From IMG/VR virus record IMGVR_UViG_3300032330_001391, positions 53,103 through 117,102 of that record: DNA of 64,000 nt; one strand, given 5' to 3'. Both the position numbers and the translations under genes were made by a program. Shown in pieces: positions 1 through 64,000 of the stretch. The notes beneath the pieces are model-generated. The model was not told where the DNA came from. It made no database searches and saw nothing but the letters and a program-made list of their open reading frames with translations. Source of the stretch: a virus. Its lineage: Duplodnaviria > Heunggongvirae > Uroviricota > Caudoviricetes. The stretch's first letter is position 1. Each line of letters starts with the position of its first letter.

Positions 1-174
1 GTTGTTGGATTAGAACCAGATATCCATGGGTTTGAATTTATATTCTCTCCCAAGAATCTGTCTATACCAACTGTTGAAGCAGTCAATCCCGAACCACTAA
101 AGGCAAACGCTTTGTTTACCTCGAATGGTGTCACTATGACATCAGATGCTAAAAGTTGTTTGTATGCTATCATT
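1..174 (-). CDS. structural protein, N-terminal fragment (gene runs off window start)
   Basis: Minus-strand ATG at 172-174 opens an ORF (MIAYKQLLASDVIVTPFEVNKAF...) with no stop before position 1. Composition resembles neighbouring virion proteins. Confidence 0.4.
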
Positions 175-176
175 CA

Positions 177-1220
177 TTAAAAATCAAGCTTAATCCTCAC
201 TAATGCTTCTTTCGTGAAGTTCTTAAGTAATGGTCTAGATAATTTAGCTACTGCTAATAATTCATTTGTATCGTTATATAATCCAATTGTGGTAATATAT
301 GTCTGTGGATTATTAATAAAATAAGGATAAATTACTTCACCTGTTGAACCAGATATATACGATGGATTTTCAGAATAGTTGTACTCAGCACTTCTTGGTC
401 TAACAAATACATAATCTGACGTAATTGTTTCTTGACTATTAAGTGTAAATAAAGCTGATCCACTTATAGCTCTAAATAAACTAGCATTAGGTGATGTAAC
501 TATAGATGGTGATAAACCACTAGCTGATCCACTATATTGGAATCCTATACCACCACTTGTAGCGAAATCGGCCAATGCTAATGGATTTAATATGATTGTT
601 CCTATATCTGGTAATAACCAACCGTATGAACCTGAGTTTTTAGAGTAGCCATCTGCTGTATTTGCAGCTCCTATAGTGGCTTTTGTACCTTGTGAACCAG
701 TAATAAGTTGAAATACTCTACCAGCTTCACAGTATTGTACAGCAGAAACATAATTACTATTATCAGTTAATGTTATAGATCCTGAACTACCAGATAATTT
801 TAGAGCCAATGAGCCTAAGAATAAAGATTCTTTATATCTTGTTCTATCCATAGATAAAGCATAAAATTGAGATGATATAATTGTACCAAATGTAAAATTG
901 GTATTTTCATCACCTATTACTAAATCTTGCCATTGACCAAAAATAGTACCTGTTGGAGATTTTCCATTTACAGCGGCGTTATAACATAAACTACCACTAC
1001 CATCAGCATTACCATAGGCAATAGCAAATTGAATAGCAGCAGCGGCATCTGTAGATGCTGTTTGATATACATTTAAGTAAAAATTTCCTGACGAACCAGC
1101 AGCTTGTGTTGATGATGTAAAGAATGTAGTTAACGTTGGACTACCATTTGACCATAAGGTTGATGATATAGCGTCCGAACTTACTACAAAATCTTCAGGG
1201 GCTAAGGGACTAAATGCCAT
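177..1220 (-). CDS. virion structural protein (Ser/Thr/Gly/Asn-rich, fiber/baseplate-associated candidate)
   Basis: 347-aa ORF. Low-charge S/T/G/N/Y-rich composition typical of phage fibers. Lies in a contiguous block with baseplate genes. Confidence 0.5.
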   Translation of the reverse strand: MAFSPLAPEDFVVSSDAISSTLWSNGSPTLTTFFTSSTQAAGSSGNFYLNVYQTASTDAAAAIQFAIAYGNADGSGSLCYNAAVNGKSPTGTIFGQWQDLVIGDENTNFTFGTIISSQFYALSMDRTRYKESLFLGSLALKLSGSSGSITLTDNSNYVSAVQYCEAGRVFQLITGSQGTKATIGAANTADGYSKNSGSYGWLLPDIGTIILNPLALADFATSGGIGFQYSGSASGLSPSIVTSPNASLFRAISGSALFTLNSQETITSDYVFVRPRSAEYNYSENPSYISGSTGEVIYPYFINNPQTYITTIGLYNDTNELLAVAKLSRPLLKNFTKEALVRIKLDF

Positions 1221-1241
1221 AATATTTTATATTTTTTATTT

Positions 1242-1895
1242 TTATGATACTTTTGTTACAGTTACTGGAATAGATAATCTAGCACCACTATCTCTACCTA
1301 CTACAGTTAATGTAGTATATAACGCTGTATTAGTGCCAAATAACGTGTTTACTGTAGTAGCACGTAAGTTTATGGTAGTACCAACTACCGTTTTAGATAC
1401 ACTTGTACCTAATGTTGTAGTGGTGTTTAAAGCGGTTGCTTGTGGTGTATTAATACCTACACCTTCAAATGTTTGCATTGTTCTAACATCACCTATAGTA
1501 GCAGTATAACCACTTGTTTCATATGTATTACCTCCTAAGTAATTTAATGTTTGTGGTGTGATAGCTAATGAAGCTCCTTGTTTAATTACAATAGCTGTAT
1601 ATCCTAAATCAAGGATAGGCATCTTAGCAGTACCACGAGGTAGTGTGATGAGTTTATATTTCATCATCTGGTTTTCTTGAGGAAATGCTTCAAGTAAAGG
1701 CATGTTGTCAATTGCCTCACCATAATATGCTGAACCAGATGGGTGATTAGGATTATATAAAGTATAATCTATTTCATCATCAGCTAATGCAAATTGTGTT
1801 ATACGAAATGAACCATCATTTTGTGCCATTAATTGGCGACCTTTAGTTGTTAGGATGGCGTCTACTGTTACTATACTGTTATTTAAATAGCCCAT
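1242..1895 (-). CDS. virion structural protein
   Basis: 217-aa ORF, T/G/N-rich, tightly packed in the structural block. Confidence 0.45.
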   Translation of the reverse strand: MGYLNNSIVTVDAILTTKGRQLMAQNDGSFRITQFALADDEIDYTLYNPNHPSGSAYYGEAIDNMPLLEAFPQENQMMKYKLITLPRGTAKMPILDLGYTAIVIKQGASLAITPQTLNYLGGNTYETSGYTATIGDVRTMQTFEGVGINTPQATALNTTTTLGTSVSKTVVGTTINLRATTVNTLFGTNTALYTTLTVVGRDSGARLSIPVTVTKVS

Positions 1896-1924
1896 TTTAA
1901 ATGTTTGTTTATTATAAATATATG

Positions 1925-3898
1925 TTAATTAGGATTGTTACCATAAGTTTTAGTGATATAATCTATATTTTCAGTTATTACCTTTTTAGGGTACGGTGAT
2001 AATATATAACCTGTTCCTATTCCTGCAAAATTTAGACTTGGAACTCCATATATTGTTAAACCATTAGTTGGTGTGTCTGCTTTAGTTATTAACATACCTG
2101 TATTACATATACCTGAATCTGCTCCTACTATTAAAGGATTAGCACTACCTGTAAACCAATAGTTAACGTCATATACTCCTGATCCTGTTTTTAAGAATAT
2201 AAAAGCAGTTGAGGATGGTGTAGTAGAAGATGAAACATAACTTACTTCAAATGGATAACCATACTGACTTAATTTAGAACCACTAGCTATATATCCTAAT
2301 CCTGTATTTCCAGGACCAAATAATGATGAATTTCCACTTCCACTATATAAACTTATAAACCATCTACCACCACTATTAAGACTATTAGACATTTCTGTAA
2401 TTATATTATTAACTGGTTGTCTTATTCCTATGGTATTGTTATATGTTAAATACCCATTATTATCCACAGCAGCTCCGTAAAATCCTACAAGACTTGGGGA
2501 ATCTATTTTGATATAAGGGACGTTATAAGATGAAGTTGGATAAAAATATCCCATAGGAGAAGGAGCAGATGATTTATAACCTCTGTCTGTAGAAGTAACA
2601 TAATATTTAGCGCTTGGTAATCCTAAAGCACCATATGTTATATTTAATTGATTTGGTAAACCACTTACGTTAGAATATTGATATTGATATGCTGTAGAAC
2701 CAGATGGGAACATTTTAGCTAATAAATCATAATATATATCTACTCCGGATTTAATAATAGTAACATCATCTTTAGTTTCACCTACCAAATATATATTACC
2801 CATATTTATTCCCCCACCGTTAGCATTTTCAGGATAACCTCCTCCTCCCCAATTTACTTCATATATACAACTATCTAAAGATTGTACTATAATATTTCCT
2901 GGTACTGGTATACTTGGGGATGTTGCATCTCCAGGCCAAGAACCAGTAAATCCGTTTATAGATGGTGTTATAAATTGACTAGCACTTGTATAAACATTTA
3001 TAGCTATAGCATTTTGTTGTTTACCTAAATATCGTCCACTTATATTAGAAAAATATGAGTAATTCCATGATTGTACTTGAGCTCGTGCTGCTGTACCATT
3101 TAGTATGGATACTTGATTTTGGGCTACTATTGGACTATTTGTAAAATCTACGTCCATATAGAGTGGACTAATAACATTTACATCAACATTATTTTGTAAT
3201 ACATTACAATCACTGTTGTAAAAATTTTCACCAACGTATGGTTCAAGTACTGTTATATCGTATGTTGAGGATTGCGTTGCGAATGATTGAGTGATGAGTA
3301 TTTTTGAGTTATAGTAATTTGAACTATCATCTAATCTAAAACCATAACTATACCCTTCAATAGGAGTAAAAGAACCAGCACGGGTGACATATCCACTTAC
3401 TGTTGATGGAAAGTATAAATCAAGTACTGAGTTACCTATTGTTGCATTTGATGATGTATTATATGGATAAATAGACATTGTCACTACTACATTACTTTGA
3501 GACAATGAAAAAGATACATTTAATAGAATATTAGGTGTATTACCCATATTAAGATAAGTACCATTAAAATATCCTAAAGTATTAGTTCCAGGTTGAATAT
3601 TATAAACTGCTAATAAACCTCCTCCAGTTGGACCTCCATCACTTGCTGATACCTTATAATTTAATATTTCTTGATCTGCAGATGATGTAACGTCAGTAGG
3701 TACAATAGTATATAGATAATATGTTGGATATTCATTTATAGCACCAACATTATATTGTGTAACGTTAGGTACATCTGAGAATTTAATTCTAATATCAGTT
3801 AAACTTTGTAACTCAATTGATTGATCTACACTACCACTATCTAGTTTAGCAATTTTAATATATTTGACCCCTCTTGTATATGCGTTTGTTTGTGGCAT
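1925..3898 (-). CDS. tail fiber / baseplate-associated structural protein
   Basis: 657-aa ORF, S/T/N/G/Y-rich with Gly-rich patches (GGGGYPENANGGG), fiber-like. Confidence 0.5.
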   Translation of the reverse strand: MPQTNAYTRGVKYIKIAKLDSGSVDQSIELQSLTDIRIKFSDVPNVTQYNVGAINEYPTYYLYTIVPTDVTSSADQEILNYKVSASDGGPTGGGLLAVYNIQPGTNTLGYFNGTYLNMGNTPNILLNVSFSLSQSNVVVTMSIYPYNTSSNATIGNSVLDLYFPSTVSGYVTRAGSFTPIEGYSYGFRLDDSSNYYNSKILITQSFATQSSTYDITVLEPYVGENFYNSDCNVLQNNVDVNVISPLYMDVDFTNSPIVAQNQVSILNGTAARAQVQSWNYSYFSNISGRYLGKQQNAIAINVYTSASQFITPSINGFTGSWPGDATSPSIPVPGNIIVQSLDSCIYEVNWGGGGYPENANGGGINMGNIYLVGETKDDVTIIKSGVDIYYDLLAKMFPSGSTAYQYQYSNVSGLPNQLNITYGALGLPSAKYYVTSTDRGYKSSAPSPMGYFYPTSSYNVPYIKIDSPSLVGFYGAAVDNNGYLTYNNTIGIRQPVNNIITEMSNSLNSGGRWFISLYSGSGNSSLFGPGNTGLGYIASGSKLSQYGYPFEVSYVSSSTTPSSTAFIFLKTGSGVYDVNYWFTGSANPLIVGADSGICNTGMLITKADTPTNGLTIYGVPSLNFAGIGTGYILSPYPKKVITENIDYITKTYGNNPN

Positions 3899-3915
3899 TA
3901 TTAAATTATTTTATT

Positions 3916-6900
3916 TTATACAACTCCCCCACCTGTACCAGAACTATAAGCTGGTGTTGTAAGTGGTCCTGTACTTCCTGAATCCCAATATAAATATATT
4001 TCTCCTGGGTTTGGTGATGTATTAGGATCTAGGAATAGATTAAGTGCGTTATTACTTCCAGATAGTTGTGTTGATAAGTAAAATACTGGTTTGTATTTAG
4101 TTTCTATAGTATTAGCATATAAGTAAGGACAATAACTTAATTTACCAGTTTCTGCTACTATAACCGAACCACTAAATTCACCGTTGAAAAACTCATTTTG
4201 GTTAGATTGTGTAAACGCTACATTCCCAAGTAAACTTGGAGTTGTACCACCCCAACTTTGAGTAATATTAATGTACAAATTAGTAGACGCAGTCCCATTA
4301 AGTTGAGGTACTACTCCACCAGAACTACCTGTTGTTTGTTCTATTGGGAATGATTGGTATTGGTTAGATGACGTGTATATTCTTTGTCCATTTAACATTC
4401 CAGGTATGCCTCTTATTGAAGCTGTAATAGTAATATCCTCAAATGTATTAGGACTATTCCATGTTATACTTGGATTAGAACCACTACCATATACAGATTG
4501 AGTAGTAGTTAAATTTAATTGTGGTGTAGGATAACGATTACGTTCTAATAAATGTTGTTTAATTACAACACCAGATGCTAAATCAGTATGAGCAGGAACA
4601 AAATCCTGTATCATTTTAAATAGCGAGTTATCAAAGAATTTGATAAGTCTTACATAATTCCAAATATTATAATTTGAACTATATTTTTGGAAATACAAAT
4701 CACGTAACGCATCTAACGTTGGATAATGAGTATTTCTAGATGGTATTTCTCTTGGATCTCCAATATATTCACCAATGTTGAAATACCCAAATGTATCGTT
4801 TATATCGTCGTTTATTTCGTTTTGTGGTGAAAATGCTACTTCAACATAATCAATATTATTAGTATAAGAACTACTTATAGATGGTTGTTGTTGTATTGAT
4901 ATAAATGGTGATAATACATTAGCGTTAGGGATATTACTGTCACTGCTACTGTATGGTAATACTATATTTTTGTTTTGTATCTTCTCAGATATAGCGTTTT
5001 GTATACCAGCAGGTACTTGGTCGTAAAAGAATGTCTCATAATTACTAACAAATGAACCTGATGGGCTTATATATGCTCCATTTTTCCCATATGGTAAAGC
5101 TGAATTAAAAGATGATGTGGTAGCCCAAGAACCTGTTACTCTAGGGTGTATTGATGTGCTGCCTGTGTATAATTCACCTCCTAATGGTAAACGAAATGCT
5201 AAATAATTATACCCGTTTCCAACTCCATTACCTTCAATAGAATATGGATTCATTATATAATCTTTAACACTAGATTCATTTAAATTTATATTCCCATAAT
5301 AACGTATTTCTTGTAATGAACCAGAAAATTGACTATATGTTCTTGAATTATATACTATACTATTTTTAAAAAATGAAGATGTTACTCCTGTTGTCCAATC
5401 ACTAGGAGTTATTCTGCCTGAAGCTGACGCGTAATACCCTAATTGATTTCCATCATATCCATCATATTGTATATTTCCACCATATAAATAAGCATCATTC
5501 CCATTAACAATTGCTGTTATAGACCACCACTCTTCATTTAAAAATGGTAAATATATTGTTAATCCTTCAGCAGGAGTAGATGAAGGATAAAATGTTAATT
5601 CTGAATATAAATTGTATAGGTTTGGAATTGAGCCGTTATATGAACCACTAGCTAGTCCTGAACCAGTATAGTTTAGTACAATGCATGTTTTAGTCCCATC
5701 ACCTAAATTCCATAATACTTGTTGTGGAGTATTAAAGATATTGGTAGATGACGATACTTTAAATCTAAATTGTAATACTGTAGGTCTATTACTAGTTGAA
5801 TTCCATGATGAATCTAATTCCCAATTAGTTTGAACAGCTCGAGTAGATACTCCTGGAGATATGTAATTATAGGCATAGTTATACTCATCTTGCCAGTAGT
5901 CCCAAGTGTTACTATTTTTATCTTTTCCTCCAAACTCATTTATTCTTAATATAGTATCAGGAATACCATATGATGTTATTAAAGCACGTAAACCTTCAGG
6001 TGTACCTTTCTTTTTTAGAATATAAGGCAAGTTATGATAAATGCGTTTATATGTTTCAGCATTGATATCAAATGTAGGATCTAATGATGCTGTAGATGAG
6101 GCAGTAACATAATTGTTTATATACTCTAAAAATGAACCAGTAGGTACAGGTAAAGAAGTAGTTGTGTAAGGTAAATTATATAAACTACCTGATGGTGTAA
6201 TACCAAGTATAGCCGAGTATAAATCGTCTGTTGAAAAATTATTTTGATATATTTTTATACCTAGATCTCTTAAAACATCAGCTACTAAATCTTTAGATAT
6301 ACCATAATTTACTCGATTATCAGCATTATATTTGTTAGTAACATCTTTAATATAAACCCAAACACTATCAAAGTTTTGACCTACCATATCAACAAATAAC
6401 ATATATTGATCATTAGCATTATCTTCTCTAATATATGATGGTATAGAGTTTACTAAACGATCATTATTATTTGAATCATATAATGATGCTGTCGCTGATT
6501 GAGCTGTCAAAAATGCTAAACCAGCAACTGAACCAGTAGAAGCATTAATATAAGGATATGTTGAATTAGTTTTAGGCCAAGCATTACTACCTGATTCATA
6601 ATATAAGTAATACTCATAGCCATCAAATCCAGTTATTATTTCATCTATTTTATTTAACCATATGTTACTACTAGATGATATATATGGATTTGTAGTACTT
6701 GTAATTAAATTAGCATTTGATTGATATTGACCAATTAATGATAGTTTATAATAAAAATTTTCTAAACGTGTTTGGGCTGATGAGAAAAATACAAATTCAG
6801 AATAATCTGAGTAGTCTATATTAATTTCTAGTCCTTTTTCTGCTAGTACACTATTAATTTGATATTGTAAACTACCTGTACCTAAAGTAGATGAATTATT

Positions 6901-7665
6901 AACTAAACTATTATAATTAATCTGTGGAGTAGAGTTATTAATTTGATCTTTTACAGCTATATTAGTATTAGGACCTTTTAAATAAATATTTTGATCTAAA
7001 ACATCAAATGTTTGAGTTATATTAATATTGTAAGCTACCGGGTCAGCTATAGACTCTACCACCCAACATTGAGATTGCATATCTAATGCTTGAGGGAGTG
7101 GTTCATATAATTTAATAAGAACTGTAGGATCTGTCGGATTAGTAGTAATATCTAATAAAATATTATTAGCAATAATAAGATTATTATCACTAAAATCTAG
7201 ATAAAAATCAATAAATACACTACTACTATTTCTATAATTTATAAATTCTTGAGTACTAGTTATTAAATCAACATTAGGGATAGTTGTAGTATTTAATCTA
7301 ATTTCTGTTCTATCTGAACTAATTTGATCAATGTAATATCTATTAAGTGGATTTGATGATAATCTATTTTTTAAGAAATTATATACTGTGTTGTAATTTC
7401 CTTCTTCATATCCTTGACGTTTTAAATCGGCTTCAGGATCAATAACAACATTATTATCTATTAATTTAAAGTAAGGATATCCAGTAACATTAGAAAATAA
7501 AATACTTTTATTTAAATCATATATAAAATATTCAACATGATCTACACTAGAATCAAAATTCTCATATACATCTGTTGTTGGTATAAGATTAATATCTTCT
7601 GGAGTATATGTTTGTGCCTCAAATGTTTGAGGATTGATAGGTTGTATGTTAACTATTTCAGCCAT
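3916..7665 (-). CDS. large tail fiber / baseplate structural protein
   Basis: 1249-aa ORF, largest in the window, N/S/T/Y-rich. Lies adjacent to baseplate wedge genes. Confidence 0.5.
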   Translation of the reverse strand: MAEIVNIQPINPQTFEAQTYTPEDINLIPTTDVYENFDSSVDHVEYFIYDLNKSILFSNVTGYPYFKLIDNNVVIDPEADLKRQGYEEGNYNTVYNFLKNRLSSNPLNRYYIDQISSDRTEIRLNTTTIPNVDLITSTQEFINYRNSSSVFIDFYLDFSDNNLIIANNILLDITTNPTDPTVLIKLYEPLPQALDMQSQCWVVESIADPVAYNINITQTFDVLDQNIYLKGPNTNIAVKDQINNSTPQINYNSLVNNSSTLGTGSLQYQINSVLAEKGLEINIDYSDYSEFVFFSSAQTRLENFYYKLSLIGQYQSNANLITSTTNPYISSSSNIWLNKIDEIITGFDGYEYYLYYESGSNAWPKTNSTYPYINASTGSVAGLAFLTAQSATASLYDSNNNDRLVNSIPSYIREDNANDQYMLFVDMVGQNFDSVWVYIKDVTNKYNADNRVNYGISKDLVADVLRDLGIKIYQNNFSTDDLYSAILGITPSGSLYNLPYTTTSLPVPTGSFLEYINNYVTASSTASLDPTFDINAETYKRIYHNLPYILKKKGTPEGLRALITSYGIPDTILRINEFGGKDKNSNTWDYWQDEYNYAYNYISPGVSTRAVQTNWELDSSWNSTSNRPTVLQFRFKVSSSTNIFNTPQQVLWNLGDGTKTCIVLNYTGSGLASGSYNGSIPNLYNLYSELTFYPSSTPAEGLTIYLPFLNEEWWSITAIVNGNDAYLYGGNIQYDGYDGNQLGYYASASGRITPSDWTTGVTSSFFKNSIVYNSRTYSQFSGSLQEIRYYGNINLNESSVKDYIMNPYSIEGNGVGNGYNYLAFRLPLGGELYTGSTSIHPRVTGSWATTSSFNSALPYGKNGAYISPSGSFVSNYETFFYDQVPAGIQNAISEKIQNKNIVLPYSSSDSNIPNANVLSPFISIQQQPSISSSYTNNIDYVEVAFSPQNEINDDINDTFGYFNIGEYIGDPREIPSRNTHYPTLDALRDLYFQKYSSNYNIWNYVRLIKFFDNSLFKMIQDFVPAHTDLASGVVIKQHLLERNRYPTPQLNLTTTQSVYGSGSNPSITWNSPNTFEDITITASIRGIPGMLNGQRIYTSSNQYQSFPIEQTTGSSGGVVPQLNGTASTNLYINITQSWGGTTPSLLGNVAFTQSNQNEFFNGEFSGSVIVAETGKLSYCPYLYANTIETKYKPVFYLSTQLSGSNNALNLFLDPNTSPNPGEIYLYWDSGSTGPLTTPAYSSGTGGGVV

Positions 7666-7666
7666 G

Positions 7667-8017
7667 TTATTGTGTTCTAGTTATATTTACGACATTTTGT
7701 TGTAAGTCTAGATTTTCTTGTCTTAATTGATTTATTTCTTCAAGTAAAGATTGTATTAGTTCTTCATTAGAATCTAATGTTGTACCAATGTATTCTGTAC
7801 TTGTTTTTATAAGATACTCATGAGAATTGACTTCTCCAAATTTAGGTATAGTAAAAAATAATTGTTGATAATAAGTAAAAAACTGTTGAATAGATATAGG
7901 AGGATTAGCAGTTGTATCAACAACCGGTTGAGTAAGTTGATTAAAAGAAGTATTAATTACTTTCTCATACGAATTTTTATTAAATGAAGGTTTTACCAAT
8001 GTTATTTGATCTGCCAT
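7667..8017 (-). CDS. hypothetical protein with C-terminal coiled coil (assembly/chaperone candidate)
   Basis: 116-aa ORF. C-terminal leucine heptad (LIQSLLEEINQLRQENLDLQQ). Stop/start abut neighbouring genes. Confidence 0.4.
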   Translation of the reverse strand: MADQITLVKPSFNKNSYEKVINTSFNQLTQPVVDTTANPPISIQQFFTYYQQLFFTIPKFGEVNSHEYLIKTSTEYIGTTLDSNEELIQSLLEEINQLRQENLDLQQNVVNITRTQ

Positions 8018-9198
8018 TATCCATTTATAATTTTAAAGCTATAATTATTATTAAATACTAATGTTGAACCATTAATTGTACTTTTAATTAAGACTGTATA
8101 ATAACGTTCTGTTTGTAATCCATTCATGTTAATATCAAAATAACTACCACTAATATCAGCGTTAAGTTGTGTGAATTGAGTATCAAAATCTATAACAAAT
8201 TCATTTGTATCTAAATCTTTTATAGCCCAATATGAAGCTGTAGGTAAGTAATAGTTTTGAGTATAGATTGAAGATGTCTGCCAAACCTGAGGTGGATATT
8301 CTGGTCTAGCATTTACTCTAAATCTATTTACACTTCCTGAATAAAAATATCCTGGGTTTTGAGCTAATGTTACTACTGCAGGTAATGTATCAAGAATAGT
8401 TAAACCTGATGAACCAGTATTCCATGTATAATCTCTCCATTTAAACTCTAATTGAGGTGGGTAAATAGTATGAGTATCAACTGAAAAGAATTTAAGTTCA
8501 GGTTGTACGTTAATGTTATTTATAAATTCTGTAGCATCCGATAATTTAACTATAAAACCATTATCAGCTATTGCTCCAGTATACCATGCTCTAATAATAT
8601 TAGAAACATTCATATTGATATCTTTATCACTAGAATAACTAAATATTTGTGATGCTGTGATAGGATATGTATTTGAGTTAAAATAAGATACATTAGAACC
8701 AGTATACCATGTTCCTCCTCCAGCTACAGCATAATTTAAATTATATGAACCAGTAACATTTAAAGGATAAGGACCTGTACTCCATCGGGTAGAACCAGAA
8801 TAATCTAACCATATCCAACTTGTACCATTAGATACTTCAGGTTCATCTAAGTACTTACCAGTACCCATTCCCCAATTTCCACATATTGGATAACAATCTA
8901 TTTGAGTGTTTAACGCTAATCCAGTCTCAGTTGCTATAAAACATTTTAATGTAGCTGTCCAAGATGAAGTATTCATAAGTTGGGCTGAGCTGCTTATTCC
9001 TATTTTATCTTCTAAGATACTATCTATTTCATCTGATGCAAATTGGACAAGAAATCTACTAACCTGTGGATTACCATTATTTTCTGTTGCTATTTGAGTT
9101 TGGGTAGACTCAATAATTTCATCTAATCCTGTGTTCATACTAGGGAACATAGAATATAATGTCGCGTCTTGGGAGGGAAATATTTTATATACTGCCAT
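8017..9198 (-). CDS. virion structural protein
   Basis: 393-aa ORF. ATG overlaps upstream stop. S/T/N/G/Y-rich. Confidence 0.45.
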   Translation of the reverse strand: MAVYKIFPSQDATLYSMFPSMNTGLDEIIESTQTQIATENNGNPQVSRFLVQFASDEIDSILEDKIGISSSAQLMNTSSWTATLKCFIATETGLALNTQIDCYPICGNWGMGTGKYLDEPEVSNGTSWIWLDYSGSTRWSTGPYPLNVTGSYNLNYAVAGGGTWYTGSNVSYFNSNTYPITASQIFSYSSDKDINMNVSNIIRAWYTGAIADNGFIVKLSDATEFINNINVQPELKFFSVDTHTIYPPQLEFKWRDYTWNTGSSGLTILDTLPAVVTLAQNPGYFYSGSVNRFRVNARPEYPPQVWQTSSIYTQNYYLPTASYWAIKDLDTNEFVIDFDTQFTQLNADISGSYFDINMNGLQTERYYTVLIKSTINGSTLVFNNNYSFKIING

Positions 9199-9207
9199 AG
9201 TTTAATA

Positions 9208-11082
9208 TTATAATGGTACTACTTTACCTTGTATGTCTTGATTTAAATATTTTATTTCAAAAATAGATGGATCTAATGAAGGATATACAACATTGGCTGA
9301 TGTTGCTCCTTTAATATCATAAGCGTAAGGGCTATATCCTAAATTCTCACCAACTAAATTTACTATTTCAACGTTTTTAACAGTCTGTACGCCTTGTATT
9401 TTATTTAATAATATATATAATTCTCTTAATATAATTGGTTGATTTATTTGCCAATTATCTATTGCAAAATATGTTTTAAGAGCGTCGATACATTTAATTA
9501 AAACTTCATTATTATTGTAATTAGGTAATACTATTATTTCAAAATTTACTCCTATATTAACAATAAATCCATCTTTAATATTAACAGCATCTCCTATCAT
9601 TCGATATTGAGATAAATATGTTGTTAAATTCTGCTTTAAAGCTGTTGTAGCTGTACGTAATGTGTTATCAATATTATAACTTAATATATATAAATCTAAC
9701 ACTGAATTAGATTCTCCAGCTGATACTAGAGCGTCTCTTTTAGTTGGTTCTATATATGCTTTAGATATAACTCCATATTTAGCAGGCATTGATAGTGCTC
9801 TTACTAAATAGTCATCTTGAGTTACGTTACGTAACTGTGAAGCAAAATTAGCCATTGAATTTTGTCTAATTTCTTCAATTGTATCTCCATCTCCACCTCC
9901 ATCAGCAGCTAAAGGATTAGTTACAGCTAATGAATTAAATACAGTAGTTGCTGTAGTAGAATTTAAATTAGTATTTAAAAATGTTGGAGTAGAGTTTAAT
10001 GTATTTAAAACATTAGCATTAACATTAGCTGTAACTCCCCCACCAGTTAAATATCTTACAGTTAACGTAGTGTTAGAAGGAGCAATACCGTATGTTTTGG
10101 TAAATAAGAAATTAGATGGAGAATACGCGGTTGTAAGTTTAGTTTTTTCAAAAGGTAAACCTATACCTACATTATTTGGATTTGGTGTTATTTCTTCATC
10201 ACTATCGTTTACTGTACCTGCTCCAAATTGAAATTGTAATGTAGTTGAATTAATAAATCGTGTTACAAATCGACGCTGTTGTTTTTCTAATTTAAGAAGA
10301 TAAGGAGCGTTTCCTTGATTTATGTAAAAATTAGGATCGTTAGGATTAGTATTTTTTACAGAAGTATAAACCATTTCTTGACCTAAATGATCTACTTCAT
10401 ACCATTGATTTCCATTAGAATCAAATACATCTAATACACCAATAACTTTATCATCTGTTAAATTTACAGTAGAAAATTTCTGTGGATTGCCAAAACTAAA
10501 TGATGTAGTGTTTATAGTTGCTGATATAGCTTTTCTACTTTTTTTAAGTAAAAAATAATTTGGATTACCTCCTGATACAGAATATACAGTTACTTCAGTA
10601 GGATCTTGAGATGACGATACTGTAAAATCAACTGGATCTTCAATTATAAAAGTAGAAGTAATATTGGTTAAAGTAGATGATACTGTAGAATTAGCGGGTA
10701 CAAATAAAGCATAAGTAAAGTCAGGCACATACAAACTTCCAGATAAAACAGAAGGCACTTGTTGATAAAAATCAACTTCAGTTATAGCTACTTGTGTAAC
10801 ATTTGGTTTATATCCAAACATATATGCTAATTCAAATAAATTATTTGTCTGACGAGCATATTGTAAAAAGTTTTCTTGAAATTGATTATCAAGATAAAAA
10901 GATAAAACATCACCAACATACGCAGCCATTTCCATAAACATTGTACCTGGAGATGTAGGGCTAAAATCATTATACGTTGTAGGAAAATACGTTTGAGCAT
11001 AGTTTATTAAACTAGCCTTTAACTCTGTAAAATCCTTGTTTATATATTTTATATCTTTTTTAGTATTATTATTTGTAGCCAT
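9208..11082 (-). CDS. baseplate wedge protein, gp6 / baseplate-J-like candidate
   Basis: 624-aa ORF immediately upstream of a gp25-like gene with an ATGA overlap at 11082. Size and position fit the J/gp6 family. No motif-level proof. Confidence 0.45.
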   Translation of the reverse strand: MATNNNTKKDIKYINKDFTELKASLINYAQTYFPTTYNDFSPTSPGTMFMEMAAYVGDVLSFYLDNQFQENFLQYARQTNNLFELAYMFGYKPNVTQVAITEVDFYQQVPSVLSGSLYVPDFTYALFVPANSTVSSTLTNITSTFIIEDPVDFTVSSSQDPTEVTVYSVSGGNPNYFLLKKSRKAISATINTTSFSFGNPQKFSTVNLTDDKVIGVLDVFDSNGNQWYEVDHLGQEMVYTSVKNTNPNDPNFYINQGNAPYLLKLEKQQRRFVTRFINSTTLQFQFGAGTVNDSDEEITPNPNNVGIGLPFEKTKLTTAYSPSNFLFTKTYGIAPSNTTLTVRYLTGGGVTANVNANVLNTLNSTPTFLNTNLNSTTATTVFNSLAVTNPLAADGGGDGDTIEEIRQNSMANFASQLRNVTQDDYLVRALSMPAKYGVISKAYIEPTKRDALVSAGESNSVLDLYILSYNIDNTLRTATTALKQNLTTYLSQYRMIGDAVNIKDGFIVNIGVNFEIIVLPNYNNNEVLIKCIDALKTYFAIDNWQINQPIILRELYILLNKIQGVQTVKNVEIVNLVGENLGYSPYAYDIKGATSANVVYPSLDPSIFEIKYLNQDIQGKVVPL

Positions 11083-11489
11083 TATTGAAATGTTATTTGT
11101 AATTGATCTGTTATACCTGTATTTATTATATTATATTTTAAGATCATTGTTACTTCATTGTAGTCAGGAGCTGATGTAAGTTCTAACGACACTACTAAAA
11201 CATTTGGAAAATATAATGCTATTTTAGATTGAATATCTTGTTTTAAATTATCTAAGTTTCCTGTAGTAATTTGTTCAAAAATAAACGCTCTTAAATTAGC
11301 ACCAAATGTAGGATTTAAATATATCTCATCTGTATTAGTTAAGAAATAATTAATAAGATTAGTTTTAATCGCTTCTTTAGTTGTATAAGTTGATTGAAAT
11401 ACATTAGAAGCGTTAAATGGTAAACCTACTCCAACCGCTGTTCCAGGTTGGGTATCAATAGGAAATATTTTTTTTGCGCCGAATGCCAT
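11082..11489 (-). CDS. baseplate wedge protein, gp25/GPW-like
   Basis: 135 aa. Length and conserved pattern (...PTFGANLRAFIFEQ...) match the phage GPW/gp25 family. Confidence 0.65.
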   Translation of the reverse strand: MAFGAKKIFPIDTQPGTAVGVGLPFNASNVFQSTYTTKEAIKTNLINYFLTNTDEIYLNPTFGANLRAFIFEQITTGNLDNLKQDIQSKIALYFPNVLVVSLELTSAPDYNEVTMILKYNIINTGITDQLQITFQ

Positions 11490-11836
11490 TATTTATTCAT
11501 TAATCCCATTATTTGACTTAAATCAACTTCACCTTCAGGTAGTGTACCATTCAGTGGATCAATATTGCCCGTAGGTCTAAAAGGTACATTTTCAGTTGTA
11601 GCTCTACCACCAACCTGCATATCTTCCAGTATGTTACCAAACATAGCTCTACGCTCAGCTGGTGTTAATTGTTTAGGTTGTGCGACATGTGGTTGAGCAT
11701 AAGTATTAGGTTGTACTGTTTCTGTAACTATGTTTTTAGGAGCTTTTACAGCTTCTAGTAAGATATCACGTAATTCTTCTTGAATTACTTCTCTTACTGA
11801 TTCTTTAATAATTTTTTTAAATTTGGTAATATCCAT
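11489..11836 (-). CDS. hypothetical protein (baseplate module)
   Basis: 115-aa ORF, ATGA overlap with gp25-like gene. Confidence 0.4.
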   Translation of the reverse strand: MDITKFKKIIKESVREVIQEELRDILLEAVKAPKNIVTETVQPNTYAQPHVAQPKQLTPAERRAMFGNILEDMQVGGRATTENVPFRPTGNIDPLNGTLPEGEVDLSQIMGLMNK

Positions 11837-11854
11837 ATGTTATAAATATTAAGG

Positions 11855-12844
11855 TTAATAAGCTTTTAAATTATCTCTATCAATCATTAATTTTAATTCA
11901 TTAATTAATAATTCATCTTGAGTAGTAAATGATAGTTCTGTTTGTATTAATTTAATACCACTTTGATTTTTTCCCACAGCTCTTCTACGATTTACTGTTG
12001 GGGTGTATGGTATTTCTTCAATTTCTATCACAAAACCAGCATATGTGGTATTATTTTGTGTTTGTTCAGCTTTAGTTTGAAGTATTGATATTGATATTAA
12101 GTTTGGATCTATTGGGGCAAGACTAGAAGCTAAATTATTATTACATTTTTTAATTTTAACATCTATTGCACTTAATATAATTATTATTACTTGTATATAT
12201 CCATTTATTATTGATATAGCTAATGACGCTGATGCTATCGAACTAGATACTTTAGGTAAACGAGGTGTACCATCTTTTTCAAATAAAAGTTTATTTATAT
12301 TATCTTCTAAATCACTTAAAATTGAAGACACAACCCCAGGAGTACCTGGAGGAGATGGAACAGTCTTTACAGCTAAAGATGTTGATGTCTTGATAGTTTT
12401 AATAGTATCTATAGCTGCTTGACTTATTTCAAGAAAATTATTTAATCCAGTTACAGCTTTAGTTAATCTATCTAATTGTTTATTTATATTATTTAACTGC
12501 GCTATTAAAGCATTACGTTGAGCTAATATAGCTAATAATTTAGGTTCAGTAGGACATCCATCTTTAGATAAGATATTTTCTTTTATATTACCTAATTGGT
12601 CTTGAGCTACAGAAGCACCTAATTCTTTAGCTATACCTATTGCAATAGGGGTAAGTACTGTATATATTTTTTTACCTATTAATGTTATAGTATTACCTAA
12701 TTTAGCACTACCTTGAGGTTTTAAAGAACCAGGAGTAGCCTTTTGAATTGAAGATAAATTAACATCTAGTATTTTACTACTATCACTTTTAGCTTGTTCA
12801 GCCGCTTTTTTTCTTATATTTTCTATATCTAAAGGAGAGGCCAT
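11855..12844 (-). CDS. hypothetical baseplate/tail-associated protein
   Basis: 329-aa ORF with a hydrophobic segment and coiled regions, inside the structural block. Confidence 0.4.
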   Translation of the reverse strand: MASPLDIENIRKKAAEQAKSDSSKILDVNLSSIQKATPGSLKPQGSAKLGNTITLIGKKIYTVLTPIAIGIAKELGASVAQDQLGNIKENILSKDGCPTEPKLLAILAQRNALIAQLNNINKQLDRLTKAVTGLNNFLEISQAAIDTIKTIKTSTSLAVKTVPSPPGTPGVVSSILSDLEDNINKLLFEKDGTPRLPKVSSSIASASLAISIINGYIQVIIIILSAIDVKIKKCNNNLASSLAPIDPNLISISILQTKAEQTQNNTTYAGFVIEIEEIPYTPTVNRRRAVGKNQSGIKLIQTELSFTTQDELLINELKLMIDRDNLKAY

Positions 12845-14088
12845 TACGCTGTTTTAACATATTTTGATTTAGTATTCTCTAAATTAGTACTAATTTGTTC
12901 CAACGTTGTATTAAGTTGAGAAGCTACTGCGTTTAATGGTGCTAAAGGAGCACCAGATGGAGTACTTACTAATGTGCTACATATTTGCATAAAAGACTGT
13001 AAATTTTGTATTAATGTCTTTAATAATGAAACTGTTGTATCACCTAGTAATACTGATTCCGTAGCATCTTTAGACCCTAAATATACATTAGTTGATTGTA
13101 TTATAGTATCAGGGGCATCAATATTAACTGATGATACTGCATTTAAATTAATAGATTTTTTAGAACTTAATAATATATGATCCTGAGTAGTATTAAATAC
13201 TAGTCGGCCTGAATTTAGTATTATTTGTGAGCTATTAGAATATTCTTTAGGGTTAGTAGGTGCATCTGATTTATAACTTACATAACTAATACTTGAAGCT
13301 TCTAATGGTATTTTTTGAGTACTTGTACTGTATATAGAAGATAAATCTTTATTTATATCTTCAGTAATAGGTACCCAACCCTCATCACTAGCATCTGTTG
13401 ATTGTCCATTACGTATTAAGATAATTGGGTCACCATTAGTACCTATAGATGACCAATTATTTTGTCTACCATTAACAGTAGAACCAAAACGTATACTATT
13501 ACCCCATCTGCCTTCTTGTATAACATCTCCTTCAAATGGAAGAAGTGGATGTATATTAGAACGTTCTTTAAATGTTTGCCCTAAAAATATTTCAGTACTT
13601 TGATCAGTAACTCGTCTAACACTACCAGCTTGAGTTTGAGTATAATCTTTAGCTTGTGATGATGGTGGTGTATTTGGATTCTCAGGATAAGCGTTATGAT
13701 GTGGATGATTCCATAATGAAACTAAACTAACATAATATGATCTAGCGGCATTATAAGTTAATCCAATTCCAGTACTAGGTAATGAAATTAAAAATACAAT
13801 TTCATTTATAAGTGGATAATTTTTAATATTAGGATATAAAGGATAAGCTATTGAATATTGCCCTGATGTTGCTTCTAATGGATTATTAACTGCTTGATAT
13901 TCTATAGCTCCTAATGAATTCCACTCTCCTAATTCTTTAAATCTTGGATGAGTACTATCTAATATAATACTTTTAATACGTACAGGTACCATTTGGTTAC
14001 TTAACGCAGATAAAGTCTGCGATAAGCTAACCTGGTTTTGTACGTTTTGAGTTTTATTATATGCTTGGTATCCGTATGATTGAGGCAT
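12844..14088 (-). CDS. baseplate hub/spike-like structural protein candidate
   Basis: 414-aa ORF, S/T/N-rich. Position between wedge genes and downstream genes suggests a hub. Inference only. Confidence 0.35.
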   Translation of the reverse strand: MPQSYGYQAYNKTQNVQNQVSLSQTLSALSNQMVPVRIKSIILDSTHPRFKELGEWNSLGAIEYQAVNNPLEATSGQYSIAYPLYPNIKNYPLINEIVFLISLPSTGIGLTYNAARSYYVSLVSLWNHPHHNAYPENPNTPPSSQAKDYTQTQAGSVRRVTDQSTEIFLGQTFKERSNIHPLLPFEGDVIQEGRWGNSIRFGSTVNGRQNNWSSIGTNGDPIILIRNGQSTDASDEGWVPITEDINKDLSSIYSTSTQKIPLEASSISYVSYKSDAPTNPKEYSNSSQIILNSGRLVFNTTQDHILLSSKKSINLNAVSSVNIDAPDTIIQSTNVYLGSKDATESVLLGDTTVSLLKTLIQNLQSFMQICSTLVSTPSGAPLAPLNAVASQLNTTLEQISTNLENTKSKYVKTA

Positions 14089-14091
14089 TAG

Positions 14092-14430
14092 CTATTTATT
14101 TGGTCCATTGATCTTATCAATCTCAGCTAATAATTGTGCTTTTTCCTCTTCTGAGATGCCTAAGCTACCTTCTCCGGATGTATTACTTAATATTCTTTGA
14201 ACTATAGTTGCCATTTTAATAAGTTGTTCATCATTTTTAACACTTATTTCTAAGTATTCTTTAATCAATGGAACAATTAAAGTAGCATCACCTATATCAT
14301 TTATTAAAGGTTTTAATTCAGATATTAGAGCAGATATTTGTTTTTCTTTTTTCTTTTGGTTATCATATATCTCTTCTAATATATCACTGAATTTCTTCTT
14401 ACCAAAGATTACGCTTTCTAGTGAGCTCAT
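14092..14430 (-). CDS. hypothetical protein
   Basis: 112-aa ORF, charged/helical. Confidence 0.4.
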   Translation of the reverse strand: MSSLESVIFGKKKFSDILEEIYDNQKKKEKQISALISELKPLINDIGDATLIVPLIKEYLEISVKNDEQLIKMATIVQRILSNTSGEGSLGISEEEKAQLLAEIDKINGPNK

Positions 14431-14459
14431 ATATCTTATTTTAGTTATAAATATGTGTA

Positions 14460-15179
14460 CTAAAAATTCGTATACCCATATTCTAGATAAAACATATATT
14501 TCTTTTTAAATATATCATATAGTCTATCTGCTACTTTAGTAATTTTTGATGTTTTTACATCTATTATCTCACGAATATATATGTAAAGTGCTTTTTTATT
14601 AAAAATATCTAAACTATCTCGTTTACGGAATAATTCTAAAATAGCGTCAGCTATCTGAGCGTCTAGTTCTTTAGGAAATAATTCAAATATATTATTAGTA
14701 CAATATTCAATATACTTATCCATAAACTTAGATAAATTACTATGGGCTACTGTAGTATTAACATCATCTAATTGATATGAAAATTTTTCATCTTCTTCAA
14801 TATGAGATACAGGAAGTGCATCTATACGTTTTTTATAATTAGTCTGATTTGATAATATTAAATATCGTTTAGCTATGGTGCCAAAATAAGAAAAAGCTTT
14901 AGTACCTTTAGTTTGATCATATAGATGAATCTTACTGAGTAAGAATGTAATTACTTCATGTTGTAAATCTTCAATATTATCTACTTCAGTATAATAAAAT
15001 TTAAATGTATGAATGATATTTTCTGTAAGTTTAAAAAACGCATAATGGATTTTCTCATTATACAATTTATTACGTTCGTCCATATCATTACTAGCAACAT
15101 ACGCTACAATAGCGTCTTCTGTTTCTTTAGTAAAATATACATTTGATGTTTTCTTTTTCTTCTTAACCTCTAATTCCAT
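14460..15179 (-). CDS. hypothetical protein (possible transcription regulator)
   Basis: 239-aa ORF, Lys-rich N-terminus. Not confidently assignable. Confidence 0.35.
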   Translation of the reverse strand: MELEVKKKKKTSNVYFTKETEDAIVAYVASNDMDERNKLYNEKIHYAFFKLTENIIHTFKFYYTEVDNIEDLQHEVITFLLSKIHLYDQTKGTKAFSYFGTIAKRYLILSNQTNYKKRIDALPVSHIEEDEKFSYQLDDVNTTVAHSNLSKFMDKYIEYCTNNIFELFPKELDAQIADAILELFRKRDSLDIFNKKALYIYIREIIDVKTSKITKVADRLYDIFKKKYMFYLEYGYTNF

Positions 15180-15182
15180 TTT

Positions 15183-15479
15183 TTATATATTCTTTATATT
15201 GAACTGATCCAATACACTTTGTATTGATTTCAATTGTTCAAAGAAAAATCCAACCTCATCATCACTTTCAAAGGAACCTTTACTATCTACTTCTTTAAGA
15301 CGTTTATTTGAATGACTAATAATATCTGATACTTTATTTAGATATGTCATATATCCAGCTAATATTTCAGTTTGCTCATTAACTATATCTTCTAATTTTT
15401 CATTTTTACGTAGAAGATTATAAGTTGTATAGCTTAAAATTAAGATAAACGCGATTAAAACAACTATTAGTACTATCAT
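15183..15479 (-). CDS. small membrane-anchored protein
   Basis: 98 aa, N-terminal hydrophobic helix (MIVLIVVLIAFILILSY), then coiled coil. Confidence 0.4.
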   Translation of the reverse strand: MIVLIVVLIAFILILSYTTYNLLRKNEKLEDIVNEQTEILAGYMTYLNKVSDIISHSNKRLKEVDSKGSFESDDEVGFFFEQLKSIQSVLDQFNIKNI

Positions 15480-16252
15480 ATATTATTCAATAAATTTTTA
15501 AGTCCCTCGGATTTTATACCTCCTAAAGCTTTAGTCTTAGGTGATCTATTTTCTTTGTTCGATTCCAATGTAATATTTTTCTTTGGCTTCTCCACATTTC
15601 CTTTAAATTTAGGTAACCATTCTCTTTCAAATTCAATCCTGGATGCCATTAAATCTGCTTGATGTAAAATATAAGGTAAAGATGTTCTTGGTTTTTGCTC
15701 TGGCATGAACGCTGTTAAGTACTTTTTATTAGATTCATCATACAATCCATCATGGGTTTGTATAGCTACCATTTCATTAAAAGAATACTTAATATTATGA
15801 GCCTGAAGCATATATAATCCTCTATCTGGAACTGATGCAAACGCTAAATTACTATTAAACATATAATCTTCTCCTAATTTATCTTTACGCCATTGATCGG
15901 TTTGAGGAATATATGATTCATATTGTTCATCTCCTATTTTACCTAGATCATGATTTAAAGCTGAGAATACTAATTCTTCAGTAGAATATGTAGAACTATC
16001 TACTCCCATTTGAGCCCAAACATTATTTAATTTAAGGGCACAATCTACTACTCTTATAACATGATCTACATATCCTCCAGGGAAAGCACTATGATATTCC
16101 TTTTTATAAGAGGCGGGCATCATCATAATACGTTCTGAGTATTTATTATAGAATCCTTTTAACTCAGACCTACGAGGTTCTGAGATGTATGCGTCTATTC
16201 GACTCATTAAAATACTCCAATTATCTTGGATTTGTTCTGCTGTTAAATTCAT
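15476..16252 (-). CDS. HD-domain phosphohydrolase
   Basis: 258 aa. H..HDLGK motif (ALNHDLGK) and downstream His/Asp residues typical of HD metal-dependent phosphohydrolases. Confidence 0.6.
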   Translation of the reverse strand: MNLTAEQIQDNWSILMSRIDAYISEPRRSELKGFYNKYSERIMMMPASYKKEYHSAFPGGYVDHVIRVVDCALKLNNVWAQMGVDSSTYSTEELVFSALNHDLGKIGDEQYESYIPQTDQWRKDKLGEDYMFNSNLAFASVPDRGLYMLQAHNIKYSFNEMVAIQTHDGLYDESNKKYLTAFMPEQKPRTSLPYILHQADLMASRIEFEREWLPKFKGNVEKPKKNITLESNKENRSPKTKALGGIKSEGLKNLLNNI

Positions 16253-16269
16253 AACTTATTAATTTTTTA

Positions 16270-16470
16270 TTAGATAGATGTGTTTAATTCTTCTCCAGTT
16301 CTAGGCTCATACTCAACGTAAGATTTAAGTTCATCTATTAACTGCTTCATATATTCAGTTACTTCTAGATACTCATTAATGTTTCCATTACGTTTTAAAA
16401 TAAAGTCTAATTTACTCAGATTTGATTCTAATCTTTCCAATTTACTTCTTACAATTTCTCTTGATCTCAT
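16270..16470 (-). CDS. hypothetical small protein
   Basis: 66-aa ORF preceded by a purine-rich 5' leader. Confidence 0.4.
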   Translation of the reverse strand: MRSREIVRSKLERLESNLSKLDFILKRNGNINEYLEVTEYMKQLIDELKSYVEYEPRTGEELNTSI

Positions 16471-16606
16471 AATTTATTGTTTAAATGTTATATTAAATGT
16501 TCAATCGTTCCCTCCCCCCTTGTTCCTACATCCTCATCCTACATCCTCTCTCCTCCTCATTAACTAAATTCCCTTAAACCCGTAATTTAAATATAATATC
16601 TATTTT

Positions 16607-17041
16607 TTACGCTTCCAAGCTTTCTTGCGCAAAATCTAAAATTTTCTTTAAAACCGTGCATTTCTCATATTCTTCAGTACTGATGAAGTAGTTCAAAGCC
16701 ATGATTAAATTGTTAATTAAATAACTATGTTTGGCCCTGGCTCTTACAGCCATTTGATGATCCTCATTATTTATATCAATTAATTCCAAGAACGCGTAGG
16801 CTCGATTATATACAATAGCATTACTAGCATCTGATAGCAATTCATGATTAAAATCTTTACTATCAGATAATACTTTTTCAAGTTGGTGTTTGAATATATT
16901 ATTATTTTGTATTAATCTTTCAAACATACCAACCCAAAATAACGGTTTTTCATATAAAGCGATAATATTATTATCTTCTTCAGATAATGGTTTATCTTCG
17001 TTTTTATAATCGAATAAAGCGAATATTCTATCTAAGTTCAT
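16607..17041 (-). CDS. hypothetical protein
   Basis: 144-aa ORF. Confidence 0.4.
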   Translation of the reverse strand: MNLDRIFALFDYKNEDKPLSEEDNNIIALYEKPLFWVGMFERLIQNNNIFKHQLEKVLSDSKDFNHELLSDASNAIVYNRAYAFLELIDINNEDHQMAVRARAKHSYLINNLIMALNYFISTEEYEKCTVLKKILDFAQESLEA

Positions 17042-17070
17042 ATATATAAATATATGGCAGAATAAAAAAG

Positions 17071-17091
17071 CACCAACATTACATTGGTGCT
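17071..17091 (-). terminator. rho-independent terminator hairpin closing the tRNA cluster
   Basis: gcaccaa-cattaca-ttggtgc hairpin. On the minus strand the stem is followed by TTTTTTATT. Confidence 0.5.
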
Positions 17092-17127
17092 AAAAAATAA
17101 AAAACAATAAATCATTAAACATACATG

Positions 17128-17207
17128 TACCCTCGATCGGACTTGAACCGATACGTCTCTCGACACGGCTTCTAAGACCGCTGTGTATACCATTCCACCA
17201 CGAGGGC
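17128..17207 (-). tRNA. tRNA-Leu (anticodon TAG), class II with long variable arm
   Basis: Hand-folded: acceptor GCCCTCG/CGAGGGT, D-arm, anticodon loop CTTAGAA, variable hairpin GTCGAGAGAC, T-arm TCGG-TTCAAGT-CCGA, discriminator A. Confidence 0.6.
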
Positions 17208-17324
17208 ATATTTGCTAGGTCACCGATGCCACCTAGCGTGGAGAGTAAAGTTTTGTCTAATTTCTCTTATGAGACATAGTCGCAGGATCTCTCTTATTCT
17301 TCAACCCGAATCGGTATTAAGGTG

Positions 17325-17411
17325 TAGTCAGGACAGGATTCGAACCTGCGACAATATAACCAATTTTTATTGGATAGCATAAACTACTTTGCCATTACAT
17401 ATTACCTGACT
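17325..17411 (-). tRNA. tRNA-like gene, 87 nt, aberrant internal structure
   Basis: Perfect 7-bp acceptor AGTCAGG/CCTGACT and canonical T-arm GCAGG-TTCGAAT-CCTGT. D/anticodon region does not fold canonically: a CCAAT-AAAA-ATTGG hairpin and a candidate 6-nt loop. Confidence 0.4.
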
Positions 17412-17552
17412 GTGTTTTAAAAAACGATTAAATATACTACAGTAAAAGCAGCTGAGATCATTAAAAATGCGACTACTAGTGACATAAGATACATCTCAAC
17501 TGGGTGCATTTTACTCAACATAAATTCTAGTTTCTTTTTCATAATTTTTATG

Positions 17553-17677
17553 CAGTCAGGACAGGATTCGAACCTGTATGTGATATCTTTCACATTATCT
17601 ACTTAACCATTTAGCTCGGGATTTTCGAACTTTTTACTGTTAAGCAATTCAGCATCTACCAATTGCGCCACCTGACT
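17553..17677 (-). tRNA. tRNA-like gene, about 125 nt, with roughly 50-nt extra internal sequence
   Basis: 3' half (T-arm plus acceptor, 23 nt) identical to the 17325..17411 element. Matching 5' acceptor AGTCAGG at 17671-17677. 6-bp hairpin ATGTGA-AAGATA-TCACAT just 5' of the T-arm. Interior too long for a canonical tRNA. Confidence 0.35.
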
Positions 17678-17688
17678 ATGTTCTCTTG

Positions 17689-17760
17689 TAGTCCCATCAA
17701 GAATCGAACTTGAAATAACAGCTTAGAAGGCTGTGGTTATATCCATTTAACTATAGGACC
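17689..17760 (-). tRNA. tRNA-Arg (anticodon TCT)
   Basis: Hand-folded: acceptor GGTCCTA/TGGGACT (2 G-U pairs), D-arm GTTA-AATGGATA-TAAC, anticodon stem ACAGC/GCTGT with loop CTTCTAA, T-arm TCAAG-TTCGATT-CTTGA. Confidence 0.6.
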
Positions 17761-17766
17761 AATAAC

Positions 17767-17903
17767 CTACTTAGATAATGTTGTATCTGTAACTACTGTT
17801 GTAGTATCTGTTGTAGGTGTGGTGGTACTTTGTGTTCCTGTAGAACTGCAAGAAACAACAAACATTGTTGCGATCATAATCGCGGCTAAAACTACTTTTT
17901 TCA
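17767..17903 (-). CDS. small lipoprotein (45 aa), first gene of the tRNA transcription unit
   Basis: MKKVVLAAIMIATMFVVSC... signal peptide with a lipobox-like VVSC, followed by a Thr-rich tail. Below the 60-aa ORF-track cutoff. Confidence 0.4.
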
Positions 17904-17925
17904 TATTTTTAAATTTTAATTTACA

Positions 17926-17960
17926 CTAAATATACTATTAAATCTTTTAAAGGCCAAATT
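17926..17960 (-). promoter_or_regulatory. conserved phage promoter (Bacteroidetes -33/-7 type) driving lipoprotein + tRNA cluster
   Basis: Plus strand reads actaaatatactatta...aaggccaaatttt. Reverse complement gives TTTGG-N-TATATTTAGT. Confidence 0.5.
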
Positions 17961-17962
17961 TT

Positions 17963-18421
17963 TTAAATATATCTTTTACCTATTTCTTTTATCACATCAA
18001 TGGCTTCATTAATGTCTATTTTAAAGAATTCCCTATTACTATTGACCCGGTACGAATCTAAGTATATATGGATATCATTTTCTAAGAATTCACCTTCATG
18101 ACACTTAAATGCAAACTCAACTTTAAATGGTATAGGAACACCAGTAGATGCAGATATTTGTTTAGCACGTTCTTCTGGAGTTAATTTAGTAATTCCTATC
18201 TTAACTATATTAGGCATGGATTCATTAGATAAAATATATACCCAATATTTCCCTTCACCTTCTCTATGGATAGGATATTTTTTCTGATCTGTATAGTAAA
18301 AGACATAATCCCATTTTCCTTCAGAACATGGTATACGAGTAAAGTATGATGCTGGTTGCCCTAAAATATCATCTTGTGTACTTATATATTTCTCTGCTTC
18401 ATATGGTGTTATATACCTCAT
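17963..18421 (-). CDS. T5orf172 (GIY-YIG-like) domain protein
   Basis: 152 aa. The YWVYILSNESMPNIVKIGITK...RAKQISASTGVPIPF pattern is characteristic of the T5orf172/MUG113 domain. Confidence 0.55.
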   Translation of the reverse strand: MRYITPYEAEKYISTQDDILGQPASYFTRIPCSEGKWDYVFYYTDQKKYPIHREGEGKYWVYILSNESMPNIVKIGITKLTPEERAKQISASTGVPIPFKVEFAFKCHEGEFLENDIHIYLDSYRVNSNREFFKIDINEAIDVIKEIGKRYI

Positions 18422-18440
18422 AATTCACTTAAATATATAC

Positions 18441-18995
18441 CTATATAATATGGTCTATAACACCATAACTATTGGCCTCTTCTGCGGACATATACCAATC
18501 TCTATGTTCACGTTTTACAATATCTAATTGCATTTTGGTTAGATTAGTGCGCTCCAATACAATAGAATCGTATATATCCATTATACGTTTACCTTCTTCC
18601 ACCTCATTTCTATGTGTGGATAAATTTGAATCATGTAATGACCATAGTAATTCGTGATACATGAACGTGCTATTTTTACTAGCTACACGATAATGCCCGG
18701 CAGCCATAATTACAAAACCCATTGATAATGCTGAACCATAACATATTGTATGTACTGGTGTTGTACTGGACATAATAATGTCCGCAACTCCTAATCCTCT
18801 ATATATATCTCCACCATATGAATTGATGATGAGTTTGATAGGCTCACGTTTATCTACATCTTTTCCCTCATCCACATGATTTATCTCACAAATAAATTGT
18901 ATAACTTCATTTGTGTTTTCATCATTTATATCACCTAATGATATTATGCGATGGCTTGGGGGCGACTTTTTCATAAAACGTAGTTTATAATACAT
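18441..18995 (-). CDS. ClpP-family serine protease (prohead protease candidate)
   Basis: ClpP/S14 hallmarks: INSYGGDIYRGLGVADIIM...HTICYGSALSMGFVIMAAG (Ser in the GSALSMG context). The ORF track extends to 19049 and overlaps the upstream gene. The internal Met (MYYKLRF) is the likely start. Confidence 0.65.
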   Translation of the reverse strand: MYYKLRFMKKSPPSHRIISLGDINDENTNEVIQFICEINHVDEGKDVDKREPIKLIINSYGGDIYRGLGVADIIMSSTTPVHTICYGSALSMGFVIMAAGHYRVASKNSTFMYHELLWSLHDSNLSTHRNEVEEGKRIMDIYDSIVLERTNLTKMQLDIVKREHRDWYMSAEEANSYGVIDHII

Positions 18996-18996
18996 A

Positions 18997-19518
18997 TTAT
19001 TCTTGCTTCTTTTTCCGGCCACGTTTTCCACCTTTACGAGCAAGTGCATACGCTAATTTCTCGGCTTTTTGCTCTGGTGTGTATTTTGATGGACGGCCTT
19101 TTTTACCCGATGATTGAGCTTTTTGTTCCTCACGTTTCATTTTCTCCTCTGGAGATAATGGTTTCCTACCACGTTTTCCAGGTGTTGTATTGGTCTCTTT
19201 TATAATTTTAATTTTGGTTGTGTCTTTGTCATTACCAAACTTTTTAATACCTAAAACATAAGGATGGACAATTACTTGGTCTAAACCATAATTGTACATA
19301 CATCCATTATCATGATATACCTCAAATCCACCATCGGGAAATGATTTTTTCTCTCCTGGTTGATACATTGCTTTTAATGTGAGGAATTCATTGGGTTGAT
19401 CAAAATATTCCGCCGGCAATACTCTTACGTGTTTAACAAAATTTAAAAACCGAGAATCAACGTCTTCATACACTTTATATGGAATATATCCATCCTTAAT
19501 TTTAGTAGTTATTTTCAT
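18997..19518 (-). CDS. hypothetical protein with basic K/R-rich C-terminal tail (nucleic-acid binding candidate)
   Basis: 173 aa. C-terminus PGKRGRKPLSPEEKMKREEQK...KGGKRGRKKKQE is AT-hook-like. Confidence 0.45.
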   Translation of the reverse strand: MKITTKIKDGYIPYKVYEDVDSRFLNFVKHVRVLPAEYFDQPNEFLTLKAMYQPGEKKSFPDGGFEVYHDNGCMYNYGLDQVIVHPYVLGIKKFGNDKDTTKIKIIKETNTTPGKRGRKPLSPEEKMKREEQKAQSSGKKGRPSKYTPEQKAEKLAYALARKGGKRGRKKKQE

Positions 19519-19944
19519 ATATATTTTGTCGATGCGACTTTTTTATAAAAGGATCTTTTTTAACCTCTGTGATTTTATTGTGTTTTTGGTAAATCGAAAG
19601 TTGAGTATATGAGTATATACTGTCGATGTAGAAAGGTATAAGAGTTATATTCATCACTCAAATCACCCCCGGATAACATACCCACCATATATGGATATCA
19701 ACGATGATGGGAGATTATACCGTGGTTACCTCCTACACCGTACGTACGTACGCCGGGAATATCCGGCGACGCTTTGTACACACAATAAAATAAAGAACTA
19801 ATATTTTGTGTGAATAAATTGAGGTTCGAACTCATTAAAACAGGCCATTACTGTATTTATTCGTTTGTGGTTTTTTGGCGTTCGCCACTTTCACTGACAG
19901 GGCAGGAAACGTAATTGTTTCCCACCCTTAATCAATGTTACTTA

Positions 19945-20295
19945 CTATTCAACATCGGCCGTCGCTTCAACTTTAACTTGTTTTGGACGACCTAACTTAA
20001 CTTCTATCCCCTGTGCGATGCGTTCCGCTTTAATAGCCAAACTTATTTGACGTTTACTTCCTTCAACAGTTGGTCTACCGCGTTTTAATTCCATCCCCAT
20101 AGCCAATTTGGCTTTGCGTGCCTCGAGTACCGCTTGGTTTTTACTTCCTTCAACCGCTGGTCGACCTCTCTTTGGCTGTATTCCGGCTGCGGCCATTGCT
20201 GCTTTTGCTGCTAATAACATTTGACGTTTGCTTCCTTCTACAACTGGACGTCCTAATCTTGTTTCTTGTGTTTGTGTTGGTGTTTGTGTGTTCAT
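19945..20295 (-). CDS. AT-hook-like tandem-repeat protein
   Basis: 116 aa containing three roughly 30-aa repeats (R/L)GRP-x-VEGSK(R/N)Q...K. GRP cores resemble AT-hooks. Confidence 0.5.
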   Translation of the reverse strand: MNTQTPTQTQETRLGRPVVEGSKRQMLLAAKAAMAAAGIQPKRGRPAVEGSKNQAVLEARKAKLAMGMELKRGRPTVEGSKRQISLAIKAERIAQGIEVKLGRPKQVKVEATADVE

Positions 20296-20323
20296 AACCT
20301 TTATTTTTATTTTTTAATTTAAT

Positions 20324-20360
20324 TAAATATACGTTTATTTTTTAGGTGAGCCAAATTTAT
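20324..20360 (-). promoter_or_regulatory. conserved phage early promoter
   Basis: taaatatacgtttatttttt aggtgagccaaattt. One of two tandem copies upstream of the start at 20295. Confidence 0.5.
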
Positions 20361-20393
20361 TTTTTATTACCTTTTTTAACTTTTTATTTATAA

Positions 20394-20430
20394 CTAAATA
20401 TACGTTACTAATTTTAGGTAACCAAATTTA
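20394..20430 (-). promoter_or_regulatory. conserved phage early promoter (tandem second copy)
   Basis: actaaatatacgttactaattttaggtaaccaaattt. Confidence 0.5.
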
Positions 20431-20670
20431 TTTTAAATTAACACTCATACCCTCATACTTAAGTAAACTGTTACAAATGTAAGTTTGGAATTTAACAATC
20501 GTTTTAATATCGTCCAATTGTCTTAATATTGTTTTTTTATCCTCCTCTTTAATGTTTTTACCATTAATGAACTCGGTAGTAAATGTTTTGGCCTCATTAA
20601 GGTTGGTCATTTGAAATACCTGTTCAGCGATTTGTTCAAACACTGATTTGATGTTTACTTTCGTTTTCAT
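20428..20670 (-). CDS. small hypothetical early protein
   Basis: 80-aa ORF directly downstream of a conserved promoter. Confidence 0.45.
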   Translation of the reverse strand: MKTKVNIKSVFEQIAEQVFQMTNLNEAKTFTTEFINGKNIKEEDKKTILRQLDDIKTIVKFQTYICNSLLKYEGMSVNLK

Positions 20671-20692
20671 AACTTTTTATTTTAATTTAAAC

Positions 20693-20728
20693 TAAATATA
20701 CGCCTAATATTTTGGGTAGCCAAACTTA
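20693..20728 (-). promoter_or_regulatory. conserved phage early promoter
   Basis: actaaatatacgcctaatattttgggtagccaaactt. Reverse complement is TTTGGCTACCC-N-TATATTTAGT. Confidence 0.55.
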
Positions 20729-20732
20729 TCTT

Positions 20733-20972
20733 TCACCATAGTTCAATACCGTGTTCACCCATTACAGAAATGAATTCCTGGATTAATATATCGTCATCCT
20801 CTGTTAATGCGAATTCATCATAGGCATCCTTACCTGTTATGTATGATATAACATCCATCCAGTCTTCACCACCCGATTCTATTCCTTCTTGTTCGATTTC
20901 ATCTATGTCCATTCCTAGGTCTTCAAATGTTTTGTACACATAATCAATGTTTACTTCGTTCATGTTATTCAT
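20733..20972 (-). CDS. small highly acidic early protein (DNA-mimic / anti-restriction candidate)
   Basis: 79 aa, about 30% D/E (DIDEIEQEGIESGGEDWMD...TEDDDIL). Behind its own promoter. Confidence 0.45.
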   Translation of the reverse strand: MNNMNEVNIDYVYKTFEDLGMDIDEIEQEGIESGGEDWMDVISYITGKDAYDEFALTEDDDILIQEFISVMGEHGIELW

Positions 20973-20992
20973 ATTTTTTATTTTTATTTAAA

Positions 20993-21030
20993 CTAAATAT
21001 ACGTTCTTAATTTTAGGTAACCAAACTTAT
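20993..21030 (-). promoter_or_regulatory. conserved phage early promoter
   Basis: actaaatatacgttcttaattttaggtaaccaaactt. Confidence 0.55.
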
Positions 21031-21182
21031 CCTTATCCTTTTTATAGAGCGTTAGTATATAATTGTCTATAACAGGGGTGGGAGGGGGCGGAACATGTTT
21101 ATTCGATTTTTGAAAACCCGGTTTTACCGTTATCACCATTTTATACCACATACTATTCCTCCCCATCCCTGTTTATCACACA

Positions 21183-21425
21183 TCAACCAACATCGTTTGT
21201 CACCCTTTCATACTCCCATATCCGTTCCTTCAACATATTAATTATTTTCTCGTCCGTCACCTCCTCATTATCATCAGCATCAACCACACACCACTCATTC
21301 ATTATACCGTCCATTACATCCGGTTGTTCCGTCACCATATATGTTTTGGTTGTTATATCATCTATATCCGGTTGTGTTACTTCTATCGTGTATATGTTTG
21401 TTGTGTATGTTTCTTTCTGTACCAT
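21183..21425 (-). CDS. small acidic hypothetical protein
   Basis: 80-aa ORF, acidic (DIDDITTKTYMVTEQPDVMDG). Confidence 0.4.
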   Translation of the reverse strand: MVQKETYTTNIYTIEVTQPDIDDITTKTYMVTEQPDVMDGIMNEWCVVDADDNEEVTDEKIINMLKERIWEYERVTNDVG

Positions 21426-21689
21426 ATTGTTGTGTTTGTGTTTGTTTCTGGATTATTCTTATTCTTCTTATGCGAACCATTTTGGTTCTTGTTTCCATCC
21501 ACCTGTTGGTGTTCTTGATTCAATTACATAGTCGCTGTTGTATTGTTTGTTTTCGGGGTGTGTCAGTCATATTCTTATATGTTCATGGTCTATTTTTAGT
21601 TCATCCCCGTCCCAGGCTTGTTCCATTGTTTCTAATTCGTTTAGGTCTTGTTGTGTGAAGTTTAGGTTCATAACTGTTGTGTTGTGTTT

Positions 21690-21899
21690 TTATTGATTTG
21701 TTTGTTTGTTGTATTGTTCTACACATTCAGGACACGCGGCGTGTGTTAGTTTTTCTATTCGTGCCCAGTTAGTACTCAGTGCAGGTGTACCGCATAGGTT
21801 GCCTTGACCCGACTTGTATATGTGTGCTGTGTTTGACCACACTGTACCTTTGTTACCGAAAATTGAATATTCCGGTTTTAATTCTGTTACTTTAATCAT
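21690..21899 (-). CDS. small Cys4 zinc-ribbon protein
   Basis: 69 aa with C-x-x-...-CPEC spacing (CGTPALS...ACPEC). Confidence 0.4.
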   Translation of the reverse strand: MIKVTELKPEYSIFGNKGTVWSNTAHIYKSGQGNLCGTPALSTNWARIEKLTHAACPECVEQYNKQTNQ

Positions 21900-21923
21900 A
21901 TAACCTTTATTTTTTAATTTAAT

Positions 21924-21960
21924 TAAATATACGCTTTGAAACTTGGGTAACCAAATTTAC
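21924..21960 (-). promoter_or_regulatory. conserved phage early promoter
   Basis: attaaatatacgctttgaaacttgggtaaccaaattt. Confidence 0.55.
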
Positions 21961-21962
21961 TT

Positions 21963-22178
21963 TTAATGTTCAAACATATTATAAACATCCGAGAAATCAA
22001 TCTTTGGTGAATCCAATACATCCGTTAAATAATTTACTACATCAAATCTTAAATGAGATATGAAATTACTGTTTTCCAACCCATCAACAACAAATTGTTT
22101 TATGGACGGGTATTGGTCATACATTTCATTTAACTTTTGTTTGTGTTCTGGTTTGAGGCGTTCAAATAAATTTTCCAT
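21963..22178 (-). CDS. small hypothetical early protein
   Basis: 71-aa ORF behind a promoter. Confidence 0.4.
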   Translation of the reverse strand: MENLFERLKPEHKQKLNEMYDQYPSIKQFVVDGLENSNFISHLRFDVVNYLTDVLDSPKIDFSDVYNMFEH

Positions 22179-22194
22179 TTTTTATTTTTGTTTA

Positions 22195-22233
22195 ACTAAA
22201 TATACGTTATAAGACTCGGGTAACCAAATTTAC
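22195..22233 (-). promoter_or_regulatory. conserved phage early promoter
   Basis: actaaatatacgttataagactcgggtaaccaaattt. Confidence 0.55.
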
Positions 22234-22238
22234 TTATT

Positions 22239-22481
22239 TTACTTATCTAACACCGTTGTTGTTAGTTGTGCTGCGATTTGGTCAAATTCATCTATATCAT
22301 AATCATAACCATAATCATTTATGTCCTCAACCCATTCTGCTTCATCATTAGTCATGACCCTAGCTAATATGTTACCAGCATTTTCTACTACATACTCTAT
22401 ATCTTCAGTCATGTCATATAACTGTTGAATACGTTGTTTAAATTCATTTTGTTGTTCGGGTGTAAGTAATTGTTGTTCCAT
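22239..22481 (-). CDS. small highly acidic early protein (DNA-mimic candidate)
   Basis: 80 aa, D/E-rich (EDINDYGYDYDIDEFDQ). Confidence 0.45.
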   Translation of the reverse strand: MEQQLLTPEQQNEFKQRIQQLYDMTEDIEYVVENAGNILARVMTNDEAEWVEDINDYGYDYDIDEFDQIAAQLTTTVLDK

Positions 22482-22502
22482 AACTTTTTATTTTTATTTG
22501 AA

Positions 22503-22535
22503 TTAAATATACGTAAAAAGATTTGATAATTTATT
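22503..22535 (-). promoter_or_regulatory. degenerate copy of the conserved promoter
   Basis: attaaatatacgtaaaaagatttgataattt. Retains the TATATTTA box; -33 region diverged. Confidence 0.35.
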
Positions 22536-22725
22536 AATCATTTAACCATTTTAATTTAACATCACCTGTCACCTCAATAATTTCATACTCACCTTTTACT
22601 TTTTTTAATAATTCATCAAATGTGATTTCATCCGAGTCATAACCACAACCTTCAATAACTTCTTCTTCAGTGTTACAAATACTACTAAATTGTTCTTGAT
22701 AATCGATTTTAATAAATTTTCTCAT
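22534..22725 (-). CDS. small hypothetical early protein
   Basis: 63-aa ORF. Confidence 0.4.
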   Translation of the reverse strand: MRKFIKIDYQEQFSSICNTEEEVIEGCGYDSDEITFDELLKKVKGEYEIIEVTGDVKLKWLND

Positions 22726-22745
22726 TTTTTTATTTTTTTGTTTAG

Positions 22746-22785
22746 TTAAATATACGTTCTAAAATTCGGGTAACCAAATTTACCT
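22746..22785 (-). promoter_or_regulatory. conserved phage early promoter
   Basis: gttaaatatacgttctaaaattcgggtaaccaaattt. Confidence 0.55.
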
Positions 22786-23171
22786 TAAATAAAATCTGAA
22801 CAACTTCTTAGTTCGCCTTTTTCAAATATCATCCAATCCAATAATCTCATGTCATCCCAATCCGTTATTAAGTTTGCTTCAATTAATGAATCGACAAAAT
22901 TATTTCGTTCACATTCAATCTTACAATAACTGTTTACATCACCTGCGTCTGGGAATATTAAGTAAGTGTTGTCTGTGTTTGTATTGTTTTGGATTAGCCC
23001 TTCTGATTTCAGTTCATGTAGGTGTTCTTCTACCATGTTGGGATATTTGGTTGTTAGTTGTATAGCCATTTGTTCATCCATACCTATTTGTTCAAGTATA
23101 TATTGGGTCGTTTCACCATCTATATCCATGTTACGGAGTGTTTGGATTATGTTTTCTAATTCGTTGTTCAT
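22785..23171 (-). CDS. hypothetical early protein
   Basis: 128-aa ORF. Confidence 0.4.
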   Translation of the reverse strand: MNNELENIIQTLRNMDIDGETTQYILEQIGMDEQMAIQLTTKYPNMVEEHLHELKSEGLIQNNTNTDNTYLIFPDAGDVNSYCKIECERNNFVDSLIEANLITDWDDMRLLDWMIFEKGELRSCSDFI

Positions 23172-23176
23172 AACTT

Positions 23177-23413
23177 TTACTTTTTTAAATAATTGTGAAG
23201 TTCTACTAAATAATCTTCTAATTCATCATTTGCCTCTACGTTTAATATACCACTATTAAAAATATCACTTACTGCTTGTTCGATGTATGTCAATGCGTTG
23301 AAGTTTTGTTTTTCAAATTCCTCTCCATCAAATGTTGCTTCGAATTGATCTGCTACAGCCCATCCGTGATGACTGTTAATAAATGCTTTTACTAATTGTG
23401 TTGTGTTTATCAT
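23177..23413 (-). CDS. small hypothetical early protein
   Basis: 78-aa ORF. Confidence 0.4.
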   Translation of the reverse strand: MINTTQLVKAFINSHHGWAVADQFEATFDGEEFEKQNFNALTYIEQAVSDIFNSGILNVEANDELEDYLVELHNYLKK

Positions 23414-23436
23414 AACCTTTATTTTTTATTTGAATT

Positions 23437-23472
23437 AAATATACGTTATAAGACTCGGGTAACCAAATTTAT
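23437..23472 (-). promoter_or_regulatory. conserved phage early promoter
   Basis: attaaatatacgttataagactcgggtaaccaaattt. Confidence 0.55.
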
Positions 23473-23657
23473 TCTTCTTCCTCTTCTTCACTACTTGCCA
23501 ACACCTCATCATACTCATCTACAATGGATTGACATAGTTCGACAAGTCTTTGTCTATACTCATGTTCATTCTCACTACAAAAACTGTTTATGTTGTAATA
23601 ACAATCCAACAAATCCTTAAATGTGTTTTCAAATCTGCAATAACTCATGTTTGCCAT
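23469..23657 (-). CDS. small acidic early protein
   Basis: 62 aa, ends in SSEEEEEE. Confidence 0.4.
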   Translation of the reverse strand: MANMSYCRFENTFKDLLDCYYNINSFCSENEHEYRQRLVELCQSIVDEYDEVLASSEEEEEE

Positions 23658-23679
23658 AACCTTTATTTTTAAATTTAAC

Positions 23680-23718
23680 TAAATATACGTTCTAAAATTC
23701 GGGTAACCAAATTTACTT
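23680..23718 (-). promoter_or_regulatory. conserved phage early promoter
   Basis: actaaatatacgttctaaaattcgggtaaccaaattt, immediately 3' of the tRNA at 23721. Confidence 0.55.
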
Positions 23719-23720
23719 TG

Positions 23721-23792
23721 CAGCACGGACAGGATTCGAACCTGCATCTCCTATCTACAATGATAAGGCGTTACCAGTTACGCCACCGTGCT
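23721..23792 (-). tRNA. tRNA (anticodon region TTGTA; candidate Thr-TGT) with unusual 6-nt anticodon loop
   Basis: Acceptor AGCACGG/CCGTGCT, D-arm GCGT-AACTGGTA-ACGC, T-arm GCAGG-TTCGAAT-CCTGT. Anticodon stem best folds as CTTATC/GATAGG closing a 6-nt loop ATTGTA. Confidence 0.45.
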
Positions 23793-23798
23793 TATATA

Positions 23799-24503
23799 CT
23801 ACTTACCTTTCTTGGTAGGCACTACAACCCAACCACCACACTCAGTTTCGTGGAACTCCCAATTATATTGGTCACTCAAATAGAAACCTTTATTCTTATA
23901 CTCACCATCCAAAATAGCCTCAGCAATCTGTATAAAACCATTACCATTAAACCCAGCAGCTTTTGCTTCTTCATGAGTAAAAATAGTAGAAAACCCACCA
24001 TCACGTCTCAAACTCTTCAAATTAAAATACTTACTATGTTCAGGGAAGACCTCAGGATGGTTACTCATAATAATCTTTTCCCACTTGTCACAGGCAATGT
24101 TACGAAGACCTTTAATAGCGTCTACAGTGGTAGTACCGTCAAGCTGGAAATGCTTGTTGATGTATTCACGCTGTTCAGTTGTAGCAGCATCCCAGTAACC
24201 ATTGAGTATCTCTCGACTAATCTTGATTGTATTAGATTCTTCACGTAAACGTAAACCGTTTTCACTCATTACATGTTGAGTTCCTGCTAAGCTCTCGATA
24301 CCATATAACAATACACGCTCATCATCGTGTACATTTCTTGCAACAATTGTAGCTACTACTCCATTGTTTACACTATTAGTGCGATTACTATTCCACTTAT
24401 TAAGCCCCATTTTTAAAGCCATTGTATCATAACTGCTGTATTGCTGTCCACAATCTGATACTACTACTCTGTCTCCGATTTGAAATTTGAATTGTTTACT
24501 CAT
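23799..24503 (-). CDS. paralog family A, member 1 (N-terminal KOW/SH3-like domain; conserved C-terminal NHPE-FPE module)
   Basis: 234 aa. N-terminus MSKQFKFQIGDRVVV... and C-terminus IACDKWEKIIMSNHPEVFPE...IFTHEEAKAAGF...GEYKNKGFYL..YNWE align with the next two paralogs. Confidence 0.5.
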   Translation of the reverse strand: MSKQFKFQIGDRVVVSDCGQQYSSYDTMALKMGLNKWNSNRTNSVNNGVVATIVARNVHDDERVLLYGIESLAGTQHVMSENGLRLREESNTIKISREILNGYWDAATTEQREYINKHFQLDGTTTVDAIKGLRNIACDKWEKIIMSNHPEVFPEHSKYFNLKSLRRDGGFSTIFTHEEAKAAGFNGNGFIQIAEAILDGEYKNKGFYLSDQYNWEFHETECGGWVVVPTKKGK

Positions 24504-24524
24504 AACTTTTTATTTTTAAATTTA

Positions 24525-24563
24525 ACTAAATATACGTCTTAAAACTTGGGTAGCCAAATTTAC
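24525..24563 (-). promoter_or_regulatory. conserved phage early promoter
   Basis: actaaatatacgtcttaaaacttgggtagccaaattt. Confidence 0.55.
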
Positions 24564-24662
24564 CTTTTTAATTAACAATAAATGGATGTAGCTGTTTTAA
24601 GAGAACCTCAACTCATACAACAGATTCGCTACGTTGGCTTTTTAACCTACATCCAATGATGA

Positions 24663-25586
24663 CTATTTCTTGGTTGGAAGTAATACTAACACACCATTAG
24701 AGTCGTTAACAATTTCCCAATTGTAATCGGGGTGTAGGTAGAAACCTTTATTTTCGTATTCACCACAACCACGCACTTGAAAAAAATGATAACTACCAAA
24801 CCCAGCGTTCCTACCTTGTTCATGTGTGAATATATAGTTTCCATCAGATTTATCCTTTTTAAGTCCGCTCAAGTCAAAGTATTTATTTTCAGGAAAACAT
24901 TCAGGATGGTTTTTCTTAATAATAGGTTTCCATTTGGTGCAAGCAATGTCGTGTAAACCAATAATACCTTGTACGGTTGTTGTTCCGCTTAATTTGAAAT
25001 GCTCATCCATATACTCTTTCTGAGAGTCAGTGGCAGCTTCATAGTATGCGTACAGTTGTTCTTTTGTGATTTTGATTGTTTGTGTTGTGTCTAATGGTTT
25101 CATTGTATTTGTATTTTTATTTTTCCATGGTTTATAAACAAGTTCTAAGAAATCATCATATGATATTTCTGTACCCAATTCATATCCTGAATCTCTCCAC
25201 CATCCTGTTTCAGAAATTGTACCCTTTGTATTCCAACTAACACTCTTCATAGCCTCTTTCCTCCATTCTGCTAACTCGGGTGTATCATCTATATTATCTG
25301 TACACTTAACATACCATTGTGATGGTAGTTGTTTTACCAATTTCAATCCATCCTCATGGATTATGGCTTGCTTTCCATTATCAATTTGAATACCATATAA
25401 TATTTCATTAGGCAAACTGATGTGAGGTTTCACATTAACAATTACCGCGGTGGTACTATTTGTAAATTCATTTCCCTTCTTCCAATTTTCTAATCCCATT
25501 AACTTAGCCATCTCTTCATATGTAGAGTATGTCTCTCCATCATTTACTACTACTACTCGCTGTCCAATTTTAAATTTGTTGTTCAT
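24663..25586 (-). CDS. paralog family A, member 2
   Basis: 307 aa. MNNKFKIGQRVVVV... N-terminus and IACTKWKPIIKKNHPECFPE...IFTHEQGRNAGF...GEYENKGFYLHPDYNWE C-terminus. Confidence 0.5.
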   Translation of the reverse strand: MNNKFKIGQRVVVVNDGETYSTYEEMAKLMGLENWKKGNEFTNSTTAVIVNVKPHISLPNEILYGIQIDNGKQAIIHEDGLKLVKQLPSQWYVKCTDNIDDTPELAEWRKEAMKSVSWNTKGTISETGWWRDSGYELGTEISYDDFLELVYKPWKNKNTNTMKPLDTTQTIKITKEQLYAYYEAATDSQKEYMDEHFKLSGTTTVQGIIGLHDIACTKWKPIIKKNHPECFPENKYFDLSGLKKDKSDGNYIFTHEQGRNAGFGSYHFFQVRGCGEYENKGFYLHPDYNWEIVNDSNGVLVLLPTKK

Positions 25587-25607
25587 AACTTTTATTTTTT
25601 ATTTATA

Positions 25608-25640
25608 CTAAATATACGTCTTAAAACTCGGGTAGCCAAA
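25608..25640 (-). promoter_or_regulatory. conserved phage early promoter
   Basis: actaaatatacgtcttaaaactcgggtagccaaa. Confidence 0.5.
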
Positions 25641-25653
25641 AAAGTCTATTTAC

Positions 25654-25851
25654 CTAACCTTTTAACACACTGTCCAGTGATAGTATTTGCTCGGGTGTTT
25701 CTAACACACTATATGTTTGTCCTGACCTCATCATAATATTTGTATATGTTTGTGATGGTAGAACATCAGAATATATTTCAATTGATTGAATCATTGATTT
25801 GTTAATCCACAATGGTGCGTTTTTTCTGTAGTAGTTTGTTAGTTTTATCAT
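25654..25851 (-). CDS. small hypothetical protein
   Basis: 65-aa ORF. Confidence 0.4.
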   Translation of the reverse strand: MIKLTNYYRKNAPLWINKSMIQSIEIYSDVLPSQTYTNIMMRSGQTYSVLETPEQILSLDSVLKG

Positions 25852-25860
25852 ATTTATTTT

Positions 25861-26565
25861 TTAGTCATTCCATTTAATATAAAGATAATCGGCGTTGTTA
25901 TGGTTGTCTCTATGTACCGGATAAGATTTTGGATATGCTTTACAAAACTTCATTACCCATTCAAATGCTGCGAATGTCCAAGATGTATTAGCGTTTGGTA
26001 ATTCAACTAATATATGTTCATCTTTAATTGACACTGTACAACCACTAAAATTAGGTTTGCCTATATTTTCAACCGCTAATTCAATAGCAGATTTAGTTAC
26101 CGGAAAACATTCGGGATGATTCTTTTTAATAATAGGTTTCCATGTACCACAAGCAATCTCATATAACCCTGTAATTGCTTTTACAGTTGTTTTACCACTT
26201 AGTGTAAAATGTTCATCCAAATATTCACGTTGAGTTTCAGTTGCAGCGTCATAGTATTGATTAAGTATACCTCGGTCAATAGTAATAGCATCTGTAGGGT
26301 TGATAGTTTCAGTCATTTCTGTTATTTGTTTAAATTGTTCTAAGGTAATTTTTTTGTATTGTGGACTACATTCGTTAAAAGATTCTTCAGTATTACACCA
26401 ATAATAACTGGTATCACTAGGGTGTTCTGATAATAATAAATGACCTACCATTAAATCACCTTTCCAAGTACTACTAGCAACTTTATTATGCCATTTATGT
26501 AATACTGAAAAATTGTCTTCGGTTACTTTAATGTACCAATTTTTTGGGTGTGTTTGTTTATTCAT
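25861..26565 (-). CDS. paralog family A, member 3 (diverged)
   Basis: 234 aa. Shares ...DAATETQREYLDEHF.LSGKTTV.AI.GL..IACGTWKPIIKKNHPECFP with members 1 and 2. Confidence 0.45.
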   Translation of the reverse strand: MNKQTHPKNWYIKVTEDNFSVLHKWHNKVASSTWKGDLMVGHLLLSEHPSDTSYYWCNTEESFNECSPQYKKITLEQFKQITEMTETINPTDAITIDRGILNQYYDAATETQREYLDEHFTLSGKTTVKAITGLYEIACGTWKPIIKKNHPECFPVTKSAIELAVENIGKPNFSGCTVSIKDEHILVELPNANTSWTFAAFEWVMKFCKAYPKSYPVHRDNHNNADYLYIKWND

Positions 26566-26588
26566 AACTTTTATTTTAATATTTTGAG

Positions 26589-26662
26589 TGGACCCTGCAG
26601 GGCTTGAACCTGCGACCCCCTGATTATGAGTCAGGTGCTCTAACCAACTGAGCTAAAGGTCC
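26589..26662 (-). tRNA. tRNA-Met/Ile2 (anticodon CAT)
   Basis: GGACCTT-TA-GCTC-AGTTGGTTA-GAGC-A-CCTGA-CTCATAA-TCAGG-GGGTC-GCAGG-TTCAAGC-CCTGC-AGGGTCC-A folds as a canonical cloverleaf. Confidence 0.7.
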
Positions 26663-26693
26663 AATTAACCTACTTATCCTTATTTTCTTTAAA

Positions 26694-26730
26694 CTAAATA
26701 TACGCTTAAAATTTAGGAAAGCCAAACTTT
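26694..26730 (-). promoter_or_regulatory. conserved phage promoter directly driving tRNA(CAT)
   Basis: actaaatatacgcttaaaatttaggaaagccaaactt, about 30 nt upstream of the tRNA 5' end. Confidence 0.5.
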
Positions 26731-26731
26731 T

Positions 26732-26941
26732 TTAACACCCTCCCCATCCATCTACGTCATGATGTTTTGAATTACTTTTAACAGCAGTAACTTTATCTAT
26801 TTCACTATTAATAAAATCATCTACATCTACTTGACTTAGCCCATTTAAGCCCATAATAGCGTAATTCTGTCCACTTGAATGAGCGGTTCGTAATAATTGT
26901 TCCAGTTCTGCTTTAGATAAAATAATGTAGTTGTATGCCAT
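26732..26941 (-). CDS. small hypothetical protein
   Basis: 69-aa ORF. Confidence 0.4.
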   Translation of the reverse strand: MAYNYIILSKAELEQLLRTAHSSGQNYAIMGLNGLSQVDVDDFINSEIDKVTAVKSNSKHHDVDGWGGC

Positions 26942-26952
26942 GTTAAATTTAA

Positions 26953-28035
26953 TTATTCAAAATCTCTTATACATATCACTTTAGGAAAACGAGGTACACC
27001 ATCTGTTGTCAGCTCAAAATACTTCACTGTAGCCATTTTACCTATTAAACCGTCTCTGCTATGCCATAAACGCTCAATATATTCCCAATCACCATTAACC
27101 GCAGCGTCAAATGTTTTATCATTTATTTTAAAATTAAGACGTCCCACTTTTCCTGTTAGATTTCCTTTCCCTTCTTCAACACCTAATATTTCAAACTCAC
27201 CATCAACAAATGATTTATGTTTTAAAAGTGATTTAGAACGTTTATTCTCATACAATCCATCTAAACGAATTATTTGACCTTCATATCCCCATTCAATATA
27301 ATCTTCATACCAATCATTTACTATATCTTTACCTCCACAAACATCTGTTCTAACTCGTTCACAACAATCAGGTAAATTCATTTCAACTAACGCTGTATAT
27401 CTTTGTGTAAATGTACCTGAATGGCTTGGTAAATCATAAATCCAATATTGAATTTTCTTAGACGTTTCTAAGTCTGCTTTAGTTGGTTTTGTTTTACGAA
27501 CACAAGAAATAATTGTATTAAAATCAGCTACTTCCCCATTAACAAATAACTCACCATCTAATATTAAATCAGGATTCTGTTCAAATAATGGTTTAAGTGC
27601 TTCAAATATATGCGGGGCAGAAATGATTGGTTTACCGTTACGAGACCACATCCCGTTAGTTTTAATAATGCATCTAACACCATCAAGTTTTGGTTGGCTG
27701 TAAACAGGAAATGTAATTTTATCCTTATAATCATTGTAATCATGAGCCAGCATTGGTTTGAAATGGACTGGAGAGTCAATGTCACTAATATTCTCAAATG
27801 AGCCCGCTTCTTTACGTTTAGTCCACATTGCTAATGCTTCAGCACTTGCTTGTTCAGCAGGATTAGTAGCATTTTTCTTACCAACATTTTTTGCTTCACA
27901 ACACGTCCATTCAGATAAGGTTTTAACTCCGTCCGTGTAACCAGATATTGTTCTAAAACAATTATCTTTCACTTCAACTTCCCACTCTAATGTTTTCCCG
28001 TTTACAGACCGTTTAAATAGTTTAGGTAGTCTCAT
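26953..28035 (-). CDS. ATP-dependent DNA ligase
   Basis: 360 aa. Nucleotidyltransferase motif I KxDG (SQPKLDGVRCII) and downstream motifs (DGELF, EGQIIRLD, LLKHK) typical of small ATP-dependent DNA ligases. Confidence 0.7.
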   Translation of the reverse strand: MRLPKLFKRSVNGKTLEWEVEVKDNCFRTISGYTDGVKTLSEWTCCEAKNVGKKNATNPAEQASAEALAMWTKRKEAGSFENISDIDSPVHFKPMLAHDYNDYKDKITFPVYSQPKLDGVRCIIKTNGMWSRNGKPIISAPHIFEALKPLFEQNPDLILDGELFVNGEVADFNTIISCVRKTKPTKADLETSKKIQYWIYDLPSHSGTFTQRYTALVEMNLPDCCERVRTDVCGGKDIVNDWYEDYIEWGYEGQIIRLDGLYENKRSKSLLKHKSFVDGEFEILGVEEGKGNLTGKVGRLNFKINDKTFDAAVNGDWEYIERLWHSRDGLIGKMATVKYFELTTDGVPRFPKVICIRDFE

Positions 28036-28154
28036 TCTTTTTTTTATGTTTAGTTTTACGAGTATATTTTTTCTTACTTTTATGGATTGATGGTTTAGTC
28101 ATCATCCAAATTTCTTGCATTGTTACCTCAATCTTTTTCATTTCCATAAATATG

Positions 28155-28394
28155 TTATTCATATTCAGTAATGTCATAGTAATGAACTGCTTGGTAAGCA
28201 TTATAATCAATACCATGATTATTTAAAGTATCAATAGCCTTATTATACTCTTCTTCAGAATGGATTGGATAATCAACTGATGATTCTTTAGATTTATAAT
28301 TCATTCTAACCATATCATAGTTGTCTATATAACCTCTACTTCTGGCTTCCATATAATCGCTTTCTGTCTTAAATGTAAACTTAAAATTTTCCAT
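28155..28394 (-). CDS. small hypothetical protein
   Basis: 79-aa ORF behind a promoter. Confidence 0.4.
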   Translation of the reverse strand: MENFKFTFKTESDYMEARSRGYIDNYDMVRMNYKSKESSVDYPIHSEEEYNKAIDTLNNHGIDYNAYQAVHYYDITEYE

Positions 28395-28424
28395 AACCTT
28401 TTATTTTTTATTTAAACTAAATAT

Positions 28425-28460
28425 ACGTCTTAAAACTTGGGTAGCCAAATTTACCTTTTA
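28425..28460 (-). promoter_or_regulatory. conserved phage early promoter
   Basis: actaaatatacgtcttaaaacttgggtagccaaattt. Confidence 0.55.
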
Positions 28461-28871
28461 CACAGTGTGTGGTACAATCCATCTAACACAATCTTGAGGT
28501 AATCGATGTATGTGGAGGTAATTGTTGATGTAGCCCATCATATTAGCTGCACCAACCGCATTAGCTGAATGTATTTTAACGGGTACTACTTTACCTCCAT
28601 TCAACCACTGCTCAACCAACCACTTAGTACAATCCATACCTGTTTTCTCAGTAATGTTATTATAATCTAATGTGTAGTTAACATAAACGTTTGTATGCCA
28701 CTCTCTCATAGCTGAATCACCTAAGTCGTGGTCTAATGATATTAGAGCTATATTGTCTAATCCAATTTCAGTTACTTTAGTAATAAACTCATCATAGTTA
28801 CGAACAACAATCCAGTCAGATTCAATTGGTGTTCTAACATCATCTAAATAAATGTAATATAATTTTTTCAT
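28458..28871 (-). CDS. hypothetical protein
   Basis: 137-aa ORF. Confidence 0.4.
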   Translation of the reverse strand: MKKLYYIYLDDVRTPIESDWIVVRNYDEFITKVTEIGLDNIALISLDHDLGDSAMREWHTNVYVNYTLDYNNITEKTGMDCTKWLVEQWLNGGKVVPVKIHSANAVGAANMMGYINNYLHIHRLPQDCVRWIVPHTV

Positions 28872-28873
28872 TG

Positions 28874-29527
28874 TTATTTCTTTTTAAATTGTTCAAACCA
28901 ATTTTCAAAACATTCATATACAGGAGGCATATCCTTTTCAAAGATAAAAGCATTCCTTGACTGTTTAAAAGCTTCCATTAAATCTTCCTTACTATACATT
29001 CTTTCAGCTTGCCATTTAGCACCTTTTTCAAATCCTTCAATCCATGAATATTTAGAATCTAAATCATCATGACCTTCAGTCAATCTTTTTACCGCTTCTT
29101 CAAGTGTTTCTTGTTTAGGTTCTTCTTTTGAAAAAACTACATTATACAAAACTTTATTTCCCATTGAAAAAGTATCTAAATCAACCCTTTCACAACTTGG
29201 ATTCTTAACAAACCATTCAAGAAACTCCTCATCAATAGCTTGTACACCATCATTGATTAGGTCTTGGTCTGTTGTTAGGATGATTTTTTTAAATACATCA
29301 TTTCTTTTATTATAATAATCTAATCCTTCTTTATCAACTTTTTTGTAATAACCTCTTTGAATATTTAATCTGTAATCTCCTTCTTTAATTTCTTCATCAT
29401 TAGTGATGTAGATGTGTTGACCATTGATAGTATTTTTACCAAAATTCAAATCACATAAGACTAAACCTGAATTTCCTAAATGTAACCTACTTGGTTTATC
29501 TGTTGGTAATACGTGAATGTTTTTCAT
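28874..29527 (-). CDS. mosaic family B protein (N-terminal MKNIH domain + C-terminal KGAKWQ module)
   Basis: 217 aa. Shares ...KKIILTTDQDL..GVQAIDEEFLEWFVKNPSCE... with 31020..31487. C-terminal EGFEKGAKWQAERMYS module is repeated in 30506..30703 and 30706..31017. Confidence 0.5.
   Translation of the reverse strand: MKNIHVLPTDKPSRLHLGNSGLVLCDLNFGKNTINGQHIYITNDEEIKEGDYRLNIQRGYYKKVDKEGLDYYNKRNDVFKKIILTTDQDLINDGVQAIDEEFLEWFVKNPSCERVDLDTFSMGNKVLYNVVFSKEEPKQETLEEAVKRLTEGHDDLDSKYSWIEGFEKGAKWQAERMYSKEDLMEAFKQSRNAFIFEKDMPPVYECFENWFEQFKKK
28991..29112. repeat. 121-bp direct repeat, copy 1 (near-identical to 30575..30695)
   Basis: actatacattctttcagcttgccatttagcacctttttcaaatccttcaatccatgaatatttagaatctaaatcatcatgaccttcagtcaatctttttaccgcttcttcaagtgtttc occurs twice. 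Confidence 0.7.
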
Positions 29528-29564
29528 TGTGTGTATATTTATAATGATTCGTAATGCTACTTTG

Positions 29565-30056
29565 TTATATCTTTTCTATTTCTATATTCCATGATTTAGG
29601 TTGAGATACAAACTTTCTTGTTTTAACTTCAAACATCATTCTGCTCTCTGCATCCCGTAAAAGTTCCATCAACTTAAACACATCTTCCGTGGTAAACCTT
29701 TTATCAGATAGAAGTTCTTGTGCTTTTTGGAAACCTTCAATATAAGCCATTATTAATTTATGACCACAATTTTCCTTGTTATGTTTATTAGCATGTTCAA
29801 AAGCATTATTTCTTATAATTTGCGTAAACCATTCAATTCTTTTCTGTTCTTCTTCTGTTAAGTTAGAGAAATCTATTTGGTCTTGTTGTGCTATTACCTG
29901 TTTAGTTATTTCATTTATCCCATACTCTGCTCCATTTGTGTTTTTAACTTTATTAATATATGTGTCTAAATACAATCCATTTACAGGTTGTTGATTGGAT
30001 GTTATAATAAATCCTTCTGGTAATTTGTGTAATGCATATGTTGGTTTTATTTCCAT
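29565..30056 (-). CDS. hypothetical protein
   Basis: 163-aa ORF. Confidence 0.4.
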   Translation of the reverse strand: MEIKPTYALHKLPEGFIITSNQQPVNGLYLDTYINKVKNTNGAEYGINEITKQVIAQQDQIDFSNLTEEEQKRIEWFTQIIRNNAFEHANKHNKENCGHKLIMAYIEGFQKAQELLSDKRFTTEDVFKLMELLRDAESRMMFEVKTRKFVSQPKSWNIEIEKI

Positions 30057-30070
30057 TTTAATGTTTTTAG

Positions 30071-30460
30071 TTATTTAACATCTCTTACCGCTCGAACATA
30101 GTAAGTGTTGCTCCTGTCGTCGTAGTACTGAAAGCCAACGTCGAAGACCTGAGGCCATGCGTAGAAACTATTGGCCTCACTGGAACTCCAATAGGAGGCA
30201 GCGGCAAAACCTCCAACACTTTCTCTATTAAGCCACATCACATGAAGTTCTTCTCTTGTAGGTAATCTCCATCCATCACCCAAGTCCTCACATATTTTCT
30301 TTGCATCTTCCCAATTGTGTTGACCTAAGTCTTTAGGATATACTTCAAACTTTAGATGTTGCTCTAACACTCTGTAAGTCTCTTTTTTTACAGGAGTAAG
30401 ACTGTATTCAACTCCATCAATATTTATTGTTTTCATTTTTAATGTTTTTAATCCCACCAT
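30071..30460 (-). CDS. DUF1566/Lcl-C-terminal-like (C-type-lectin-fold) domain protein
   Basis: 129 aa. GDGWRLPTREELHVMWLN...SYWSSS pattern typical of DUF1566. Confidence 0.45.
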   Translation of the reverse strand: MVGLKTLKMKTINIDGVEYSLTPVKKETYRVLEQHLKFEVYPKDLGQHNWEDAKKICEDLGDGWRLPTREELHVMWLNRESVGGFAAASYWSSSEANSFYAWPQVFDVGFQYYDDRSNTYYVRAVRDVK

Positions 30461-30505
30461 CTTTCAATGTGAGTGTCTAATAATTTAAATAATAATCTTT
30501 TTGCT

Positions 30506-30703
30506 TTAAGATGATTGTAACTTTTTATTGCATTGTAATACTGTTTGCTCAATGGCATTTTTCATATCTTCCTCACTATACATTCTTTCAGCTTGCCATT
30601 TAGCACCTTTTTCAAATCCTTCAATCCATGAATATTTAGAATCTAAATCATCATGACCTTCAGTCAATCTTTTTACCGCTTCTTCAAGTGTTTCTTTTTC
30701 CAT
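30506..30703 (-). CDS. stand-alone KGAKWQ module (recent duplicate of the 28874..29527 C-terminus)
   Basis: 65 aa, about 90% identical to the C-terminal 50 aa of 28874..29527. Lies in the 121-bp DNA repeat. Confidence 0.45.
   Translation of the reverse strand: MEKETLEEAVKRLTEGHDDLDSKYSWIEGFEKGAKWQAERMYSEEDMKNAIEQTVLQCNKKLQSS
30575..30695. repeat. 121-bp direct repeat, copy 2
   Basis: Identical to 28991..29112 by eye. A third, diverged partial copy lies at about 30849..30890. Confidence 0.7.
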
Positions 30704-30705
30704 TA

Positions 30706-31017
30706 TTATTTCTTTTTAAATTGTTCTAATAAATCAATAGTTCTTTCTGCTCCATCATATTTTGATTTAGCATGTAATATTTGACCATTTACATTTTTAT
30801 TTTTATCAGGATAAGTGGCTACAAACTCTGCAAACTCAATCATATCTTCCTCACTATACATTCTTTCTTGTTGCCATTTAGCACCTGTAATAAAACCTTT
30901 TTCAAAGCCATATTCAGCATATTCCCTATAATCTAAATCTGTTTCCCACGGTTTATAATCAACACTAAATTCAAATGCTTTTGATTTAGCAGCTTCTTCA
31001 ATTGTTTCTTTTTCCAT
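30706..31017 (-). CDS. KGAKWQ-module protein (diverged copy)
   Basis: 103 aa with ...GFEKGFITGAKWQQERMYSEEDM.... Confidence 0.45.
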   Translation of the reverse strand: MEKETIEEAAKSKAFEFSVDYKPWETDLDYREYAEYGFEKGFITGAKWQQERMYSEEDMIEFAEFVATYPDKNKNVNGQILHAKSKYDGAERTIDLLEQFKKK

Positions 31018-31019
31018 TA

Positions 31020-31487
31020 TTATTTCTTTTTAAATTGTTCTTTAAATATTTTAAACCAATAATCTTTTGCAGCATCAGACTTAGCACCTTCAATGAACAA
31101 ATTACCTAAATAACCACCTTTTTGATACTTTTCATTTAAGTATTTTTGAGCAGCTTCTTCAAGTGTTTCTTGTTTAGGTTCTTCTTGTGGTATATTAATT
31201 TCATAAATTACTTTATCAGCAAGAAATTCAGAAGGAATAATCTCAACAAACTCACAACTTGGATTCTTTACAAACCACTCTAAAAACTCATCATCAATAG
31301 CTTGTACACCATTTAAGTCTTTATCTGTTGTTAGGATGATTTTATAATATCTAACTCCAAAATCCCAAAAGAAATTAGGTGTAACTAAAGTTGGTTGTTC
31401 ATTACCTCTAATCATCCAATCTCCATCTTTAATTTCTTCATCAGAAGTGATGTAGATGTTGTTGTTTATTTTGTGTATGTTTTTCAT
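31020..31487 (-). CDS. mosaic family B protein (paralog of 28874..29527)
   Basis: ORF track extends to 31571. The promoter-like motif at 31509..31545 and the start MKNIHKINNN (paralogous to MKNIHVLPTD) support a start at 31487. Confidence 0.45.
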   Translation of the reverse strand: MKNIHKINNNIYITSDEEIKDGDWMIRGNEQPTLVTPNFFWDFGVRYYKIILTTDKDLNGVQAIDDEFLEWFVKNPSCEFVEIIPSEFLADKVIYEINIPQEEPKQETLEEAAQKYLNEKYQKGGYLGNLFIEGAKSDAAKDYWFKIFKEQFKKK

Positions 31488-31508
31488 AACCTTTACTTTT
31501 TTATTTAG

Positions 31509-31545
31509 ATTAAATATACGAAAGAGGATTTGAAAATCCAAACCC
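31509..31545 (-). promoter_or_regulatory. variant copy of conserved promoter with ggatttgaaaatcc palindrome
   Basis: taaatatacgaaagaggatttgaaaatccaaac. Confidence 0.4.
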
Positions 31546-31573
31546 TCTCTCATATTTCTTTTTTTAAGCAATA

Positions 31574-32413
31574 CTACTTGATTGTAGGTGAACTTACCAT
31601 CACATTACCACCTGTACCCATATAATATGTAGGTACCTTACAACCATACTTAGCCCAAGCTTCAATAGTCATCTTTTGTAGAATTTGTGATGTAAGACCT
31701 TTACTTAAGATAATATTCTCCTGTGCTTGTAATTCAGCCAATTCATTACGCTTACGTTGCTCAGCAATTTGTTGGTCTAATACTGAGATGTTAGTGTTTA
31801 CTTCATTACGAGTATCAATCTTCTGCTTTACCTTATCACTAAAGTCTAAGTTAGCTGAGAATGTGACTAATTCTAAACCCTTAGCTTCAAATGCTTTTCG
31901 TACTTTCTCCTGTACATCCTGTTCGAATCGAAGATTACCACCAGTAGCCATTAATGTATCTGTAGAGTATTTGCGTGATTCTTCTTTAATGATATCATAG
32001 ATGTTAGGTTCAAGCACATTATCCTCAAGTGACTTCATAAAATTATCTCCAGAACCTAAACGACTATTTTGGAATACAAGATCTACTACTCGGTTCTCAA
32101 TTACTTTATATGAGTATAGTGGTGAAGCATTAAATTCTGTATTGTCTGATGCTTTTAGATGTAATACTTTCTTGTCACCATTCGACTCAGTAAACTCAGC
32201 TCGTTGTTCCCAAGCTGGTACTTGGAATAATTCAACACCTGGTGCTGATATGTTCACACGTCCTTGTTGTCGTGCGTAATCTGATTTACCATTTTTACCA
32301 TAGTTTTCCATAAGTACACCATAGTAATTAGGTGCTACTCGTTCACAAGATGTAAAAGTAATTGACATTGTTGCTATTAGGAATAGCATGACCATCATTT
32401 TAATTGATTTCAT
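31574..32413 (-). CDS. SPFH/band-7 (stomatin/prohibitin-like) domain lipoprotein
   Basis: 279 aa. Signal peptide with ...FTSC lipobox-like cysteine, then a long SPFH-like domain (EDNVLEPNIYDIIKEESRKYSTDTLMATGGNLRFEQDVQEKVRKAFEAKGLELVTF...AELQAQ). Confidence 0.55.
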   Translation of the reverse strand: MKSIKMMVMLFLIATMSITFTSCERVAPNYYGVLMENYGKNGKSDYARQQGRVNISAPGVELFQVPAWEQRAEFTESNGDKKVLHLKASDNTEFNASPLYSYKVIENRVVDLVFQNSRLGSGDNFMKSLEDNVLEPNIYDIIKEESRKYSTDTLMATGGNLRFEQDVQEKVRKAFEAKGLELVTFSANLDFSDKVKQKIDTRNEVNTNISVLDQQIAEQRKRNELAELQAQENIILSKGLTSQILQKMTIEAWAKYGCKVPTYYMGTGGNVMVSSPTIK

Positions 32414-32425
32414 ATAACCTGTTTT

Positions 32426-32614
32426 TTATTTTTTAAAGTGTTTAACGACATAGTCTACTAATGCTGAGGATGTGATTACATAGCCCGCGATTCCAATCCA
32501 TGAGTTTACATGATTGTAAAGCCAATGAGATAGATACAATCCTCCGAAGCATAATATAAACGGTAATAATTGTTTAAGTGTTTTCATATAATATTTTGTT
32601 TTATATTCCGTCAT
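32426..32614 (-). CDS. small membrane protein
   Basis: 62 aa with two hydrophobic helices. Confidence 0.4.
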   Translation of the reverse strand: MTEYKTKYYMKTLKQLLPFILCFGGLYLSHWLYNHVNSWIGIAGYVITSSALVDYVVKHFKK

Positions 32615-32710
32615 TACTGAATATTAGAAGTAAGACAAGGATTAATATTAATAACCACATAATTTTTAGTTTTTATAATTAAGAAAAGAGAAAACTAAGT
32701 GTTCGCTGAA

Positions 32711-32760
32711 AAGTTTTGAGTTTTGAGTTTTCCAATTTTGAATATTAAGGTTTGAGTTTT
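32711..32760. repeat. RAGTTTT iterons (4 copies, 3 tandem) in a 250-bp noncoding gap
   Basis: aagttttgagttttgagttttcc...ggtttgagtttt. Confidence 0.45.
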
Positions 32761-32864
32761 AAGGCACCTATCAAAATCAATATCATAGCATCATGGTTTG
32801 ATATAAGATATAGAATCTTATCTTAGTATGGGCTACTAACTTAATTCTCTCTTATTCTTAACTA

Positions 32865-33299
32865 TTAAATTTTTGTTAACGCGTTATGTGATTCAATTTC
32901 TTCTTGAAGTGTTTCGATCTTTCCTTCCAATTCAGTAATAAGCATATCACGCTCAATTGTATTGATATAGGCTTTATACTCTACTAACTCATCAGTGCCA
33001 TACCCACGTTTACGGATCTTGCCACTATCGGTATCTACTCCTCTGAGTTGCTTGACCATGCTCTTTAATTCACCTAAACTGAAGATTTTATGAACAATAG
33101 GAACATTAGCTTGGTGAATTTTAGCTTTTAATTCAATTAATTCATTAGTTAAGCTAGTCCAGTCGGTGTATGCTTTTTCAGCTGAATACGTTGGCTCTAC
33201 TCCAACCTCATGTGAATTGCTTGCTCGGAAACGAGTATACGCTTCACCTGCTTGTTTAATTAATTTTTTCTTTAGCTTTAATGCTTTTGTTAAGTTCAT
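32865..33299 (-). CDS. coiled-coil hypothetical protein
   Basis: 144-aa ORF behind a conserved promoter. Confidence 0.4.
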   Translation of the reverse strand: MNLTKALKLKKKLIKQAGEAYTRFRASNSHEVGVEPTYSAEKAYTDWTSLTNELIELKAKIHQANVPIVHKIFSLGELKSMVKQLRGVDTDSGKIRKRGYGTDELVEYKAYINTIERDMLITELEGKIETLQEEIESHNALTKI

Positions 33300-33323
33300 A
33301 ACTTTTTATCTTTTTTATTTAAA

Positions 33324-33358
33324 TTAAATATACGTTTAAAATTTAGGGAAACCAAATC
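33324..33358 (-). promoter_or_regulatory. conserved phage promoter
   Basis: attaaatatacgtttaaaatttagggaaaccaaatctt. Confidence 0.5.
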
Positions 33359-33405
33359 TTTTTTTAGATAAAAATAAGGAGGAGCTTTCGCTCCTCCAAA
33401 TACTT

Positions 33406-33621
33406 TTAACGTGCCGCTTGTTCACGATTAGTCGGACGTTTACGACTAATGTTGTACATCACATCTGCTACTGGTTGTGGAACTGAACGATGTCCGTTCA
33501 TAATGTTCACAATGTGTGAGTAAGAATACCCTGTGTTTTCAGCGATGTGAGTGGCGTCACCTGATTTTTTACGTGCTGTAAAAAAAGCTAATTTAGCTGT
33601 TCGATTCATGTTTTTTTTCAT
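33406..33621 (-). CDS. small HTH DNA-binding protein candidate
   Basis: 71 aa. ...TGYSYSHIVNIMNGHRSVPQPVADVMYN resembles a helix-turn-helix. Confidence 0.4.
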   Translation of the reverse strand: MKKNMNRTAKLAFFTARKKSGDATHIAENTGYSYSHIVNIMNGHRSVPQPVADVMYNISRKRPTNREQAAR

Positions 33622-33823
33622 AATATAACTGTTTAAATTTTAACGTTGATATAATTGACTAACTTTTAAATTTTGAGCCCATTCATTAAACCCCATATGT
33701 GAATTAGGGTAAGTGGTCCTAATATTAGGTTTTTGCTCAATAAATGACGGTTCATTATTTTTAGATTTAAAACCTAATAAATAACTACTAATCCAATTTT
33801 TAATTGTGTTTTTCATAACTTTT

Positions 33824-33979
33824 ATTTTTTGTTGAATAAATTAACGTAAATACTAATGTATAAGAAAACTAATAATAGTATAGTTACTATATATGTTGTT
33901 ATTCCTAATTTAGAGAAACCATACATGGCCGCTACTAAACCAATCAAAGTCAAAGATGTTAATAGATGTTTTTTCATAT
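33824..33979 (-). CDS. small membrane protein (51 aa; holin-class candidate)
   Basis: MKKHLLTSLTLIGLVAAMYGFSKLGITTYIVTILLLVFLYISIYVNLFNKK, two transmembrane helices, own promoter. Below ORF-track cutoff. Confidence 0.35.
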
Positions 33980-33994
33980 GCTTTAAATTTATAA

Positions 33995-34030
33995 ACTAAA
34001 TATACGCTCAAAATTTAGGAAAGCCAAATC
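33995..34030 (-). promoter_or_regulatory. conserved phage promoter
   Basis: actaaatatacgctcaaaatttaggaaagccaaatctt. Confidence 0.5.
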
Positions 34031-34035
34031 TTTTT

Positions 34036-34347
34036 TTAAAAAAGATGAATTAAAAGATAAGACAGTTTATATCCCGCAAATGCTCCTAACGCTGATGGTA
34101 CTGGAAATACTATTAACTTGCCTAAGTCCGTAACATATTTGGGTCTATTAACAATCCTACCTACATAGAAATAATATATTAAATATCCTCCTAATACAGC
34201 TAAATCTATTTTAGTGGCAATAAATACCACTATTATAGCACCTAAAAAACCATATATAAAGTTATCTCTTATACCCTCCCATATCTCAGTCCTGGTTGCG
34301 CTCTTATATTCTTTTACTATTTTATTTACTTTTGGATGTTTGGGCAT
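34036..34347 (-). CDS. membrane protein (holin/lysis-accessory candidate)
   Basis: 103 aa, two to three transmembrane helices, immediately upstream of the cell-wall hydrolase. Confidence 0.4.
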   Translation of the reverse strand: MPKHPKVNKIVKEYKSATRTEIWEGIRDNFIYGFLGAIIVVFIATKIDLAVLGGYLIYYFYVGRIVNRPKYVTDLGKLIVFPVPSALGAFAGYKLSYLLIHLF

Positions 34348-34355
34348 TATGTAGT

Positions 34356-34826
34356 TTAACTTTTAAGGTTTTTTAAATAAAAATATAAATCAAATTTGGG
34401 GTCATCAAATCTACCAACGGCGTAGATTCTTTTTCTAACTGATGCTGTTAACTCACTCATTACTACTCCTGTACGTCTATTAGCTGCGTGTGCATATAAG
34501 TTATTGCCTAAATAAACAGCCACGTGCCATCCTGATGGACTCGCATCACTCATAAAGAATAATAAATCACCTAATGATATTTCATCTTTAGATATTTTAG
34601 TAGCGGCTTTATACTGCGTTTTAGCTGTTCGAGGAATTAATATATCAAATACATCTTCATACATTTTCTGTACAAAACCTGAACAATCAATACCATTGAG
34701 TGTTGTTCCACCATAACGATAAGGAGCACCTATCCATACATTAAGAAATGAGTCTAATTTAGATATTTGACTATAATCAGTTAGACTAAGTAAGCACAAC
34801 AGTGCTGTTATAATTAGTTTTTTCAT
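34356..34826 (-). CDS. NlpC/P60-family cell-wall peptidase (endolysin candidate) with signal peptide
   Basis: 156 aa. Catalytic Cys context NGIDCSGFVQKMY and downstream His (SGWHVAVYLG..YAHAA) typical of NlpC/P60. N-terminal signal sequence. Confidence 0.65.
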   Translation of the reverse strand: MKKLIITALLCLLSLTDYSQISKLDSFLNVWIGAPYRYGGTTLNGIDCSGFVQKMYEDVFDILIPRTAKTQYKAATKISKDEISLGDLLFFMSDASPSGWHVAVYLGNNLYAHAANRRTGVVMSELTASVRKRIYAVGRFDDPKFDLYFYLKNLKS

Positions 34827-34859
34827 GGTTATAAATATAATAAAAAAATTTGACAGAGC

Positions 34860-35096
34860 CTAGCGAATAATCTTTATTTCAGACTCTGTCTCAATAACAA
34901 CTCTTGCCCCACAGCTAAGTAATGGTTTAGCATCACAACCGCTGCCGCCATAAATAATCTTACTTGGACCTAATATTTCCACTTCATTACAATAAGTGTT
35001 AGTTTTACCCTGCTTTATTGTTATGACAGGTAATTCAGTACCTTTTGTTTTATTTGAGCGAATGTGATGCTGATTAACGTGTATGCGTGTTTTCAT
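34860..35096 (-). CDS. small hypothetical protein
   Basis: 78-aa ORF. Confidence 0.35.
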   Translation of the reverse strand: MKTRIHVNQHHIRSNKTKGTELPVITIKQGKTNTYCNEVEILGPSKIIYGGSGCDAKPLLSCGARVVIETESEIKIIR

Positions 35097-35299
35097 AGTT
35101 TAGAGAATGCTTCTGATTCTGAACGGTAGTGTGCTAATTGATCTTCATTGAAGATATGTAACATACCATAACCATCCATTTCACCAACAACTCTAATTTC
35201 ACCTTTAGTTGTTTTAAATATGCCTACAATTGTACAAGGAAACTTATATCCTTTTGGTTTGTAAGCTTTGTCTCCAATTTTAAATTTTGTGTTTTCCAT
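35093..35299 (-). CDS. small hypothetical protein
   Basis: 68-aa ORF, ATGA overlap. Confidence 0.35.
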   Translation of the reverse strand: MENTKFKIGDKAYKPKGYKFPCTIVGIFKTTKGEIRVVGEMDGYGMLHIFNEDQLAHYRSESEAFSKL

Positions 35300-35312
35300 A
35301 ATTTTATATTTT

Positions 35313-36434
35313 TTAATTTGATAAAGGTGCTTTAATTGTTGGGTGTGATTGATAGTTTTCTAATTCAAAATTAATTTGACCGTTTATAGCCTCATCGAAT
35401 CCTTTATGTTCTAAATTAGCTAAAAATATAGGATTGAATTTTAACGTTGGTAATTCAAATGATGTTCTACCAATCTGTTCTTTTGCTTGTTCAACATGGT
35501 TTGTATACAGGTGTACGTCTCCAAGATTTCCAATCAATTCGTCAGGCACCATATTAACTTCTTTAGCAATGATTTCAAGTAGCAATCCATATGATGCTAT
35601 GTTGAATGGTAAACCAAGGAATGTATCTACTGAACGTTGGTTCCACATTAAAGAGATTGCTCGTTTAGGTATATCATGATAATCAAGAAACGCGTGATGT
35701 CTGTTGTCATAATCAACTGTTCCATCTCTAGTTCTTTTTCTCATCAAATCTAATCTTTCATCCAAACTCAACTCTTTTGTGTAAACTTGCCAACTATAAT
35801 GACAAGGCGGAAGTACCATTTGGTCTATTTCACCTACATTCCAAGCTGAAACTATTAATCGTCTTGAGTCTGGATTTGTTTTAAGTTCGTTGATTAAACA
35901 CGATATTTGGTCAATAACTGTTTGGTCAGCTTCATCATAAATGTTTTCATATGAACCGTCAGTTGAAAGGTACATTTTCTTTTTAGTCCATCGCCTCCAT
36001 TGCTTACCATATACAGGACCTAAATCACCCCACTTCTTAGCAAACTCATCATCTGTTTTGATTTTGTTAATGAACTCTTCTTGTGTAAGCGGGTTATTTG
36101 ATATTTCATCACCCCATTTTTCTTTATATTCTTGCTGAGTTTTGTTTCTACTTTTTAAATAGGCTTGGTAGCAATCACCATCCCAAATATGACAATCGTT
36201 ATCAACTAAAAATTTAATGTTTGTATAGCCTCTTAAAAACCACAACAATTCAGTTACCATAGTTTTCCAAGCCATCTTCTTTGTGGTCAAGAGCGGAAAC
36301 CCATCACTCATTTTGTGTCTTATCTGTCTACCAAATAATGAGATTGTTCCTGTACCAGTACGGTCATTCTTAGTAGTACCGTTTTCCAAGATGTCTTGGA
36401 GTAGGTCTTGATATGCTTTATCTAATCTATTCAT
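35313..36434 (-). CDS. thyA: thymidylate synthase family (ThyA-type) enzyme with two insertions
   Basis: 373 aa. ThyA hallmarks RTGTGT, GDLGPVYGKQWR, DSRRLIVSAWNV, catalytic LPPCH, FLGLPFNIASY (Asn retained, consistent with dUMP). About 45-aa and 30-aa insertions relative to 264-aa bacterial ThyA. Confidence 0.75.
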   Translation of the reverse strand: MNRLDKAYQDLLQDILENGTTKNDRTGTGTISLFGRQIRHKMSDGFPLLTTKKMAWKTMVTELLWFLRGYTNIKFLVDNDCHIWDGDCYQAYLKSRNKTQQEYKEKWGDEISNNPLTQEEFINKIKTDDEFAKKWGDLGPVYGKQWRRWTKKKMYLSTDGSYENIYDEADQTVIDQISCLINELKTNPDSRRLIVSAWNVGEIDQMVLPPCHYSWQVYTKELSLDERLDLMRKRTRDGTVDYDNRHHAFLDYHDIPKRAISLMWNQRSVDTFLGLPFNIASYGLLLEIIAKEVNMVPDELIGNLGDVHLYTNHVEQAKEQIGRTSFELPTLKFNPIFLANLEHKGFDEAINGQINFELENYQSHPTIKAPLSN

Positions 36435-36440
36435 AACTTT

Positions 36441-36647
36441 CTATTGATTTATTAAATTATAAGATGACTCTGCCATATCGTATTCAGCATGATTATTGTA
36501 TAACCAACCTTTTTTCTCGGCAATATCTAATTCTTTTCTCGTAAAATACTTAATAATTTCCCTTTCACCAATTATCTCAACTCCACTGTAGTTTTTGTGT
36601 TTATTTGGTATAGTATTCCAAATTTCAATCATTTGTTCTTTATTCAT
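36441..36647 (-). CDS. small hypothetical protein
   Basis: 68-aa ORF in a run of seven overlapping small genes. Confidence 0.35.
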   Translation of the reverse strand: MNKEQMIEIWNTIPNKHKNYSGVEIIGEREIIKYFTRKELDIAEKKGWLYNNHAEYDMAESSYNLINQ

Positions 36648-36945
36648 AACTTTCTATTGTTTTATTGTTGTATGTTACTATGATTAGTTTGGTTGGTATA
36701 ACAGGAATCTTTTGGTCAATAATTCTTAACGGTGAATATAATTCTTTTTCATAATGAAAAATACTCTCCTCGTCACTTAACTCTCGTTCTTCAATCTTTA
36801 ATCCCCACTTTTCAGAGAACTCTGTATCGGTTTTACATTTGTTGATGAATTCTTCCTTATCTAATTCCCATTGTCTATCATCCCTCATATGGTTATAATA
36901 ATTCTCATACGCCTCATCCAATAATTCTTGTTGTTCTTTACTCAT
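36640..36945 (-). CDS. small hypothetical protein
   Basis: 101-aa ORF. Confidence 0.35.
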   Translation of the reverse strand: MSKEQQELLDEAYENYYNHMRDDRQWELDKEEFINKCKTDTEFSEKWGLKIEERELSDEESIFHYEKELYSPLRIIDQKIPVIPTKLIIVTYNNKTIESYE

Positions 36946-36951
36946 AACTTT

Positions 36952-37254
36952 CTATTTGTTGATCTGTTTATATAACTCTTTTAATTTATCTTTAAATGTT
37001 TCCATGACAATGTCTACTGCCACGAGATGACCGTATGGAGTAAGCATATCTTCACAGAGTTGGCATCCTAAGAAAACATTCTCTTCAAGGCCTAGCACGG
37101 TCATTTTAGTTGTAACACCAAGTTGCCCAATTGGATAATGTTCTGATGGTTCTGTTCTCGTCATTTCGCCAATGAACTCTACTTCTAAGCTATCATTAAC
37201 TCGTTTCATTAAGTCAACGGCTGCAATGATGATAGGACTAATTTCATTACTCAT
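36952..37254 (-). CDS. small hypothetical protein
   Basis: 100-aa ORF. Confidence 0.35.
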   Translation of the reverse strand: MSNEISPIIIAAVDLMKRVNDSLEVEFIGEMTRTEPSEHYPIGQLGVTTKMTVLGLEENVFLGCQLCEDMLTPYGHLVAVDIVMETFKDKLKELYKQINK

Positions 37255-37444
37255 AACTTTCTAATTTAATCATTGCAAAATATTCAAAATCTGATATAGT
37301 GAATTCTTCTGTCCTACCAGGTGTAGAATTTAGGTATTCAACAATTACCTTATCTTTTGTTACATCTTTAACAATCATTGATACAGGTGCCAATGACCCT
37401 AAATCTAAAGTAAACTTTTTACCTATTATTTTTTCTTTACTCAT
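37247..37444 (-). CDS. small hypothetical protein
   Basis: 65-aa ORF. Confidence 0.35.
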   Translation of the reverse strand: MSKEKIIGKKFTLDLGSLAPVSMIVKDVTKDKVIVEYLNSTPGRTEEFTISDFEYFAMIKLESYE

Positions 37445-37450
37445 AACTTT

Positions 37451-37663
37451 CTATTTTTTAATGGGGTCAATACTTATTGGGAGACCGGATTCTGGGTTTG
37501 ATAAACATACATTATACCATCCAGGGATTAATCCATAATAAAAATATATTTGTCTAATGGTTACAGTTTCTAACCAATACCACCCATCATCAAATCTTCT
37601 AGGAAACCATAAAAACTTGGTTTTATATCTATAGTCACCATCCTTTGGTCTATTAATTTTCAT
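37451..37663 (-). CDS. small hypothetical protein
   Basis: 70-aa ORF. Confidence 0.35.
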   Translation of the reverse strand: MKINRPKDGDYRYKTKFLWFPRRFDDGWYWLETVTIRQIYFYYGLIPGWYNVCLSNPESGLPISIDPIKK

Positions 37664-37669
37664 AACTTT

Positions 37670-37876
37670 CTATTGTTTTATATGTTCATAAGCACCATCA
37701 GGACCAATCTGGAAATCATCTGATATATAAGGTTCAGTATTACCTATCAATCCTTTTAATCGTTTAATTTCCTCAATCACATCATCACCTAATTCAATCT
37801 TGAACATTAAGGTAAGGTCTATTACTTGACTTTCAAGTAGTTTTATTAGTTGGTCTTTTGCTTGTTCTTTATTCAT
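37670..37876 (-). CDS. small hypothetical protein
   Basis: 68-aa ORF. Confidence 0.35.
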   Translation of the reverse strand: MNKEQAKDQLIKLLESQVIDLTLMFKIELGDDVIEEIKRLKGLIGNTEPYISDDFQIGPDGAYEHIKQ

Positions 37877-38108
37877 CTTCTAGTTTTATCAATTCGTTAA
37901 TTAATTCTATAGACCATCCACTTGCTACTAATAATCCTTTCATAGCACCCATAAGGTCATATATGTTTGTATCCCACGGTAACTCTGCTGAGAATTTTTT
38001 ACCGTGAATTTCAATTGTTAGTATTGTTGGATTCTCTTTCATACTTATGTAATGTGAATTCATTATTGTTATAGATAATATAAGTGTTATTTTCAATCCA
38101 ATCCCCAC
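37869..38108 (-). CDS. small hypothetical protein
   Basis: 79-aa ORF. Overlaps the 5' end of the next gene in another frame. Confidence 0.3.
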   Translation of the reverse strand: MGIGLKITLILSITIMNSHYISMKENPTILTIEIHGKKFSAELPWDTNIYDLMGAMKGLLVASGWSIELINELIKLEDE

Positions 38109-38739
38109 AATTTATATATGTTACATCCTCTATCTTCTTTATCACTGGAAAATGTATGTGTCCACATATAACATTATTACAATTTCTCTTTTTTCCTTGA
38201 TATATTATTTGGTCTTCAAATGATGTGATAAATTTCACTGCTCCTTTTACTTTATCTTTTAGATATTTGGATAACGACCTCTTATATCCCAGTTTTTTTA
38301 AAAATCTATCAAACATAATAGCTATATCATACCCAACACTACCAATAATCCCTAACCATTTTAATTTAACAATACCATCATACAAATCTCCATGGGTTAT
38401 GAATATGTCTTTGTAAACATACTCATTATGAAATTCAATATTACCAAACGATATCTCACCATATTGTCTCAAAAATTCATCATGGTTTCCAGGGATGTAT
38501 ATTACTTTAGTTCCGTCCTTTGAATATGATAATATCTTCCTTAAGACATTAGTATTAGACTGAGGCCAATATATTCTTCGTTTTAATAACCACCCATCAA
38601 TAATATCACCAACTAAAAACAAATATTCTGGTTCGTATTTCTTTAATACTGTTAATAGTTCTTTTGGATTGCTACCTTTAGAACCCAAATGTACGTCAGA
38701 TATGAATAACGCTTCAATTTTTATTGTACTCTTTTCCAT
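38011..38739 (-). CDS. calcineurin-like metallophosphoesterase
   Basis: 242 aa. MPP motifs D-x-H (SDVHLG), GD (VGDIIDGW), GNHDE, plus downstream His motifs. Confidence 0.6.
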   Translation of the reverse strand: MEKSTIKIEALFISDVHLGSKGSNPKELLTVLKKYEPEYLFLVGDIIDGWLLKRRIYWPQSNTNVLRKILSYSKDGTKVIYIPGNHDEFLRQYGEISFGNIEFHNEYVYKDIFITHGDLYDGIVKLKWLGIIGSVGYDIAIMFDRFLKKLGYKRSLSKYLKDKVKGAVKFITSFEDQIIYQGKKRNCNNVICGHIHFPVIKKIEDVTYINCGDWIENNTYIIYNNNEFTLHKYERESNNTNN

Positions 38740-38795
38740 TTATTATAAATATTAATAAATAAAAACACTAAATTTAACAAAGTGTAAACAATTGT

Positions 38796-39410
38796 TTAAT
38801 CCCACCAGCCTCTAATGTCTCGATTCAGTAACTTAAATAGTAAATCTTGAGCTTTCATCTCATTATATCTCCCTACATTCATAGCAAGGTGTCGCTTATA
38901 ATCATCTCCATCTAATTTAAAGACCTGTAATGACTTATCAGCTAATACTTTTCTAACACTGGCTTTATACTTGTTAAGATAATCATCAAAGTTTTCAGAT
39001 GTAGTTTCTGTGTTCATTTCATAGCTATCTGGTCTATCAAGGCACTCAACGAATGTAGTCTTGATATCATAATAATCTGCATATTCCATTTGATAGTACT
39101 CATCTCGAACTTTCTCAATAAGCCTAGCACACAACCTCATTCTTTGAGCATCATATTGTGCTTGTGTATGTCTATCACGCTTACTAATATAAGCCGCTTG
39201 CTTAATTAACTTGAATTTGAGTACTTCCCAAATATAATAGTCATCCCAATCTCTATCTTTCCATATAACAGGAAACCAACGAATCAAGTTTTTAACACTT
39301 AATGTGAAGTTTCTTAATCTATAGCCTATTAGATCCCAATAGATGTCATCAAGCTTATCACCAAGCGCTCTTGGGTGCATACATTTTAGTATTTGGTTTA
39401 GTTTCAACAT
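38796..39410 (-). CDS. hypothetical protein
   Basis: 204-aa ORF. Overlaps a 66-aa K/R-rich ORF (39358..39558) by 53 nt in another frame. Confidence 0.4.
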   Translation of the reverse strand: MLKLNQILKCMHPRALGDKLDDIYWDLIGYRLRNFTLSVKNLIRWFPVIWKDRDWDDYYIWEVLKFKLIKQAAYISKRDRHTQAQYDAQRMRLCARLIEKVRDEYYQMEYADYYDIKTTFVECLDRPDSYEMNTETTSENFDDYLNKYKASVRKVLADKSLQVFKLDGDDYKRHLAMNVGRYNEMKAQDLLFKLLNRDIRGWWD

Positions 39411-39558
39411 TTTTATTTATTTTAGTTGGTTTACGACCACGTTTTTTATATGTAGTAGTTTCATTATTATCATCTCGCCCCCATGAGTCTGTTTGTCTTC
39501 TTAAAGATTTAAGAAATTGTTCTCTATGGATTGGATATAGTATATCTAGTTCTCGCAT
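39358..39558 (-). CDS. small K/R-rich hypothetical protein (may be a frameshift-fused N-terminus of 38796..39410)
   Basis: 66-aa ORF, KKRGRKPTK motif. Confidence 0.3.
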   Translation of the reverse strand: MRELDILYPIHREQFLKSLRRQTDSWGRDDNNETTTYKKRGRKPTKINKNVETKPNTKMYAPKSAW

Positions 39559-39935
39559 TATTCTGTATGTACGTTATAAAAGTAAATAAGATTATTATAT
39601 TCAACAAACATAACACCAATACTCTTGTCTTCTTCGGATGCTTTGATTGTTACATTGCATTTAATATTATCTTGGTCAGTGCAACGGTACATAGAGTAAT
39701 CTTTTTCGTCTGCGAGTTGTTCAATGTAATGAAATGTTTGCATTTTTTGACAATGTACTGTTATCACTCCTGATTGGATAGTAATAAGAATATTCACTGG
39801 TTGGTTTTCTGTTGTCCATCTTACACCAGCATCTTCTTTGTAACCGAAGCTTAGACTATAAGCTCGTATATAGGATTGTGCTTGTGTACATAAAGTACTG
39901 AGGATGAGTACTGCTGTGATTAATAATTTTTTCAT
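39558..39935 (-). CDS. secreted/lipoprotein candidate
   Basis: 125 aa with N-terminal signal peptide (MKKLLITAVLILSTLCTQA). Variant promoter upstream. Confidence 0.4.
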   Translation of the reverse strand: MKKLLITAVLILSTLCTQAQSYIRAYSLSFGYKEDAGVRWTTENQPVNILITIQSGVITVHCQKMQTFHYIEQLADEKDYSMYRCTDQDNIKCNVTIKASEEDKSIGVMFVEYNNLIYFYNVHTE

Positions 39936-39947
39936 TTTTTTATTTTA

Positions 39948-39985
39948 ATTAAATATAAGGATAAAATTTTAGGATTCCAAACTTT
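39948..39985 (-). promoter_or_regulatory. variant copy of conserved promoter
   Basis: attaaatataaggataaaattttaggattccaaactt. Confidence 0.4.
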
Positions 39986-40269
39986 TATAGTTTTTGTATT
40001 TCTTGTTTTACTTGTTCTCTATACCATTTAGCACCTTTTCTAAATCCATCCTTTATCCAACCTTCACTTCCACCACCCCAACTGATATTTCGGTGTGCTG
40101 CTGTATCTATTTCTTCATCAGATATTTCTTGCTGTTCCATTGGCAAATACGTAGTTTCAATTACCATTTCAATAGCTTGATAACACCTACCCCATTCTGC
40201 AGGTAATGGTAATTTACTTCTTTCTTCTCTCAACTGATTGAGAAGTTGTTGCATTGGTGTTTCTTTCAT
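39985..40269 (-). CDS. hypothetical protein with KGAKW-like motif
   Basis: 94 aa, ...GFRKGAKWYREQ.... Confidence 0.35.
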   Translation of the reverse strand: MKETPMQQLLNQLREERSKLPLPAEWGRCYQAIEMVIETTYLPMEQQEISDEEIDTAAHRNISWGGGSEGWIKDGFRKGAKWYREQVKQEIQKL

Positions 40270-40272
40270 ACT

Positions 40273-40467
40273 TTATTCTGTTTCTTTTATTTCTTGATGC
40301 TGTTGGGCTCTGTAGATACACTTTGATGTATGGTCTATAAACGCTTCAATTAAATCTACTTCAGCGGTTAGTGCTCTTAATTCTTCTCTTTTGTTACGCT
40401 CCATATTTCTATATTCGTCATATAAAGTTTTTAGAGTGTGTATATCTAATTTTAAATAATCTATCAT
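40273..40467 (-). CDS. small hypothetical protein
   Basis: 64-aa ORF. Confidence 0.35.
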   Translation of the reverse strand: MIDYLKLDIHTLKTLYDEYRNMERNKREELRALTAEVDLIEAFIDHTSKCIYRAQQHQEIKETE

Positions 40468-40586
40468 AATTTATTTTTATTTAATGTTTAAATAGACTGA
40501 CAATCAATCCTACAATAAGAAGTATAATAATACCACCTTCTATTGAAGCAAACCCATACAATATATCTAACCAAGTAATTTTATGT

Positions 40587-40844
40587 TTATTCATTATTTG
40601 GATTGTTTAAGTATTGAATAATATAATTTATATCTTCATCCCATACTTCTCTATCTGGAAACATAGCACCATAGCCTAACCCATGTGTTATAGCTTTTCT
40701 AACTTGCTCTTCAGTGTACATAGTTTGTTTAAGCTTATAAAATTCAGCGTCAATATAAAAAGCAGCATCATCTATTGCTTCATTAATTCCTTTATATTCA
40801 TTTAAAGAATTATGTATTTGTTCTATGATTTCTTCTTTAGTCAT
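40587..40844 (-). CDS. small hypothetical protein
   Basis: 85-aa ORF. Confidence 0.35.
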   Translation of the reverse strand: MTKEEIIEQIHNSLNEYKGINEAIDDAAFYIDAEFYKLKQTMYTEEQVRKAITHGLGYGAMFPDREVWDEDINYIIQYLNNPNNE

Positions 40845-41590
40845 AATTTACCTACTTTTACTTTTTCATTTGAATTAAATATAAGATATTCTTTTGAAGT
40901 TTCCAAACAATCAATGTAATAATATCTTCCTCCTGTAGACTTACCCTTTGCATCTATACTATCTACGGCTGTGTGCCCTACCACTTGAATTACCTTTTTA
41001 CGAAGTGTTTTGTGATTAGCAAATTGTAGAGAACGTGGCCTAATCCAAATTGGACTTTGTTGTACATCATCACCATATGGATCTAATCCAGCAAACTTAA
41101 AACTCTTTGGTTTATAATACCATAAGTCGTTTAGTTGGTCACTTATAGTTTCAACACTCCATCCACCATATCCAAATACGTGATTCATAAACACACTACT
41201 AACTCCAGCATGAGTGCAAAGTATATCATCAAACTGATATGCCATTTGTAAATGGTGTCTGTTTTCGTTTACTAAATGTTCAATATTAAATCTAGCTCCT
41301 GCCTGATAACCTGAGTATTGTTGATTTCCTATTTCTGGAAAGTAATGGAAGTCGTGATTACCTATTAACATAATGACCTCTGTCTTATGTTGGTTATCTT
41401 GACCATCATTAGTAAAAGCTGTTTCTTTATACTCAATAATATCTTTAAAATTCTGCATTTGTATTACAGCAGGCATATCATAATTGTCAAAGTAGTCTCC
41501 AATAAAGATAACCTTATCTGGATTTTCTTTGGCTACTATTTGTTTCCAAATATCTCTACCATGTGTATCACCAAGTATAATCGTTTTCAT
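40841..41590 (-). CDS. metallophosphoesterase (PP-lambda/Pnkp-phosphatase-like)
   Basis: 249 aa. GDTHGR, GDYFDNYD, GNHDFHY motifs of calcineurin-like phosphatases. Confidence 0.6.
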   Translation of the reverse strand: MKTIILGDTHGRDIWKQIVAKENPDKVIFIGDYFDNYDMPAVIQMQNFKDIIEYKETAFTNDGQDNQHKTEVIMLIGNHDFHYFPEIGNQQYSGYQAGARFNIEHLVNENRHHLQMAYQFDDILCTHAGVSSVFMNHVFGYGGWSVETISDQLNDLWYYKPKSFKFAGLDPYGDDVQQSPIWIRPRSLQFANHKTLRKKVIQVVGHTAVDSIDAKGKSTGGRYYYIDCLETSKEYLIFNSNEKVKVGKL

Positions 41591-41608
41591 ATTATTTGTT
41601 TTTTATTA

Positions 41609-42748
41609 TTAATGTGAATCACCCACATCATGTTTTTCTCCATAAATTAAATAGTCTGGATTAATTACTTTAGCTACTTTATGTCTATCTCCACTTATAT
41701 GTTTAATTACAATACCTTCGTGTGGTACTTTGGTTCCTTCAATAAAGTTATTGAATGTGAACTTATCTTGAATTTCTTGAGACCAATTGCCTTCATACAA
41801 AATAGGTGTCACAGGTAAATTCAACTCATACTTTAAAATATTGAGCTTTGTACTAACATCACAATAATTTCCATCCATGGTAACATCAAAACCAACAAAC
41901 TCAATACCTTTCAAACCATAATCATAATTTTTTTGGATTCCGGCTCCATAAATTTCTCCATAAATAACAATTCCTGATCCAAGATCAAGACTATACTTAC
42001 CTGATTTAAAGAACTCCCACAACAATTCTCTGATTGCATATTTTTCAGCAATAGTTTTCCAAACATCAGTTGAATAAAATCCTTGTGAATCAGAACCTTT
42101 TTCTACATTATGTGAACCATAAACATACTCAAATTCAACCCATTTATTTCCAAAGAAACGTCTTACTTTATCCCATAATGATAATTTATTTTTTCTAACA
42201 ATACCATAACGAGCATTTGTACCATGTACCTTGCGAGTGATTTCAACCACATCTTCTTCTGTAAACATTCCTGGAACATTCCTTGAATTAGGAAATTTAT
42301 AGTAAATACCAAAGTTGGGATTTTGATGGTATTTAATCTTTTTACCTGATGATAATTGTACTTCTACAGCTGGTGGTTCATATTTGAATATCTTTAACAC
42401 ATCCATCATATCCTCTCCTTCATCCCATTTAGTATTAGCATAACCAGTTGCCTTAGTAGCCATACTTATAGGTATAATTAAACACTCTGAATATGTTCCC
42501 CTTAATTTAACAGTACGTACACGTTGACCTTTACGTAAGTAATTAGTTACATTCATTGCATCTGAAAGCTCTTGAGGTATAACAGCATCTGTAGTTGCTA
42601 CTACAACTAATCCACCTTCAGCATATTGTCCTTTTTGTATAATACAATTCCATCCACCAACAACTGCTTGTTCAATATTATCTGCTCCAGGAATTGGTTT
42701 AATTTCGTTTATACGTGCTACATAGCACACACTATTTTGATTTTCCAT
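41609..42748 (-). CDS. RNA ligase, Rnl2-like nucleotidyltransferase with N-terminal OB/tRNA-binding-like domain
   Basis: 379 aa. Motif I KVHGTNARYG (compare T4 Rnl2 KIHGTN). N-terminal ARINEIKPIPGADNIEQAVVGGW resembles EMAP/Myf tRNA-binding OB folds. Confidence 0.55.
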   Translation of the reverse strand: MENQNSVCYVARINEIKPIPGADNIEQAVVGGWNCIIQKGQYAEGGLVVVATTDAVIPQELSDAMNVTNYLRKGQRVRTVKLRGTYSECLIIPISMATKATGYANTKWDEGEDMMDVLKIFKYEPPAVEVQLSSGKKIKYHQNPNFGIYYKFPNSRNVPGMFTEEDVVEITRKVHGTNARYGIVRKNKLSLWDKVRRFFGNKWVEFEYVYGSHNVEKGSDSQGFYSTDVWKTIAEKYAIRELLWEFFKSGKYSLDLGSGIVIYGEIYGAGIQKNYDYGLKGIEFVGFDVTMDGNYCDVSTKLNILKYELNLPVTPILYEGNWSQEIQDKFTFNNFIEGTKVPHEGIVIKHISGDRHKVAKVINPDYLIYGEKHDVGDSH

Positions 42749-42749
42749 G

Positions 42750-43016
42750 TTATTTGTTTTTATCTATTAAATTAAAGTCAGTACAATAAATTCTAACTTC
42801 TTCTATTTCAGTTTCTCCTGTTTTCCCATCCAGTACATGATATTCAATATACCCTTCATAATCATCAGGATACTTAGAAACATAAGGATACCAAACACCT
42901 CTTTTATTTTCTGGACCATAATAGTCATCTAATGCATCTATTACTCCATCAAATGTATTAGATGCAACAATTGGTTTTTTATATTCAGGGTGGTATGCTA
43001 CAAAAATGTATGTCAT
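42750..43016 (-). CDS. small hypothetical protein
   Basis: 88-aa ORF. Confidence 0.35.
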   Translation of the reverse strand: MTYIFVAYHPEYKKPIVASNTFDGVIDALDDYYGPENKRGVWYPYVSKYPDDYEGYIEYHVLDGKTGETEIEEVRIYCTDFNLIDKNK

Positions 43017-43017
43017 G

Positions 43018-43431
43018 TTATTTTTGTTTTACTATTTCTATTAATTTTTTAAGACATTCAAGTTCTGCTTCTTCATATGAATCACAAAATTTTGTTGTAG
43101 TTGGGTAATATTTTAATCCTATCTCTGATTTAATACTTATTACTCCTTGTCTATCATTACCTGCAAAACCTTCGTTTACCCATCCACTTATACCATGCTT
43201 CTCTCTAAACCATCTAAATGCTTGTTGGTAAAGTGGTGCTAGTATTGTAATTTCTGTCTGTTTAATATATTGACCAAACTCAAAAACCAATTCTGTTTCT
43301 CCTGAATTTGGGTTTAACATGGGATATGATTCCTTGTAATAATATCTTCCAAAACAAGGTTCATCAAATCCAATTGACTTCATATCAAGAGCAATCTCAT
43401 ATGATACAAATTCTTTTTCTAAATTATTCAT
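43018..43431 (-). CDS. hypothetical protein
   Basis: 137-aa ORF. Confidence 0.35.
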   Translation of the reverse strand: MNNLEKEFVSYEIALDMKSIGFDEPCFGRYYYKESYPMLNPNSGETELVFEFGQYIKQTEITILAPLYQQAFRWFREKHGISGWVNEGFAGNDRQGVISIKSEIGLKYYPTTTKFCDSYEEAELECLKKLIEIVKQK

Positions 43432-43433
43432 AA

Positions 43434-43724
43434 TTATTTATTTTTCTTAGGACGACCACGTTTACCTGTTTTATTAGACGTTGTTTTTTCGTTTATTTTT
43501 TTCATTTGGCGCTCTGTACGTCTATCATCTTTTGCTTGTTTTGCCCGTTTTTCCCAATTTTTATCAATATTATTTTTATAGGTAATATTAACCTCTACAG
43601 GACCATTTGATCTATCTAAATCATATTTCCATATAGTAATAGTTTCATCGTCTTCATAACGACGTTCAAACTTAGTTAAATTTTGGACCTCATTTTCGAG
43701 CTTTGGTCGACCTTGTTTTATCAT
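43434..43724 (-). CDS. small basic protein with AT-hook-like tail
   Basis: 96 aa, ends ...KTGKRGRPKKNK. Own promoter. Confidence 0.4.
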   Translation of the reverse strand: MIKQGRPKLENEVQNLTKFERRYEDDETITIWKYDLDRSNGPVEVNITYKNNIDKNWEKRAKQAKDDRRTERQMKKINEKTTSNKTGKRGRPKKNK

Positions 43725-43727
43725 AAC

Positions 43728-43768
43728 CTTAATTTAAATATGTTGTAAATATACGATAAAAAATTTAG
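43728..43768 (-). promoter_or_regulatory. conserved phage promoter
   Basis: taaatatacgataaaaaatttaggtagccaaatttt. Confidence 0.5.
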
Positions 43769-44001
43769 GTAGCCAAATTTTCTTTTTCAAAAAATCCTAC
43801 GCCTAAAGCTAAACACATCATATATAAACAGCTTCTATCATATCGTATCATGTCTATAAGTAATTCATCTGATATTGTGTTGAATGCCTCTAATGCTGTG
43901 TTAGGCGAATATTGACTATCTTCCTTGTCCAACATATGCTTTTGGTTTTGGGGTATGTTTATTATGAGATTTTTTAGCTTTACCTTTTTTTCTTTTACCA
44001 A
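43765..44001 (-). CDS. small hypothetical protein
   Basis: 78-aa ORF. Confidence 0.35.
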   Translation of the reverse strand: MVKEKKVKLKNLIINIPQNQKHMLDKEDSQYSPNTALEAFNTISDELLIDMIRYDRSCLYMMCLALGVGFFEKENLAT

Positions 44002-44018
44002 AAGATATCTTACTTACT

Positions 44019-44345
44019 TCACTTCTTGTTACTTTTGCCATTTTCTTTAATATTTTTTAATTGATTAATAGCGTCTACAATACGCCTACAATCTTCATAT
44101 TTTTCTTGTTCAATAAAATATTTTAAATTCTCTTCTAATGTTTCAATAAAAAATTTTCTCTCTAATGTCATATCTAATACTGAACCTTCCTCTAAGAGAT
44201 TAACAGTCATGATATGTACATTTTGTTTTTTAGTAGTTACATTATTAAGTATAGAATTAACTATAGATTCAGATATTCTAAAATCTTTACTATCTATAAT
44301 ATTTTGAAATTCTTCTGTGTTGTTTACTGTTAGTTCTAAGGCCAT
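44019..44345 (-). CDS. hypothetical protein
   Basis: 108-aa ORF. Confidence 0.35.
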   Translation of the reverse strand: MALELTVNNTEEFQNIIDSKDFRISESIVNSILNNVTTKKQNVHIMTVNLLEEGSVLDMTLERKFFIETLEENLKYFIEQEKYEDCRRIVDAINQLKNIKENGKSNKK

Positions 44346-44348
44346 GTT

Positions 44349-44505
44349 AAAATAATTTTAAAAATTTTAAACTTGTTTCTTTACTTTTCAATTTAGAAAA
44401 CTTCTCATCATTCTCAAGCATCTTACTAGCTAACTTTTCTAAATGTTTAGCCTTTTGAGTTTCATAATCCTTAATGACTTCTTGATGTTTTTTTACTTTT
44501 TTCAT
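44349..44505 (-). CDS. small Lys-rich protein (52 aa)
   Basis: MKKVKKHQEVIKDYETQKAKHLEK.... Below ORF-track cutoff. Confidence 0.3.
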
Positions 44506-44519
44506 CTTATTAATAAATA

Positions 44520-45191
44520 TTATAAGTCATTTACTCTACGCTCTTTATTTCTGGATACTAATGAGTATGGATCATCCTCTACTTTATTATCATATAGTCC
44601 CAGTTCTTCTAATCGTTTCTTTGTGTAATCGTCTACTTCCCAAGTTGGTAATTTTTCTCTTGTTGGTAAATGGTCTTCCATTTTCTCTATTTGTTTGTCT
44701 TCAAACACATTACCTTGATATAGGAAATAACAATTATAACATAGTAATTGTATATTACTTGGTTCCCAATGTTTTTTATTACCATCTTTAAAATGTAACA
44801 TGAGTGGCATCTTATAATCAAGTACTCTACGCTCATGAAACCCACACACGTTACATTCTTCTTTTAAGTAGCCTTGTTGAATCATCCTCTGTTTTATTTT
44901 TTGAGGATTAAATGAAGATGGATCTTCAGTTCCGTCTATAATTTTTTCTATACTTGGTTCATTTTTACCCCAAGGTCTATTACTTAAAAATTTAGGTATT
45001 CCTTTACCTGATGGATTCTTATGTTGTTCAAATAAATTAGAATATGCTGGATCTGTCGCCTCATAGAACTTAGCCCATTTCTTATAATGTATGTAACTGC
45101 AATTAAGGTACCTACATGCTGCTCGATTTGATTTAGTTTGGCTCATTGCAGCTAATATGTCTTGTTTCGATAACGGACGAGCTTTAGGCAT
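44520..45191 (-). CDS. HNH endonuclease (homing-endonuclease candidate)
   Basis: 223 aa. CNVCGFHE...H..DGN..HWEPSNIQLLCYNC arrangement typical of the HNH fold. Confidence 0.65.
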   Translation of the reverse strand: MPKARPLSKQDILAAMSQTKSNRAACRYLNCSYIHYKKWAKFYEATDPAYSNLFEQHKNPSGKGIPKFLSNRPWGKNEPSIEKIIDGTEDPSSFNPQKIKQRMIQQGYLKEECNVCGFHERRVLDYKMPLMLHFKDGNKKHWEPSNIQLLCYNCYFLYQGNVFEDKQIEKMEDHLPTREKLPTWEVDDYTKKRLEELGLYDNKVEDDPYSLVSRNKERRVNDL

Positions 45192-45194
45192 GAT

Positions 45195-45452
45195 TTATTC
45201 GTTTGGTATGTCTAATCCTGATGATAAGCGTTTTCTAAATTTATTTTCTTCTGTTTTGTACTTAACATAATCCTCATGATCTAAAACTACAGTTTCAGTA
45301 TATGTGTGATCACCTTCACCTCGTTGAATTATAACAGGCTTTTTAGTTTGTACGTCAGAACATTTTACACATGTGTGTGTATTAGGTAATATTTTTAATC
45401 TAGCAGATGGAATTTGTTCTCCGCATTTGCAATATTTGATTACTTCATTCAT
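45195..45452 (-). CDS. small zinc-ribbon protein
   Basis: 85 aa, CKCGEQ...CVKC. Confidence 0.4.
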   Translation of the reverse strand: MNEVIKYCKCGEQIPSARLKILPNTHTCVKCSDVQTKKPVIIQRGEGDHTYTETVVLDHEDYVKYKTEENKFRKRLSSGLDIPNE

Positions 45453-45841
45453 GATTTATTAATTGTATTTAAAATTTTATTTATAATTTTCCATAATTCG
45501 TTAGGTGTTTTAATTATCATCTCTACAGGTTCTTTATCTTCTTCTTCATATATGAGTGGATACACCTTTCCATCTTCATCCACTCGGTCATACAAGTACC
45601 AAAATACAATTTCACTCACAACCTCTCCATACTTTATCAAAAATAAGTTTTCAATTATTTTAATAAAATATTCTTCATAAGAATAAATATCAATACTAAA
45701 ATCTCCATATAATAGATCTGATCGTTTGAGACAATGTTCTAGTAATGTAATTGTTTCAATAAATACTTCTTTTTCTTTTTTGACTCTAATTGTTTTAGAT
45801 TCTTCTAATTTGATTCGTTGTCCGAAATTTCTTATATCCAT
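45449..45841 (-). CDS. hypothetical protein
   Basis: 130-aa ORF. Confidence 0.35.
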   Translation of the reverse strand: MDIRNFGQRIKLEESKTIRVKKEKEVFIETITLLEHCLKRSDLLYGDFSIDIYSYEEYFIKIIENLFLIKYGEVVSEIVFWYLYDRVDEDGKVYPLIYEEEDKEPVEMIIKTPNELWKIINKILNTINKS

Positions 45842-45992
45842 AGTCGTTTTACGCTGTATATTTTTAAGAATGATTTTAAGGGTAATTGTTTTTTATTAGC
45901 AAAATACTTTGCTGCTTCTAATCTAGACAAGCTAACAACTCGATTAATTATCTCTTGTTTAGAGTCTGATTTAATATAGAATCCGTGTACCA
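45832..45992 (-). CDS. small hypothetical protein (53 aa)
   Basis: MVHGFYIKSDSKQEIINRVVSL.... Stop overlaps the start of 45449..45841. Confidence 0.3.
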
Positions 45993-46008
45993 TTTTAATA
46001 TAAATAGG

Positions 46009-46893
46009 TTAAATAATTTCATATTCAATTTCGGTATTAGCAAAACCCCAACTATCATCATTTTGTGATTCTGTAAACCACTCTACCCATTCCCAAGGAT
46101 CATTATACAATTGAGGTAGTTTTTTAGCGTTATCATGAAGTGTGTCTAAATTTCCACCTTGAGGAACCATATTTTTATGAGATAAATGATATAACGGTAA
46201 ATCAAAATGTGCCTCTAAACTATATCCGTTTAATACTGATTTTTTCTGGATGTTGGTGTCTCCGAAACAAGCATACAACATTTGTTCTTCAAATCCTTTT
46301 ATTTTATGCCATACATCTCTGTGAGCTAGTTGGAAGTCCCCACAGCAGTTAATTAAACTATATTTATCATTAGGAGTTACTTGAGCAGTAATGCATCTAG
46401 GTATACTCTCAATATCCATTTTGTTTCTGAATTCTTTCCAATTTTCAAATCCTATTTTTTCTAAATTTTCATATTCTGCTTCTCTTCGTGAAATAGAATA
46501 AAAAGTATTTTTATTCGCTTTGGATACAAAACTATCTAAATATTCTTTTTTAGGAGCAATAATATCAATAACAGTACTAGTAATCCAATCAGCTGTGCAT
46601 CTACGTAATAGTATATTTTGAGCTAAAATAAAAGCGTAAGGACTAATATTTTTATTTTCTTTAGTTATTTCATTTACTACTTCTTCTGGAATTATAAAGT
46701 GTTTTATTTTCCCTGTTTTTGGAATTTGGTCTTTCAGCTTCCATAGAATGGGTCCACTATTTGCTGGTGAACCCCAATCACAGAATAATACCTCATCAAA
46801 TGTTTCAACCATTGATGATAAACATACTATTATTCTTTCATCTTCTTTATATCCATCATTGCGGCAGCCTAGTACCGCTCCTTTTGTTTCCAT
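46009..46893 (-). CDS. hypothetical protein of the glycan island (possible glycosyltransferase-like)
   Basis: 294-aa ORF. No confident motif. Confidence 0.35.
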   Translation of the reverse strand: METKGAVLGCRNDGYKEDERIIVCLSSMVETFDEVLFCDWGSPANSGPILWKLKDQIPKTGKIKHFIIPEEVVNEITKENKNISPYAFILAQNILLRRCTADWITSTVIDIIAPKKEYLDSFVSKANKNTFYSISRREAEYENLEKIGFENWKEFRNKMDIESIPRCITAQVTPNDKYSLINCCGDFQLAHRDVWHKIKGFEEQMLYACFGDTNIQKKSVLNGYSLEAHFDLPLYHLSHKNMVPQGGNLDTLHDNAKKLPQLYNDPWEWVEWFTESQNDDSWGFANTEIEYEII

Positions 46894-47684
46894 TAATTTA
46901 ATATTTCTTTTATAGATTTTTTATAATACCCAAATTTCCCTCCAGGTTTAAACTCAGCTTTCATTCTTCCCTTACCAACATAACCATCAACAAATTTTTC
47001 AACAGGATTAATTCTTATATCTATTGATACTCTAGAATCTTTTATTCTTGGTTGGTTAGTATGGATACATAATGAATCAAATAAAAATATTTTATTAGTA
47101 TCAGATTCTACTTCAAAACATAAAGAATCAGCTTTCTTGTTAAAATCTTTATCATTAATAGCTTTCTCAATAAATAATTCTTCATTATTATCAACTTCAT
47201 CTAACCATTTTTTACTAGTAGGATAATCCATAAAATAAAAACCAGAATGAGTATTATTTGTTAATGAAAACCAAACATTTATTTCTTGTGGAGGATGCCC
47301 ATAAAAACAATCACTGTGGTATCTAGGATAATGATGCTGATTTATAGCATCAGGACAATGAACTCTTATGGTTGGGCATTCTTGAAAATAAAAATCATAT
47401 CCTAATTTGTTATATAAATCCCTAAGAAATTCATTATATAATTCTAAAAATTTATTATCTACATCATAAAGAATTTTAGTAATACCATTAACACCAGAAT
47501 TAAAATCATAATCAGTTAAGGATTTATCTTTAACATATTGATGAATGTTTTCTAAATCATAAACATTATTATCAATAATATCTCTCTCTTTAAGGAGTCT
47601 TAAAGTTTCTTTTTGGAATTTAATATTCCATTCAGAATTTAAATACATATACCCATTGGGTGAAGTTTCATAAATTTTATTCAT
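46893..47684 (-). CDS. hypothetical protein (possible 2OG-Fe(II)/PhyH-like oxygenase)
   Basis: 263 aa. H.D...H-like spacing around RVHCPDAINQHHYPRYHSD. Weak. Confidence 0.3.
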   Translation of the reverse strand: MNKIYETSPNGYMYLNSEWNIKFQKETLRLLKERDIIDNNVYDLENIHQYVKDKSLTDYDFNSGVNGITKILYDVDNKFLELYNEFLRDLYNKLGYDFYFQECPTIRVHCPDAINQHHYPRYHSDCFYGHPPQEINVWFSLTNNTHSGFYFMDYPTSKKWLDEVDNNEELFIEKAINDKDFNKKADSLCFEVESDTNKIFLFDSLCIHTNQPRIKDSRVSIDIRINPVEKFVDGYVGKGRMKAEFKPGGKFGYYKKSIKEILN

Positions 47685-47687
47685 ATG

Positions 47688-48698
47688 TTATCGTTTTAAA
47701 AATTTTCGTCCTGATTTTACTTTATCTCTCCAATATTCTAATAAATCGTTCATTGTTTGTTCAAATGTATATTCTGGTTTCCATCCTGTATGATTTTGGA
47801 ATTTAGTTGTATCTGGTATTTGTAAGTCAGCATCAATCGGCCTGAGGCGTTCAGGATCAGTTACTATTTCAATATTAGATACGGTTGATTTACTTATTAA
47901 ATAATTAAGCATATCTGATACTTTACATGTGTAATTTCCTCCAATATTATAGTATTCACCAGATGTTGGGTTAATTGTTACTAACATATGATATGCTTTA
48001 ACAGCATCTCTAACGTCAGCATATGTTCTTAATGATTCAAGATTACCAACATATATTTTTGGTTCTTGTAATCCTGATTCAATCATTGCTATTTGTTTAG
48101 CAAATGTTGATTCTGAAAATACATCTCCTCTTCTAGGACCAGTATGAGTAAACATACGGGTTGTCATAATTGTCATCCCATATGCCTCAGCGTAGTATCT
48201 ACCTATTAGATCAGTTCCTACTTTTGAGATAGCATATGGTGACGCTGGATGGAATGTACATTCTTCATTTATAGGAAGTTTTTCTTTTGGTACTCTACCA
48301 AATACTTCACTTGAAGCACAAACATGAATAATAGCATTTTTATAGTTTGATCGCCTAATAACCTCCAATAGATTAGTAGTTCCTAAAATATTTGTTTGAA
48401 GTGTTTCAATTGGTGAATCAAAACTTGTTTGTGGATATGACTGTGCTGCTAAATGAAATACATAATTTGGTTTTGATTTATCTATAACTACTAATAGTGA
48501 GGCTAAATCATTTAAATCACCATATACTAATTCAATGCGATCTTTTTTATTTATTTCATCAGATAAATGTTCAATATTTTCTAATGAGTCATTCCATCTA
48601 CATAATCCATAAATTTTCCAATCAGTATTAGCTAATAAATAATCAGCTAAATGTGAACCAACCATTCCTGTAATTCCAGTAATTAATACTTTATTCAT
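47688..48698 (-). CDS. gmd: GDP-mannose 4,6-dehydratase-like (Gmd/heptose dehydratase family) extended SDR
   Basis: N-terminal Rossmann LITGITGMVGSHLADYLL, catalytic region, and overall Gmd-like layout. ORF track extends to 48770, overlapping the upstream gene. MNKVLITG is the likely start. Confidence 0.7.
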   Translation of the reverse strand: MNKVLITGITGMVGSHLADYLLANTDWKIYGLCRWNDSLENIEHLSDEINKKDRIELVYGDLNDLASLLVVIDKSKPNYVFHLAAQSYPQTSFDSPIETLQTNILGTTNLLEVIRRSNYKNAIIHVCASSEVFGRVPKEKLPINEECTFHPASPYAISKVGTDLIGRYYAEAYGMTIMTTRMFTHTGPRRGDVFSESTFAKQIAMIESGLQEPKIYVGNLESLRTYADVRDAVKAYHMLVTINPTSGEYYNIGGNYTCKVSDMLNYLISKSTVSNIEIVTDPERLRPIDADLQIPDTTKFQNHTGWKPEYTFEQTMNDLLEYWRDKVKSGRKFLKR

Positions 48699-48699
48699 T

Positions 48700-49674
48700 T
48701 TATGTTGTGTATGGGGCTTTATTAATTTTAGAAATATACCAATCAATTGTTTCTTTAATACCTTCTTCAAAAGTATAAGATGGTTTAAATCCTAATTCTG
48801 TTTGAATTCTTTCTGTACTTACAGCTCTAAAAGGTATTGTTGTTGGTTTTGTTTCGTCCCAGATTACTTCTGGTGTTTCACCTGTAACTTTTAAAATTGA
48901 ATTCACAATTTCACCAATTGTAATTCCACCACCGTATCCTAAATTGTATGGCTTCATTGACTCTCCATTTTCCAATATTAATAACGCTCCTTTAACTACA
49001 TCTTTAACATATAAGAAATCTCTAACAACATCTGGACTACCCCAAACAACGAATGGATTTTCTTTACTTAAATGTCTTTTAATAAGTGCTGGAACAACAT
49101 GGCATGTTTTTAAGTCAAAATTATCATATGGTCCAAATATTGCGGTACATCGAGCTAATGCTATATGCAGTCCTGAAAATTTAGATACATGTTCCATAAG
49201 TTTTTCTCTATATCTTCTAGCCCATCCGTATCCATAATATGACTTATAAGGCTCATCAACCCAATACTCATCTTCAGTTAATGGTTTTCTAATATCAGGA
49301 TATCCAGTAGAACTGTTTAAATCAAGAAACTTTTTAACACCTGTTTTAGCACATGCTTCTAATACATTACCTATTAAAGTTAATTGTTTTAATGATATTT
49401 GAATATCAGTTGGTACTGTAGATGGGTGTGCTACCTGTCCACCACAATGAATTACATATTCTGCTCCTTCAACTAATTTAATACAATCTTCTAATTTAGT
49501 TAGATCTATATTTTCATAAATTTCAATCCCATCCTTACTGACCTGTAAAGGTGAATGATGGGTATGTGTTCTTACTTTAGCTCCTCTTTTTACTAATTCA
49601 AGTAAAAAATGAGACCCAATAAAACCACTACCTCCAGTAACTACAACTGTTTTGTCTTTAAAATGATTTTCCAT
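48700..49674 (-). CDS. NAD-dependent epimerase/dehydratase (SDR; sugar 4-reductase/epimerase candidate)
   Basis: 324 aa. VVVTGGSGFIGSH Rossmann motif, YxxxK-type catalytic region. Confidence 0.65.
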   Translation of the reverse strand: MENHFKDKTVVVTGGSGFIGSHFLLELVKRGAKVRTHTHHSPLQVSKDGIEIYENIDLTKLEDCIKLVEGAEYVIHCGGQVAHPSTVPTDIQISLKQLTLIGNVLEACAKTGVKKFLDLNSSTGYPDIRKPLTEDEYWVDEPYKSYYGYGWARRYREKLMEHVSKFSGLHIALARCTAIFGPYDNFDLKTCHVVPALIKRHLSKENPFVVWGSPDVVRDFLYVKDVVKGALLILENGESMKPYNLGYGGGITIGEIVNSILKVTGETPEVIWDETKPTTIPFRAVSTERIQTELGFKPSYTFEEGIKETIDWYISKINKAPYTT

Positions 49675-49683
49675 ATTTTATTT

Positions 49684-50655
49684 TTAATGATTTATAAATG
49701 CGTTATAACGTTTATCTAAGATTTTTTTATTACTTAAAAACCACTCAGTAGTACGTTTTATACCTTCTTCTAATGATACGGATATGTTAAATCCATATGA
49801 TTTAGCTCTAGTCATATCAAATAAGCGAATTTTATCTCCAGCTGGTTTGTCAGTTAACCATTTAATTTCAAGCGGTTTACCAGCATGTTTAACTACCATT
49901 TCTACAACTTCTTTAATTGAATAGCCTTTACCAGATCCTAAATTAATAGGTTCTGTTATTTTATTTTCAACTGCAAATATCATTCCTAAAGCAACATCAT
50001 CTGCGTGAATAAAATCTCTAATAGTTGAACCATCACCCCATACTTCTAACACATTATTTTCTTGTGCTTTTCTAATTAATGATGGTACTACCATAGCATT
50101 AGCTGGATCGAAATTATCGTATGCTCCATAAACATTAGCTGGTCTTACGATTGATATATTTTTAATACCATATTGAATACCATATGCTTCTGCTTGAAGT
50201 TCACCTATCCTTTTTGCCCAACCTGCGAATCTATCATTAGGAGAAGGAAAAGTATTCCAAACTGTGTCTTCAACAAATACATCAGCAGGTGCATAAACAC
50301 CAACTGAACTAGTATATAGATACCATTTAACTTTTGCTCTGCGAGATGCTTCCATCATGTTAGTATTAAATTGAAGCATAGGTACCATAAAATCAGCAGG
50401 TTGTTCAGCACACATCTTAGGTGAACCTTTAATACCTACTAAATTAAATACATAATCCATTCCATTACAAATTTTTTCACATTGATCAAAATAACGTAAA
50501 TCAACTTTAACATAATTTACTTCATTTGGTAGATCAGATGGTTCTGTAAGATCTGCGATTGTAATTTTGGCTCCTTTTTCTAATAGGAGACTAACTAATG
50601 AGCGGCCAATCATTCCACCCCCACCAGTAACTAAAACTTTTTGATTTTCAAACAT
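49684..50655 (-). CDS. NAD-dependent epimerase/dehydratase (SDR), second copy
   Basis: 323 aa. VLVTGGGGMIGRSL Rossmann motif. Confidence 0.65.
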   Translation of the reverse strand: MFENQKVLVTGGGGMIGRSLVSLLLEKGAKITIADLTEPSDLPNEVNYVKVDLRYFDQCEKICNGMDYVFNLVGIKGSPKMCAEQPADFMVPMLQFNTNMMEASRRAKVKWYLYTSSVGVYAPADVFVEDTVWNTFPSPNDRFAGWAKRIGELQAEAYGIQYGIKNISIVRPANVYGAYDNFDPANAMVVPSLIRKAQENNVLEVWGDGSTIRDFIHADDVALGMIFAVENKITEPINLGSGKGYSIKEVVEMVVKHAGKPLEIKWLTDKPAGDKIRLFDMTRAKSYGFNISVSLEEGIKRTTEWFLSNKKILDKRYNAFINH

Positions 50656-50660
50656 ATTAT

Positions 50661-51278
50661 TTATTTATTAAAAGATACAATAGAATATCTAGGACTCAAA
50701 GCATATTCTTCTACAACACTTACAAAATGAGGAGCTCTAAATACTTTATTATTTAACAATACTACTCGATTAAATTTAGGAAATATAGGCTGACAAAATT
50801 CTTTTTCTTCATGGGATAAAACATTTAAAATTCCTCCCCAATCCCATCTCCATTCTTTATTAACATAGTAAATAAAATTAACTGAGCCCGCGTAATCATC
50901 ATTGTGTGATCGGTAGTAATTATTTTTATCTAATTTGTAACATCTAACATCAAATTCATTTATCACAAATGGAGATACTTGTTTTAATAAAGGAATAAAA
51001 TAATTATTAAAAGTATTTTTAATAAGATCTGTTGATTCTAAAGTTTTAGATCTATTAAATTTAGCTGAATAATGTTCGTTAGGGCGTGGAAGAAATTCAT
51101 TGTCCGATTTTAAAATACTATTATAATGATTTTCTCTAATTTGGTCTATAAACTCCCATTCTTTATTTTGAGAATACGCTTCATTAATCTCATTAGCTAA
51201 TTCTAAGGGTAACATATCATCTAGTAATGAAAACCCATTGCTGTTAAGTTCTTCACTTATTTTTTTATAATTTTTCAT
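50661..51278 (-). CDS. hypothetical protein (possible 2OG-Fe(II) oxygenase fold)
   Basis: 205 aa with an HND...H pattern. Weak. Confidence 0.3.
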   Translation of the reverse strand: MKNYKKISEELNSNGFSLLDDMLPLELANEINEAYSQNKEWEFIDQIRENHYNSILKSDNEFLPRPNEHYSAKFNRSKTLESTDLIKNTFNNYFIPLLKQVSPFVINEFDVRCYKLDKNNYYRSHNDDYAGSVNFIYYVNKEWRWDWGGILNVLSHEEKEFCQPIFPKFNRVVLLNNKVFRAPHFVSVVEEYALSPRYSIVSFNK

Positions 51279-51292
51279 AAGTTTAAATATAA

Positions 51293-52216
51293 TTAATTTT
51301 CTTTAATTTTCCAAATAATTACTGGGTTTCCTTCTATATAAAGAGATCCTATTTGAAGTCTTTTTTTTAGGATAATTTCTATTTTACCTTCTTTTTCTAA
51401 TTGTTCTAAATAAGATAGATATCCTTTTAAATAATTTCTTTTTTTAGTGTATAATACACATAACTGATCTACTAAATTATCTTCATCTAGAAACTCAACC
51501 ATAGGTTCAAAATTAATACATAACGCTGGTTTCTTCACTAAGAGATAATCAATAAATTCTTTATAATTTTCTCCTATTTGTTCTAAAGCATTGCATGTAA
51601 ATACAGCACTATTACCAGGAATATCTATAGTATAATCAGGGTTAAAAAAATCAAAATTATATCCTTTAATTTTACTATTAATCGCTAAGTTATTTATTTC
51701 TTTAATAATATTTTGAGAAGCTTCTGCCCAATCTAAACCTATTAAATTGATATTTTTATTAAAATTTCCAAAGCGTAATAGGTGATATGATGGGCCACAT
51801 CCAAATTCTAATAGATTATCATATTTTGTTCCAACATATTCATGCAATATAGCATCAACTAATACTACAAGTTGGTAATAATCAAAATATTTAGAATTAC
51901 CTTTTACAAAATCTTTTTTCCACCTAGCTATATTATATTTACCAAAATATTTAGGTACTAAAGTATTAATATTATTTCCACTTTTTAATAATTCTAAATT
52001 TTCATACCATCCCTTTTCCCATTTTTCCAACCGATGTTGGCCGGCTTTTTCTAAATCTAAATTAATATGGTTTATTATATCTAATATAATTTTATCTCGC
52101 TGACTTTGTTCTGGATATTCAAAACTAAGATCATAGTTTTCAATCATTTCTTTACAATGATTACTAATAGGGAATCCTACTATTTCTTCAATATCGTTTG
52201 ATGTTATTTTATTCAT
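51293..52216 (-). CDS. SAM-dependent methyltransferase candidate
   Basis: 307 aa. Motif I-like LEFGCGPSYHLL. Confidence 0.45.
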   Translation of the reverse strand: MNKITSNDIEEIVGFPISNHCKEMIENYDLSFEYPEQSQRDKIILDIINHINLDLEKAGQHRLEKWEKGWYENLELLKSGNNINTLVPKYFGKYNIARWKKDFVKGNSKYFDYYQLVVLVDAILHEYVGTKYDNLLEFGCGPSYHLLRFGNFNKNINLIGLDWAEASQNIIKEINNLAINSKIKGYNFDFFNPDYTIDIPGNSAVFTCNALEQIGENYKEFIDYLLVKKPALCINFEPMVEFLDEDNLVDQLCVLYTKKRNYLKGYLSYLEQLEKEGKIEIILKKRLQIGSLYIEGNPVIIWKIKEN

Positions 52217-52222
52217 TATTTT

Positions 52223-52708
52223 TTATTTATCTCTACTAAATAATATAGGATTATCATGTGGCCATTCAAATCCCCATTCAGGATCGTTCCATTTTATAAC
52301 AAACTGATTTTCAACATCATTGTATTGACCTTCAAAAGCTAATTTGTAATGAAAAACACATTCGTCACTTAAAACAAAATGAGCATTTCCACAGCCTGGT
52401 GGGATTAGTATTTGTTTTCTGTTTTTAGAAGATAAAATAAACCAATCCCATTGTTTATATGTAGGTGAATCAAATCGATTGTCTGCTACTATTAAATAAA
52501 ATTCTCCATACATACAATTAATTAATTTCCATGTGTTGGAATCTCCATGTAAACCACGCAGTACATTTTTTCTAGAATGAGAAAATTTATCTAAACGCCA
52601 ATTTAAATTAGGATATTTTTCATTATCCCATGTAGTGTATATGTCACCTCTGAAATCCTCAAAAGCATCTGGTGTGAAGATTTGTATATCTTTTATTTTA
52701 TTTGTCAT
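52223..52708 (-). CDS. dTDP-4-dehydrorhamnose 3,5-epimerase-like (RmlC cupin) sugar epimerase
   Basis: 161 aa. N-terminus IFTPDAFEDFRGDIYTTW and His/Tyr placements typical of RmlC-like cupins. Confidence 0.55.
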   Translation of the reverse strand: MTNKIKDIQIFTPDAFEDFRGDIYTTWDNEKYPNLNWRLDKFSHSRKNVLRGLHGDSNTWKLINCMYGEFYLIVADNRFDSPTYKQWDWFILSSKNRKQILIPPGCGNAHFVLSDECVFHYKLAFEGQYNDVENQFVIKWNDPEWGFEWPHDNPILFSRDK

Positions 52709-53237
52709 TGTAAAAATCTCCGTTTTCTATTAACAATGTTGATTTAGAATCTTCTCTCAATAGTGCCTTTTCAAACGCTGGGAATATTTCTTCTGGTTCA
52801 TTCAGTAATACTACTTCAATATGATCTCTACACATATCTGTAAATGCTTTAGTATAGTCTTGAGTATGTTGAACACCTCCATTTAATGGATTTGTTGATC
52901 CAATAGATGTCCTAATAATAACTCTAGGTTTCATCTGCCCTCTAGACATTAAATTTGCTTTATCTATGTGATTAATCATTTGATTAACAGCACAAATAAG
53001 AAAATCAAATCTAGGATAACATGTCACAGGTACAAATCCTTCAAGGGCTAAACCTAAAGACATTCCCATCTGAACATCTTCAAATACAGGAGTTTCAATT
53101 TTTCTATCATTAGGAATAGAAGATAGTGTGTTAAAAATAGCATTTCCTGAGTATGCTACTGATTGGCCTAAAAATAATACTCTTGGGTCATTGTTTAAAT
53201 ATTCCATTGACCTAATTAACTCGTCTTTATATTTCAT
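52698..53237 (-). CDS. transketolase-like, C-terminal/pyrimidine-binding subunit
   Basis: 179-aa ORF paired by ATG/stop overlap with the N-terminal subunit. Small for a true transketolase half. Confidence 0.45.
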   Translation of the reverse strand: MKYKDELIRSMEYLNNDPRVLFLGQSVAYSGNAIFNTLSSIPNDRKIETPVFEDVQMGMSLGLALEGFVPVTCYPRFDFLICAVNQMINHIDKANLMSRGQMKPRVIIRTSIGSTNPLNGGVQHTQDYTKAFTDMCRDHIEVVLLNEPEEIFPAFEKALLREDSKSTLLIENGDFYNDK

Positions 53238-53255
53238 TATTATATGTTTTAAAAT

Positions 53256-53885
53256 TTAAAATAAAATCCAACTTCCAGTTCCATGATGTGGAAATCCTCT
53301 CTCGTATGAGTAATAAATTACATCATCAGGCACAGAACGTTTTATACCGTTCCAAGTTAGATCTGTAGGTGTATTTGTACTCATATTATTATCTTCAACA
53401 ACAAATTGTAAAGGTAAATTAAAATTAGTAGCATATTTATGCACCTCATAAAACGTTCCTGTTTCAAATGTCATATCTCCAATAAAACACCATACTTTTC
53501 TTTTTGATTTTTTAAGATGTAATGCTTGTGCTGCTCCTAAAGCAATCGGAAGTATTCCGCCTACAATAGCAGATGAATAAAAATTATGTTCAGCTGAGTT
53601 AGTACTCATACTTCCTCCTGATACTATCCAATTAAATAGTTTATCTTGAGGGTATCCATGTAATAAAGCATGGTAGTGGTTTCTCCAGGATGAGAATACC
53701 CAATCTTCAGGGTGAATATATTGAAATATCTCAATTAATTGTTCTTCATTTCCTTTTGAAAGATGAATAGGAGCTTTAATACTTCCATTTTCGTATTCTT
53801 CTTTAATTTTAATTTCAAAATCTATTAGATCTTGAGGTGTTAAACTCACCTGTCTTTCTTTTTTTAAATATTTAGGTATATTCAT
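53256..53885 (-). CDS. transketolase-like, N-terminal TPP-binding subunit
   Basis: 209 aa. GDMTFETG...VVEDNNMS resembles the TPP-binding GDG-x-E...N motif. Confidence 0.5.
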   Translation of the reverse strand: MNIPKYLKKERQVSLTPQDLIDFEIKIKEEYENGSIKAPIHLSKGNEEQLIEIFQYIHPEDWVFSSWRNHYHALLHGYPQDKLFNWIVSGGSMSTNSAEHNFYSSAIVGGILPIALGAAQALHLKKSKRKVWCFIGDMTFETGTFYEVHKYATNFNLPLQFVVEDNNMSTNTPTDLTWNGIKRSVPDDVIYYSYERGFPHHGTGSWILF

Positions 53886-53982
53886 AATTTATTATTTTTA
53901 ACAATTTGTTTAAAAAATGTACTTTAGATAAATATAATTTATTTTTTTTAATTTTTCAAATTTTTCTTTAACACTATTTAGA

Positions 53983-54936
53983 TTAATTTATTGTTGTTAC
54001 TCCTGTTTTATCTATTTTAACATCTAATATACTTTCTTTATATTTCTCAATTATTTTTTCTTTTACTAATGGATTACATATTACACATACAAATCCACAT
54101 CCTCCACTACCTAATAATTTAGCACCATATGCTCCCATATTCATTACATCATCAATTATAGTTTTGATTTTACCATTTGATATATAAGGTGATATTCTTT
54201 CTTTACTTAACCAACCCTCATATACTAGTTCTCCTATACCTTTTAAATCTTCTTGTTCGAATAATTTATAAGCATTTTTAGCGGTTTCTAATATCTGGAG
54301 TCTGTTGTTGGTATCATCTTCATGTGACTTAGCAATTATATCATTATTCCGTTGTTCTTCAGTATAAATAAGAACCATTGAGTTTTGCAAAGTCTGTTCA
54401 AATTCTTCAGTAATCGGGAGTGGTTTAATATTATATGTCCCATCAGTTTTAATTTCTACAGATGAAAATCCTTTAGCAAAAGGCCATATTTGATCTTGAA
54501 TGCCCCCACTTTCTTTTAATATTTCTCTTTCAATTTTAATAGCTGTATCAATAATTTCTTTTGAATTAATATTTTCTTCTTTTAATTTCTTTATTAAATA
54601 GATCATTCCAACACAGTAAGATGAAGATCCACCTAATCCTGTTCTTGAAGGGATGTCTGAGAATGAGAATATTTCTACAGGTTTAACATCAAGAAATTTT
54701 AATGTTTCTCTAATTAACGGATTTTTTAATTTATCTATAGTGTCAACTAATTCATATTTAGAATATGTGCAAAAATACTGTTGAGGAAAAATTTTAGGCC
54801 TATATCTCATTGAGATATAACAATATTTGTCAATAGGGGTACCTATTAAAAAAGAACCATATTGTTCATAAAAACCTTTGTAATCTGTTGATCCACCGAA
54901 CAAAGATATTCGAAATGGAGATTTAATTGTAACCAT
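53983..54936 (-). CDS. GHMP-family sugar kinase (heptose-7-phosphate kinase HddA-like)
   Basis: 317 aa. N-terminal SPFRISLFGGSTDYKGFY, motif II PSRTGLGGSSS and motif III GAKLLGSGGCG. Confidence 0.6.
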   Translation of the reverse strand: MVTIKSPFRISLFGGSTDYKGFYEQYGSFLIGTPIDKYCYISMRYRPKIFPQQYFCTYSKYELVDTIDKLKNPLIRETLKFLDVKPVEIFSFSDIPSRTGLGGSSSYCVGMIYLIKKLKEENINSKEIIDTAIKIEREILKESGGIQDQIWPFAKGFSSVEIKTDGTYNIKPLPITEEFEQTLQNSMVLIYTEEQRNNDIIAKSHEDDTNNRLQILETAKNAYKLFEQEDLKGIGELVYEGWLSKERISPYISNGKIKTIIDDVMNMGAYGAKLLGSGGCGFVCVICNPLVKEKIIEKYKESILDVKIDKTGVTTIN

Positions 54937-55578
54937 TTATTTTGATTTTTTAATGTATAAAGCATTTCCGTAACCATTAAGAATATTTAAGTATTTTCTT
55001 TCAAAATTAAAAGTAGTTACATATTCATCAATTTCATTTAATAAAGCACAATCTACATAAATTTCTCTCTCATTTACTTCTGTATAGATAAAATCAAATT
55101 TTTCTAACAGATCTCCTAAACCTTTTAAGGCTAGTAACTCTGCTCCTTGAATATCCATTACTAGTAGATTAAATTTATCTTCTATATTATTTTCTTTTAA
55201 TATAGTGTTTAGTGTTTTTGTTTTTTTATTTAAATACTCTACATATTCTATATGTGGTGCTAGAATTTTATGTTCTCCTAATTCTAGCATAGATGAACTA
55301 AATGTATTATTAGTAATTTTAAAAGTAATTTCTTTTCCATCTTTATCCCCAACGCATTCGTTTATAATATTTAAATCAGGATTTAATTTTAAATTATTTT
55401 CTACTAAATAATCAATAGCTTCAACCCAGTATATGTTTTGATTATCTAAATAATCTAAGTATACTATTTGTTCTTCACATTTATGAGCACCAACATGTAA
55501 GACTCCTTTTAAATTAAGTTTAAAAAAATCAATCAATCCTTTAAGGGTTTCTCCGTAATAATTTTCAGTTATTGTCAT
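54937..55578 (-). CDS. FkbM-family methyltransferase
   Basis: 213 aa, VGAHKCEE...MDIQGAELLAL pattern of FkbM-type MTases. Confidence 0.5.
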   Translation of the reverse strand: MTITENYYGETLKGLIDFFKLNLKGVLHVGAHKCEEQIVYLDYLDNQNIYWVEAIDYLVENNLKLNPDLNIINECVGDKDGKEITFKITNNTFSSSMLELGEHKILAPHIEYVEYLNKKTKTLNTILKENNIEDKFNLLVMDIQGAELLALKGLGDLLEKFDFIYTEVNEREIYVDCALLNEIDEYVTTFNFERKYLNILNGYGNALYIKKSK

Positions 55579-55579
55579 T

Positions 55580-56467
55580 TTATATATTGTTTATTTGGAT
55601 AAATTCATTAAAAAACAATTTTAGTTTTTTATCAAATTTAATTTCTTGTTTAGCAATTTCATAATTAAAATCTATATATTGTTTTAATTCATAATATTTT
55701 TCTTCTGTTAAATTATTTATAATATGAATAAGTTCTTCTACGTTTTCAAATCTAATTATACCTCTTTCGTCATAACCATAATATGATATTTTAGGACACC
55801 CCCAATATATTGGTAATGTTTTAGTAAGAAAAGCCTCACTTATTTTTTCTGAAAAGTAGAAATCGTATTTTGTATTTTCTACACAGACATGAAACATAGA
55901 TTCTTTAAATAAGAGTTTTTTACCTTCAACTTGAGGCATAACTATTTTACCATCAATATACTCAGTATGGCTAGGTCTACCTACTCCTCCATTATTAAAA
56001 TCTTTCCAATTAAAATCATCAAGCACATAATACCATTTTTTAGGAATTGTAATTTGTTCTTCTATTTTATATATCTCTTGTCTTAATTTATGACCTTCTA
56101 CTAATTTTTTAGCTCCTGATAAAAAACTTACTTCAAACTTTTTACTTATATTTTTAAAATGGTTAATATAATCTTCATCTAAATAGTTACAACTATGATG
56201 AAATAAAATAGCATTATCACATTTTTCTAATACTTCTTCATTATATGTTAATACTCCAGTAAACAAATGATGATTTTGTAATATCCAACTATGCATTCCA
56301 AAAAATTCATTAGGCTCATGGAGCATAATAAAATTATAAGGATTAACTTGAAGTTGTTCTATATTTTGTGGAACATAATCATAAAAAAAAGTTATAGGTT
56401 TGTTTATTTGTTTTAAACCATCATATAAAGGATCAGATTCTGGTATGAAATTAGAAAATATTTTCAT
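55580..56467 (-). CDS. hypothetical protein of the glycan island
   Basis: 295-aa ORF. Confidence 0.35.
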   Translation of the reverse strand: MKIFSNFIPESDPLYDGLKQINKPITFFYDYVPQNIEQLQVNPYNFIMLHEPNEFFGMHSWILQNHHLFTGVLTYNEEVLEKCDNAILFHHSCNYLDEDYINHFKNISKKFEVSFLSGAKKLVEGHKLRQEIYKIEEQITIPKKWYYVLDDFNWKDFNNGGVGRPSHTEYIDGKIVMPQVEGKKLLFKESMFHVCVENTKYDFYFSEKISEAFLTKTLPIYWGCPKISYYGYDERGIIRFENVEELIHIINNLTEEKYYELKQYIDFNYEIAKQEIKFDKKLKLFFNEFIQINNI

Positions 56468-57348
56468 TATTTTTTAAGCATATTATTTTGTAAATGATTG
56501 ATCATTTTATTCCATCCTATTTGAAATAAATCTTGTTTTCTATTAATAGATTTTAAATACCTATCATATAATGTTCGATTAATATACTTATAATCCTCTG
56601 CTATTACAAGATTTTTTATTTTATACTGAGTAGTGTTAGGAATATATTTACAACATTCCATTATAAATGTATCTATAGGGCTGTATCCTTCTATATCTTT
56701 AGGAAATTGAATGTAGTCTAATAATTTTTTAGAATATAAAGTAAACCATGCTCCTCCCCATTTGTATGTTTCTAAGGGTTCTAAACTTAAATCCCCATAT
56801 GTGCTAATTGTATCTGTTATAGCGTCATTTTTCTTTTCATATCCATATGGCTCAGCTAAAAAATTATCGTTAACTAATACATCCCAACTGTTATCCCATA
56901 GTTTAACATATTCTGGAGTAATTACGTAGTTCGATTGTTTTTGTTTGATTTCTAAAGAAGATTCTAAGATTAAATTTAAAGTATAAGGATGAAATACAAT
57001 ATCTATATCTAACCATATCATATCATCAACATTTGGATACTTATAAATGTTATTTATACAACAATCAACACAACCTTTTACTTTATTATCTATATTAAAG
57101 GTATATTCATCACACCAATCAGCATATTTTTTAAGATTTTCAAATTTATTAGTAAAATAATCTTGCTTTAAAACTGAATTATTCCAATCTGTAAGATAAT
57201 CTGATATAGGAAGTGTTACATCTAGTATAACATAAAATTTATCTTTATCAATATAAGCTGATGCTTGTTTGAGTAATAATAAAGTTCGTTCTAGGTAATC
57301 TATTTCATTTACCATAGGAAATATTTGTATGGCTACTTTATGTTTCAT
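56467..57348 (-). CDS. hypothetical protein of the glycan island (glycosyltransferase-like)
   Basis: 293-aa ORF. Confidence 0.35.
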   Translation of the reverse strand: MKHKVAIQIFPMVNEIDYLERTLLLLKQASAYIDKDKFYVILDVTLPISDYLTDWNNSVLKQDYFTNKFENLKKYADWCDEYTFNIDNKVKGCVDCCINNIYKYPNVDDMIWLDIDIVFHPYTLNLILESSLEIKQKQSNYVITPEYVKLWDNSWDVLVNDNFLAEPYGYEKKNDAITDTISTYGDLSLEPLETYKWGGAWFTLYSKKLLDYIQFPKDIEGYSPIDTFIMECCKYIPNTTQYKIKNLVIAEDYKYINRTLYDRYLKSINRKQDLFQIGWNKMINHLQNNMLKK

Positions 57349-57983
57349 CTATTTGCTTTAGTATAAATTTCAAATTGTGATAAATCTGGATATGGTAGCT
57401 CTAAGTCAGCGTTATGTTTTTTAGTTCCATCTGTATTATAAAATTGATTCATAAGAAGTAATCCACGAGCTGCTAATTCAGGCATCATATAAAAATTCCA
57501 TCCCAACATATCAAAATGATCATCATGATATGAGCATTCATTTCTTCCACTATATCTAGCTCTTTTAAACCACTTGTAAGCATCTTCATCATCAGTTAAA
57601 ATAGCTCCCCCTTTACTTAATTTAAAGTGTTTGTAAGGACCAGTAAAAGATATACACATATGTGTCCCAGGAATATACATGTCTGCAGTAAACGACAATG
57701 CAGAATCCCAAACTCTAGTTGGTTTTAACTGGTATGCTCCTTTTAAAGTAGTTCCAATGACTGATTCAAAATTTATTTTAGCCCCAGCATGGACAATTTC
57801 ACACGGTACTGAAGGGTATGTTCTATTAGGAATAGTAATTTCTATCCCTTTAACTTTTTCATACATTAACGCTAAAAATAGACCATTTGATTGATTATCA
57901 ACGGTTACAACATACTGTGCTCCAGTATAATCTGCTAGCGCTTTTTCAAAATCTTCTGTTATTTTATATATTCCTTGTGCCAT
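57345..57983 (-). CDS. DegT/DnrJ/EryC1-like aminotransferase-fold protein, short (212 aa)
   Basis: N-terminal FEKALADYTGAQYVVTVDNQSNGLFLAL...IPNRTYPSVPCEIVHAGAKINF matches the DegT pattern, but is about 160 aa shorter than typical. Confidence 0.4.
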   Translation of the reverse strand: MAQGIYKITEDFEKALADYTGAQYVVTVDNQSNGLFLALMYEKVKGIEITIPNRTYPSVPCEIVHAGAKINFESVIGTTLKGAYQLKPTRVWDSALSFTADMYIPGTHMCISFTGPYKHFKLSKGGAILTDDEDAYKWFKRARYSGRNECSYHDDHFDMLGWNFYMMPELAARGLLLMNQFYNTDGTKKHNADLELPYPDLSQFEIYTKANR

Positions 57984-57984
57984 A

Positions 57985-58206
57985 TTATTTTTCTTTAAAA
58001 ACTTCTATACATAAAACATTATTATCATTAACCATTATCATACTGCCGTCTTCTTTAAAGAATTTAGTAAATTGACCTTGAGTTATAGATTCAGATTTAA
58101 TGTTATTAAATGTTCTTTTAACTCCTCCTTTAAAATGAATAATTTGAGTTACTGTTTTTCCTTGAAGATTTACAGTTGAGTTTAAATTTAAAAATTCTTT
58201 GCTCAT
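57985..58206 (-). CDS. small hypothetical protein
   Basis: 73-aa ORF. Confidence 0.3.
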   Translation of the reverse strand: MSKEFLNLNSTVNLQGKTVTQIIHFKGGVKRTFNNIKSESITQGQFTKFFKEDGSMIMVNDNNVLCIEVFKEK

Positions 58207-58832
58207 AATGTATTATAGTAATTATTTTGTTGTTCTTGTCTTTCAATTGTTTTTGGGTGATATAAACACCAATGTTCTTCATCTGGAAGATACGAATACG
58301 TTTTAGTACCCTCTACTCGCTCGTGAACTTTATTAATCCATTTTATATTATCGTCTTTACGGTATATTCTTGATTGATAATCAGGAAAATTAACCCATCC
58401 TTTATTATTAATATTCCAACCCCACTGTTTAATATGATCTTGAGTTATACCTTCTACTGTATTAATTCTAGGAACAATAAACATATCAACTGATGGATTT
58501 TGTTCTAATAAATTATGGATATTTAAGATCAAATATTCATGTGGATATTCATCAGCGTCAATATTAAAGATATAATCTCCTGTACAAAGTCTTGTTAGTG
58601 TATTTTTCCAATCAGCAAAATGATTATCAAAAGGTTTTCCTACCCAAACAAATCCTTGTAGATGAGCAATAGACATAGATCGTAAATATTCTTCTACATC
58701 TACTGTTCCATTTTTAGTGTCATATAATACCACTATTTCATCTTGTTCTCGTTTTGAATTTAAAAGTAAAGGTAATAATCTGCTTATTTCATTAAACTCA
58801 TTACAAACGGTAATTGCGTAACTTATTTTCAT
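58203..58832 (-). CDS. family-2 glycosyltransferase
   Basis: 209 aa. ISYAITVCNE opening and DAD-like (NIDADEY) motif typical of GT2. Confidence 0.55.
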   Translation of the reverse strand: MKISYAITVCNEFNEISRLLPLLLNSKREQDEIVVLYDTKNGTVDVEEYLRSMSIAHLQGFVWVGKPFDNHFADWKNTLTRLCTGDYIFNIDADEYPHEYLILNIHNLLEQNPSVDMFIVPRINTVEGITQDHIKQWGWNINNKGWVNFPDYQSRIYRKDDNIKWINKVHERVEGTKTYSYLPDEEHWCLYHPKTIERQEQQNNYYNTL

Positions 58833-59087
58833 TTAGTAAATTTTAATTATATTTCCATCTTTATTTAAAAGACTAGCAAGTTGAAATTTTGAATCGTAAT
58901 GTTTTCTTATAGTATTTACAACATTTCCCATGCCTATAAAACTAACGTATTGGTTAAACCACATATGGAATTCTCCTAAATTAAATTTAAACAATTCATT
59001 AGTATTAAATTCTGTATAGTACTCGTAAAATATACTAATATCAAAATTACCTGTTTTAATCATCTCAATATACTGTTCTCTTTTCAT
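58833..59087 (-). CDS. small hypothetical protein
   Basis: 84-aa ORF with own promoter. Confidence 0.35.
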   Translation of the reverse strand: MKREQYIEMIKTGNFDISIFYEYYTEFNTNELFKFNLGEFHMWFNQYVSFIGMGNVVNTIRKHYDSKFQLASLLNKDGNIIKIY

Positions 59088-59091
59088 ATAC

Positions 59092-59130
59092 CGTAAATAT
59101 ACGATAAAAAATTTAGGTAGCCAAATTTTC
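59092..59130 (-). promoter_or_regulatory. conserved phage promoter inside the glycan island
   Basis: taaatatacgataaaaaatttaggtagccaaatttt, near-identical to the copy at 43728. Confidence 0.5.
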
Positions 59131-59586
59131 TTCTTGAGGGAGGATACCTACAAAACTTAAGGCTTCCATATAGTCTCTTTCTTCAAAATGCTGTATGTTA
59201 TCCATATCCATTCTGAATTTGTAGTACTCACCTGGTTTAGACTTGATTGGGTATTTTTCTTTTTCTTCTTCTAAGACAGGAACTGCTTTCACAGCCGACC
59301 ACTTCCATAAATTAGCTCCTGTACCATTTGCAAATACCATCCCTTGATCAGGAATATTAATAGATGATGGCATCCAAATTTTATTTTCATCGTCTGTATA
59401 GAATAAGTCTTTATACAGTTCAGGTAAAATTTCTTTTTGCTCTTCAAAAAATGTTTCATCTTCTTTCATGAGTGAATTTGTAGTAAATCCACATCCTAAA
59501 CAGTGGTATGATTTCACACCACTGTACGGCTCAGATTCCATACATGCGTCTGAGCCGCATCTTTTACATATTACTAAATTATCCAT
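59113..59586 (-). CDS. hypothetical protein with N-terminal zinc ribbon
   Basis: 157 aa, CKRCGS...CLGC. Confidence 0.35.
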   Translation of the reverse strand: MDNLVICKRCGSDACMESEPYSGVKSYHCLGCGFTTNSLMKEDETFFEEQKEILPELYKDLFYTDDENKIWMPSSINIPDQGMVFANGTGANLWKWSAVKAVPVLEEEKEKYPIKSKPGEYYKFRMDMDNIQHFEERDYMEALSFVGILPQEENLAT

Positions 59587-60888
59587 TTATTCTGCTTTTT
59601 TAAGTTTTGGTAACTCGATTTTTTTAAGTTGAGGTAATTTAAGTTGAACTTGTTTTGGAAACTCAGGAATGTATTGTGTAAATAAAATATCCATTTTTTC
59701 TTTCATTTTATCCCAACTAAACTCCATTTTATTTCTATATGCTTGGCGTTTACCACCATCTATATAGTTTTTATAGTTTTCAAACATATCTTTCATATAA
59801 TGGCCTACTTGACCTTGATCAACAGATAACCATTGACTTTCTTTTAATAACCACTGATTAGCAGCACTTGGATGTACATTAGTCATTTGACCGGGTAACA
59901 TAGTTACAAATTCAGGATTTAAGAAATCAGTGTGACCACTCCAATTAGTTGTGATAATTGGTTTTTTAACTAAACTGAATTCAAGTAATGGACGACCAAA
60001 ACCTTCACCTCTAGTTAAATTAACCATAGCTTTTACTTTAGGATGGTTATATAATTCATTTATTTCTGAATCTGAAAATTCACCATGTAGTAAATAAACA
60101 TTAGGTAAATCTTTTGAATTAACTGTTTTCTTAATTAGTTTAATACGCTTAAGAATTTCTTCCCTATCAACATATGATGAACTAACCATTGATGTTTTTA
60201 AAATAAGTGCTGGTTTGTTCTTTTTGTTTTTAAATATCTCATAAAACGCCTTAATTAGTAGGCCAACGTTTTTGCGGTCTTCACCGATATCGCCTTGAAT
60301 CCAGTGTCCTACGAACAGATAAGCGAAATCTTCCTTGATTGAGTCAAGATTAATATTCTTGATTTGGTTTCGCTCTATTACTTTATACACATCTAAATTA
60401 GCTCCTTCAAATAATACCTCAACAGGTTTTTGAAGCTGTATTGTTCCTTCAATTTGATTTGTTTGTTGATTACGTCTTTCAAATTTACTCTCTTCAAATA
60501 CTTTTTTAGAATGATTAGATGAAACTAAATTTAAGTTCATTCTATTAAGACCCTCAATCCAATCAGGAGCACAGATAGTAGTTTCAATACCTGCTGTTAC
60601 ACCAATATTATATTTTCCTACAGGTTGAAATTCACTTGGTATTGAAATTTGCATCCATATTTCTGGTTGTTTAGGTAATTGATTATCATGTAGTACATGC
60701 TCTACTAAAAATGACCATTCAGGGTTATCTTTACAAAATCCCCAAGGTGTACTTCCCCAACGTTGTGATAATAATTTAACGTTGTATTTATCTGTTTCAA
60801 TAACAGCTTTAATAACATCTCTCGCTCTAGCACCATATCCTGAATAGGTATCAAATGGTGATGAGATTATAAATAATGGTTTACTCAT
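59587..60888 (-). CDS. glycosyltransferase (GT-B fold, GT4-like) candidate
   Basis: 433-aa ORF. C-terminal half has E-x7-E-like GT-B features. Confidence 0.45.
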   Translation of the reverse strand: MSKPLFIISSPFDTYSGYGARARDVIKAVIETDKYNVKLLSQRWGSTPWGFCKDNPEWSFLVEHVLHDNQLPKQPEIWMQISIPSEFQPVGKYNIGVTAGIETTICAPDWIEGLNRMNLNLVSSNHSKKVFEESKFERRNQQTNQIEGTIQLQKPVEVLFEGANLDVYKVIERNQIKNINLDSIKEDFAYLFVGHWIQGDIGEDRKNVGLLIKAFYEIFKNKKNKPALILKTSMVSSSYVDREEILKRIKLIKKTVNSKDLPNVYLLHGEFSDSEINELYNHPKVKAMVNLTRGEGFGRPLLEFSLVKKPIITTNWSGHTDFLNPEFVTMLPGQMTNVHPSAANQWLLKESQWLSVDQGQVGHYMKDMFENYKNYIDGGKRQAYRNKMEFSWDKMKEKMDILFTQYIPEFPKQVQLKLPQLKKIELPKLKKAE

Positions 60889-60900
60889 ATAACTTATTTT

Positions 60901-62334
60901 TTAATATACTAATTTATGGTTTACAGTATTGTCTTTAACTTCATTACAATTTATTAATTCATATTTTTCTCTTGGTTTCCAAGTATCAAACAAAATATCA
61001 AACGCTTCTATCACTCGTTTACCTTGTTCTTCTCCTGTAAATCCAGCTTCTTCTCCAATCGCCCATTCTCTACCTTTCAATCCTATACGTCTTAATTCTT
61101 CTCTACCTAAATTATAAACATTCATAATTTGAGCGGCAGCGTCTTCTGCGGTACATCTATCATCCCAAATATAAGGAGTAACTGGAGAACCTACAATTGA
61201 ACGATTAGTTGGGAATACTGGAAATGCCCATTCACCGCATTCTTTTACAGTACCATTATGGTTAGAAGGAAAATCAGCATCAAAATCAATCCATTTATTT
61301 TCTTTAGAGAAACGCATTTGATCTTGCATTCCACCTGTTACGTTTGCTATAATTGGACGACCAGCTAATATGGCTTCAGTTAAACTTAATCCCCATCCTT
61401 CATTTGAAGTTAATAGTATTTGAGCATCAGAACAATTATATAATAAGTTCATTTCTGCTGTATTGTATCTATTTGTAGAGAAATATACGTTGTATTGGTC
61501 TCCATTAAGAAATAATTCTCTAACAGCTTCTAAATCAGTACCATGTTCACTTACAATTTCAGTATGTAAAACAAAAGCACATTTTTTAGCTTTTTCTGGT
61601 GATAATTGATCTATAAACAATCTGTATGCTAACATAGCATCTGGGATTTGTTTACGTCTAATATTTCGAGAATTAAAAAATAATACAAAATCATATTCTT
61701 TATTTCCAAATAAATTTCTTTTAAATTGAACTAAACTAGGATCTTTTTCATCAAGCGGTTTCATAAGCTCATGATTTAAACCATGAGGTACATACTTAAT
61801 AATTCTATTTTTAGCTTTATCGCCTAATACTAATTTATTAATATTAACAGTTTGTTTTGAGATACCCATCAATAAATCACAGGCTTCATAAAATGCTCTG
61901 TTATATAATGGTGCCGGATAATCATCCCAAATGTTTAAATAAGCAATAGGAATTTTCTTTCTTATTTCATTTTCAATCTGGAAAATATGAATGAAATAAC
62001 GTGGATCAGTGATTAACATCAATGCATCTGGTTTTTCAATTTCAATTAATTGTCTAATTAATTCTTGACTACCATATCCACTTACTGGGTAAAGCATAAC
62101 GTTTGAATCTGTCAAACCGGTTGTAGTGTTGGTATCTTGAGATAAATCAAATCGTTTACCTTCATCTGGGTGCTGTATTGATCCTCCAATTGTGACCCAA
62201 TTAAAATGTTGTGCTGTATGTAGGACAATTTCTCTTCCTACAGTTGCTACTCCACTATGAACACGAATGTCATCTGTGATTAGCATTATTTTTTTCCTCT
62301 TTTCTGGAGGTAAATACGAAAACGTTGAATTCAT
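60901..62334 (-). CDS. glycosyltransferase (GT-B fold) candidate
   Basis: 477-aa ORF. Confidence 0.45.
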   Translation of the reverse strand: MNSTFSYLPPEKRKKIMLITDDIRVHSGVATVGREIVLHTAQHFNWVTIGGSIQHPDEGKRFDLSQDTNTTTGLTDSNVMLYPVSGYGSQELIRQLIEIEKPDALMLITDPRYFIHIFQIENEIRKKIPIAYLNIWDDYPAPLYNRAFYEACDLLMGISKQTVNINKLVLGDKAKNRIIKYVPHGLNHELMKPLDEKDPSLVQFKRNLFGNKEYDFVLFFNSRNIRRKQIPDAMLAYRLFIDQLSPEKAKKCAFVLHTEIVSEHGTDLEAVRELFLNGDQYNVYFSTNRYNTAEMNLLYNCSDAQILLTSNEGWGLSLTEAILAGRPIIANVTGGMQDQMRFSKENKWIDFDADFPSNHNGTVKECGEWAFPVFPTNRSIVGSPVTPYIWDDRCTAEDAAAQIMNVYNLGREELRRIGLKGREWAIGEEAGFTGEEQGKRVIEAFDILFDTWKPREKYELINCNEVKDNTVNHKLVY

Positions 62335-62356
62335 ATAACTTATTTTAATTTAATTT

Positions 62357-62554
62357 TTAATTTTTTTCTGATTTAATTTCAATGTTAGTGTGATTATGTA
62401 ATTGCTTTCGAAACTCCGGATCTGTTACATATAGATGCATTGCTCTGTCTGCTAATTTCTGAAATGAGAATTTGTATTTAACACATGAAATACGAAACTC
62501 ATCCCATATTGTGCTACTAATTTTAACACTGGTTAATACTTGTGTATCTTTCAT
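62357..62554 (-). CDS. small hypothetical protein
   Basis: ORF track gives 62357..62722, overlapping the nuclease gene. Internal Met (MKDTQVL) is the likely start. Confidence 0.3.
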   Translation of the reverse strand: MKDTQVLTSVKISSTIWDEFRISCVKYKFSFQKLADRAMHLYVTDPEFRKQLHNHTNIEIKSEKN

Positions 62555-62594
62555 AGGTTTAATTTTATATTGTTGTATATAAATATATGCTAAT

Positions 62595-63545
62595 TTATGA
62601 AGACACCCCCTTATCACAAAATTCTTTTTTATTAAAGGGACAGTATAAACAGTTATCACGGCTTGGATTAACAGCATAATGGTTATCTTTGTGTTTACCA
62701 TTTTCATTAAACGCTTCTTCAATAAAGTCAGTAACCGCTTTTGTTGCTTTACTTAGTTTAATCTTACCACTAGCCGGAGAGAATATTTGTATACGTTTTT
62801 GAGCAAATTCTGATTCTTCCCATATTTTTCTTTTAACAATAAAGAATTCAACTTGAATATTATCTACAGGAATATCATATATCTGACTAAAATACTGTTT
62901 GTACAGTATAAGTTGGAATTGTTTTAGTTCATCTTTTTTAGCTTTATCATTCCATCCTCGAGTACTAGTTTTAATATCTATAATCTTGATAGTGTGTGTA
63001 GCTTCATGATATAATACTAAGTCTAAATAACCTTTATAAATTACATTTTTATATTTAGGATGAGGAGCGAGTTGAATAGGCACTTCACATCCTACTAGAT
63101 ACCAATCTTTCTTACTAAAGTATGCTCCTTTTTTCTTTTTAAAGAAATCTAAAATAGCTAAACCGTCTTCATAAAATTCTCTTAGTTCAATTGGATTACT
63201 AAAATGTATATTTTTATTTGACTCATATTCTTTTCTATATACTTCTCCTAATTTGTCTTGAAAATATGATTCTATATCAATCCTATCAGCTTCAGCTCCA
63301 CTTATTTCATACATCACAGTAATATAATGCTGTAACGTTTCATGTAACGCTGTTCCAAACACCGCATGAACAGAAGGTCCAGAGATATAATTACCATCTT
63401 TATATTGTAGTTCCCATTTTTTAGGACAAGAACGAAATATAGACATTTGACTATAAGATATAGTTTTCATGTAACTGTAATCCATTTCTGGAAATTCATG
63501 TGTTTGAATTTCTTTTATTAGTCCTGGTATTTTCTTTTTGCTCAA
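62595..63545 (-). CDS. PD-(D/E)XK nuclease, Cas4/RecB-like with C-terminal Cys cluster
   Basis: 316 aa. GYLDLVLY...IIDIKTS (D...D/E-x-K) core, N-terminal Cys (FRSCPKKW) and C-terminal CLYCPF...C cluster. Confidence 0.5.
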   Translation of the reverse strand: MSKKKIPGLIKEIQTHEFPEMDYSYMKTISYSQMSIFRSCPKKWELQYKDGNYISGPSVHAVFGTALHETLQHYITVMYEISGAEADRIDIESYFQDKLGEVYRKEYESNKNIHFSNPIELREFYEDGLAILDFFKKKKGAYFSKKDWYLVGCEVPIQLAPHPKYKNVIYKGYLDLVLYHEATHTIKIIDIKTSTRGWNDKAKKDELKQFQLILYKQYFSQIYDIPVDNIQVEFFIVKRKIWEESEFAQKRIQIFSPASGKIKLSKATKAVTDFIEEAFNENGKHKDNHYAVNPSRDNCLYCPFNKKEFCDKGVSS

Positions 63546-63549
63546 AATA

Positions 63550-63915
63550 TTATTTCCATTTATTTCTTAAAACTAGCATTGCTATAATTCCGTAATTAGC
63601 TAAATCAATAAAACTGTCTATCATTGACTCGCCCTCTACATAATTTTGTCCGTTACGTTTGATTAAATTTTTTAACCTATTAATTTTATCATTACATCGT
63701 AACCAAATCCCCATTGTTGATAATTTAATATCTTCTTCATTTTCTAAAGTTGATCCTAAAGCAACGTTTTGTAATCCATAATCAAGCATTTTTTTAGCAA
63801 AAAGTTCATATTGTTCTGCTTGAATTTGTTTAAAACTCTCAGCTAAAGAAGGATATGTTTGTTCAAAATCGTTAATTGCTTTTTCCTTTCCAGAATCTAG
63901 TTTATTTTTTCTCAT
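63550..63915 (-). CDS. hypothetical protein
   Basis: 121-aa ORF. Confidence 0.35.
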   Translation of the reverse strand: MRKNKLDSGKEKAINDFEQTYPSLAESFKQIQAEQYELFAKKMLDYGLQNVALGSTLENEEDIKLSTMGIWLRCNDKINRLKNLIKRNGQNYVEGESMIDSFIDLANYGIIAMLVLRNKWK

Positions 63916-64000
63916 AATATTAAATCTTTTAATAATTTTTTCTGTTCTTTTTCATCTACCCCATGCTTAGTCAAAATACTTATAACACCATCTTTACCTA
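63912..64000 (-). CDS. C-terminal fragment of a gene entering from beyond the window end
   Basis: Open frame ...GKDGVISILTKHGVDEKEQKKLLKDLIL* ending in a TGA that overlaps the ATG of 63550..63915. Confidence 0.35.
   Translation of the reverse strand, partial: GKDGVISILTKHGVDEKEQKKLLKDLIL

Follow-up and report, generated by a model that had tools for sequence, protein, structure and literature searches.

Two tRNA-like genes in a phage tRNA cluster belong to an apparently undescribed family with a constant outer shell and exchangeable interiors

Introduction

Clusters of tRNA genes in phage genomes are usually taken to assist codon usage or to stand in for tRNAs that host defences cut. One such cluster, in a 64-kb stretch of DNA from a virus of the Caudoviricetes (hereafter the window), raises the question of what else these clusters encode: it holds two genes that share the 3′ half of a tRNA around interiors that do not look like those of a tRNA. 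The original prediction left four options for them, namely intron-containing tRNAs, permuted tRNAs, tRNA-derived regulatory or decoy RNAs, and decaying duplicates. Only the third of these is backed by the evidence described here. This evidence also places the two genes in a very large family of phage elements whose shell is constant and whose interiors are exchangeable, a result that had not been foreseen. We estimate a probability of roughly 0.6, judged from sequence, that both are genes for non-decoding tRNA-like small RNAs that would be processed as tRNAs are and whose exchangeable body would be the functional part.

Results

Two genes with an identical 3′ half in a tRNA cluster

The exact 23-mer AGTCAGGACAGGATTCGAACCTG occurs twice on the plus strand of the window, at 17326-17348 and 17554-17576, where 0 matches are expected (100 shuffles). 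Read on the minus strand it is CAGGTTCGAATCCTGTCCTGACT, the 3′ part of a T-arm followed by the 3′ strand of an acceptor stem. Each copy has the matching 5′ acceptor AGTCAGG that had been proposed for it, with the complement at 17405-17411 for the shorter gene (element B) and at 17671-17677 for the longer one (element A). Because the two acceptor strands stand in the normal order, a permuted tRNA is unsupported.

The tRNA-Arg and tRNA-Leu genes between which both elements had been placed were confirmed by ARAGORN and Rfam (Table 1); A and B themselves were not called by either program at default thresholds. Both are on the minus strand, as are the flanking tRNAs, inside one predicted promoter-to-terminator unit. 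The promoter motif matches the window 44 times, where 20 ± 5 matches would be expected, and the position of one of these, upstream of the cluster, suggests that it is the cluster promoter. We found no homologue of the 41-aa ORF between A and B in the related loci that were fetched. The spacer between B and tRNA-Leu is 76% identical over 114 nt to a sequence that lies downstream of a different shell element in another locus (L049), and is possibly a further structured RNA. A 3′ half related to the 23-mer, with 3 mismatches, lies at 23722-23744 inside a third aberrant gene. Close relatives of the window phage were not found among deposited phages.

Table 1 Features of the tRNA cluster, of elements A and B and of a third aberrant gene in the window
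Feature	Coordinates	Strand	Remarks
Promoter-like site TTTG-N20-TATATTTA	17927..17958	−	Bacteroidota −33/−7 architecture; upstream of cluster
45-aa lipoprotein-like ORF	17767..17904	−	First gene of the predicted transcription unit; homologues in related loci L121-L126
Canonical tRNA-Arg(tct)	17688..17760	−	Directly upstream of element A; 61.9 bits against Rfam tRNA
Element A, tRNA-like RNA gene, A-type shell	17553..17677	−	124 + 1 = 125 nt, including discriminator G at 17553
A: acceptor 5′ strand AGUCAGG	17671..17677	−	
A: tRNA-Leu-type D-arm GCGC-AAUUGGUAG-AUGC	17652..17668	−	Family consensus GCGG-AAUUGGUAG-ACGC
A: two-tier arm in place of anticodon arm	17601..17645	−	Helix Pa GCUUAAC/GUUAAGU around helix Pb AGUUCG/CGAGCU
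A: variable-arm-like hairpin Pc AUGUGA-AAGAUA-UCACAU	17578..17595	−	2 compensatory pairs
A: T-arm ACAGG-UUCGAAU-CCUGU and acceptor 3′ strand CCUGACU	17554..17577	−	Contains the 23-mer
41-aa predicted membrane peptide ORF	17417..17542	−	Between A and B, flanked exactly by them
Element B, tRNA-like RNA gene, B-type	17325..17411	−	86 + 1 = 87 nt, including discriminator A at 17325
B: helix P2 5′ strand AUAU (17399-17402), then hairpin AUGGCA-AAGUAGUUU-UGCUAU (17374-17395)	17374..17402	−	
B: variable module X, hairpin CCAAU-AAAA-AUUGG (17360-17373), then UU and P2 3′ strand AUAU (17354-17357)	17354..17373	−	
B: T-arm GCAGG-UUCGAAU-CCUGU and acceptor 3′ strand CCUGACU	17326..17349	−	Contains the 23-mer
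Conserved 117-nt spacer element	17208..17324	−	Between B and tRNA-Leu
Canonical tRNA-Leu(tag)	17127..17207	−	Last cluster gene; ARAGORN and Rfam
Intrinsic terminator-like hairpin and T-run	17069..17091	−	Closes the cluster
Third aberrant tRNA-like gene	23720..23792	−	Same T-arm; acceptor AGCACGG; cloverleaf with 6-nt ‘anticodon’ loop AUUGUA

Conserved folds around non-canonical interiors

In both elements a 7-bp acceptor stem is stacked on a 5-bp T-stem with a UUCGAAU T-loop. The statement that neither interior folds into a canonical D/anticodon arrangement holds in full for B, which has no D-arm and no anticodon-type arm; A lacks the anticodon arm as well, but has a recognisable D-arm. Under permissive settings A scored 27.1 bits against the Rfam tRNA model (RF00005; gathering score 29), with a 68-nt insertion replacing the anticodon arm, and B gave a partial match of 16.5 bits.

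The two-tier arm of A ends in a 7-nt loop, AAAAUCC, that has no U33. Its helix Pa is 96% paired over 4 sequences, with 2 compensatory pairs, and Pb is invariant. The 6-bp hairpin noticed at the outset (ATGTGA/TCACAT) is real and covaries, appearing in relatives as AUAUGA/UCAUAU and AUGAGA/UCUCAU. A GCAATT...AATTGC inverted repeat had also been reported; it is present in the sequence of A, where it overlaps the D-arm, but its outer pairs are missing from the three relatives. Over the 4 A-type sequences the whole fold is 99.3% paired, with 4 pairs changed on both sides. Four contigs, whose only other resemblance is at most about 45% amino-acid identity in one gene, carry copies of element A that are 89-95% identical, and the similarity stops within a few bases of the RNA ends. 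Because it does so in contigs that are otherwise unrelated, we take the conserved unit to be the RNA itself.

Element B is one of 21 B-type sequences, which are 98.5% paired in a fold with 6 pairs changed on both sides (0/500 shuffles); slid registers are only about 35% paired. G·U pairs occur in the sense orientation only, and the opposite strand would give A·C mismatches. P2 and the adjoining hairpin of B covary with the other 20 members. In those members module X measures between 5 and about 45 nt, with CC...GG closing it in every case. The copy in the window is the most divergent, and its loop is without the GG of the consensus AAAUGGUA, the part that would form a tRNA elbow. Covariation support covers these two subfamilies, the A-type from four sequences.

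These observations bear on whether A and B are decaying pseudogenes left by a duplication within the cluster. Both score below the tRNA gathering threshold, and an identical 23-mer could hint at recent duplication. However, outside the shell A and B have no similarity to each other, and the shell is invariant over hundreds of copies whose interiors are wholly different. Comparison with relatives found both elements conserved rather than absent. Because A and B each belong to a subfamily that is kept, with compensatory base-pair changes, across many otherwise unrelated phage contigs, we reject decay, which we consider extremely improbable.

An intron probably does not restore a decoding tRNA

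Neither A nor B has a 7-nt anticodon loop with U33 on a 5-bp stem, and such RNAs would therefore be unable to decode. ARAGORN isotype calls scatter over the family. We nevertheless considered the possibility that A, and perhaps other members, are true tRNA-Leu(UAG/CAG) genes with a short intron in the anticodon loop, in which case splicing, for example by a nuclease and a phage RNA ligase, would yield a decoding tRNA. With intron mode at the default threshold, ARAGORN indeed called A as tRNA-Leu(tag) with a 32-nt intron. The resulting loop, CUUAGGU, has U33 and G37 and is very tRNA-Leu-like, and the loop of a relative (L255) would be CUCAGGA, also with a Leu anticodon. The window encodes an RNA ligase (41609-42748), and a helix lies across the splice region of A, as in eukaryal and archaeal pre-tRNAs.

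However, intron mode called 62% of shuffled interiors against 65% of real ones, and the gap for Leu calls is small, 17% versus 11%. The relaxed and intron modes of ARAGORN are thus uninformative for these genes, since shuffled interiors are called nearly as often; the UAG to CAG change is also uninformative, because the anticodon stays a Leu one whatever base takes position 34. The anticodon stem that splicing would produce is 80% paired and shows no covariation, and all four sequences have an A·G mismatch in it; the competing helix Pa buries the would-be anticodon. The proposed 5′ splice site lies inside Pa, and a bulge-helix-bulge motif is missing, as no 4-bp helix has 3-nt bulges on either side. 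A group I intron would need far more than the 32-68 nt of the insert, and no Rfam intron model matched. A canonical tRNA-Leu(tag) already lies about 350 nt downstream in the cluster, a plausible Leu anticodon arm is missing from most family interiors, and intron mode did not bring B above threshold. We conclude that these are probably not intron-containing tRNAs, and we regard splicing to a decoding tRNA as very unlikely.

A constant shell in uncultured phages

Elements A and B share the features that define the shell: an AGUCAGG/CCUGACU acceptor stem, a T-arm (A/G)CAGG-UUCGAAU-CCUGU, a purine at position 73 and C74. The 23-mer is found in at least 120 uncultured viral contigs, many of them multi-copy, with up to 9 copies per locus. 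Among the genomes of about 185,000 species it occurs in only 18 contigs, all of them metagenome bins and mostly Bacteroidota, and it was absent from the cultured phages searched. The carriers are probably phages of freshwater Bacteroidota. Three candidate cultured carriers were rejected: the match in Enterococcus phage EFDG1 is an ordinary tRNA-Gln, that in Tenacibaculum Gundel_1 is an ordinary tRNA-Met, and phage pT24 shares the theme and lacks the shell. A host tRNA mimic or an attP core was also rejected, as the 23-mer is absent from isolate genomes and present in several copies per locus. Neither by sequence string nor by concept did we find a description of this family in the literature; a 2023 survey of structured RNAs in IMG/VR names a few anonymous ‘tRNA-like’ candidates (PMC10690425). 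The family is apparently undescribed.

Family members are 70-180 nt in size, and most have a tRNA-Leu-type D-arm with an A15-U48 pair. The constancy of the shell is partly ascertainment, because only exact matches to the 23-mer were collected in the main scan, and 17 bases at the 5′ end were kept fixed in that for the B-type. Positions that were not imposed by the search are nevertheless conserved: T8 in 125/131 members, A14 in 111/131, A15 in 113/131, U48 in 110/131, A73 in 119/131 and C74 in 127/131. The canonical tRNAs of the same contigs likewise encode C74 (213/237) and often have T at −1 (157/237), and the nearest canonical tRNA is on the strand of the element in all 107 cases. The acceptor AGUCAGG is unlike that of any canonical tRNA-Leu in these contigs, all of which have normal anticodon arms. 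Compensatory changes in the T-stem were found in ClpP-anchored relatives; the acceptor stem has no compensatory double changes.

Rfam searches of the window and of the 16 loci with the longest inserts found no known RNA family in the interiors, and gave tRNA hits only. Some members pass the tRNA model because it skips a large insertion, for example one (L197) at 38.6 bits. No recurring partner protein lies beside the elements, the best family being DUF932 in 21 of about 165 loci.

We asked what could hold the shell constant. It might serve as processing punctuation, a tRNA-shaped signal that lets RNase P and 3′ nucleases free small mRNAs, in which case the interior would be functionless. RNase P recognition needs only the acceptor/T half. 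In one predicted transcription unit, A and B exactly bracket the 41-aa ORF, and some members occur singly between protein genes, immediately ahead of the next ORF. Against this, unrelated phages retain the A-type and B-type interiors with compensatory changes, punctuation would require no more than a minimal or ordinary tRNA, and up to 9 copies per locus lie amid tRNAs that already give cut sites. Strict conservation of the acceptor sequence and of a Leu-type D-arm would be superfluous for punctuation. We consider punctuation an unlikely role for these genes.

Interiors are replaced as cassettes

The region expected for the anticodon and variable arms is hypervariable, with 230 unique elements falling into 199 clusters. 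In closely related phages whose flanks are 85-99% identical, the interiors found at one locus are the same or have no relation to each other, and are never intermediate: among 54 syntenic pairs, interior identity is below 60% in 31, at least 85% in 23 and between these values in none. Three loci (L127, L128 and L131) have flanks that are 93-99% identical and three unrelated interiors, and at least five interiors without mutual similarity occur in one intergenic slot, whose flanks are conserved as far as the edges of the shell. This bimodal distribution indicates that interiors are replaced as cassettes between phages with the shell as the boundary.

Exchange of this kind could also reflect a role at the DNA level, the 23-26-bp ends being recombination or homing sites, or the ends of a mobile element, and the fold an evolutionary leftover. 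The breakpoints of the interior swaps lie inside the shell, element A is common to otherwise unrelated contigs, and the lack of double changes in the acceptor stem fits such a role. GIY-YIG-like T5orf172 genes are found near 12 loci, including the window (17963-18421), and the homing endonuclease gene segB of T4 is located in a tRNA cluster. However, selection on an RNA fold is evident from the compensatory changes in P2, the T-stem and the interior helices. G·U pairs are confined to the sense orientation, and the strand agrees with that of neighbouring tRNAs in 107/107 cases. No target-site duplication is visible at the junctions and no recurrent integrase or transposase lies nearby; moreover, exchange at the DNA level is compatible with RNA function. 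We therefore consider a purely DNA-level role quite unlikely, and retain the reading of non-decoding small RNAs with exchangeable bodies.

Folded alone, interiors have a mean z of −1.0, a modest shift from the −0.34 of flanks, and only 9/119 close end to end. A general model of a stem-closed aptamer in a scaffold is too simple for this reason, and we rejected it.

Could the RNAs be charged with leucine?

The shell may be kept since host LeuRS charges these RNAs, which would make them leucine-accepting tRNA mimics; this would refine the reading of non-decoding small RNAs and would not exclude it. A charged RNA without an anticodon might occupy LeuRS or EF-Tu outside normal decoding or feed an aminoacyl-tRNA-dependent transferase, or charging might protect the RNA. 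A tRNA-Leu without its anticodon arm and long variable arm is reported to be still charged if A73 and the D/T-loop contacts stay (PMC9976931). Of the elements reported to suffice for leucylation in E. coli, the A-type shell largely keeps A73, A15 and U48 at the frequencies given above, along with U8, A14 and G18G19, and its D-loop, AAUUGGUAGA, is like that of bacterial tRNA-Leu, a feature that a generic processing handle would not need. The A15-U48 pair and the G18G19/A20a D-loop are present in the sequence of window A and of most A-type members.

However, both are absent from B-type members, including the window copy, which have no Leu-type D-arm; window B, which has A73, also has no GG in its loop. 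In window A position 73 is G, which in E. coli is an antideterminant for LeuRS (PMC9976931); G73 also occurs in 11/131 family members and in 5/21 of the B-type. The identity rules are those of E. coli LeuRS rather than of Bacteroidota, and the acceptor, as noted, differs from that of every canonical tRNA-Leu in these contigs. Leucylation of most members is possible from these features, but as the reason for the constancy of the shell we find it doubtful.

Discussion

The data favour a reading in which A and B would be co-transcribed with the true tRNAs from a host-type promoter to a shared terminator, as their layout and strand suggest. The shell would make each RNA a substrate for host tRNA maturation, with RNase P cleavage at A1, 3′ trimming and completion of CCA after the encoded C74; the flanking signals shared with canonical tRNAs point to such maturation, and the outcome would be a stable L-shaped RNA with defined ends that, by its sequence, does not decode. 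Such processing does not by itself account for the invariant acceptor sequence. The body would be the functional payload; covariation shows that its fold is under selection in the A-type and B-type subfamilies. Bodies pass between phages by recombination inside the constant shell, as the bimodal identities show, so that one locus has alternative bodies. More speculatively, the most likely task of the bodies would be to bind host factors or distract them, because turnover of this kind is typical of host-interaction or counter-defence loci; their function is possibly in host interaction or anti-defence.

The closest known counterparts are RNAs C and D of T4 (species 1, 139 nt, and species 2, 119 nt), whose function is still unknown (PMC3014915, PMC9697503). 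They lie in a phage tRNA cluster directly after tRNA-Arg and on the same strand, and neither is in Rfam as a family. RNAC ends in a canonical T-arm, CCGGG-UUCGAAU-CCCGG, and an acceptor-like 3′ strand around a non-tRNA interior; A and B resemble it, being small RNA genes of non-tRNA type that have a tRNA-like 3′ domain and lie within a phage tRNA cluster. However, when the sequences are read side by side, T4 rnaC and rnaD have only the generic T-loop in common with the shell, and RNAD has no tRNA-like fold (z −0.8). No family with a constant shell and variable interiors, and no cassette exchange, has been described for them, and their host is E. coli rather than a member of the Bacteroidota.

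Other systems share the architecture in part. The tRNA-like domain of tmRNA has the same topology, an acceptor/T-arm minihelix with the remainder inserted at the site of the anticodon arm, and B-type members similarly enclose their body in helix P2 at that position. The shell nonetheless has U3:A70 rather than G3:U70, and shell elements (70-180 nt, against about 350 nt for tmRNA) have no tag reading frame and no pseudoknot set; the Rfam tmRNA model (RF00023) had no match in the window, and a relaxed ARAGORN ‘tmRNAp’ call was made only below default thresholds. The A-type shell corresponds to the part of minimalist tRNA-Leu substrates reported as sufficient for charging by LeuRS (PMC9976931). 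Those substrates are engineered, whereas shell elements are natural genes, of which window A has G73 and the B-type has no Leu D-arm.

Irregular or allo-tRNA-like polycistrons group tRNA-shaped genes whose anticodon domains are non-standard and which do not function in translation (PMC7609411). The cultured Bacteroidota phage pT24 has two 79-nt ‘tRNA-Undet’ genes, in which one arm is extended, and a ‘tRNA-Pro’ whose loop is 5 nt long and whose T-arm, ACAGGTTCGAATCCTGT, is identical to that of the shell. However, allo-tRNAs differ in acceptor stem and architecture (8/4 or 9/3), and neither an invariant shell nor interior swapping has been reported for these irregular polycistrons or the pT24 genes. 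Bacterial Y RNAs (YrlA) are non-coding, imitate the D/T architecture of tRNA and are found in some phages (PMC4201824). Their ends form a Ro-binding stem and the tRNA-like part is internal, whereas the ends of shell elements are the acceptor stem; Rfam gave no Y RNA match in the window or in the 16 loci with the longest inserts.

In the engineered ‘tRNA scaffold’, the acceptor, T and D parts are kept for processing and stability and a payload replaces the anticodon arm. That scaffold is a laboratory construct with a stem-closed insert, unlike nearly all of the natural interiors (9/119 closed end to end). We tentatively propose, as a possibility rather than a probability, that phages of Bacteroidota run a modular ‘tRNA chassis’, in which one invariant shell derived from tRNA-Leu would be both a universal handle for expression, processing and stability and a boundary of homology for recombination of a large and rapidly changing repertoire of small structured RNA payloads. 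As RNA decoys or aptamers, such payloads could act against host defence or against factors that target tRNAs. If true, this chassis would be an RNA analogue of a gene-cassette system, undescribed for any virus.

In many uncultured phages, a sizeable share of ‘tRNA-like’ genes are non-decoding by their sequence and form one coherent shell family with exchanged bodies. Since tRNA finders miss shell genes or mis-call them, with random isotypes, ‘Undet’ labels or false introns, censuses of phage tRNAs and inferences of recoding are distorted. The shell offers a simple sequence handle for finding hundreds more members. If their bodies are functional payloads, these genes would constitute a new class of phage small RNA and a natural counterpart of the engineered tRNA scaffold, and would offer a way into the 50-year-old question of T4 RNAs C and D.

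Two tRNA-like elements in a phage tRNA cluster

On the plus strand of the window, a 23-mer occurs at 17326–17348 and 17554–17576, where chance would predict none; on the minus strand it reads CAGGTTCGAATCCTGTCCTGACT and comprises the 3′ portion of a T-arm and an acceptor 3′ strand. The complementary AGTCAGG lies upstream of either copy and tRNA genes were called on both sides on the minus strand, confirming the original prediction as to the repeats and the position of the two elements, A and B, between tRNA-Leu and tRNA-Arg. ARAGORN called neither, nor did Rfam at its curated thresholds. Under permissive settings, A scored 27.1 bits against the Rfam tRNA model (gathering score 29), with 68 nt skipped at the anticodon-arm position, and B gave a partial match of 16.5 bits. 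Both folded better than shuffled sequences (z = −3.9 for A, −3.1 for B); hence, the original observation stands. Its statement that neither has a canonical D/anticodon arrangement held for the anticodon, but not for the D-arm of A, which is recognizably of the tRNA-Leu type. A decoding anticodon loop is absent from elements with this shell, by which we mean the constant acceptor (AGUCAGG/CCUGACU) and T-arm, usually with a tRNA-Leu-type D-arm, around a variable interior.

Features of the RNA gene cluster and other window features
Feature	Position	Strand	Remarks
T5orf172/MUG113 (GIY-YIG-like) gene	17963–18421	minus	directly upstream of cluster
Promoter-like site	17958 to 17927		Bacteroidota −33/−7 architecture; precedes cluster
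45-aa lipoprotein-like ORF	17767–17904	minus	conserved in relatives L121–L126
tRNA-Arg(tct)	17688–17760	minus	canonical, nearby
Element A	17553–17677	minus	124 nt + discriminator G
41-aa predicted membrane peptide ORF	17417–17542	minus	between A and B; no homologue among compared loci
Element B	17325–17411	minus	86 nt + discriminator A
117-nt spacer	17208–17324	minus	between B and tRNA-Leu
tRNA-Leu(tag)	17127–17207	minus	canonical, nearby
Intrinsic terminator	17091 to 17069		3′ of tRNA-Leu
Third aberrant tRNA-like gene	23720–23792	minus	acceptor AGCACGG (A1)
RNA ligase gene	41609–42748	minus	PF09414 + PHA02142 OB domain; ~24 kb from cluster
Promoter-like repeat, example copies	20324–20355, 20395–20426, 20693–20724, 20994–21025, 21924–21955, 22197–22228, 22747–22778, 23436–23467, 23680–23711, 24527–24558, 25609–25640, 26695–26726, 28418–28449, 33325–33356, 33997–34028, 43746–43777, 59094–59125	minus	

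We infer a transcription unit in the order promoter, lipoprotein-like ORF, tRNA-Arg, A, membrane-peptide ORF, B, conserved spacer, tRNA-Leu and terminator. Over 114 nt, the spacer aligns at 76% identity with positions 4075–4181 (minus strand) of the viral contig locus L049, where the match directly follows a different shell element; its 5′ part and a 3′ hairpin, GCTAGGT-GGCATCGGTG-ACCTAGC, are kept, the middle varies, and a T-run follows the hairpin in L049. The spacer might represent a further structured RNA or else a conserved trailer. The third aberrant gene has a T-arm identical to that of A and B and a normal-sized cloverleaf (46.7 bits against Rfam tRNA), but a 6-nt ‘anticodon’ loop, AUUGUA, with a 2-nt anticodon according to ARAGORN.

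The phage itself is AT-rich (~30% GC) and myovirus-like, with almost all genes on the minus strand. It encodes a baseplate wedge protein, ClpP, DNA ligase, ThyA and RNA ligase; no close relative was found among deposited phages. The RNA ligase bears on tRNA repair or any splicing model. The T5orf172/MUG113 family is found near shell elements in 12 loci, and its position by the window cluster recalls the homing endonuclease gene segB in the T4 tRNA cluster. A relaxed pattern matched 44 promoter-like sites across the window (20 ± 5 expected), that of the cluster being one of them. About 25 copies of a highly similar repeat with the −33/−7 architecture, TTTGG[CT]TACC...CGTATATTTA, lie mainly upstream of small genes in the 20–34 kb region, and are probably one temporal class of phage promoters.

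The shell marks a large phage RNA family

Comparison with related phages, as originally proposed, found the elements to be conserved: the 23-mer occurs at 120 or more viral loci, many of them multi-copy, and 3′ shells with up to two mismatches number 260 among the matches listed, with up to nine per locus. Extracted elements share a 5′ part, AGTCAGG-TG-GCGGAATTGGTAGACGC, and a 3′ part, T-ACAGGTTCGAATCCTGT-CCTGACT-AC, the apparent constancy of the latter being inflated by the exact 23-mer that the main scan required; between them lie 20–130 nt without consensus. The search placed no constraint on the D-arm, discriminator or flank statistics, and at search-independent positions T8 was conserved in 125/131 elements, A14 in 111, A15 in 113, U48 in 110, A73 in 119 and C74 in 127. 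A relaxed detector gave 230 unique elements, forming 199 BLAST clusters. ARAGORN missed most of the family or assigned scattered isotypes, and the sole Rfam finding was ‘tRNA with a large insertion’. Since the acceptors of canonical tRNA-Leu genes in these contigs are ordinary (GCCCGGG, GCCGAGG and others) and their anticodon and variable arms normal, we conclude that the AGUCAGG shell marks a separate class.

With one genome each for ~185,000 species, the 23-mer was found in 18 contigs, all from metagenome bins and none from isolates; most bins are labelled Bacteroidota (Chitinophagia, Sediminibacterium, Flavobacterium, Saprospirales) from lakes and streams. The shell family is phage-specific and not a host tRNA. 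Cultured phages of the deposited collection lack the 23-mer, their nearest matches being ordinary tRNAs with the same T-arm. In one lineage, TATATTTG just upstream of the element fits the Bacteroidota −7 promoter consensus, TAnnTTTG.

Shell elements share C74 and T at −1 with the canonical tRNAs of their contigs, of which 213/237 and 157/237, respectively, have these bases. Shell elements within 2 kb of a canonical tRNA share its strand in 107/107 cases, and copies at multi-copy loci lie on one strand in 60/60. These common flanking signals and strand suggest that the elements are matured like tRNAs. We conclude that, at the level of sequence, they form a conserved, strand-specific, structure-constrained RNA family among tRNAs, with the same flanking signals.

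Conserved folds of the A-type and B-type subfamilies

A has three relatives (L197, L254, L255), with which it shares a type-II cloverleaf: acceptor, D-arm, a two-tier arm (Pa, 7 bp, around Pb, 6 bp, with loop AAAAUCC), a variable-arm hairpin, Pc, and T-arm. In this small sample of four sequences the fold is 99.3% paired with four compensatory pairs, whereas slid registers are ~30% paired; compensation is seen in CUUAAC/GUUAAG versus CUCAUC/GAUGAG and in AUGUGA/UCACAU versus AUAUGA/UCAUAU versus AUGAGA/UCUCAU. RNA identity is 89–95% across the four contigs; elsewhere it is at most ~45% at the amino-acid level, in one gene, and similarity stops within a few bases of the RNA ends.

Scanning with a B-specific pattern, with 17 bases fixed at the 5′ end and the 3′ end free, gave 45 contigs and 21 distinct sequences for alignment; the free end showed the same acceptor with wobble changes only. 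The proposed fold runs from the acceptor 5′ strand through UA, the P2 5′ strand (AUGC) and GUA to a hairpin, AUGUGA-AAAUGGUA-UCACAU, followed by CC, a variable module X and GG, and returns through UU, the P2 3′ strand (GCAU), CGUU and the T-arm to the acceptor 3′ strand. Pairing reaches 98.5%, and both partners have changed in six pairs; 0/500 shuffles match this, and slid registers are ~35% paired. The Leu-type D-arm is absent. Window B is the most divergent member, with P2 ATAT/ATAT for ATGC/GCAT, GC/CG swaps in the hairpin, and a hairpin loop without GG. Module X (alignment columns 41–86; L215 versus L237/L245) is ~45 nt or nearly absent at loci whose flanks are ~90% identical and, when present, has its own covarying helix (GUCCA/UGGAC versus GCCCA/UGGGC); it is a modular insertion/deletion within the conserved fold.

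T-stems of ClpP-anchored relatives also show compensation (CAGG/CCUG, CAAG/CUUG, UAGG/CCUA). Acceptor stems show single wobble-compatible changes only, with no compensatory double changes among family elements or in the A-type and B-type alignments. The A-type and B-type folds are under selection, and their conservation with compensatory pairs argues against decaying duplicates, one of the possibilities first raised.

A is unlikely to be an intron-bearing tRNA-Leu

Another possibility was an intron. In intron mode, ARAGORN did call A as tRNA-Leu(UAG), interrupted by a 32-nt intron and with CUUAGGU as a convincing loop, in which case A would be spliced to decode. However, this mode called 149/230 real elements and 425/690 with shuffled interiors, nearly as often, and the Leu share was 17% and 11%, respectively. 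In the spliced anticodon stem of A, pairing is 80%, all four sequences have an A.G mismatch and covariation is absent, whereas Pa, which has two compensatory pairs, buries the would-be anticodon. Moreover, the insert has no bulge-helix-bulge motif and is far below group I intron size, a canonical tRNA-Leu(tag) already lies ~350 nt downstream in the same cluster, and most family interiors lack a Leu-like arm. We therefore do not accept A as a canonical cloverleaf, and consider splicing to be of low probability; a permuted tRNA likewise found no support. The Leu-like loop halves of A are best read as what remains of the anticodon loop of an ancestral tRNA-Leu(UAG) after an insertion split it, in agreement with the Leu-type D-arm. 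The broader category originally proposed, tRNA-derived RNAs that do not decode, was right.

Interiors are exchanged as units

At one locus, three contigs (L127, L128, L131) with flanks 93–99% identical over 500–700 nt on either side carry unrelated interiors of 68, 104 and 103 nt; between L128 and L131, divergence starts within the 5′ acceptor and stops within the T-arm. Across all elements, 54 pairs from different contigs had both flanks at least 85% identical; interior identity was <60% in 31 and ≥85% in 23, with no intermediate pair. Within one lineage, the same slot, flanked by two conserved protein genes, carries at least five unrelated interiors (159, 89, 96, 92 and 132 nt), with flanks ~90% identical up to ...TATATTTGCAT|AGTCAGG and CCTGACT|ACAC.... 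Bimodal interior identity between conserved flanks indicates that recombination inside the constant shell exchanges interiors like cassettes; they are replaced as units rather than drifting.

L197 (~1–60 and 715–745, minus strand) has a 5′ shell half that is perfect, AGTCAGGTGGCGGAATTGGTAGACGC, and after it >400 nt that are richer in G+C and, to the eye, structured; no 3′ shell was found for this unit, whose start recurs at the end of the contig. An assembly artefact or a much larger payload could explain it. Several interiors (L032, L024, L085, L091, L058, L070) contain a second T-arm-like hairpin, e.g. GTTGGTTCGATCCCAAC and CCCGTTCGAGTCGGG, and may thus include nested tRNA-like modules or tertiary motifs built on T-loops.

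Discussion

All functional statements here rest on sequence analysis. We propose that the shell would supply RNase P and 3′-end/CCA maturation and tRNA-like stability, with the body as payload; rapid body turnover at fixed loci might, speculatively, reflect host-interaction or counter-defence roles. Interiors as simple stem-closed inserts were not borne out, and no consistent partner protein is encoded near the elements. A serious refinement is that A-type RNAs may be charged by leucyl-tRNA synthetase: A73, A15-U48, G18G19 and D/T contacts are reported to suffice for leucylation without anticodon and variable arms (PMC9976931), and the A-type shell keeps them. However, window A has G73, an antideterminant for the E. 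coli enzyme (PMC9976931), and B-type RNAs lack the Leu D-arm.

The closest classical analogues are T4 RNAC and RNAD, small stable RNAs directly after tRNA-Arg in the tRNA cluster. The T-arm of RNAC is canonical and its 3′ end acceptor-like, but neither RNA is related in sequence to the shell family. The tmRNA tRNA-like domain has the same topology, although its identity pair and tag are absent here, and engineered tRNA scaffolds share the design logic. Allo-tRNA-like polycistrons are a further comparator, whereas in Y RNAs the ends are arranged oppositely. The cultured Bacteroidota jumbo phage Tenacibaculum phage pT24 (L258, LC168164) carries tRNA-like genes at 2290–2368, 2453–2525 and 2657–2735. 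Two of them, called ‘tRNA-Undet’ and of identical type, are 79 nt long and extended in the ‘anticodon’ arm; the other, a ‘tRNA-Pro’, has a stem of 6 bp, a loop of 5 nt and a T-arm identical to the shell family’s. This phage is tractable and related in theme, but does not belong to the family.

A 2023 IMG/VR survey reports thousands of anonymous structured-RNA candidates, a few of them called ‘tRNA-like’ (PMC10690425), which may overlap with the present family; in the literature searched, we found no description of the AGUCAGG shell or of a constant shell with swappable interiors. What was noticed in the window leads to a large phage RNA family whose evolutionary dynamics are unusual.

Follow-up and report, generated by a model that had tools for sequence, protein, structure and literature searches.

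On balance, we lean towards the reading that a predicted RNA ligase of the Rnl5 family is the sealing enzyme of an RNA-repair toolkit of its phage lineage, and that the metallophosphoesterase encoded beside it is an accessory that is not fixed to the ligase. The two genes occupy positions 40841..42748 of the window, by which we mean the whole stretch of 64,000 nucleotides analyzed here, DNA of a large uncultured phage. They form two co-directional ORFs on the minus strand, exactly where an earlier reading made from the letters alone (the sequence-only reading) had placed a ligase beside a phosphoesterase. Between the ligase stop and the phosphoesterase start lies an A/T-rich spacer of 18 nt (41591..41608, minus strand), in which no terminator-like site was found and promoter-like matches occurred at chance level. 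Neither of the two is a chance ORF, given the GC content of 30% in the window and a set of homologues that exceeds 4,000 for each gene (E<=1e-3). A search for a close GenBank phage found none, with a single 56-bp match at the DNA level and protein matches all below 30% identity; therefore, the gene context was drawn from IMG/VR.

Identity and architecture of the ligase

The gene at 41609..42748 (minus strand) encodes a protein of 379 aa that is predicted, from the ORF and from Pfam, PHROG, TIGR02306 and PDB matches, to be an ATP-dependent RNA ligase of the Rnl5 family. It begins with an OB domain (aa 10-94; 42467..42721, minus strand) that matches PF21189, the PHA02142 OB fold, at 6.6e-16 in Pfam, and continues with a nucleotidyltransferase (adenylyltransferase) domain (aa 168-362; 41663..42247, minus strand) that matches PF09414 at 4e-15. 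The protein also matches the RNA ligase family PHROG 968 at 2e-56. TIGR02306 aligned over the full length (4e-30, 104.8 bits) without reaching its equivalog cut-off of 151.15, and the protein is a divergent Rnl5 member, not an equivalog by the NCBI rule. The best PDB match was NgrRnl, both by sequence (1e-13) and by profile (1e-20), and NgrRnl was also at the top of the fold search with the ligase model (2e-18 over ~390 alignment columns); this AlphaFold model is mediocre (pLDDT 65.5) and residue-level structural claims are avoided here.

The catalytic motifs all lie on the minus strand. Motif I, KVHGTN (residues 173-178; 42215..42232), contains the predicted AMP-accepting lysine, K173, and is separated by an insertion of ~25 aa from motif Ia, GSHNVEK (42098..42118), assigned from alignments, whose His213 is replaced by the Arg of SRN in two divergent phage relatives (L062 and L064). 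Motif III, VIYGEIYG (E265; 41945..41968), is followed by AGIQKN and was aligned to GEIIG of NgrRnl (Glu227) and to VFGEFAGPGIQKN of T4 Rnl2, and motif IIIa, FVGFDV (41882..41899), was aligned to FYLFDI and FYVFDI of the same two enzymes. Motif IV, EGIVIK (E344; 41702..41719), corresponds to EGLVFK of NgrRnl (Glu312), and motif V, KVAKVINP (41657..41680), carries the lysines K357 and K360. K173 and G176 show no variation among five ligases that share only 23-32% identity, and the comparison of divergent ligases likewise shows no change at G264 and E265 of motif III, E344 and G345 of motif IV and K360 of motif V; in the close clade (22 close homologues), K173, G176, F287, D288, K357 and K360 do not vary. 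The C-terminus ends only 19 aa past motif V, leaving no C-terminal domain. This architecture, an OB domain and a nucleotidyltransferase domain with no C-terminal domain, is that of Rnl5 (DraRnl/NgrRnl).

The KVHGTN motif had led the sequence-only reading to call the protein Rnl2-like. T4 Rnl2 is typified by the motif I form K-x-H-G-x-N, and the motif does look like that of Rnl2, but the family is Rnl5: TIGR02307, the Rnl2 profile, gave a partial match only (1e-4, 21.9 bits against a cut-off of 197) and the Rnl2 C-terminal domain is absent, so that a true Rnl2 identity was rejected. When the adenylyltransferase domain was searched in isolation, its best PDB sequence match was the motif III/IIIa region of T4 Rnl2. 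A DNA ligase identity was rejected as well, since no Pfam DNA-ligase profile matched and DNA ligases appeared in the fold search only at E>=2e-3. Motifs III, IV and V, whose absence on alignment would have spoken against the sequence-only assignment, are present, and the protein does not group with DNA ligases. By its family, we predict a genuine nick-sealing, ATP-dependent RNA ligase; Rnl5 enzymes use ATP and Mn to seal duplex nicks that have a 3'-OH(RNA) and a 5'-PO4 end (PMC4408790, PMC5397189).

The sequence-only reading had also likened the N-terminus to tRNA-binding OB domains, a description that is fair for the fold: besides PF21189, the fold matches of this domain in the ligase model were Trbp111, PheRS-beta, MetRS-C and a tRNA-binding protein. 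The OB domain of NgrRnl is no demonstrated tRNA-binding module, and tRNA-binding-type refers to the fold only. In NgrRnl, this domain binds the ATP gamma-phosphate during adenylylation, with Arg4, Asp53 and Lys121 holding the gamma-phosphate and the second metal (PMC7261155). The N-terminal region of the ligase, up to aa ~128, aligns residue for residue with NgrRnl 13-128 and places D54 and K122 at the positions of Asp53 and Lys121, while no counterpart of Arg4 was identified in the ligase, where the model is weak (pLDDT 65).

The neighboring phosphoesterase

The second gene (40841..41590, minus strand) encodes a stand-alone metallophosphoesterase of 249 aa from the PPP/ApaH/lambda-phosphatase clade. 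On the minus strand it carries motif I GDTHG (D8, H10; 41558..41572), motif II GDYFDN (D32; 41483..41500), with no Arg-Gly after the second Asp, motif III GNHD (N78, H79; 41351..41362), motif IV THAG (H127; 41204..41215) and motif V VGHT (H206; 40970..40981). The metal-ligand set D-x-H / GD / GNHD / H / GH is complete and invariant in an alignment of 25 homologues, in which motifs I and III as well as H127 and H206 do not change. The same holds for a family-specific PIWIRP (W182, R184; 41036..41053, minus strand), which may have a role in binding phosphate. Comparison with solved structures, whether by the single sequence or by a profile of the 25 sequences, gave nothing meaningful, and the protein was placed by fold comparison only, in which PPP/ApaH/lambda enzymes were nearer to it than the remaining clades of metallophosphoesterases. 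Its nearest structural relatives were a Shewanella phosphatase, ApaH and PP5, not Pnkp, and its identity to every solved relative is 15-20%. It is an intact two-metal enzyme of the clade that comprises PPP, ApaH, lambda phosphatase and CthPnkp.

Throughout the family, the second Asp of motif II is followed by N, S or A. In CthPnkp and lambda phosphatase, the motif-II Arg (Arg237 and Arg53, respectively) is required for monoesterase activity and dispensable for diesterase activity (PMC2190708). The absence of this Arg here speaks against a monoesterase activity, and the active site is suggestive of a diesterase more than of a phosphatase. Thus, the view of this protein as a PP-lambda-type phosphoesterase of the kind found in Pnkp holds for the clade and the metal site, but not for its nearest relatives or for the motif-II Arg.

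At E<=1e-30 the family comprises 665 clusters, and the best 150 of the 665 are almost all stand-alone proteins. Longer homologues were checked for fusions and none had a kinase or a ligase domain; one had a weak Zn-ribbon extension and another a LAGLIDADG intein-like insert.

Gene neighborhood in related phages

Gene neighborhoods were compared in 45 IMG/VR loci with ligase identities of 62-79%, plus one at 32%. These contigs are related and not phylogenetically independent, several loci being near-duplicates, and all genes of the region are co-directional and tightly packed. A Pnk-like P-loop kinase of ~130 aa (AAA_33) lies near the ligase in 31 of the 45 loci, immediately upstream in 13 of them and with one gene in between in 9. 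The matches of its profile were T4 Pnk (8e-5), a Rhizopus kinase, PSTK, Pnkp1 and CthPnk; it also matches the PHROG polynucleotide kinase family, and its invariant D33 was aligned with an Asp of the RDD motif of T4 Pnk. An aq_1665-like phosphoesterase (PHROG 547, 4e-41; aq_1665, 7e-5), different from the one in the window pair, is found in 27/45 loci and co-occurs with the kinase (Fisher p=0.007, on related, non-independent loci). Within 6 kb of the ligase there are tRNA arrays in 16/45 loci and a cREC_REC family in 13 of the 45 related loci, and in Microbacterium phage A3Wally the ligase lies inside a tRNA array. The ligase is split in one locus (L044), and a search there for a group I intron found none.

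The window-type phosphoesterase behaves differently from a fixed partner. It was found within 6 kb of the ligase in 11 of the 45 loci, at variable distance and in variable order, and direct adjacency was seen in one of the 45, with the order reversed, in addition to the window and its 98% relative (L061). Starting from the phosphoesterase, none of 14 loci had the ligase within 6 kb. In an 82%-identical relative, an unrelated gene sits in the phosphoesterase slot, though the 88-aa ORF upstream is 98% identical. The adjacency is therefore recent and unstable, and the phosphoesterase is a separately shuffling accessory gene with no fixed attachment to the ligase, which speaks against the suggestion of the sequence-only reading that the two genes constitute a dedicated system. 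Its presence near the ligase in 11/45 loci exceeds the expectation for a random position in a genome of 100-300 kb, and it co-occurs with the aq_1665-like phosphoesterase in 10 of those 11 (p=0.03, again on non-independent loci); hence, some functional tie to the ligase may exist.

The missing kinase and the rest of the window

No kinase had been visible to the sequence-only reading, and our searches agree. No Walker A motif was found in any of the 111 minus-strand ORFs of the window, and tblastn with the kinase, aq_1665-like phosphoesterase and F19 families of the relatives gave no match in the 64 kb. In ~20 kb of additional flanks, nothing matched except the P-loop in a gene that resembles an AAA+ clamp loader, and no kinase was found. 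The genome of the phage is at least 160 kb, of which about 84 kb were searched for the kinase, and the kinase could be encoded in the rest. Hen1 and Tpt1 were not found among the window ORFs scanned, and PADLOC profiles gave no match for the ligase or the phosphoesterase.

The four tRNAs of the phage were confirmed. The HD phosphohydrolase proposed at 15476..16252 is backed by PHROG 28876 (3e-11) and by an LNHDLGK motif, but had no Pfam match. At 28458..28871 (minus strand), 13 kb from the ligase, there is a cREC_REC protein with a predicted cyclic-phosphate-processing receiver domain (PF20274, 5e-22), the role of cREC in cyclic-phosphate processing being itself a prediction (PMC7824862). A second, different metallophosphoesterase, LpxH/YfcE-like and of 242 aa, lies at 38011..38739 (minus strand; Pfam Metallophos_2, 1.4e-12), with weak and mixed NCBIfam and PHROG matches. 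A conventional ATP-dependent DNA ligase is encoded at 26953..28035, as a gene separate from the RNA ligase. The window also contains a thymidylate synthase, and PolB, primase and dUTPase genes are present in the flanks.

Proposed role and alternative explanations

Since the relatives flank the ligase with a Pnk-like kinase and an aq_1665-like phosphoesterase, and often with tRNA arrays, the ligase of this lineage is most likely the sealing enzyme of a toolkit for the repair of RNA breaks, probably in tRNA. By homology to NgrRnl and DraRnl, ATP would adenylylate K173, the OB domain assisting in the placement of the triphosphate; the AMP would then be passed from the ligase to a 5'-phosphate, and attack by the RNA 3'-OH would reseal a break whose ends a duplex or stem keeps together. 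In the phage of the window, the ligase may act directly on 3'-OH/5'-phosphate breaks, for example those made by metal-dependent tRNA nucleases, or may rely on healing enzymes whose genes lie elsewhere. The 5'-P/3'-OH ends produced by Toprim tRNases are resealed by ligases with no healing step (PMC12445682). Lambda phosphatase and CthPnkp hydrolyze 2',3'-cyclic phosphates (PMC2190708), and the window phosphoesterase could likewise open ends of this kind, a link to RNA ends that would come from family chemistry and not from conserved gene linkage. Therefore, the healing-and-sealing role suggested by the sequence-only reading is partly supported at the level of the clade, through the kinase, the aq_1665-like phosphoesterase and the tRNA arrays that accompany the ligase lineage, but it is unproven for the ligase-phosphoesterase pair of the window.

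Other explanations have to be weighed against this one. The two genes may form a dedicated unit in which cleaved tRNA is freed of its 2',3'-cyclic or 3'-phosphate by the phosphoesterase and sealed by the ligase, the 5' end being already phosphorylated or phosphorylated by an enzyme encoded elsewhere. The 18-nt distance, the common direction with no terminator between, the conservation of the arrangement in the 98% relative, the intact metal site and the 11/45 loci with their co-occurrence with the aq_1665-like phosphoesterase (p=0.03) are consistent with such a unit. Nevertheless, we regard it as unlikely: adjacency recurs in one of 45 loci, reversed, and is lost in the 82% relative, no phosphoesterase locus out of 14 has the ligase nearby, about 84 kb yielded no kinase, and the closest structural relatives (a Shewanella phosphatase, ApaH and PP5) are not Pnkp. 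Moreover, with the motif-II Arg missing, a cyclic phosphate might be opened and not removed, leaving no ligatable 3'-OH. The phosphoesterase may instead act on a substrate other than RNA and lie beside the ligase incidentally, and to this we give real weight, a little short of even. Its substrate could be phosphoproteins, on which lambda phosphatase and Shewanella-type phosphatases act, the dinucleoside polyphosphates or Np4-capped RNA known for ApaH, or signaling nucleotides of the host. Members of the family are numerous and turn up in many unrelated neighborhoods, the best representatives listed are stand-alone proteins, and no known defense or anti-defense profile matches the phosphoesterase; however, fold similarity does not fix a substrate at 15-20% identity to solved relatives and with no sequence-level PDB match, and the modest enrichment of the gene near repair-linked genes points the other way.

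The ligase itself might serve phage DNA metabolism, a function of the kind put forward for DraRnl, and seal nicks with a ribonucleotide on the 3'-OH side in DNA that is RNA-primed or ribo-patched, with the phosphoesterase unrelated. Rnl5 needs RNA only on the 3'-OH strand and accepts DNA on the 5'-phosphate and template strands, irradiated cells deleted for DraRnl are slower to reassemble their genome (PMC4408790, PMC5397189), and nucleotide and DNA genes abound in the window and its flanks. Against this, the phage already has its ATP-dependent DNA ligase, and in the relatives the RNA ligase travels with the Pnk-like kinase, phosphoesterase, cREC and tRNA arrays, not with replication genes, as the A3Wally ligase embedded in a tRNA array illustrates; a role in DNA metabolism is thus improbable in our view. 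Going beyond the RNA-repair reading that we prefer, we advance tentatively, as a rather doubtful extension, that throughout a lineage of large aquatic phages Rnl5 does the sealing in an RNA-repair kit split over several genes, often located next to tRNA arrays, that comprises a mini-Pnk of ~130 aa, the aq_1665-like phosphoesterase and sometimes cREC or a PPP-like phosphoesterase, and that the phage of the window is a kinase-less variant whose ligase and PPP-like phosphoesterase are directed at another class of break. Such breaks might be stem nicks that Toprim or PIN tRNases leave with a 5'-phosphate, and cyclic or phosphate ends would be cleared by the phosphoesterase.

The Rnl5 family is known and structurally well understood, and the ligase described here is a further member. 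The physiological role of the family has been called 'uncharted', and the sole genetic evidence, from DraRnl, points to DNA 'ribo-patch' repair (PMC5397189); if true, the split repair kit would be the first clear biological function for Rnl5. The useful result is less the pair in the window than the pattern in its relatives, where the ligase repeatedly has a minimal kinase of the Pnk type, a phosphoesterase and tRNA arrays as its neighbors, which makes a role in tRNA or RNA repair directly testable. Because the adjacency is unstable, the kinase missing and the phosphoesterase diesterase-like, the pair should not be annotated as a complete system against anticodon nucleases.

Comparison with known systems

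The closest known enzymes are NgrRnl (PDB 5COT) and DraRnl (DR_B0094, TIGR02306), which likewise join an OB and a nucleotidyltransferase domain with no C-terminal appendage. Motifs III, IV and V as well as D54 and K122 of the ligase align with NgrRnl (Glu227, Glu312, Asp53 and Lys121), but the two proteins are only 22-23% identical and the His of KVHGTN stands where NgrRnl has Asp172. Rnl5 is known from phages of Aeromonas, Caulobacter, Mycobacterium and Sinorhizobium (PMC4408790), and phages of these four genera were among the homologue-bearing groups that we found. With T4 Rnl2 (PDB 2HVQ) the ligase shares the K-x-H-G-x-N form of motif I and an aligned stretch, VIYGEIYGAGIQKNYDYG...FVGFDV with VFGEFAGPGIQKNVDYG...FYVFDI (T4 residues 96-132), and both families seal duplex nicks. 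It differs from T4 Rnl2 in having an N-terminal OB domain and no Rnl2 C-terminal domain, and in the fold search T4 Rnl2 gave an E of 7e-5 against 2e-18 for NgrRnl.

The phosphoesterase is 16-19% identical to the phosphatase of CthPnkp (PDB 4J6O) and to lambda phosphatase (PDB 1G5B), with no match at the sequence level, and differs from both in the motif-II Arg (R237 and R53, respectively), which it lacks; in CthPnkp the phosphatase is fused to a kinase and a ligase-like domain, whereas here it stands alone. The phosphatase of T4 Pnkp is of the HAD type, unlike the phosphoesterases discussed here, which are metallophosphoesterases, and these differ equally from Runella HD-Pnk, which is of the HD type (PMC6097658). 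T4 Pnkp with Rnl1, Pnkp/Hen1 and Runella HD-Pnk with its ligase share a common logic of kinase, phosphoesterase and ligase. The window differs from the T4 and Pnkp/Hen1 systems in that no kinase was found in it and its ligase is an Rnl5, not an Rnl1 or a Pnkp ligase-like domain, while the relatives of the phage encode kinase, phosphoesterase and ligase as separate small neighboring genes, comparable with T4 Pnkp and Rnl1.

Results

ORF calling placed an RNA ligase of 379 aa (41609..42748, minus strand) beside a metallophosphoesterase of 249 aa (40841..41590, minus strand), confirming what the sequence-only reading had observed at 40841-42748. The two ORFs are co-directional and separated by an A/T-rich spacer of 18 nt, in which no terminator-like site was found and promoter-like matches occurred at chance level. 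Since all called genes of the window lie on the minus strand and are tightly packed, this adjacency by itself says little. Both are real genes, as metagenomic protein collections contain >4,000 homologues of each at E<=1e-3. The GC content of the window is 30%, a contig of 160,908 bp carries an identical ligase, and a GenBank search with DNA and protein found no close phage.

The homology searches showed that 41609..42748 encodes a complete ligase of the Rnl5 type. Pfam assigned aa 10-94 to the PHA02142 OB-fold domain (6.6e-16) and aa 168-362 to the RNA_ligase nucleotidyltransferase domain (4e-15), and PHROG 968 ("RNA ligase") covered the protein end to end (2e-56). TIGR02306, the NCBIfam model of the Deinococcus DR_B0094 (DraRnl) family, also spanned the whole ligase (4e-30), with a score of 104.8 bits that falls below the equivalog cut-off of 151; the Rnl2 NCBIfam model gave only a partial match (1e-4). 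The best solved relative was the Naegleria gruberi Rnl5 enzyme NgrRnl, by sequence (1e-13), profile (1e-20) and fold (2e-18), with 22-23% identity over about 390 aligned columns, and REL1 (8e-7), T4 Rnl2 (7e-5), T4 Rnl1 (6e-4) and DNA ligases (at least 2e-3) came far behind.

Motifs I (KVHGTN, aa 173-178), Ia (GSHNVEK), III (VIYGEIYG), IIIa (FVGFDV), IV (EGIVIK) and V (KVAKVINP) could all be read from the protein. It thus does not lack motifs III to V, and it does not group with DNA ligases. K173, G176, G264-E265, E344-G345 and K360 did not vary when the protein was aligned to four phage ligases that share its architecture but are only 23-32% identical. Motifs III and IV aligned to Glu227 and Glu312 of NgrRnl, and the OB residues D54 and K122 to its Asp53 and Lys121, the contact residues of that enzyme for the second metal and the gamma-phosphate of ATP (PMC7261155). 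Only 19 residues follow motif V, which leaves the protein without a C-terminal domain of the Rnl2 type. The earlier label "Rnl2-like" suits the K-x-H-G-x-N form of motif I and the nucleotidyltransferase domain taken alone, which aligns best with the motif III/IIIa stretch of T4 Rnl2, whereas the architecture and all whole-protein comparisons are those of Rnl5. Similarly, the proposed tRNA-binding character of the N-terminus agrees with fold-level matches to Trbp111, PheRS-beta, MetRS-C and a tRNA-binding protein, but in NgrRnl this OB domain is documented as helping the lysine to become adenylylated (PMC4408790, PMC7261155). Rnl5 homologues were earlier known from phages of Aeromonas, Caulobacter, Mycobacterium and Sinorhizobium (PMC4408790), and these groups are among the bearers of ligase homologues in our GenBank protein search. 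On these alignments, the ligase is a divergent addition to an already known family.

For the phosphoesterase, Pfam returned the generic Metallophos model only (3.9e-9), and neither single-sequence nor profile searches matched a solved structure. Fold comparison ranked a Shewanella cold-active phosphatase (19.1) ahead of ApaH (16.5), PP5 (16.2), calcineurin (15.8), RLPH2 (15.6), PP1 (15.5), CthPnkp phosphatase (14.9), lambda phosphatase (13.9), YfcE (11.7), LpxH (10.7) and Mre11/SbcD (about 9), an order with which Foldseek agreed. The assignment as PP-lambda-type is thus correct at clade level, although the nearest relatives by fold are not Pnkp or lambda phosphatase. Among 25 homologues, the metal ligands D8, H10, D32, N78, H127 and H206 and the catalytic H79 were invariant, and in motif II the residue after GDYFD was N, S or A and in no case Arg, whereas CthPnkp (R237) and lambda phosphatase (R53) have Arg at this motif. 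In CthPnkp this Arg is required for phosphomonoesterase but not for diesterase activity; MJ0936, Rv0805 and Mre11, which are without it, are diesterases, and the GNH histidine has been tied to cyclic-nucleotide phosphodiesterase activity (PMC2190708). Since the motif-II Arg is missing and the GNH histidine is retained, we infer that the enzyme may open 2',3'-cyclic phosphates and might not remove the resulting phosphate. The invariant Arg of a PIWIRP motif could substitute for the missing residue.

The phosphoesterase family comprised 665 clusters (50% identity) at E<=1e-30, and among the best 150 cluster representatives almost all stood alone, at 230-260 aa. The small number of longer members inspected had no kinase or ligase domain; their additions were a weak Zn-ribbon extension or a LAGLIDADG insert resembling an intein. 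One such homologue of 563 aa (P0298) has an insert of about 300 aa with a LAGLIDADG domain directly after the GNHD motif, which is probably an active-site intein.

To place both genes in context, all flanking ORFs were clustered from 45 IMG/VR loci with a related ligase (62-79% identity, one 32%) and 14 loci with a related phosphoesterase (47-62%). The window-type phosphoesterase lay within 6 kb of the ligase in 11 of the 45, on either side and 2 to 10 genes off; the two were adjacent in a single locus (L039), in reversed order, and none of the 14 phosphoesterase-anchored loci had a ligase within 6 kb. Two further ligase relatives differed in this respect: L061 (ligase 98% identical) has the same arrangement as the window, and in L060 (82%) an unrelated 190-aa ORF occupies the phosphoesterase slot. 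The 88-aa ORF directly upstream of the ligase (42750..43016, minus strand) is 98% identical in L060, though the ligases are only 82% identical and the downstream genes differ, which on this comparison is sharp mosaicism around the ligase. Judging from these gene orders, the ligase/phosphoesterase adjacency is recent and unstable. The earlier proposal that the two form one system is not sustained by such a poorly conserved pairing, and because of these linkage data the phosphoesterase is more likely an independent accessory gene, with cyclic-phosphate opening as its possible contribution.

Other genes recurred around the ligase. A stand-alone P-loop protein of ~130 aa was present in 31 of the 45 loci (the next upstream gene in 13 and one gene beyond in 9), although these loci are akin to one another and include several near-duplicates, so that neighbourhood counts are not independent events. 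It matched Pfam AAA_33 (2e-13) and a PHROG "polynucleotide kinase" family; its profile matched a Rhizopus kinase (2e-5), T4 Pnk (8e-5), PSTK, Pnkp1 and CthPnk, and an Asp in the RDD motif of T4 Pnk is the counterpart, by alignment, of its invariant D33. Examples with this kinase before the ligase are L006 (5585-7134), L019 (5599-7125) and L029 (4123-5646). A second, different phosphoesterase (218 aa; PHROG 547, 4e-41; Aquifex aq_1665, 7e-5) occurred in 27 of the 45 and co-occurred with the kinase (p=0.007). In 10 of the 45 the ligase had neither nearby, which makes a "bare" ligase nothing out of the ordinary. A cREC_REC protein was close to the ligase in 13 loci, none of which also had the window-type phosphoesterase in that neighbourhood (p=0.02). 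Arrays of up to 22 tRNA genes lay within 6 kb of the ligase in 16 of the 45, twice with a phage tmRNA; these tmRNA genes head large arrays 1.7 kb downstream of the ligase (L009, 6934-7315; L011, 5088-5466). Distant ligase homologues were found within a tRNA array in Microbacterium phage A3Wally and near a nucleotidyltransferase and tRNAs in Caulobacter phage CcrPW.

As a separate observation, the ligase gene of L044 (2665-4661) is broken at residue 76/77, and its two ORFs are in different frames; between them lies a homing-endonuclease-like ORF of 261 aa (by eye GIY-YIG-like), which has a paralogue just upstream. Since no Rfam intron was detected in the split gene, it looks like an interruption by a free-standing homing endonuclease.

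The Pnk-like kinase and aq_1665-like phosphoesterase of the relatives are absent from the window: tblastn with both, and with a further family of the relatives' loci (F19), found nothing, and no minus-strand ORF of the window contains a Walker A motif. About 20 kb of extra flank held a clamp-loader-like AAA+ gene, GroEL/ES, PolB, dUTPase and primase, and no Pnk-like kinase, which bears out the earlier remark that no kinase domain is visible. The phage's own tRNAs (four in the window) and the HD-type protein (15476..16252, minus strand) were likewise recovered. One tRNA-like gene (23720..23792; Rfam tRNA, 46.7 bits), to which ARAGORN gave a two-base "tg" anticodon and no assignment, may be a degenerate tRNA or one whose anticodon loop is unusual. 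A cREC_REC ("cyclic-phosphate processing receiver") gene (28458..28871, minus strand), of the family found near the RNA ligase in the 13 related loci, is separated by about 420 bp from an ATP-dependent DNA ligase (26953..28035, minus strand), just beyond which is a tRNA-Met (26588..26662). A second metallophosphoesterase (242 aa; 38011..38739, minus strand), 2 kb downstream of the first and unrelated to it, gave weak mixed matches to LpxH, YfcE, PdeM and PHROG 547. A 204-aa protein (38796..39410, minus strand) with no Pfam or PHROG match recurs near the ligase (11 IMG/VR loci and the window) and near the phosphoesterase (7 loci). The genes at 47688..51278 (minus strand), a sugar-nucleotide run of GDP-mannose 4,6-dehydratase and two epimerase/dehydratases with a 2OG-Fe(II) oxygenase, are auxiliary metabolic and have no bearing on the ligase.

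Discussion

Our findings support the view that the lineage of this ligase serves in the repair of RNA, probably tRNA, given the kinase, phosphoesterase and tRNA arrays around it in related phages. By homology, K173 would be adenylylated by ATP with the help of the OB domain, the AMP would be handed on to a 5'-phosphate, and the RNA 3'-OH would then reseal the break held in a helix; the genomic context suggests broken RNAs, probably tRNAs, as substrates. With no kinase, the ligase of the window would be limited to 5'-phosphate/3'-OH breaks, unless end-healing enzymes are encoded beyond the visible region, and the phosphoesterase may add cyclic-phosphate opening. Such breaks do occur: metal-dependent tRNases, for instance OLD-type Toprim nucleases, leave 5'-phosphate/3'-OH ends, and T4 ligases reseal a single tRNA stem nick of this kind with no healing step (PMC12445682). 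A live rival is a "ribo-patch" role in DNA, as put forward for DraRnl (PMC5397189), against which it counts that the window's phage has its own DNA ligase.

The healing-and-sealing interpretation of the sequence-only reading is partly supported: it named the right enzyme classes, whereas its name for the ligase family has to be changed, its pairing is not conserved and its healing chemistry is incomplete. Somewhat more interesting than the window's own pair is the clade-level pattern, in which the loci of related phages show a suggestive repair cassette around the ligase. There, kinase, aq_1665-like phosphoesterase and ligase look, from gene content, like a split heal-and-seal cassette, which follows the classic kinase, phosphoesterase and ligase logic, divided into small genes.
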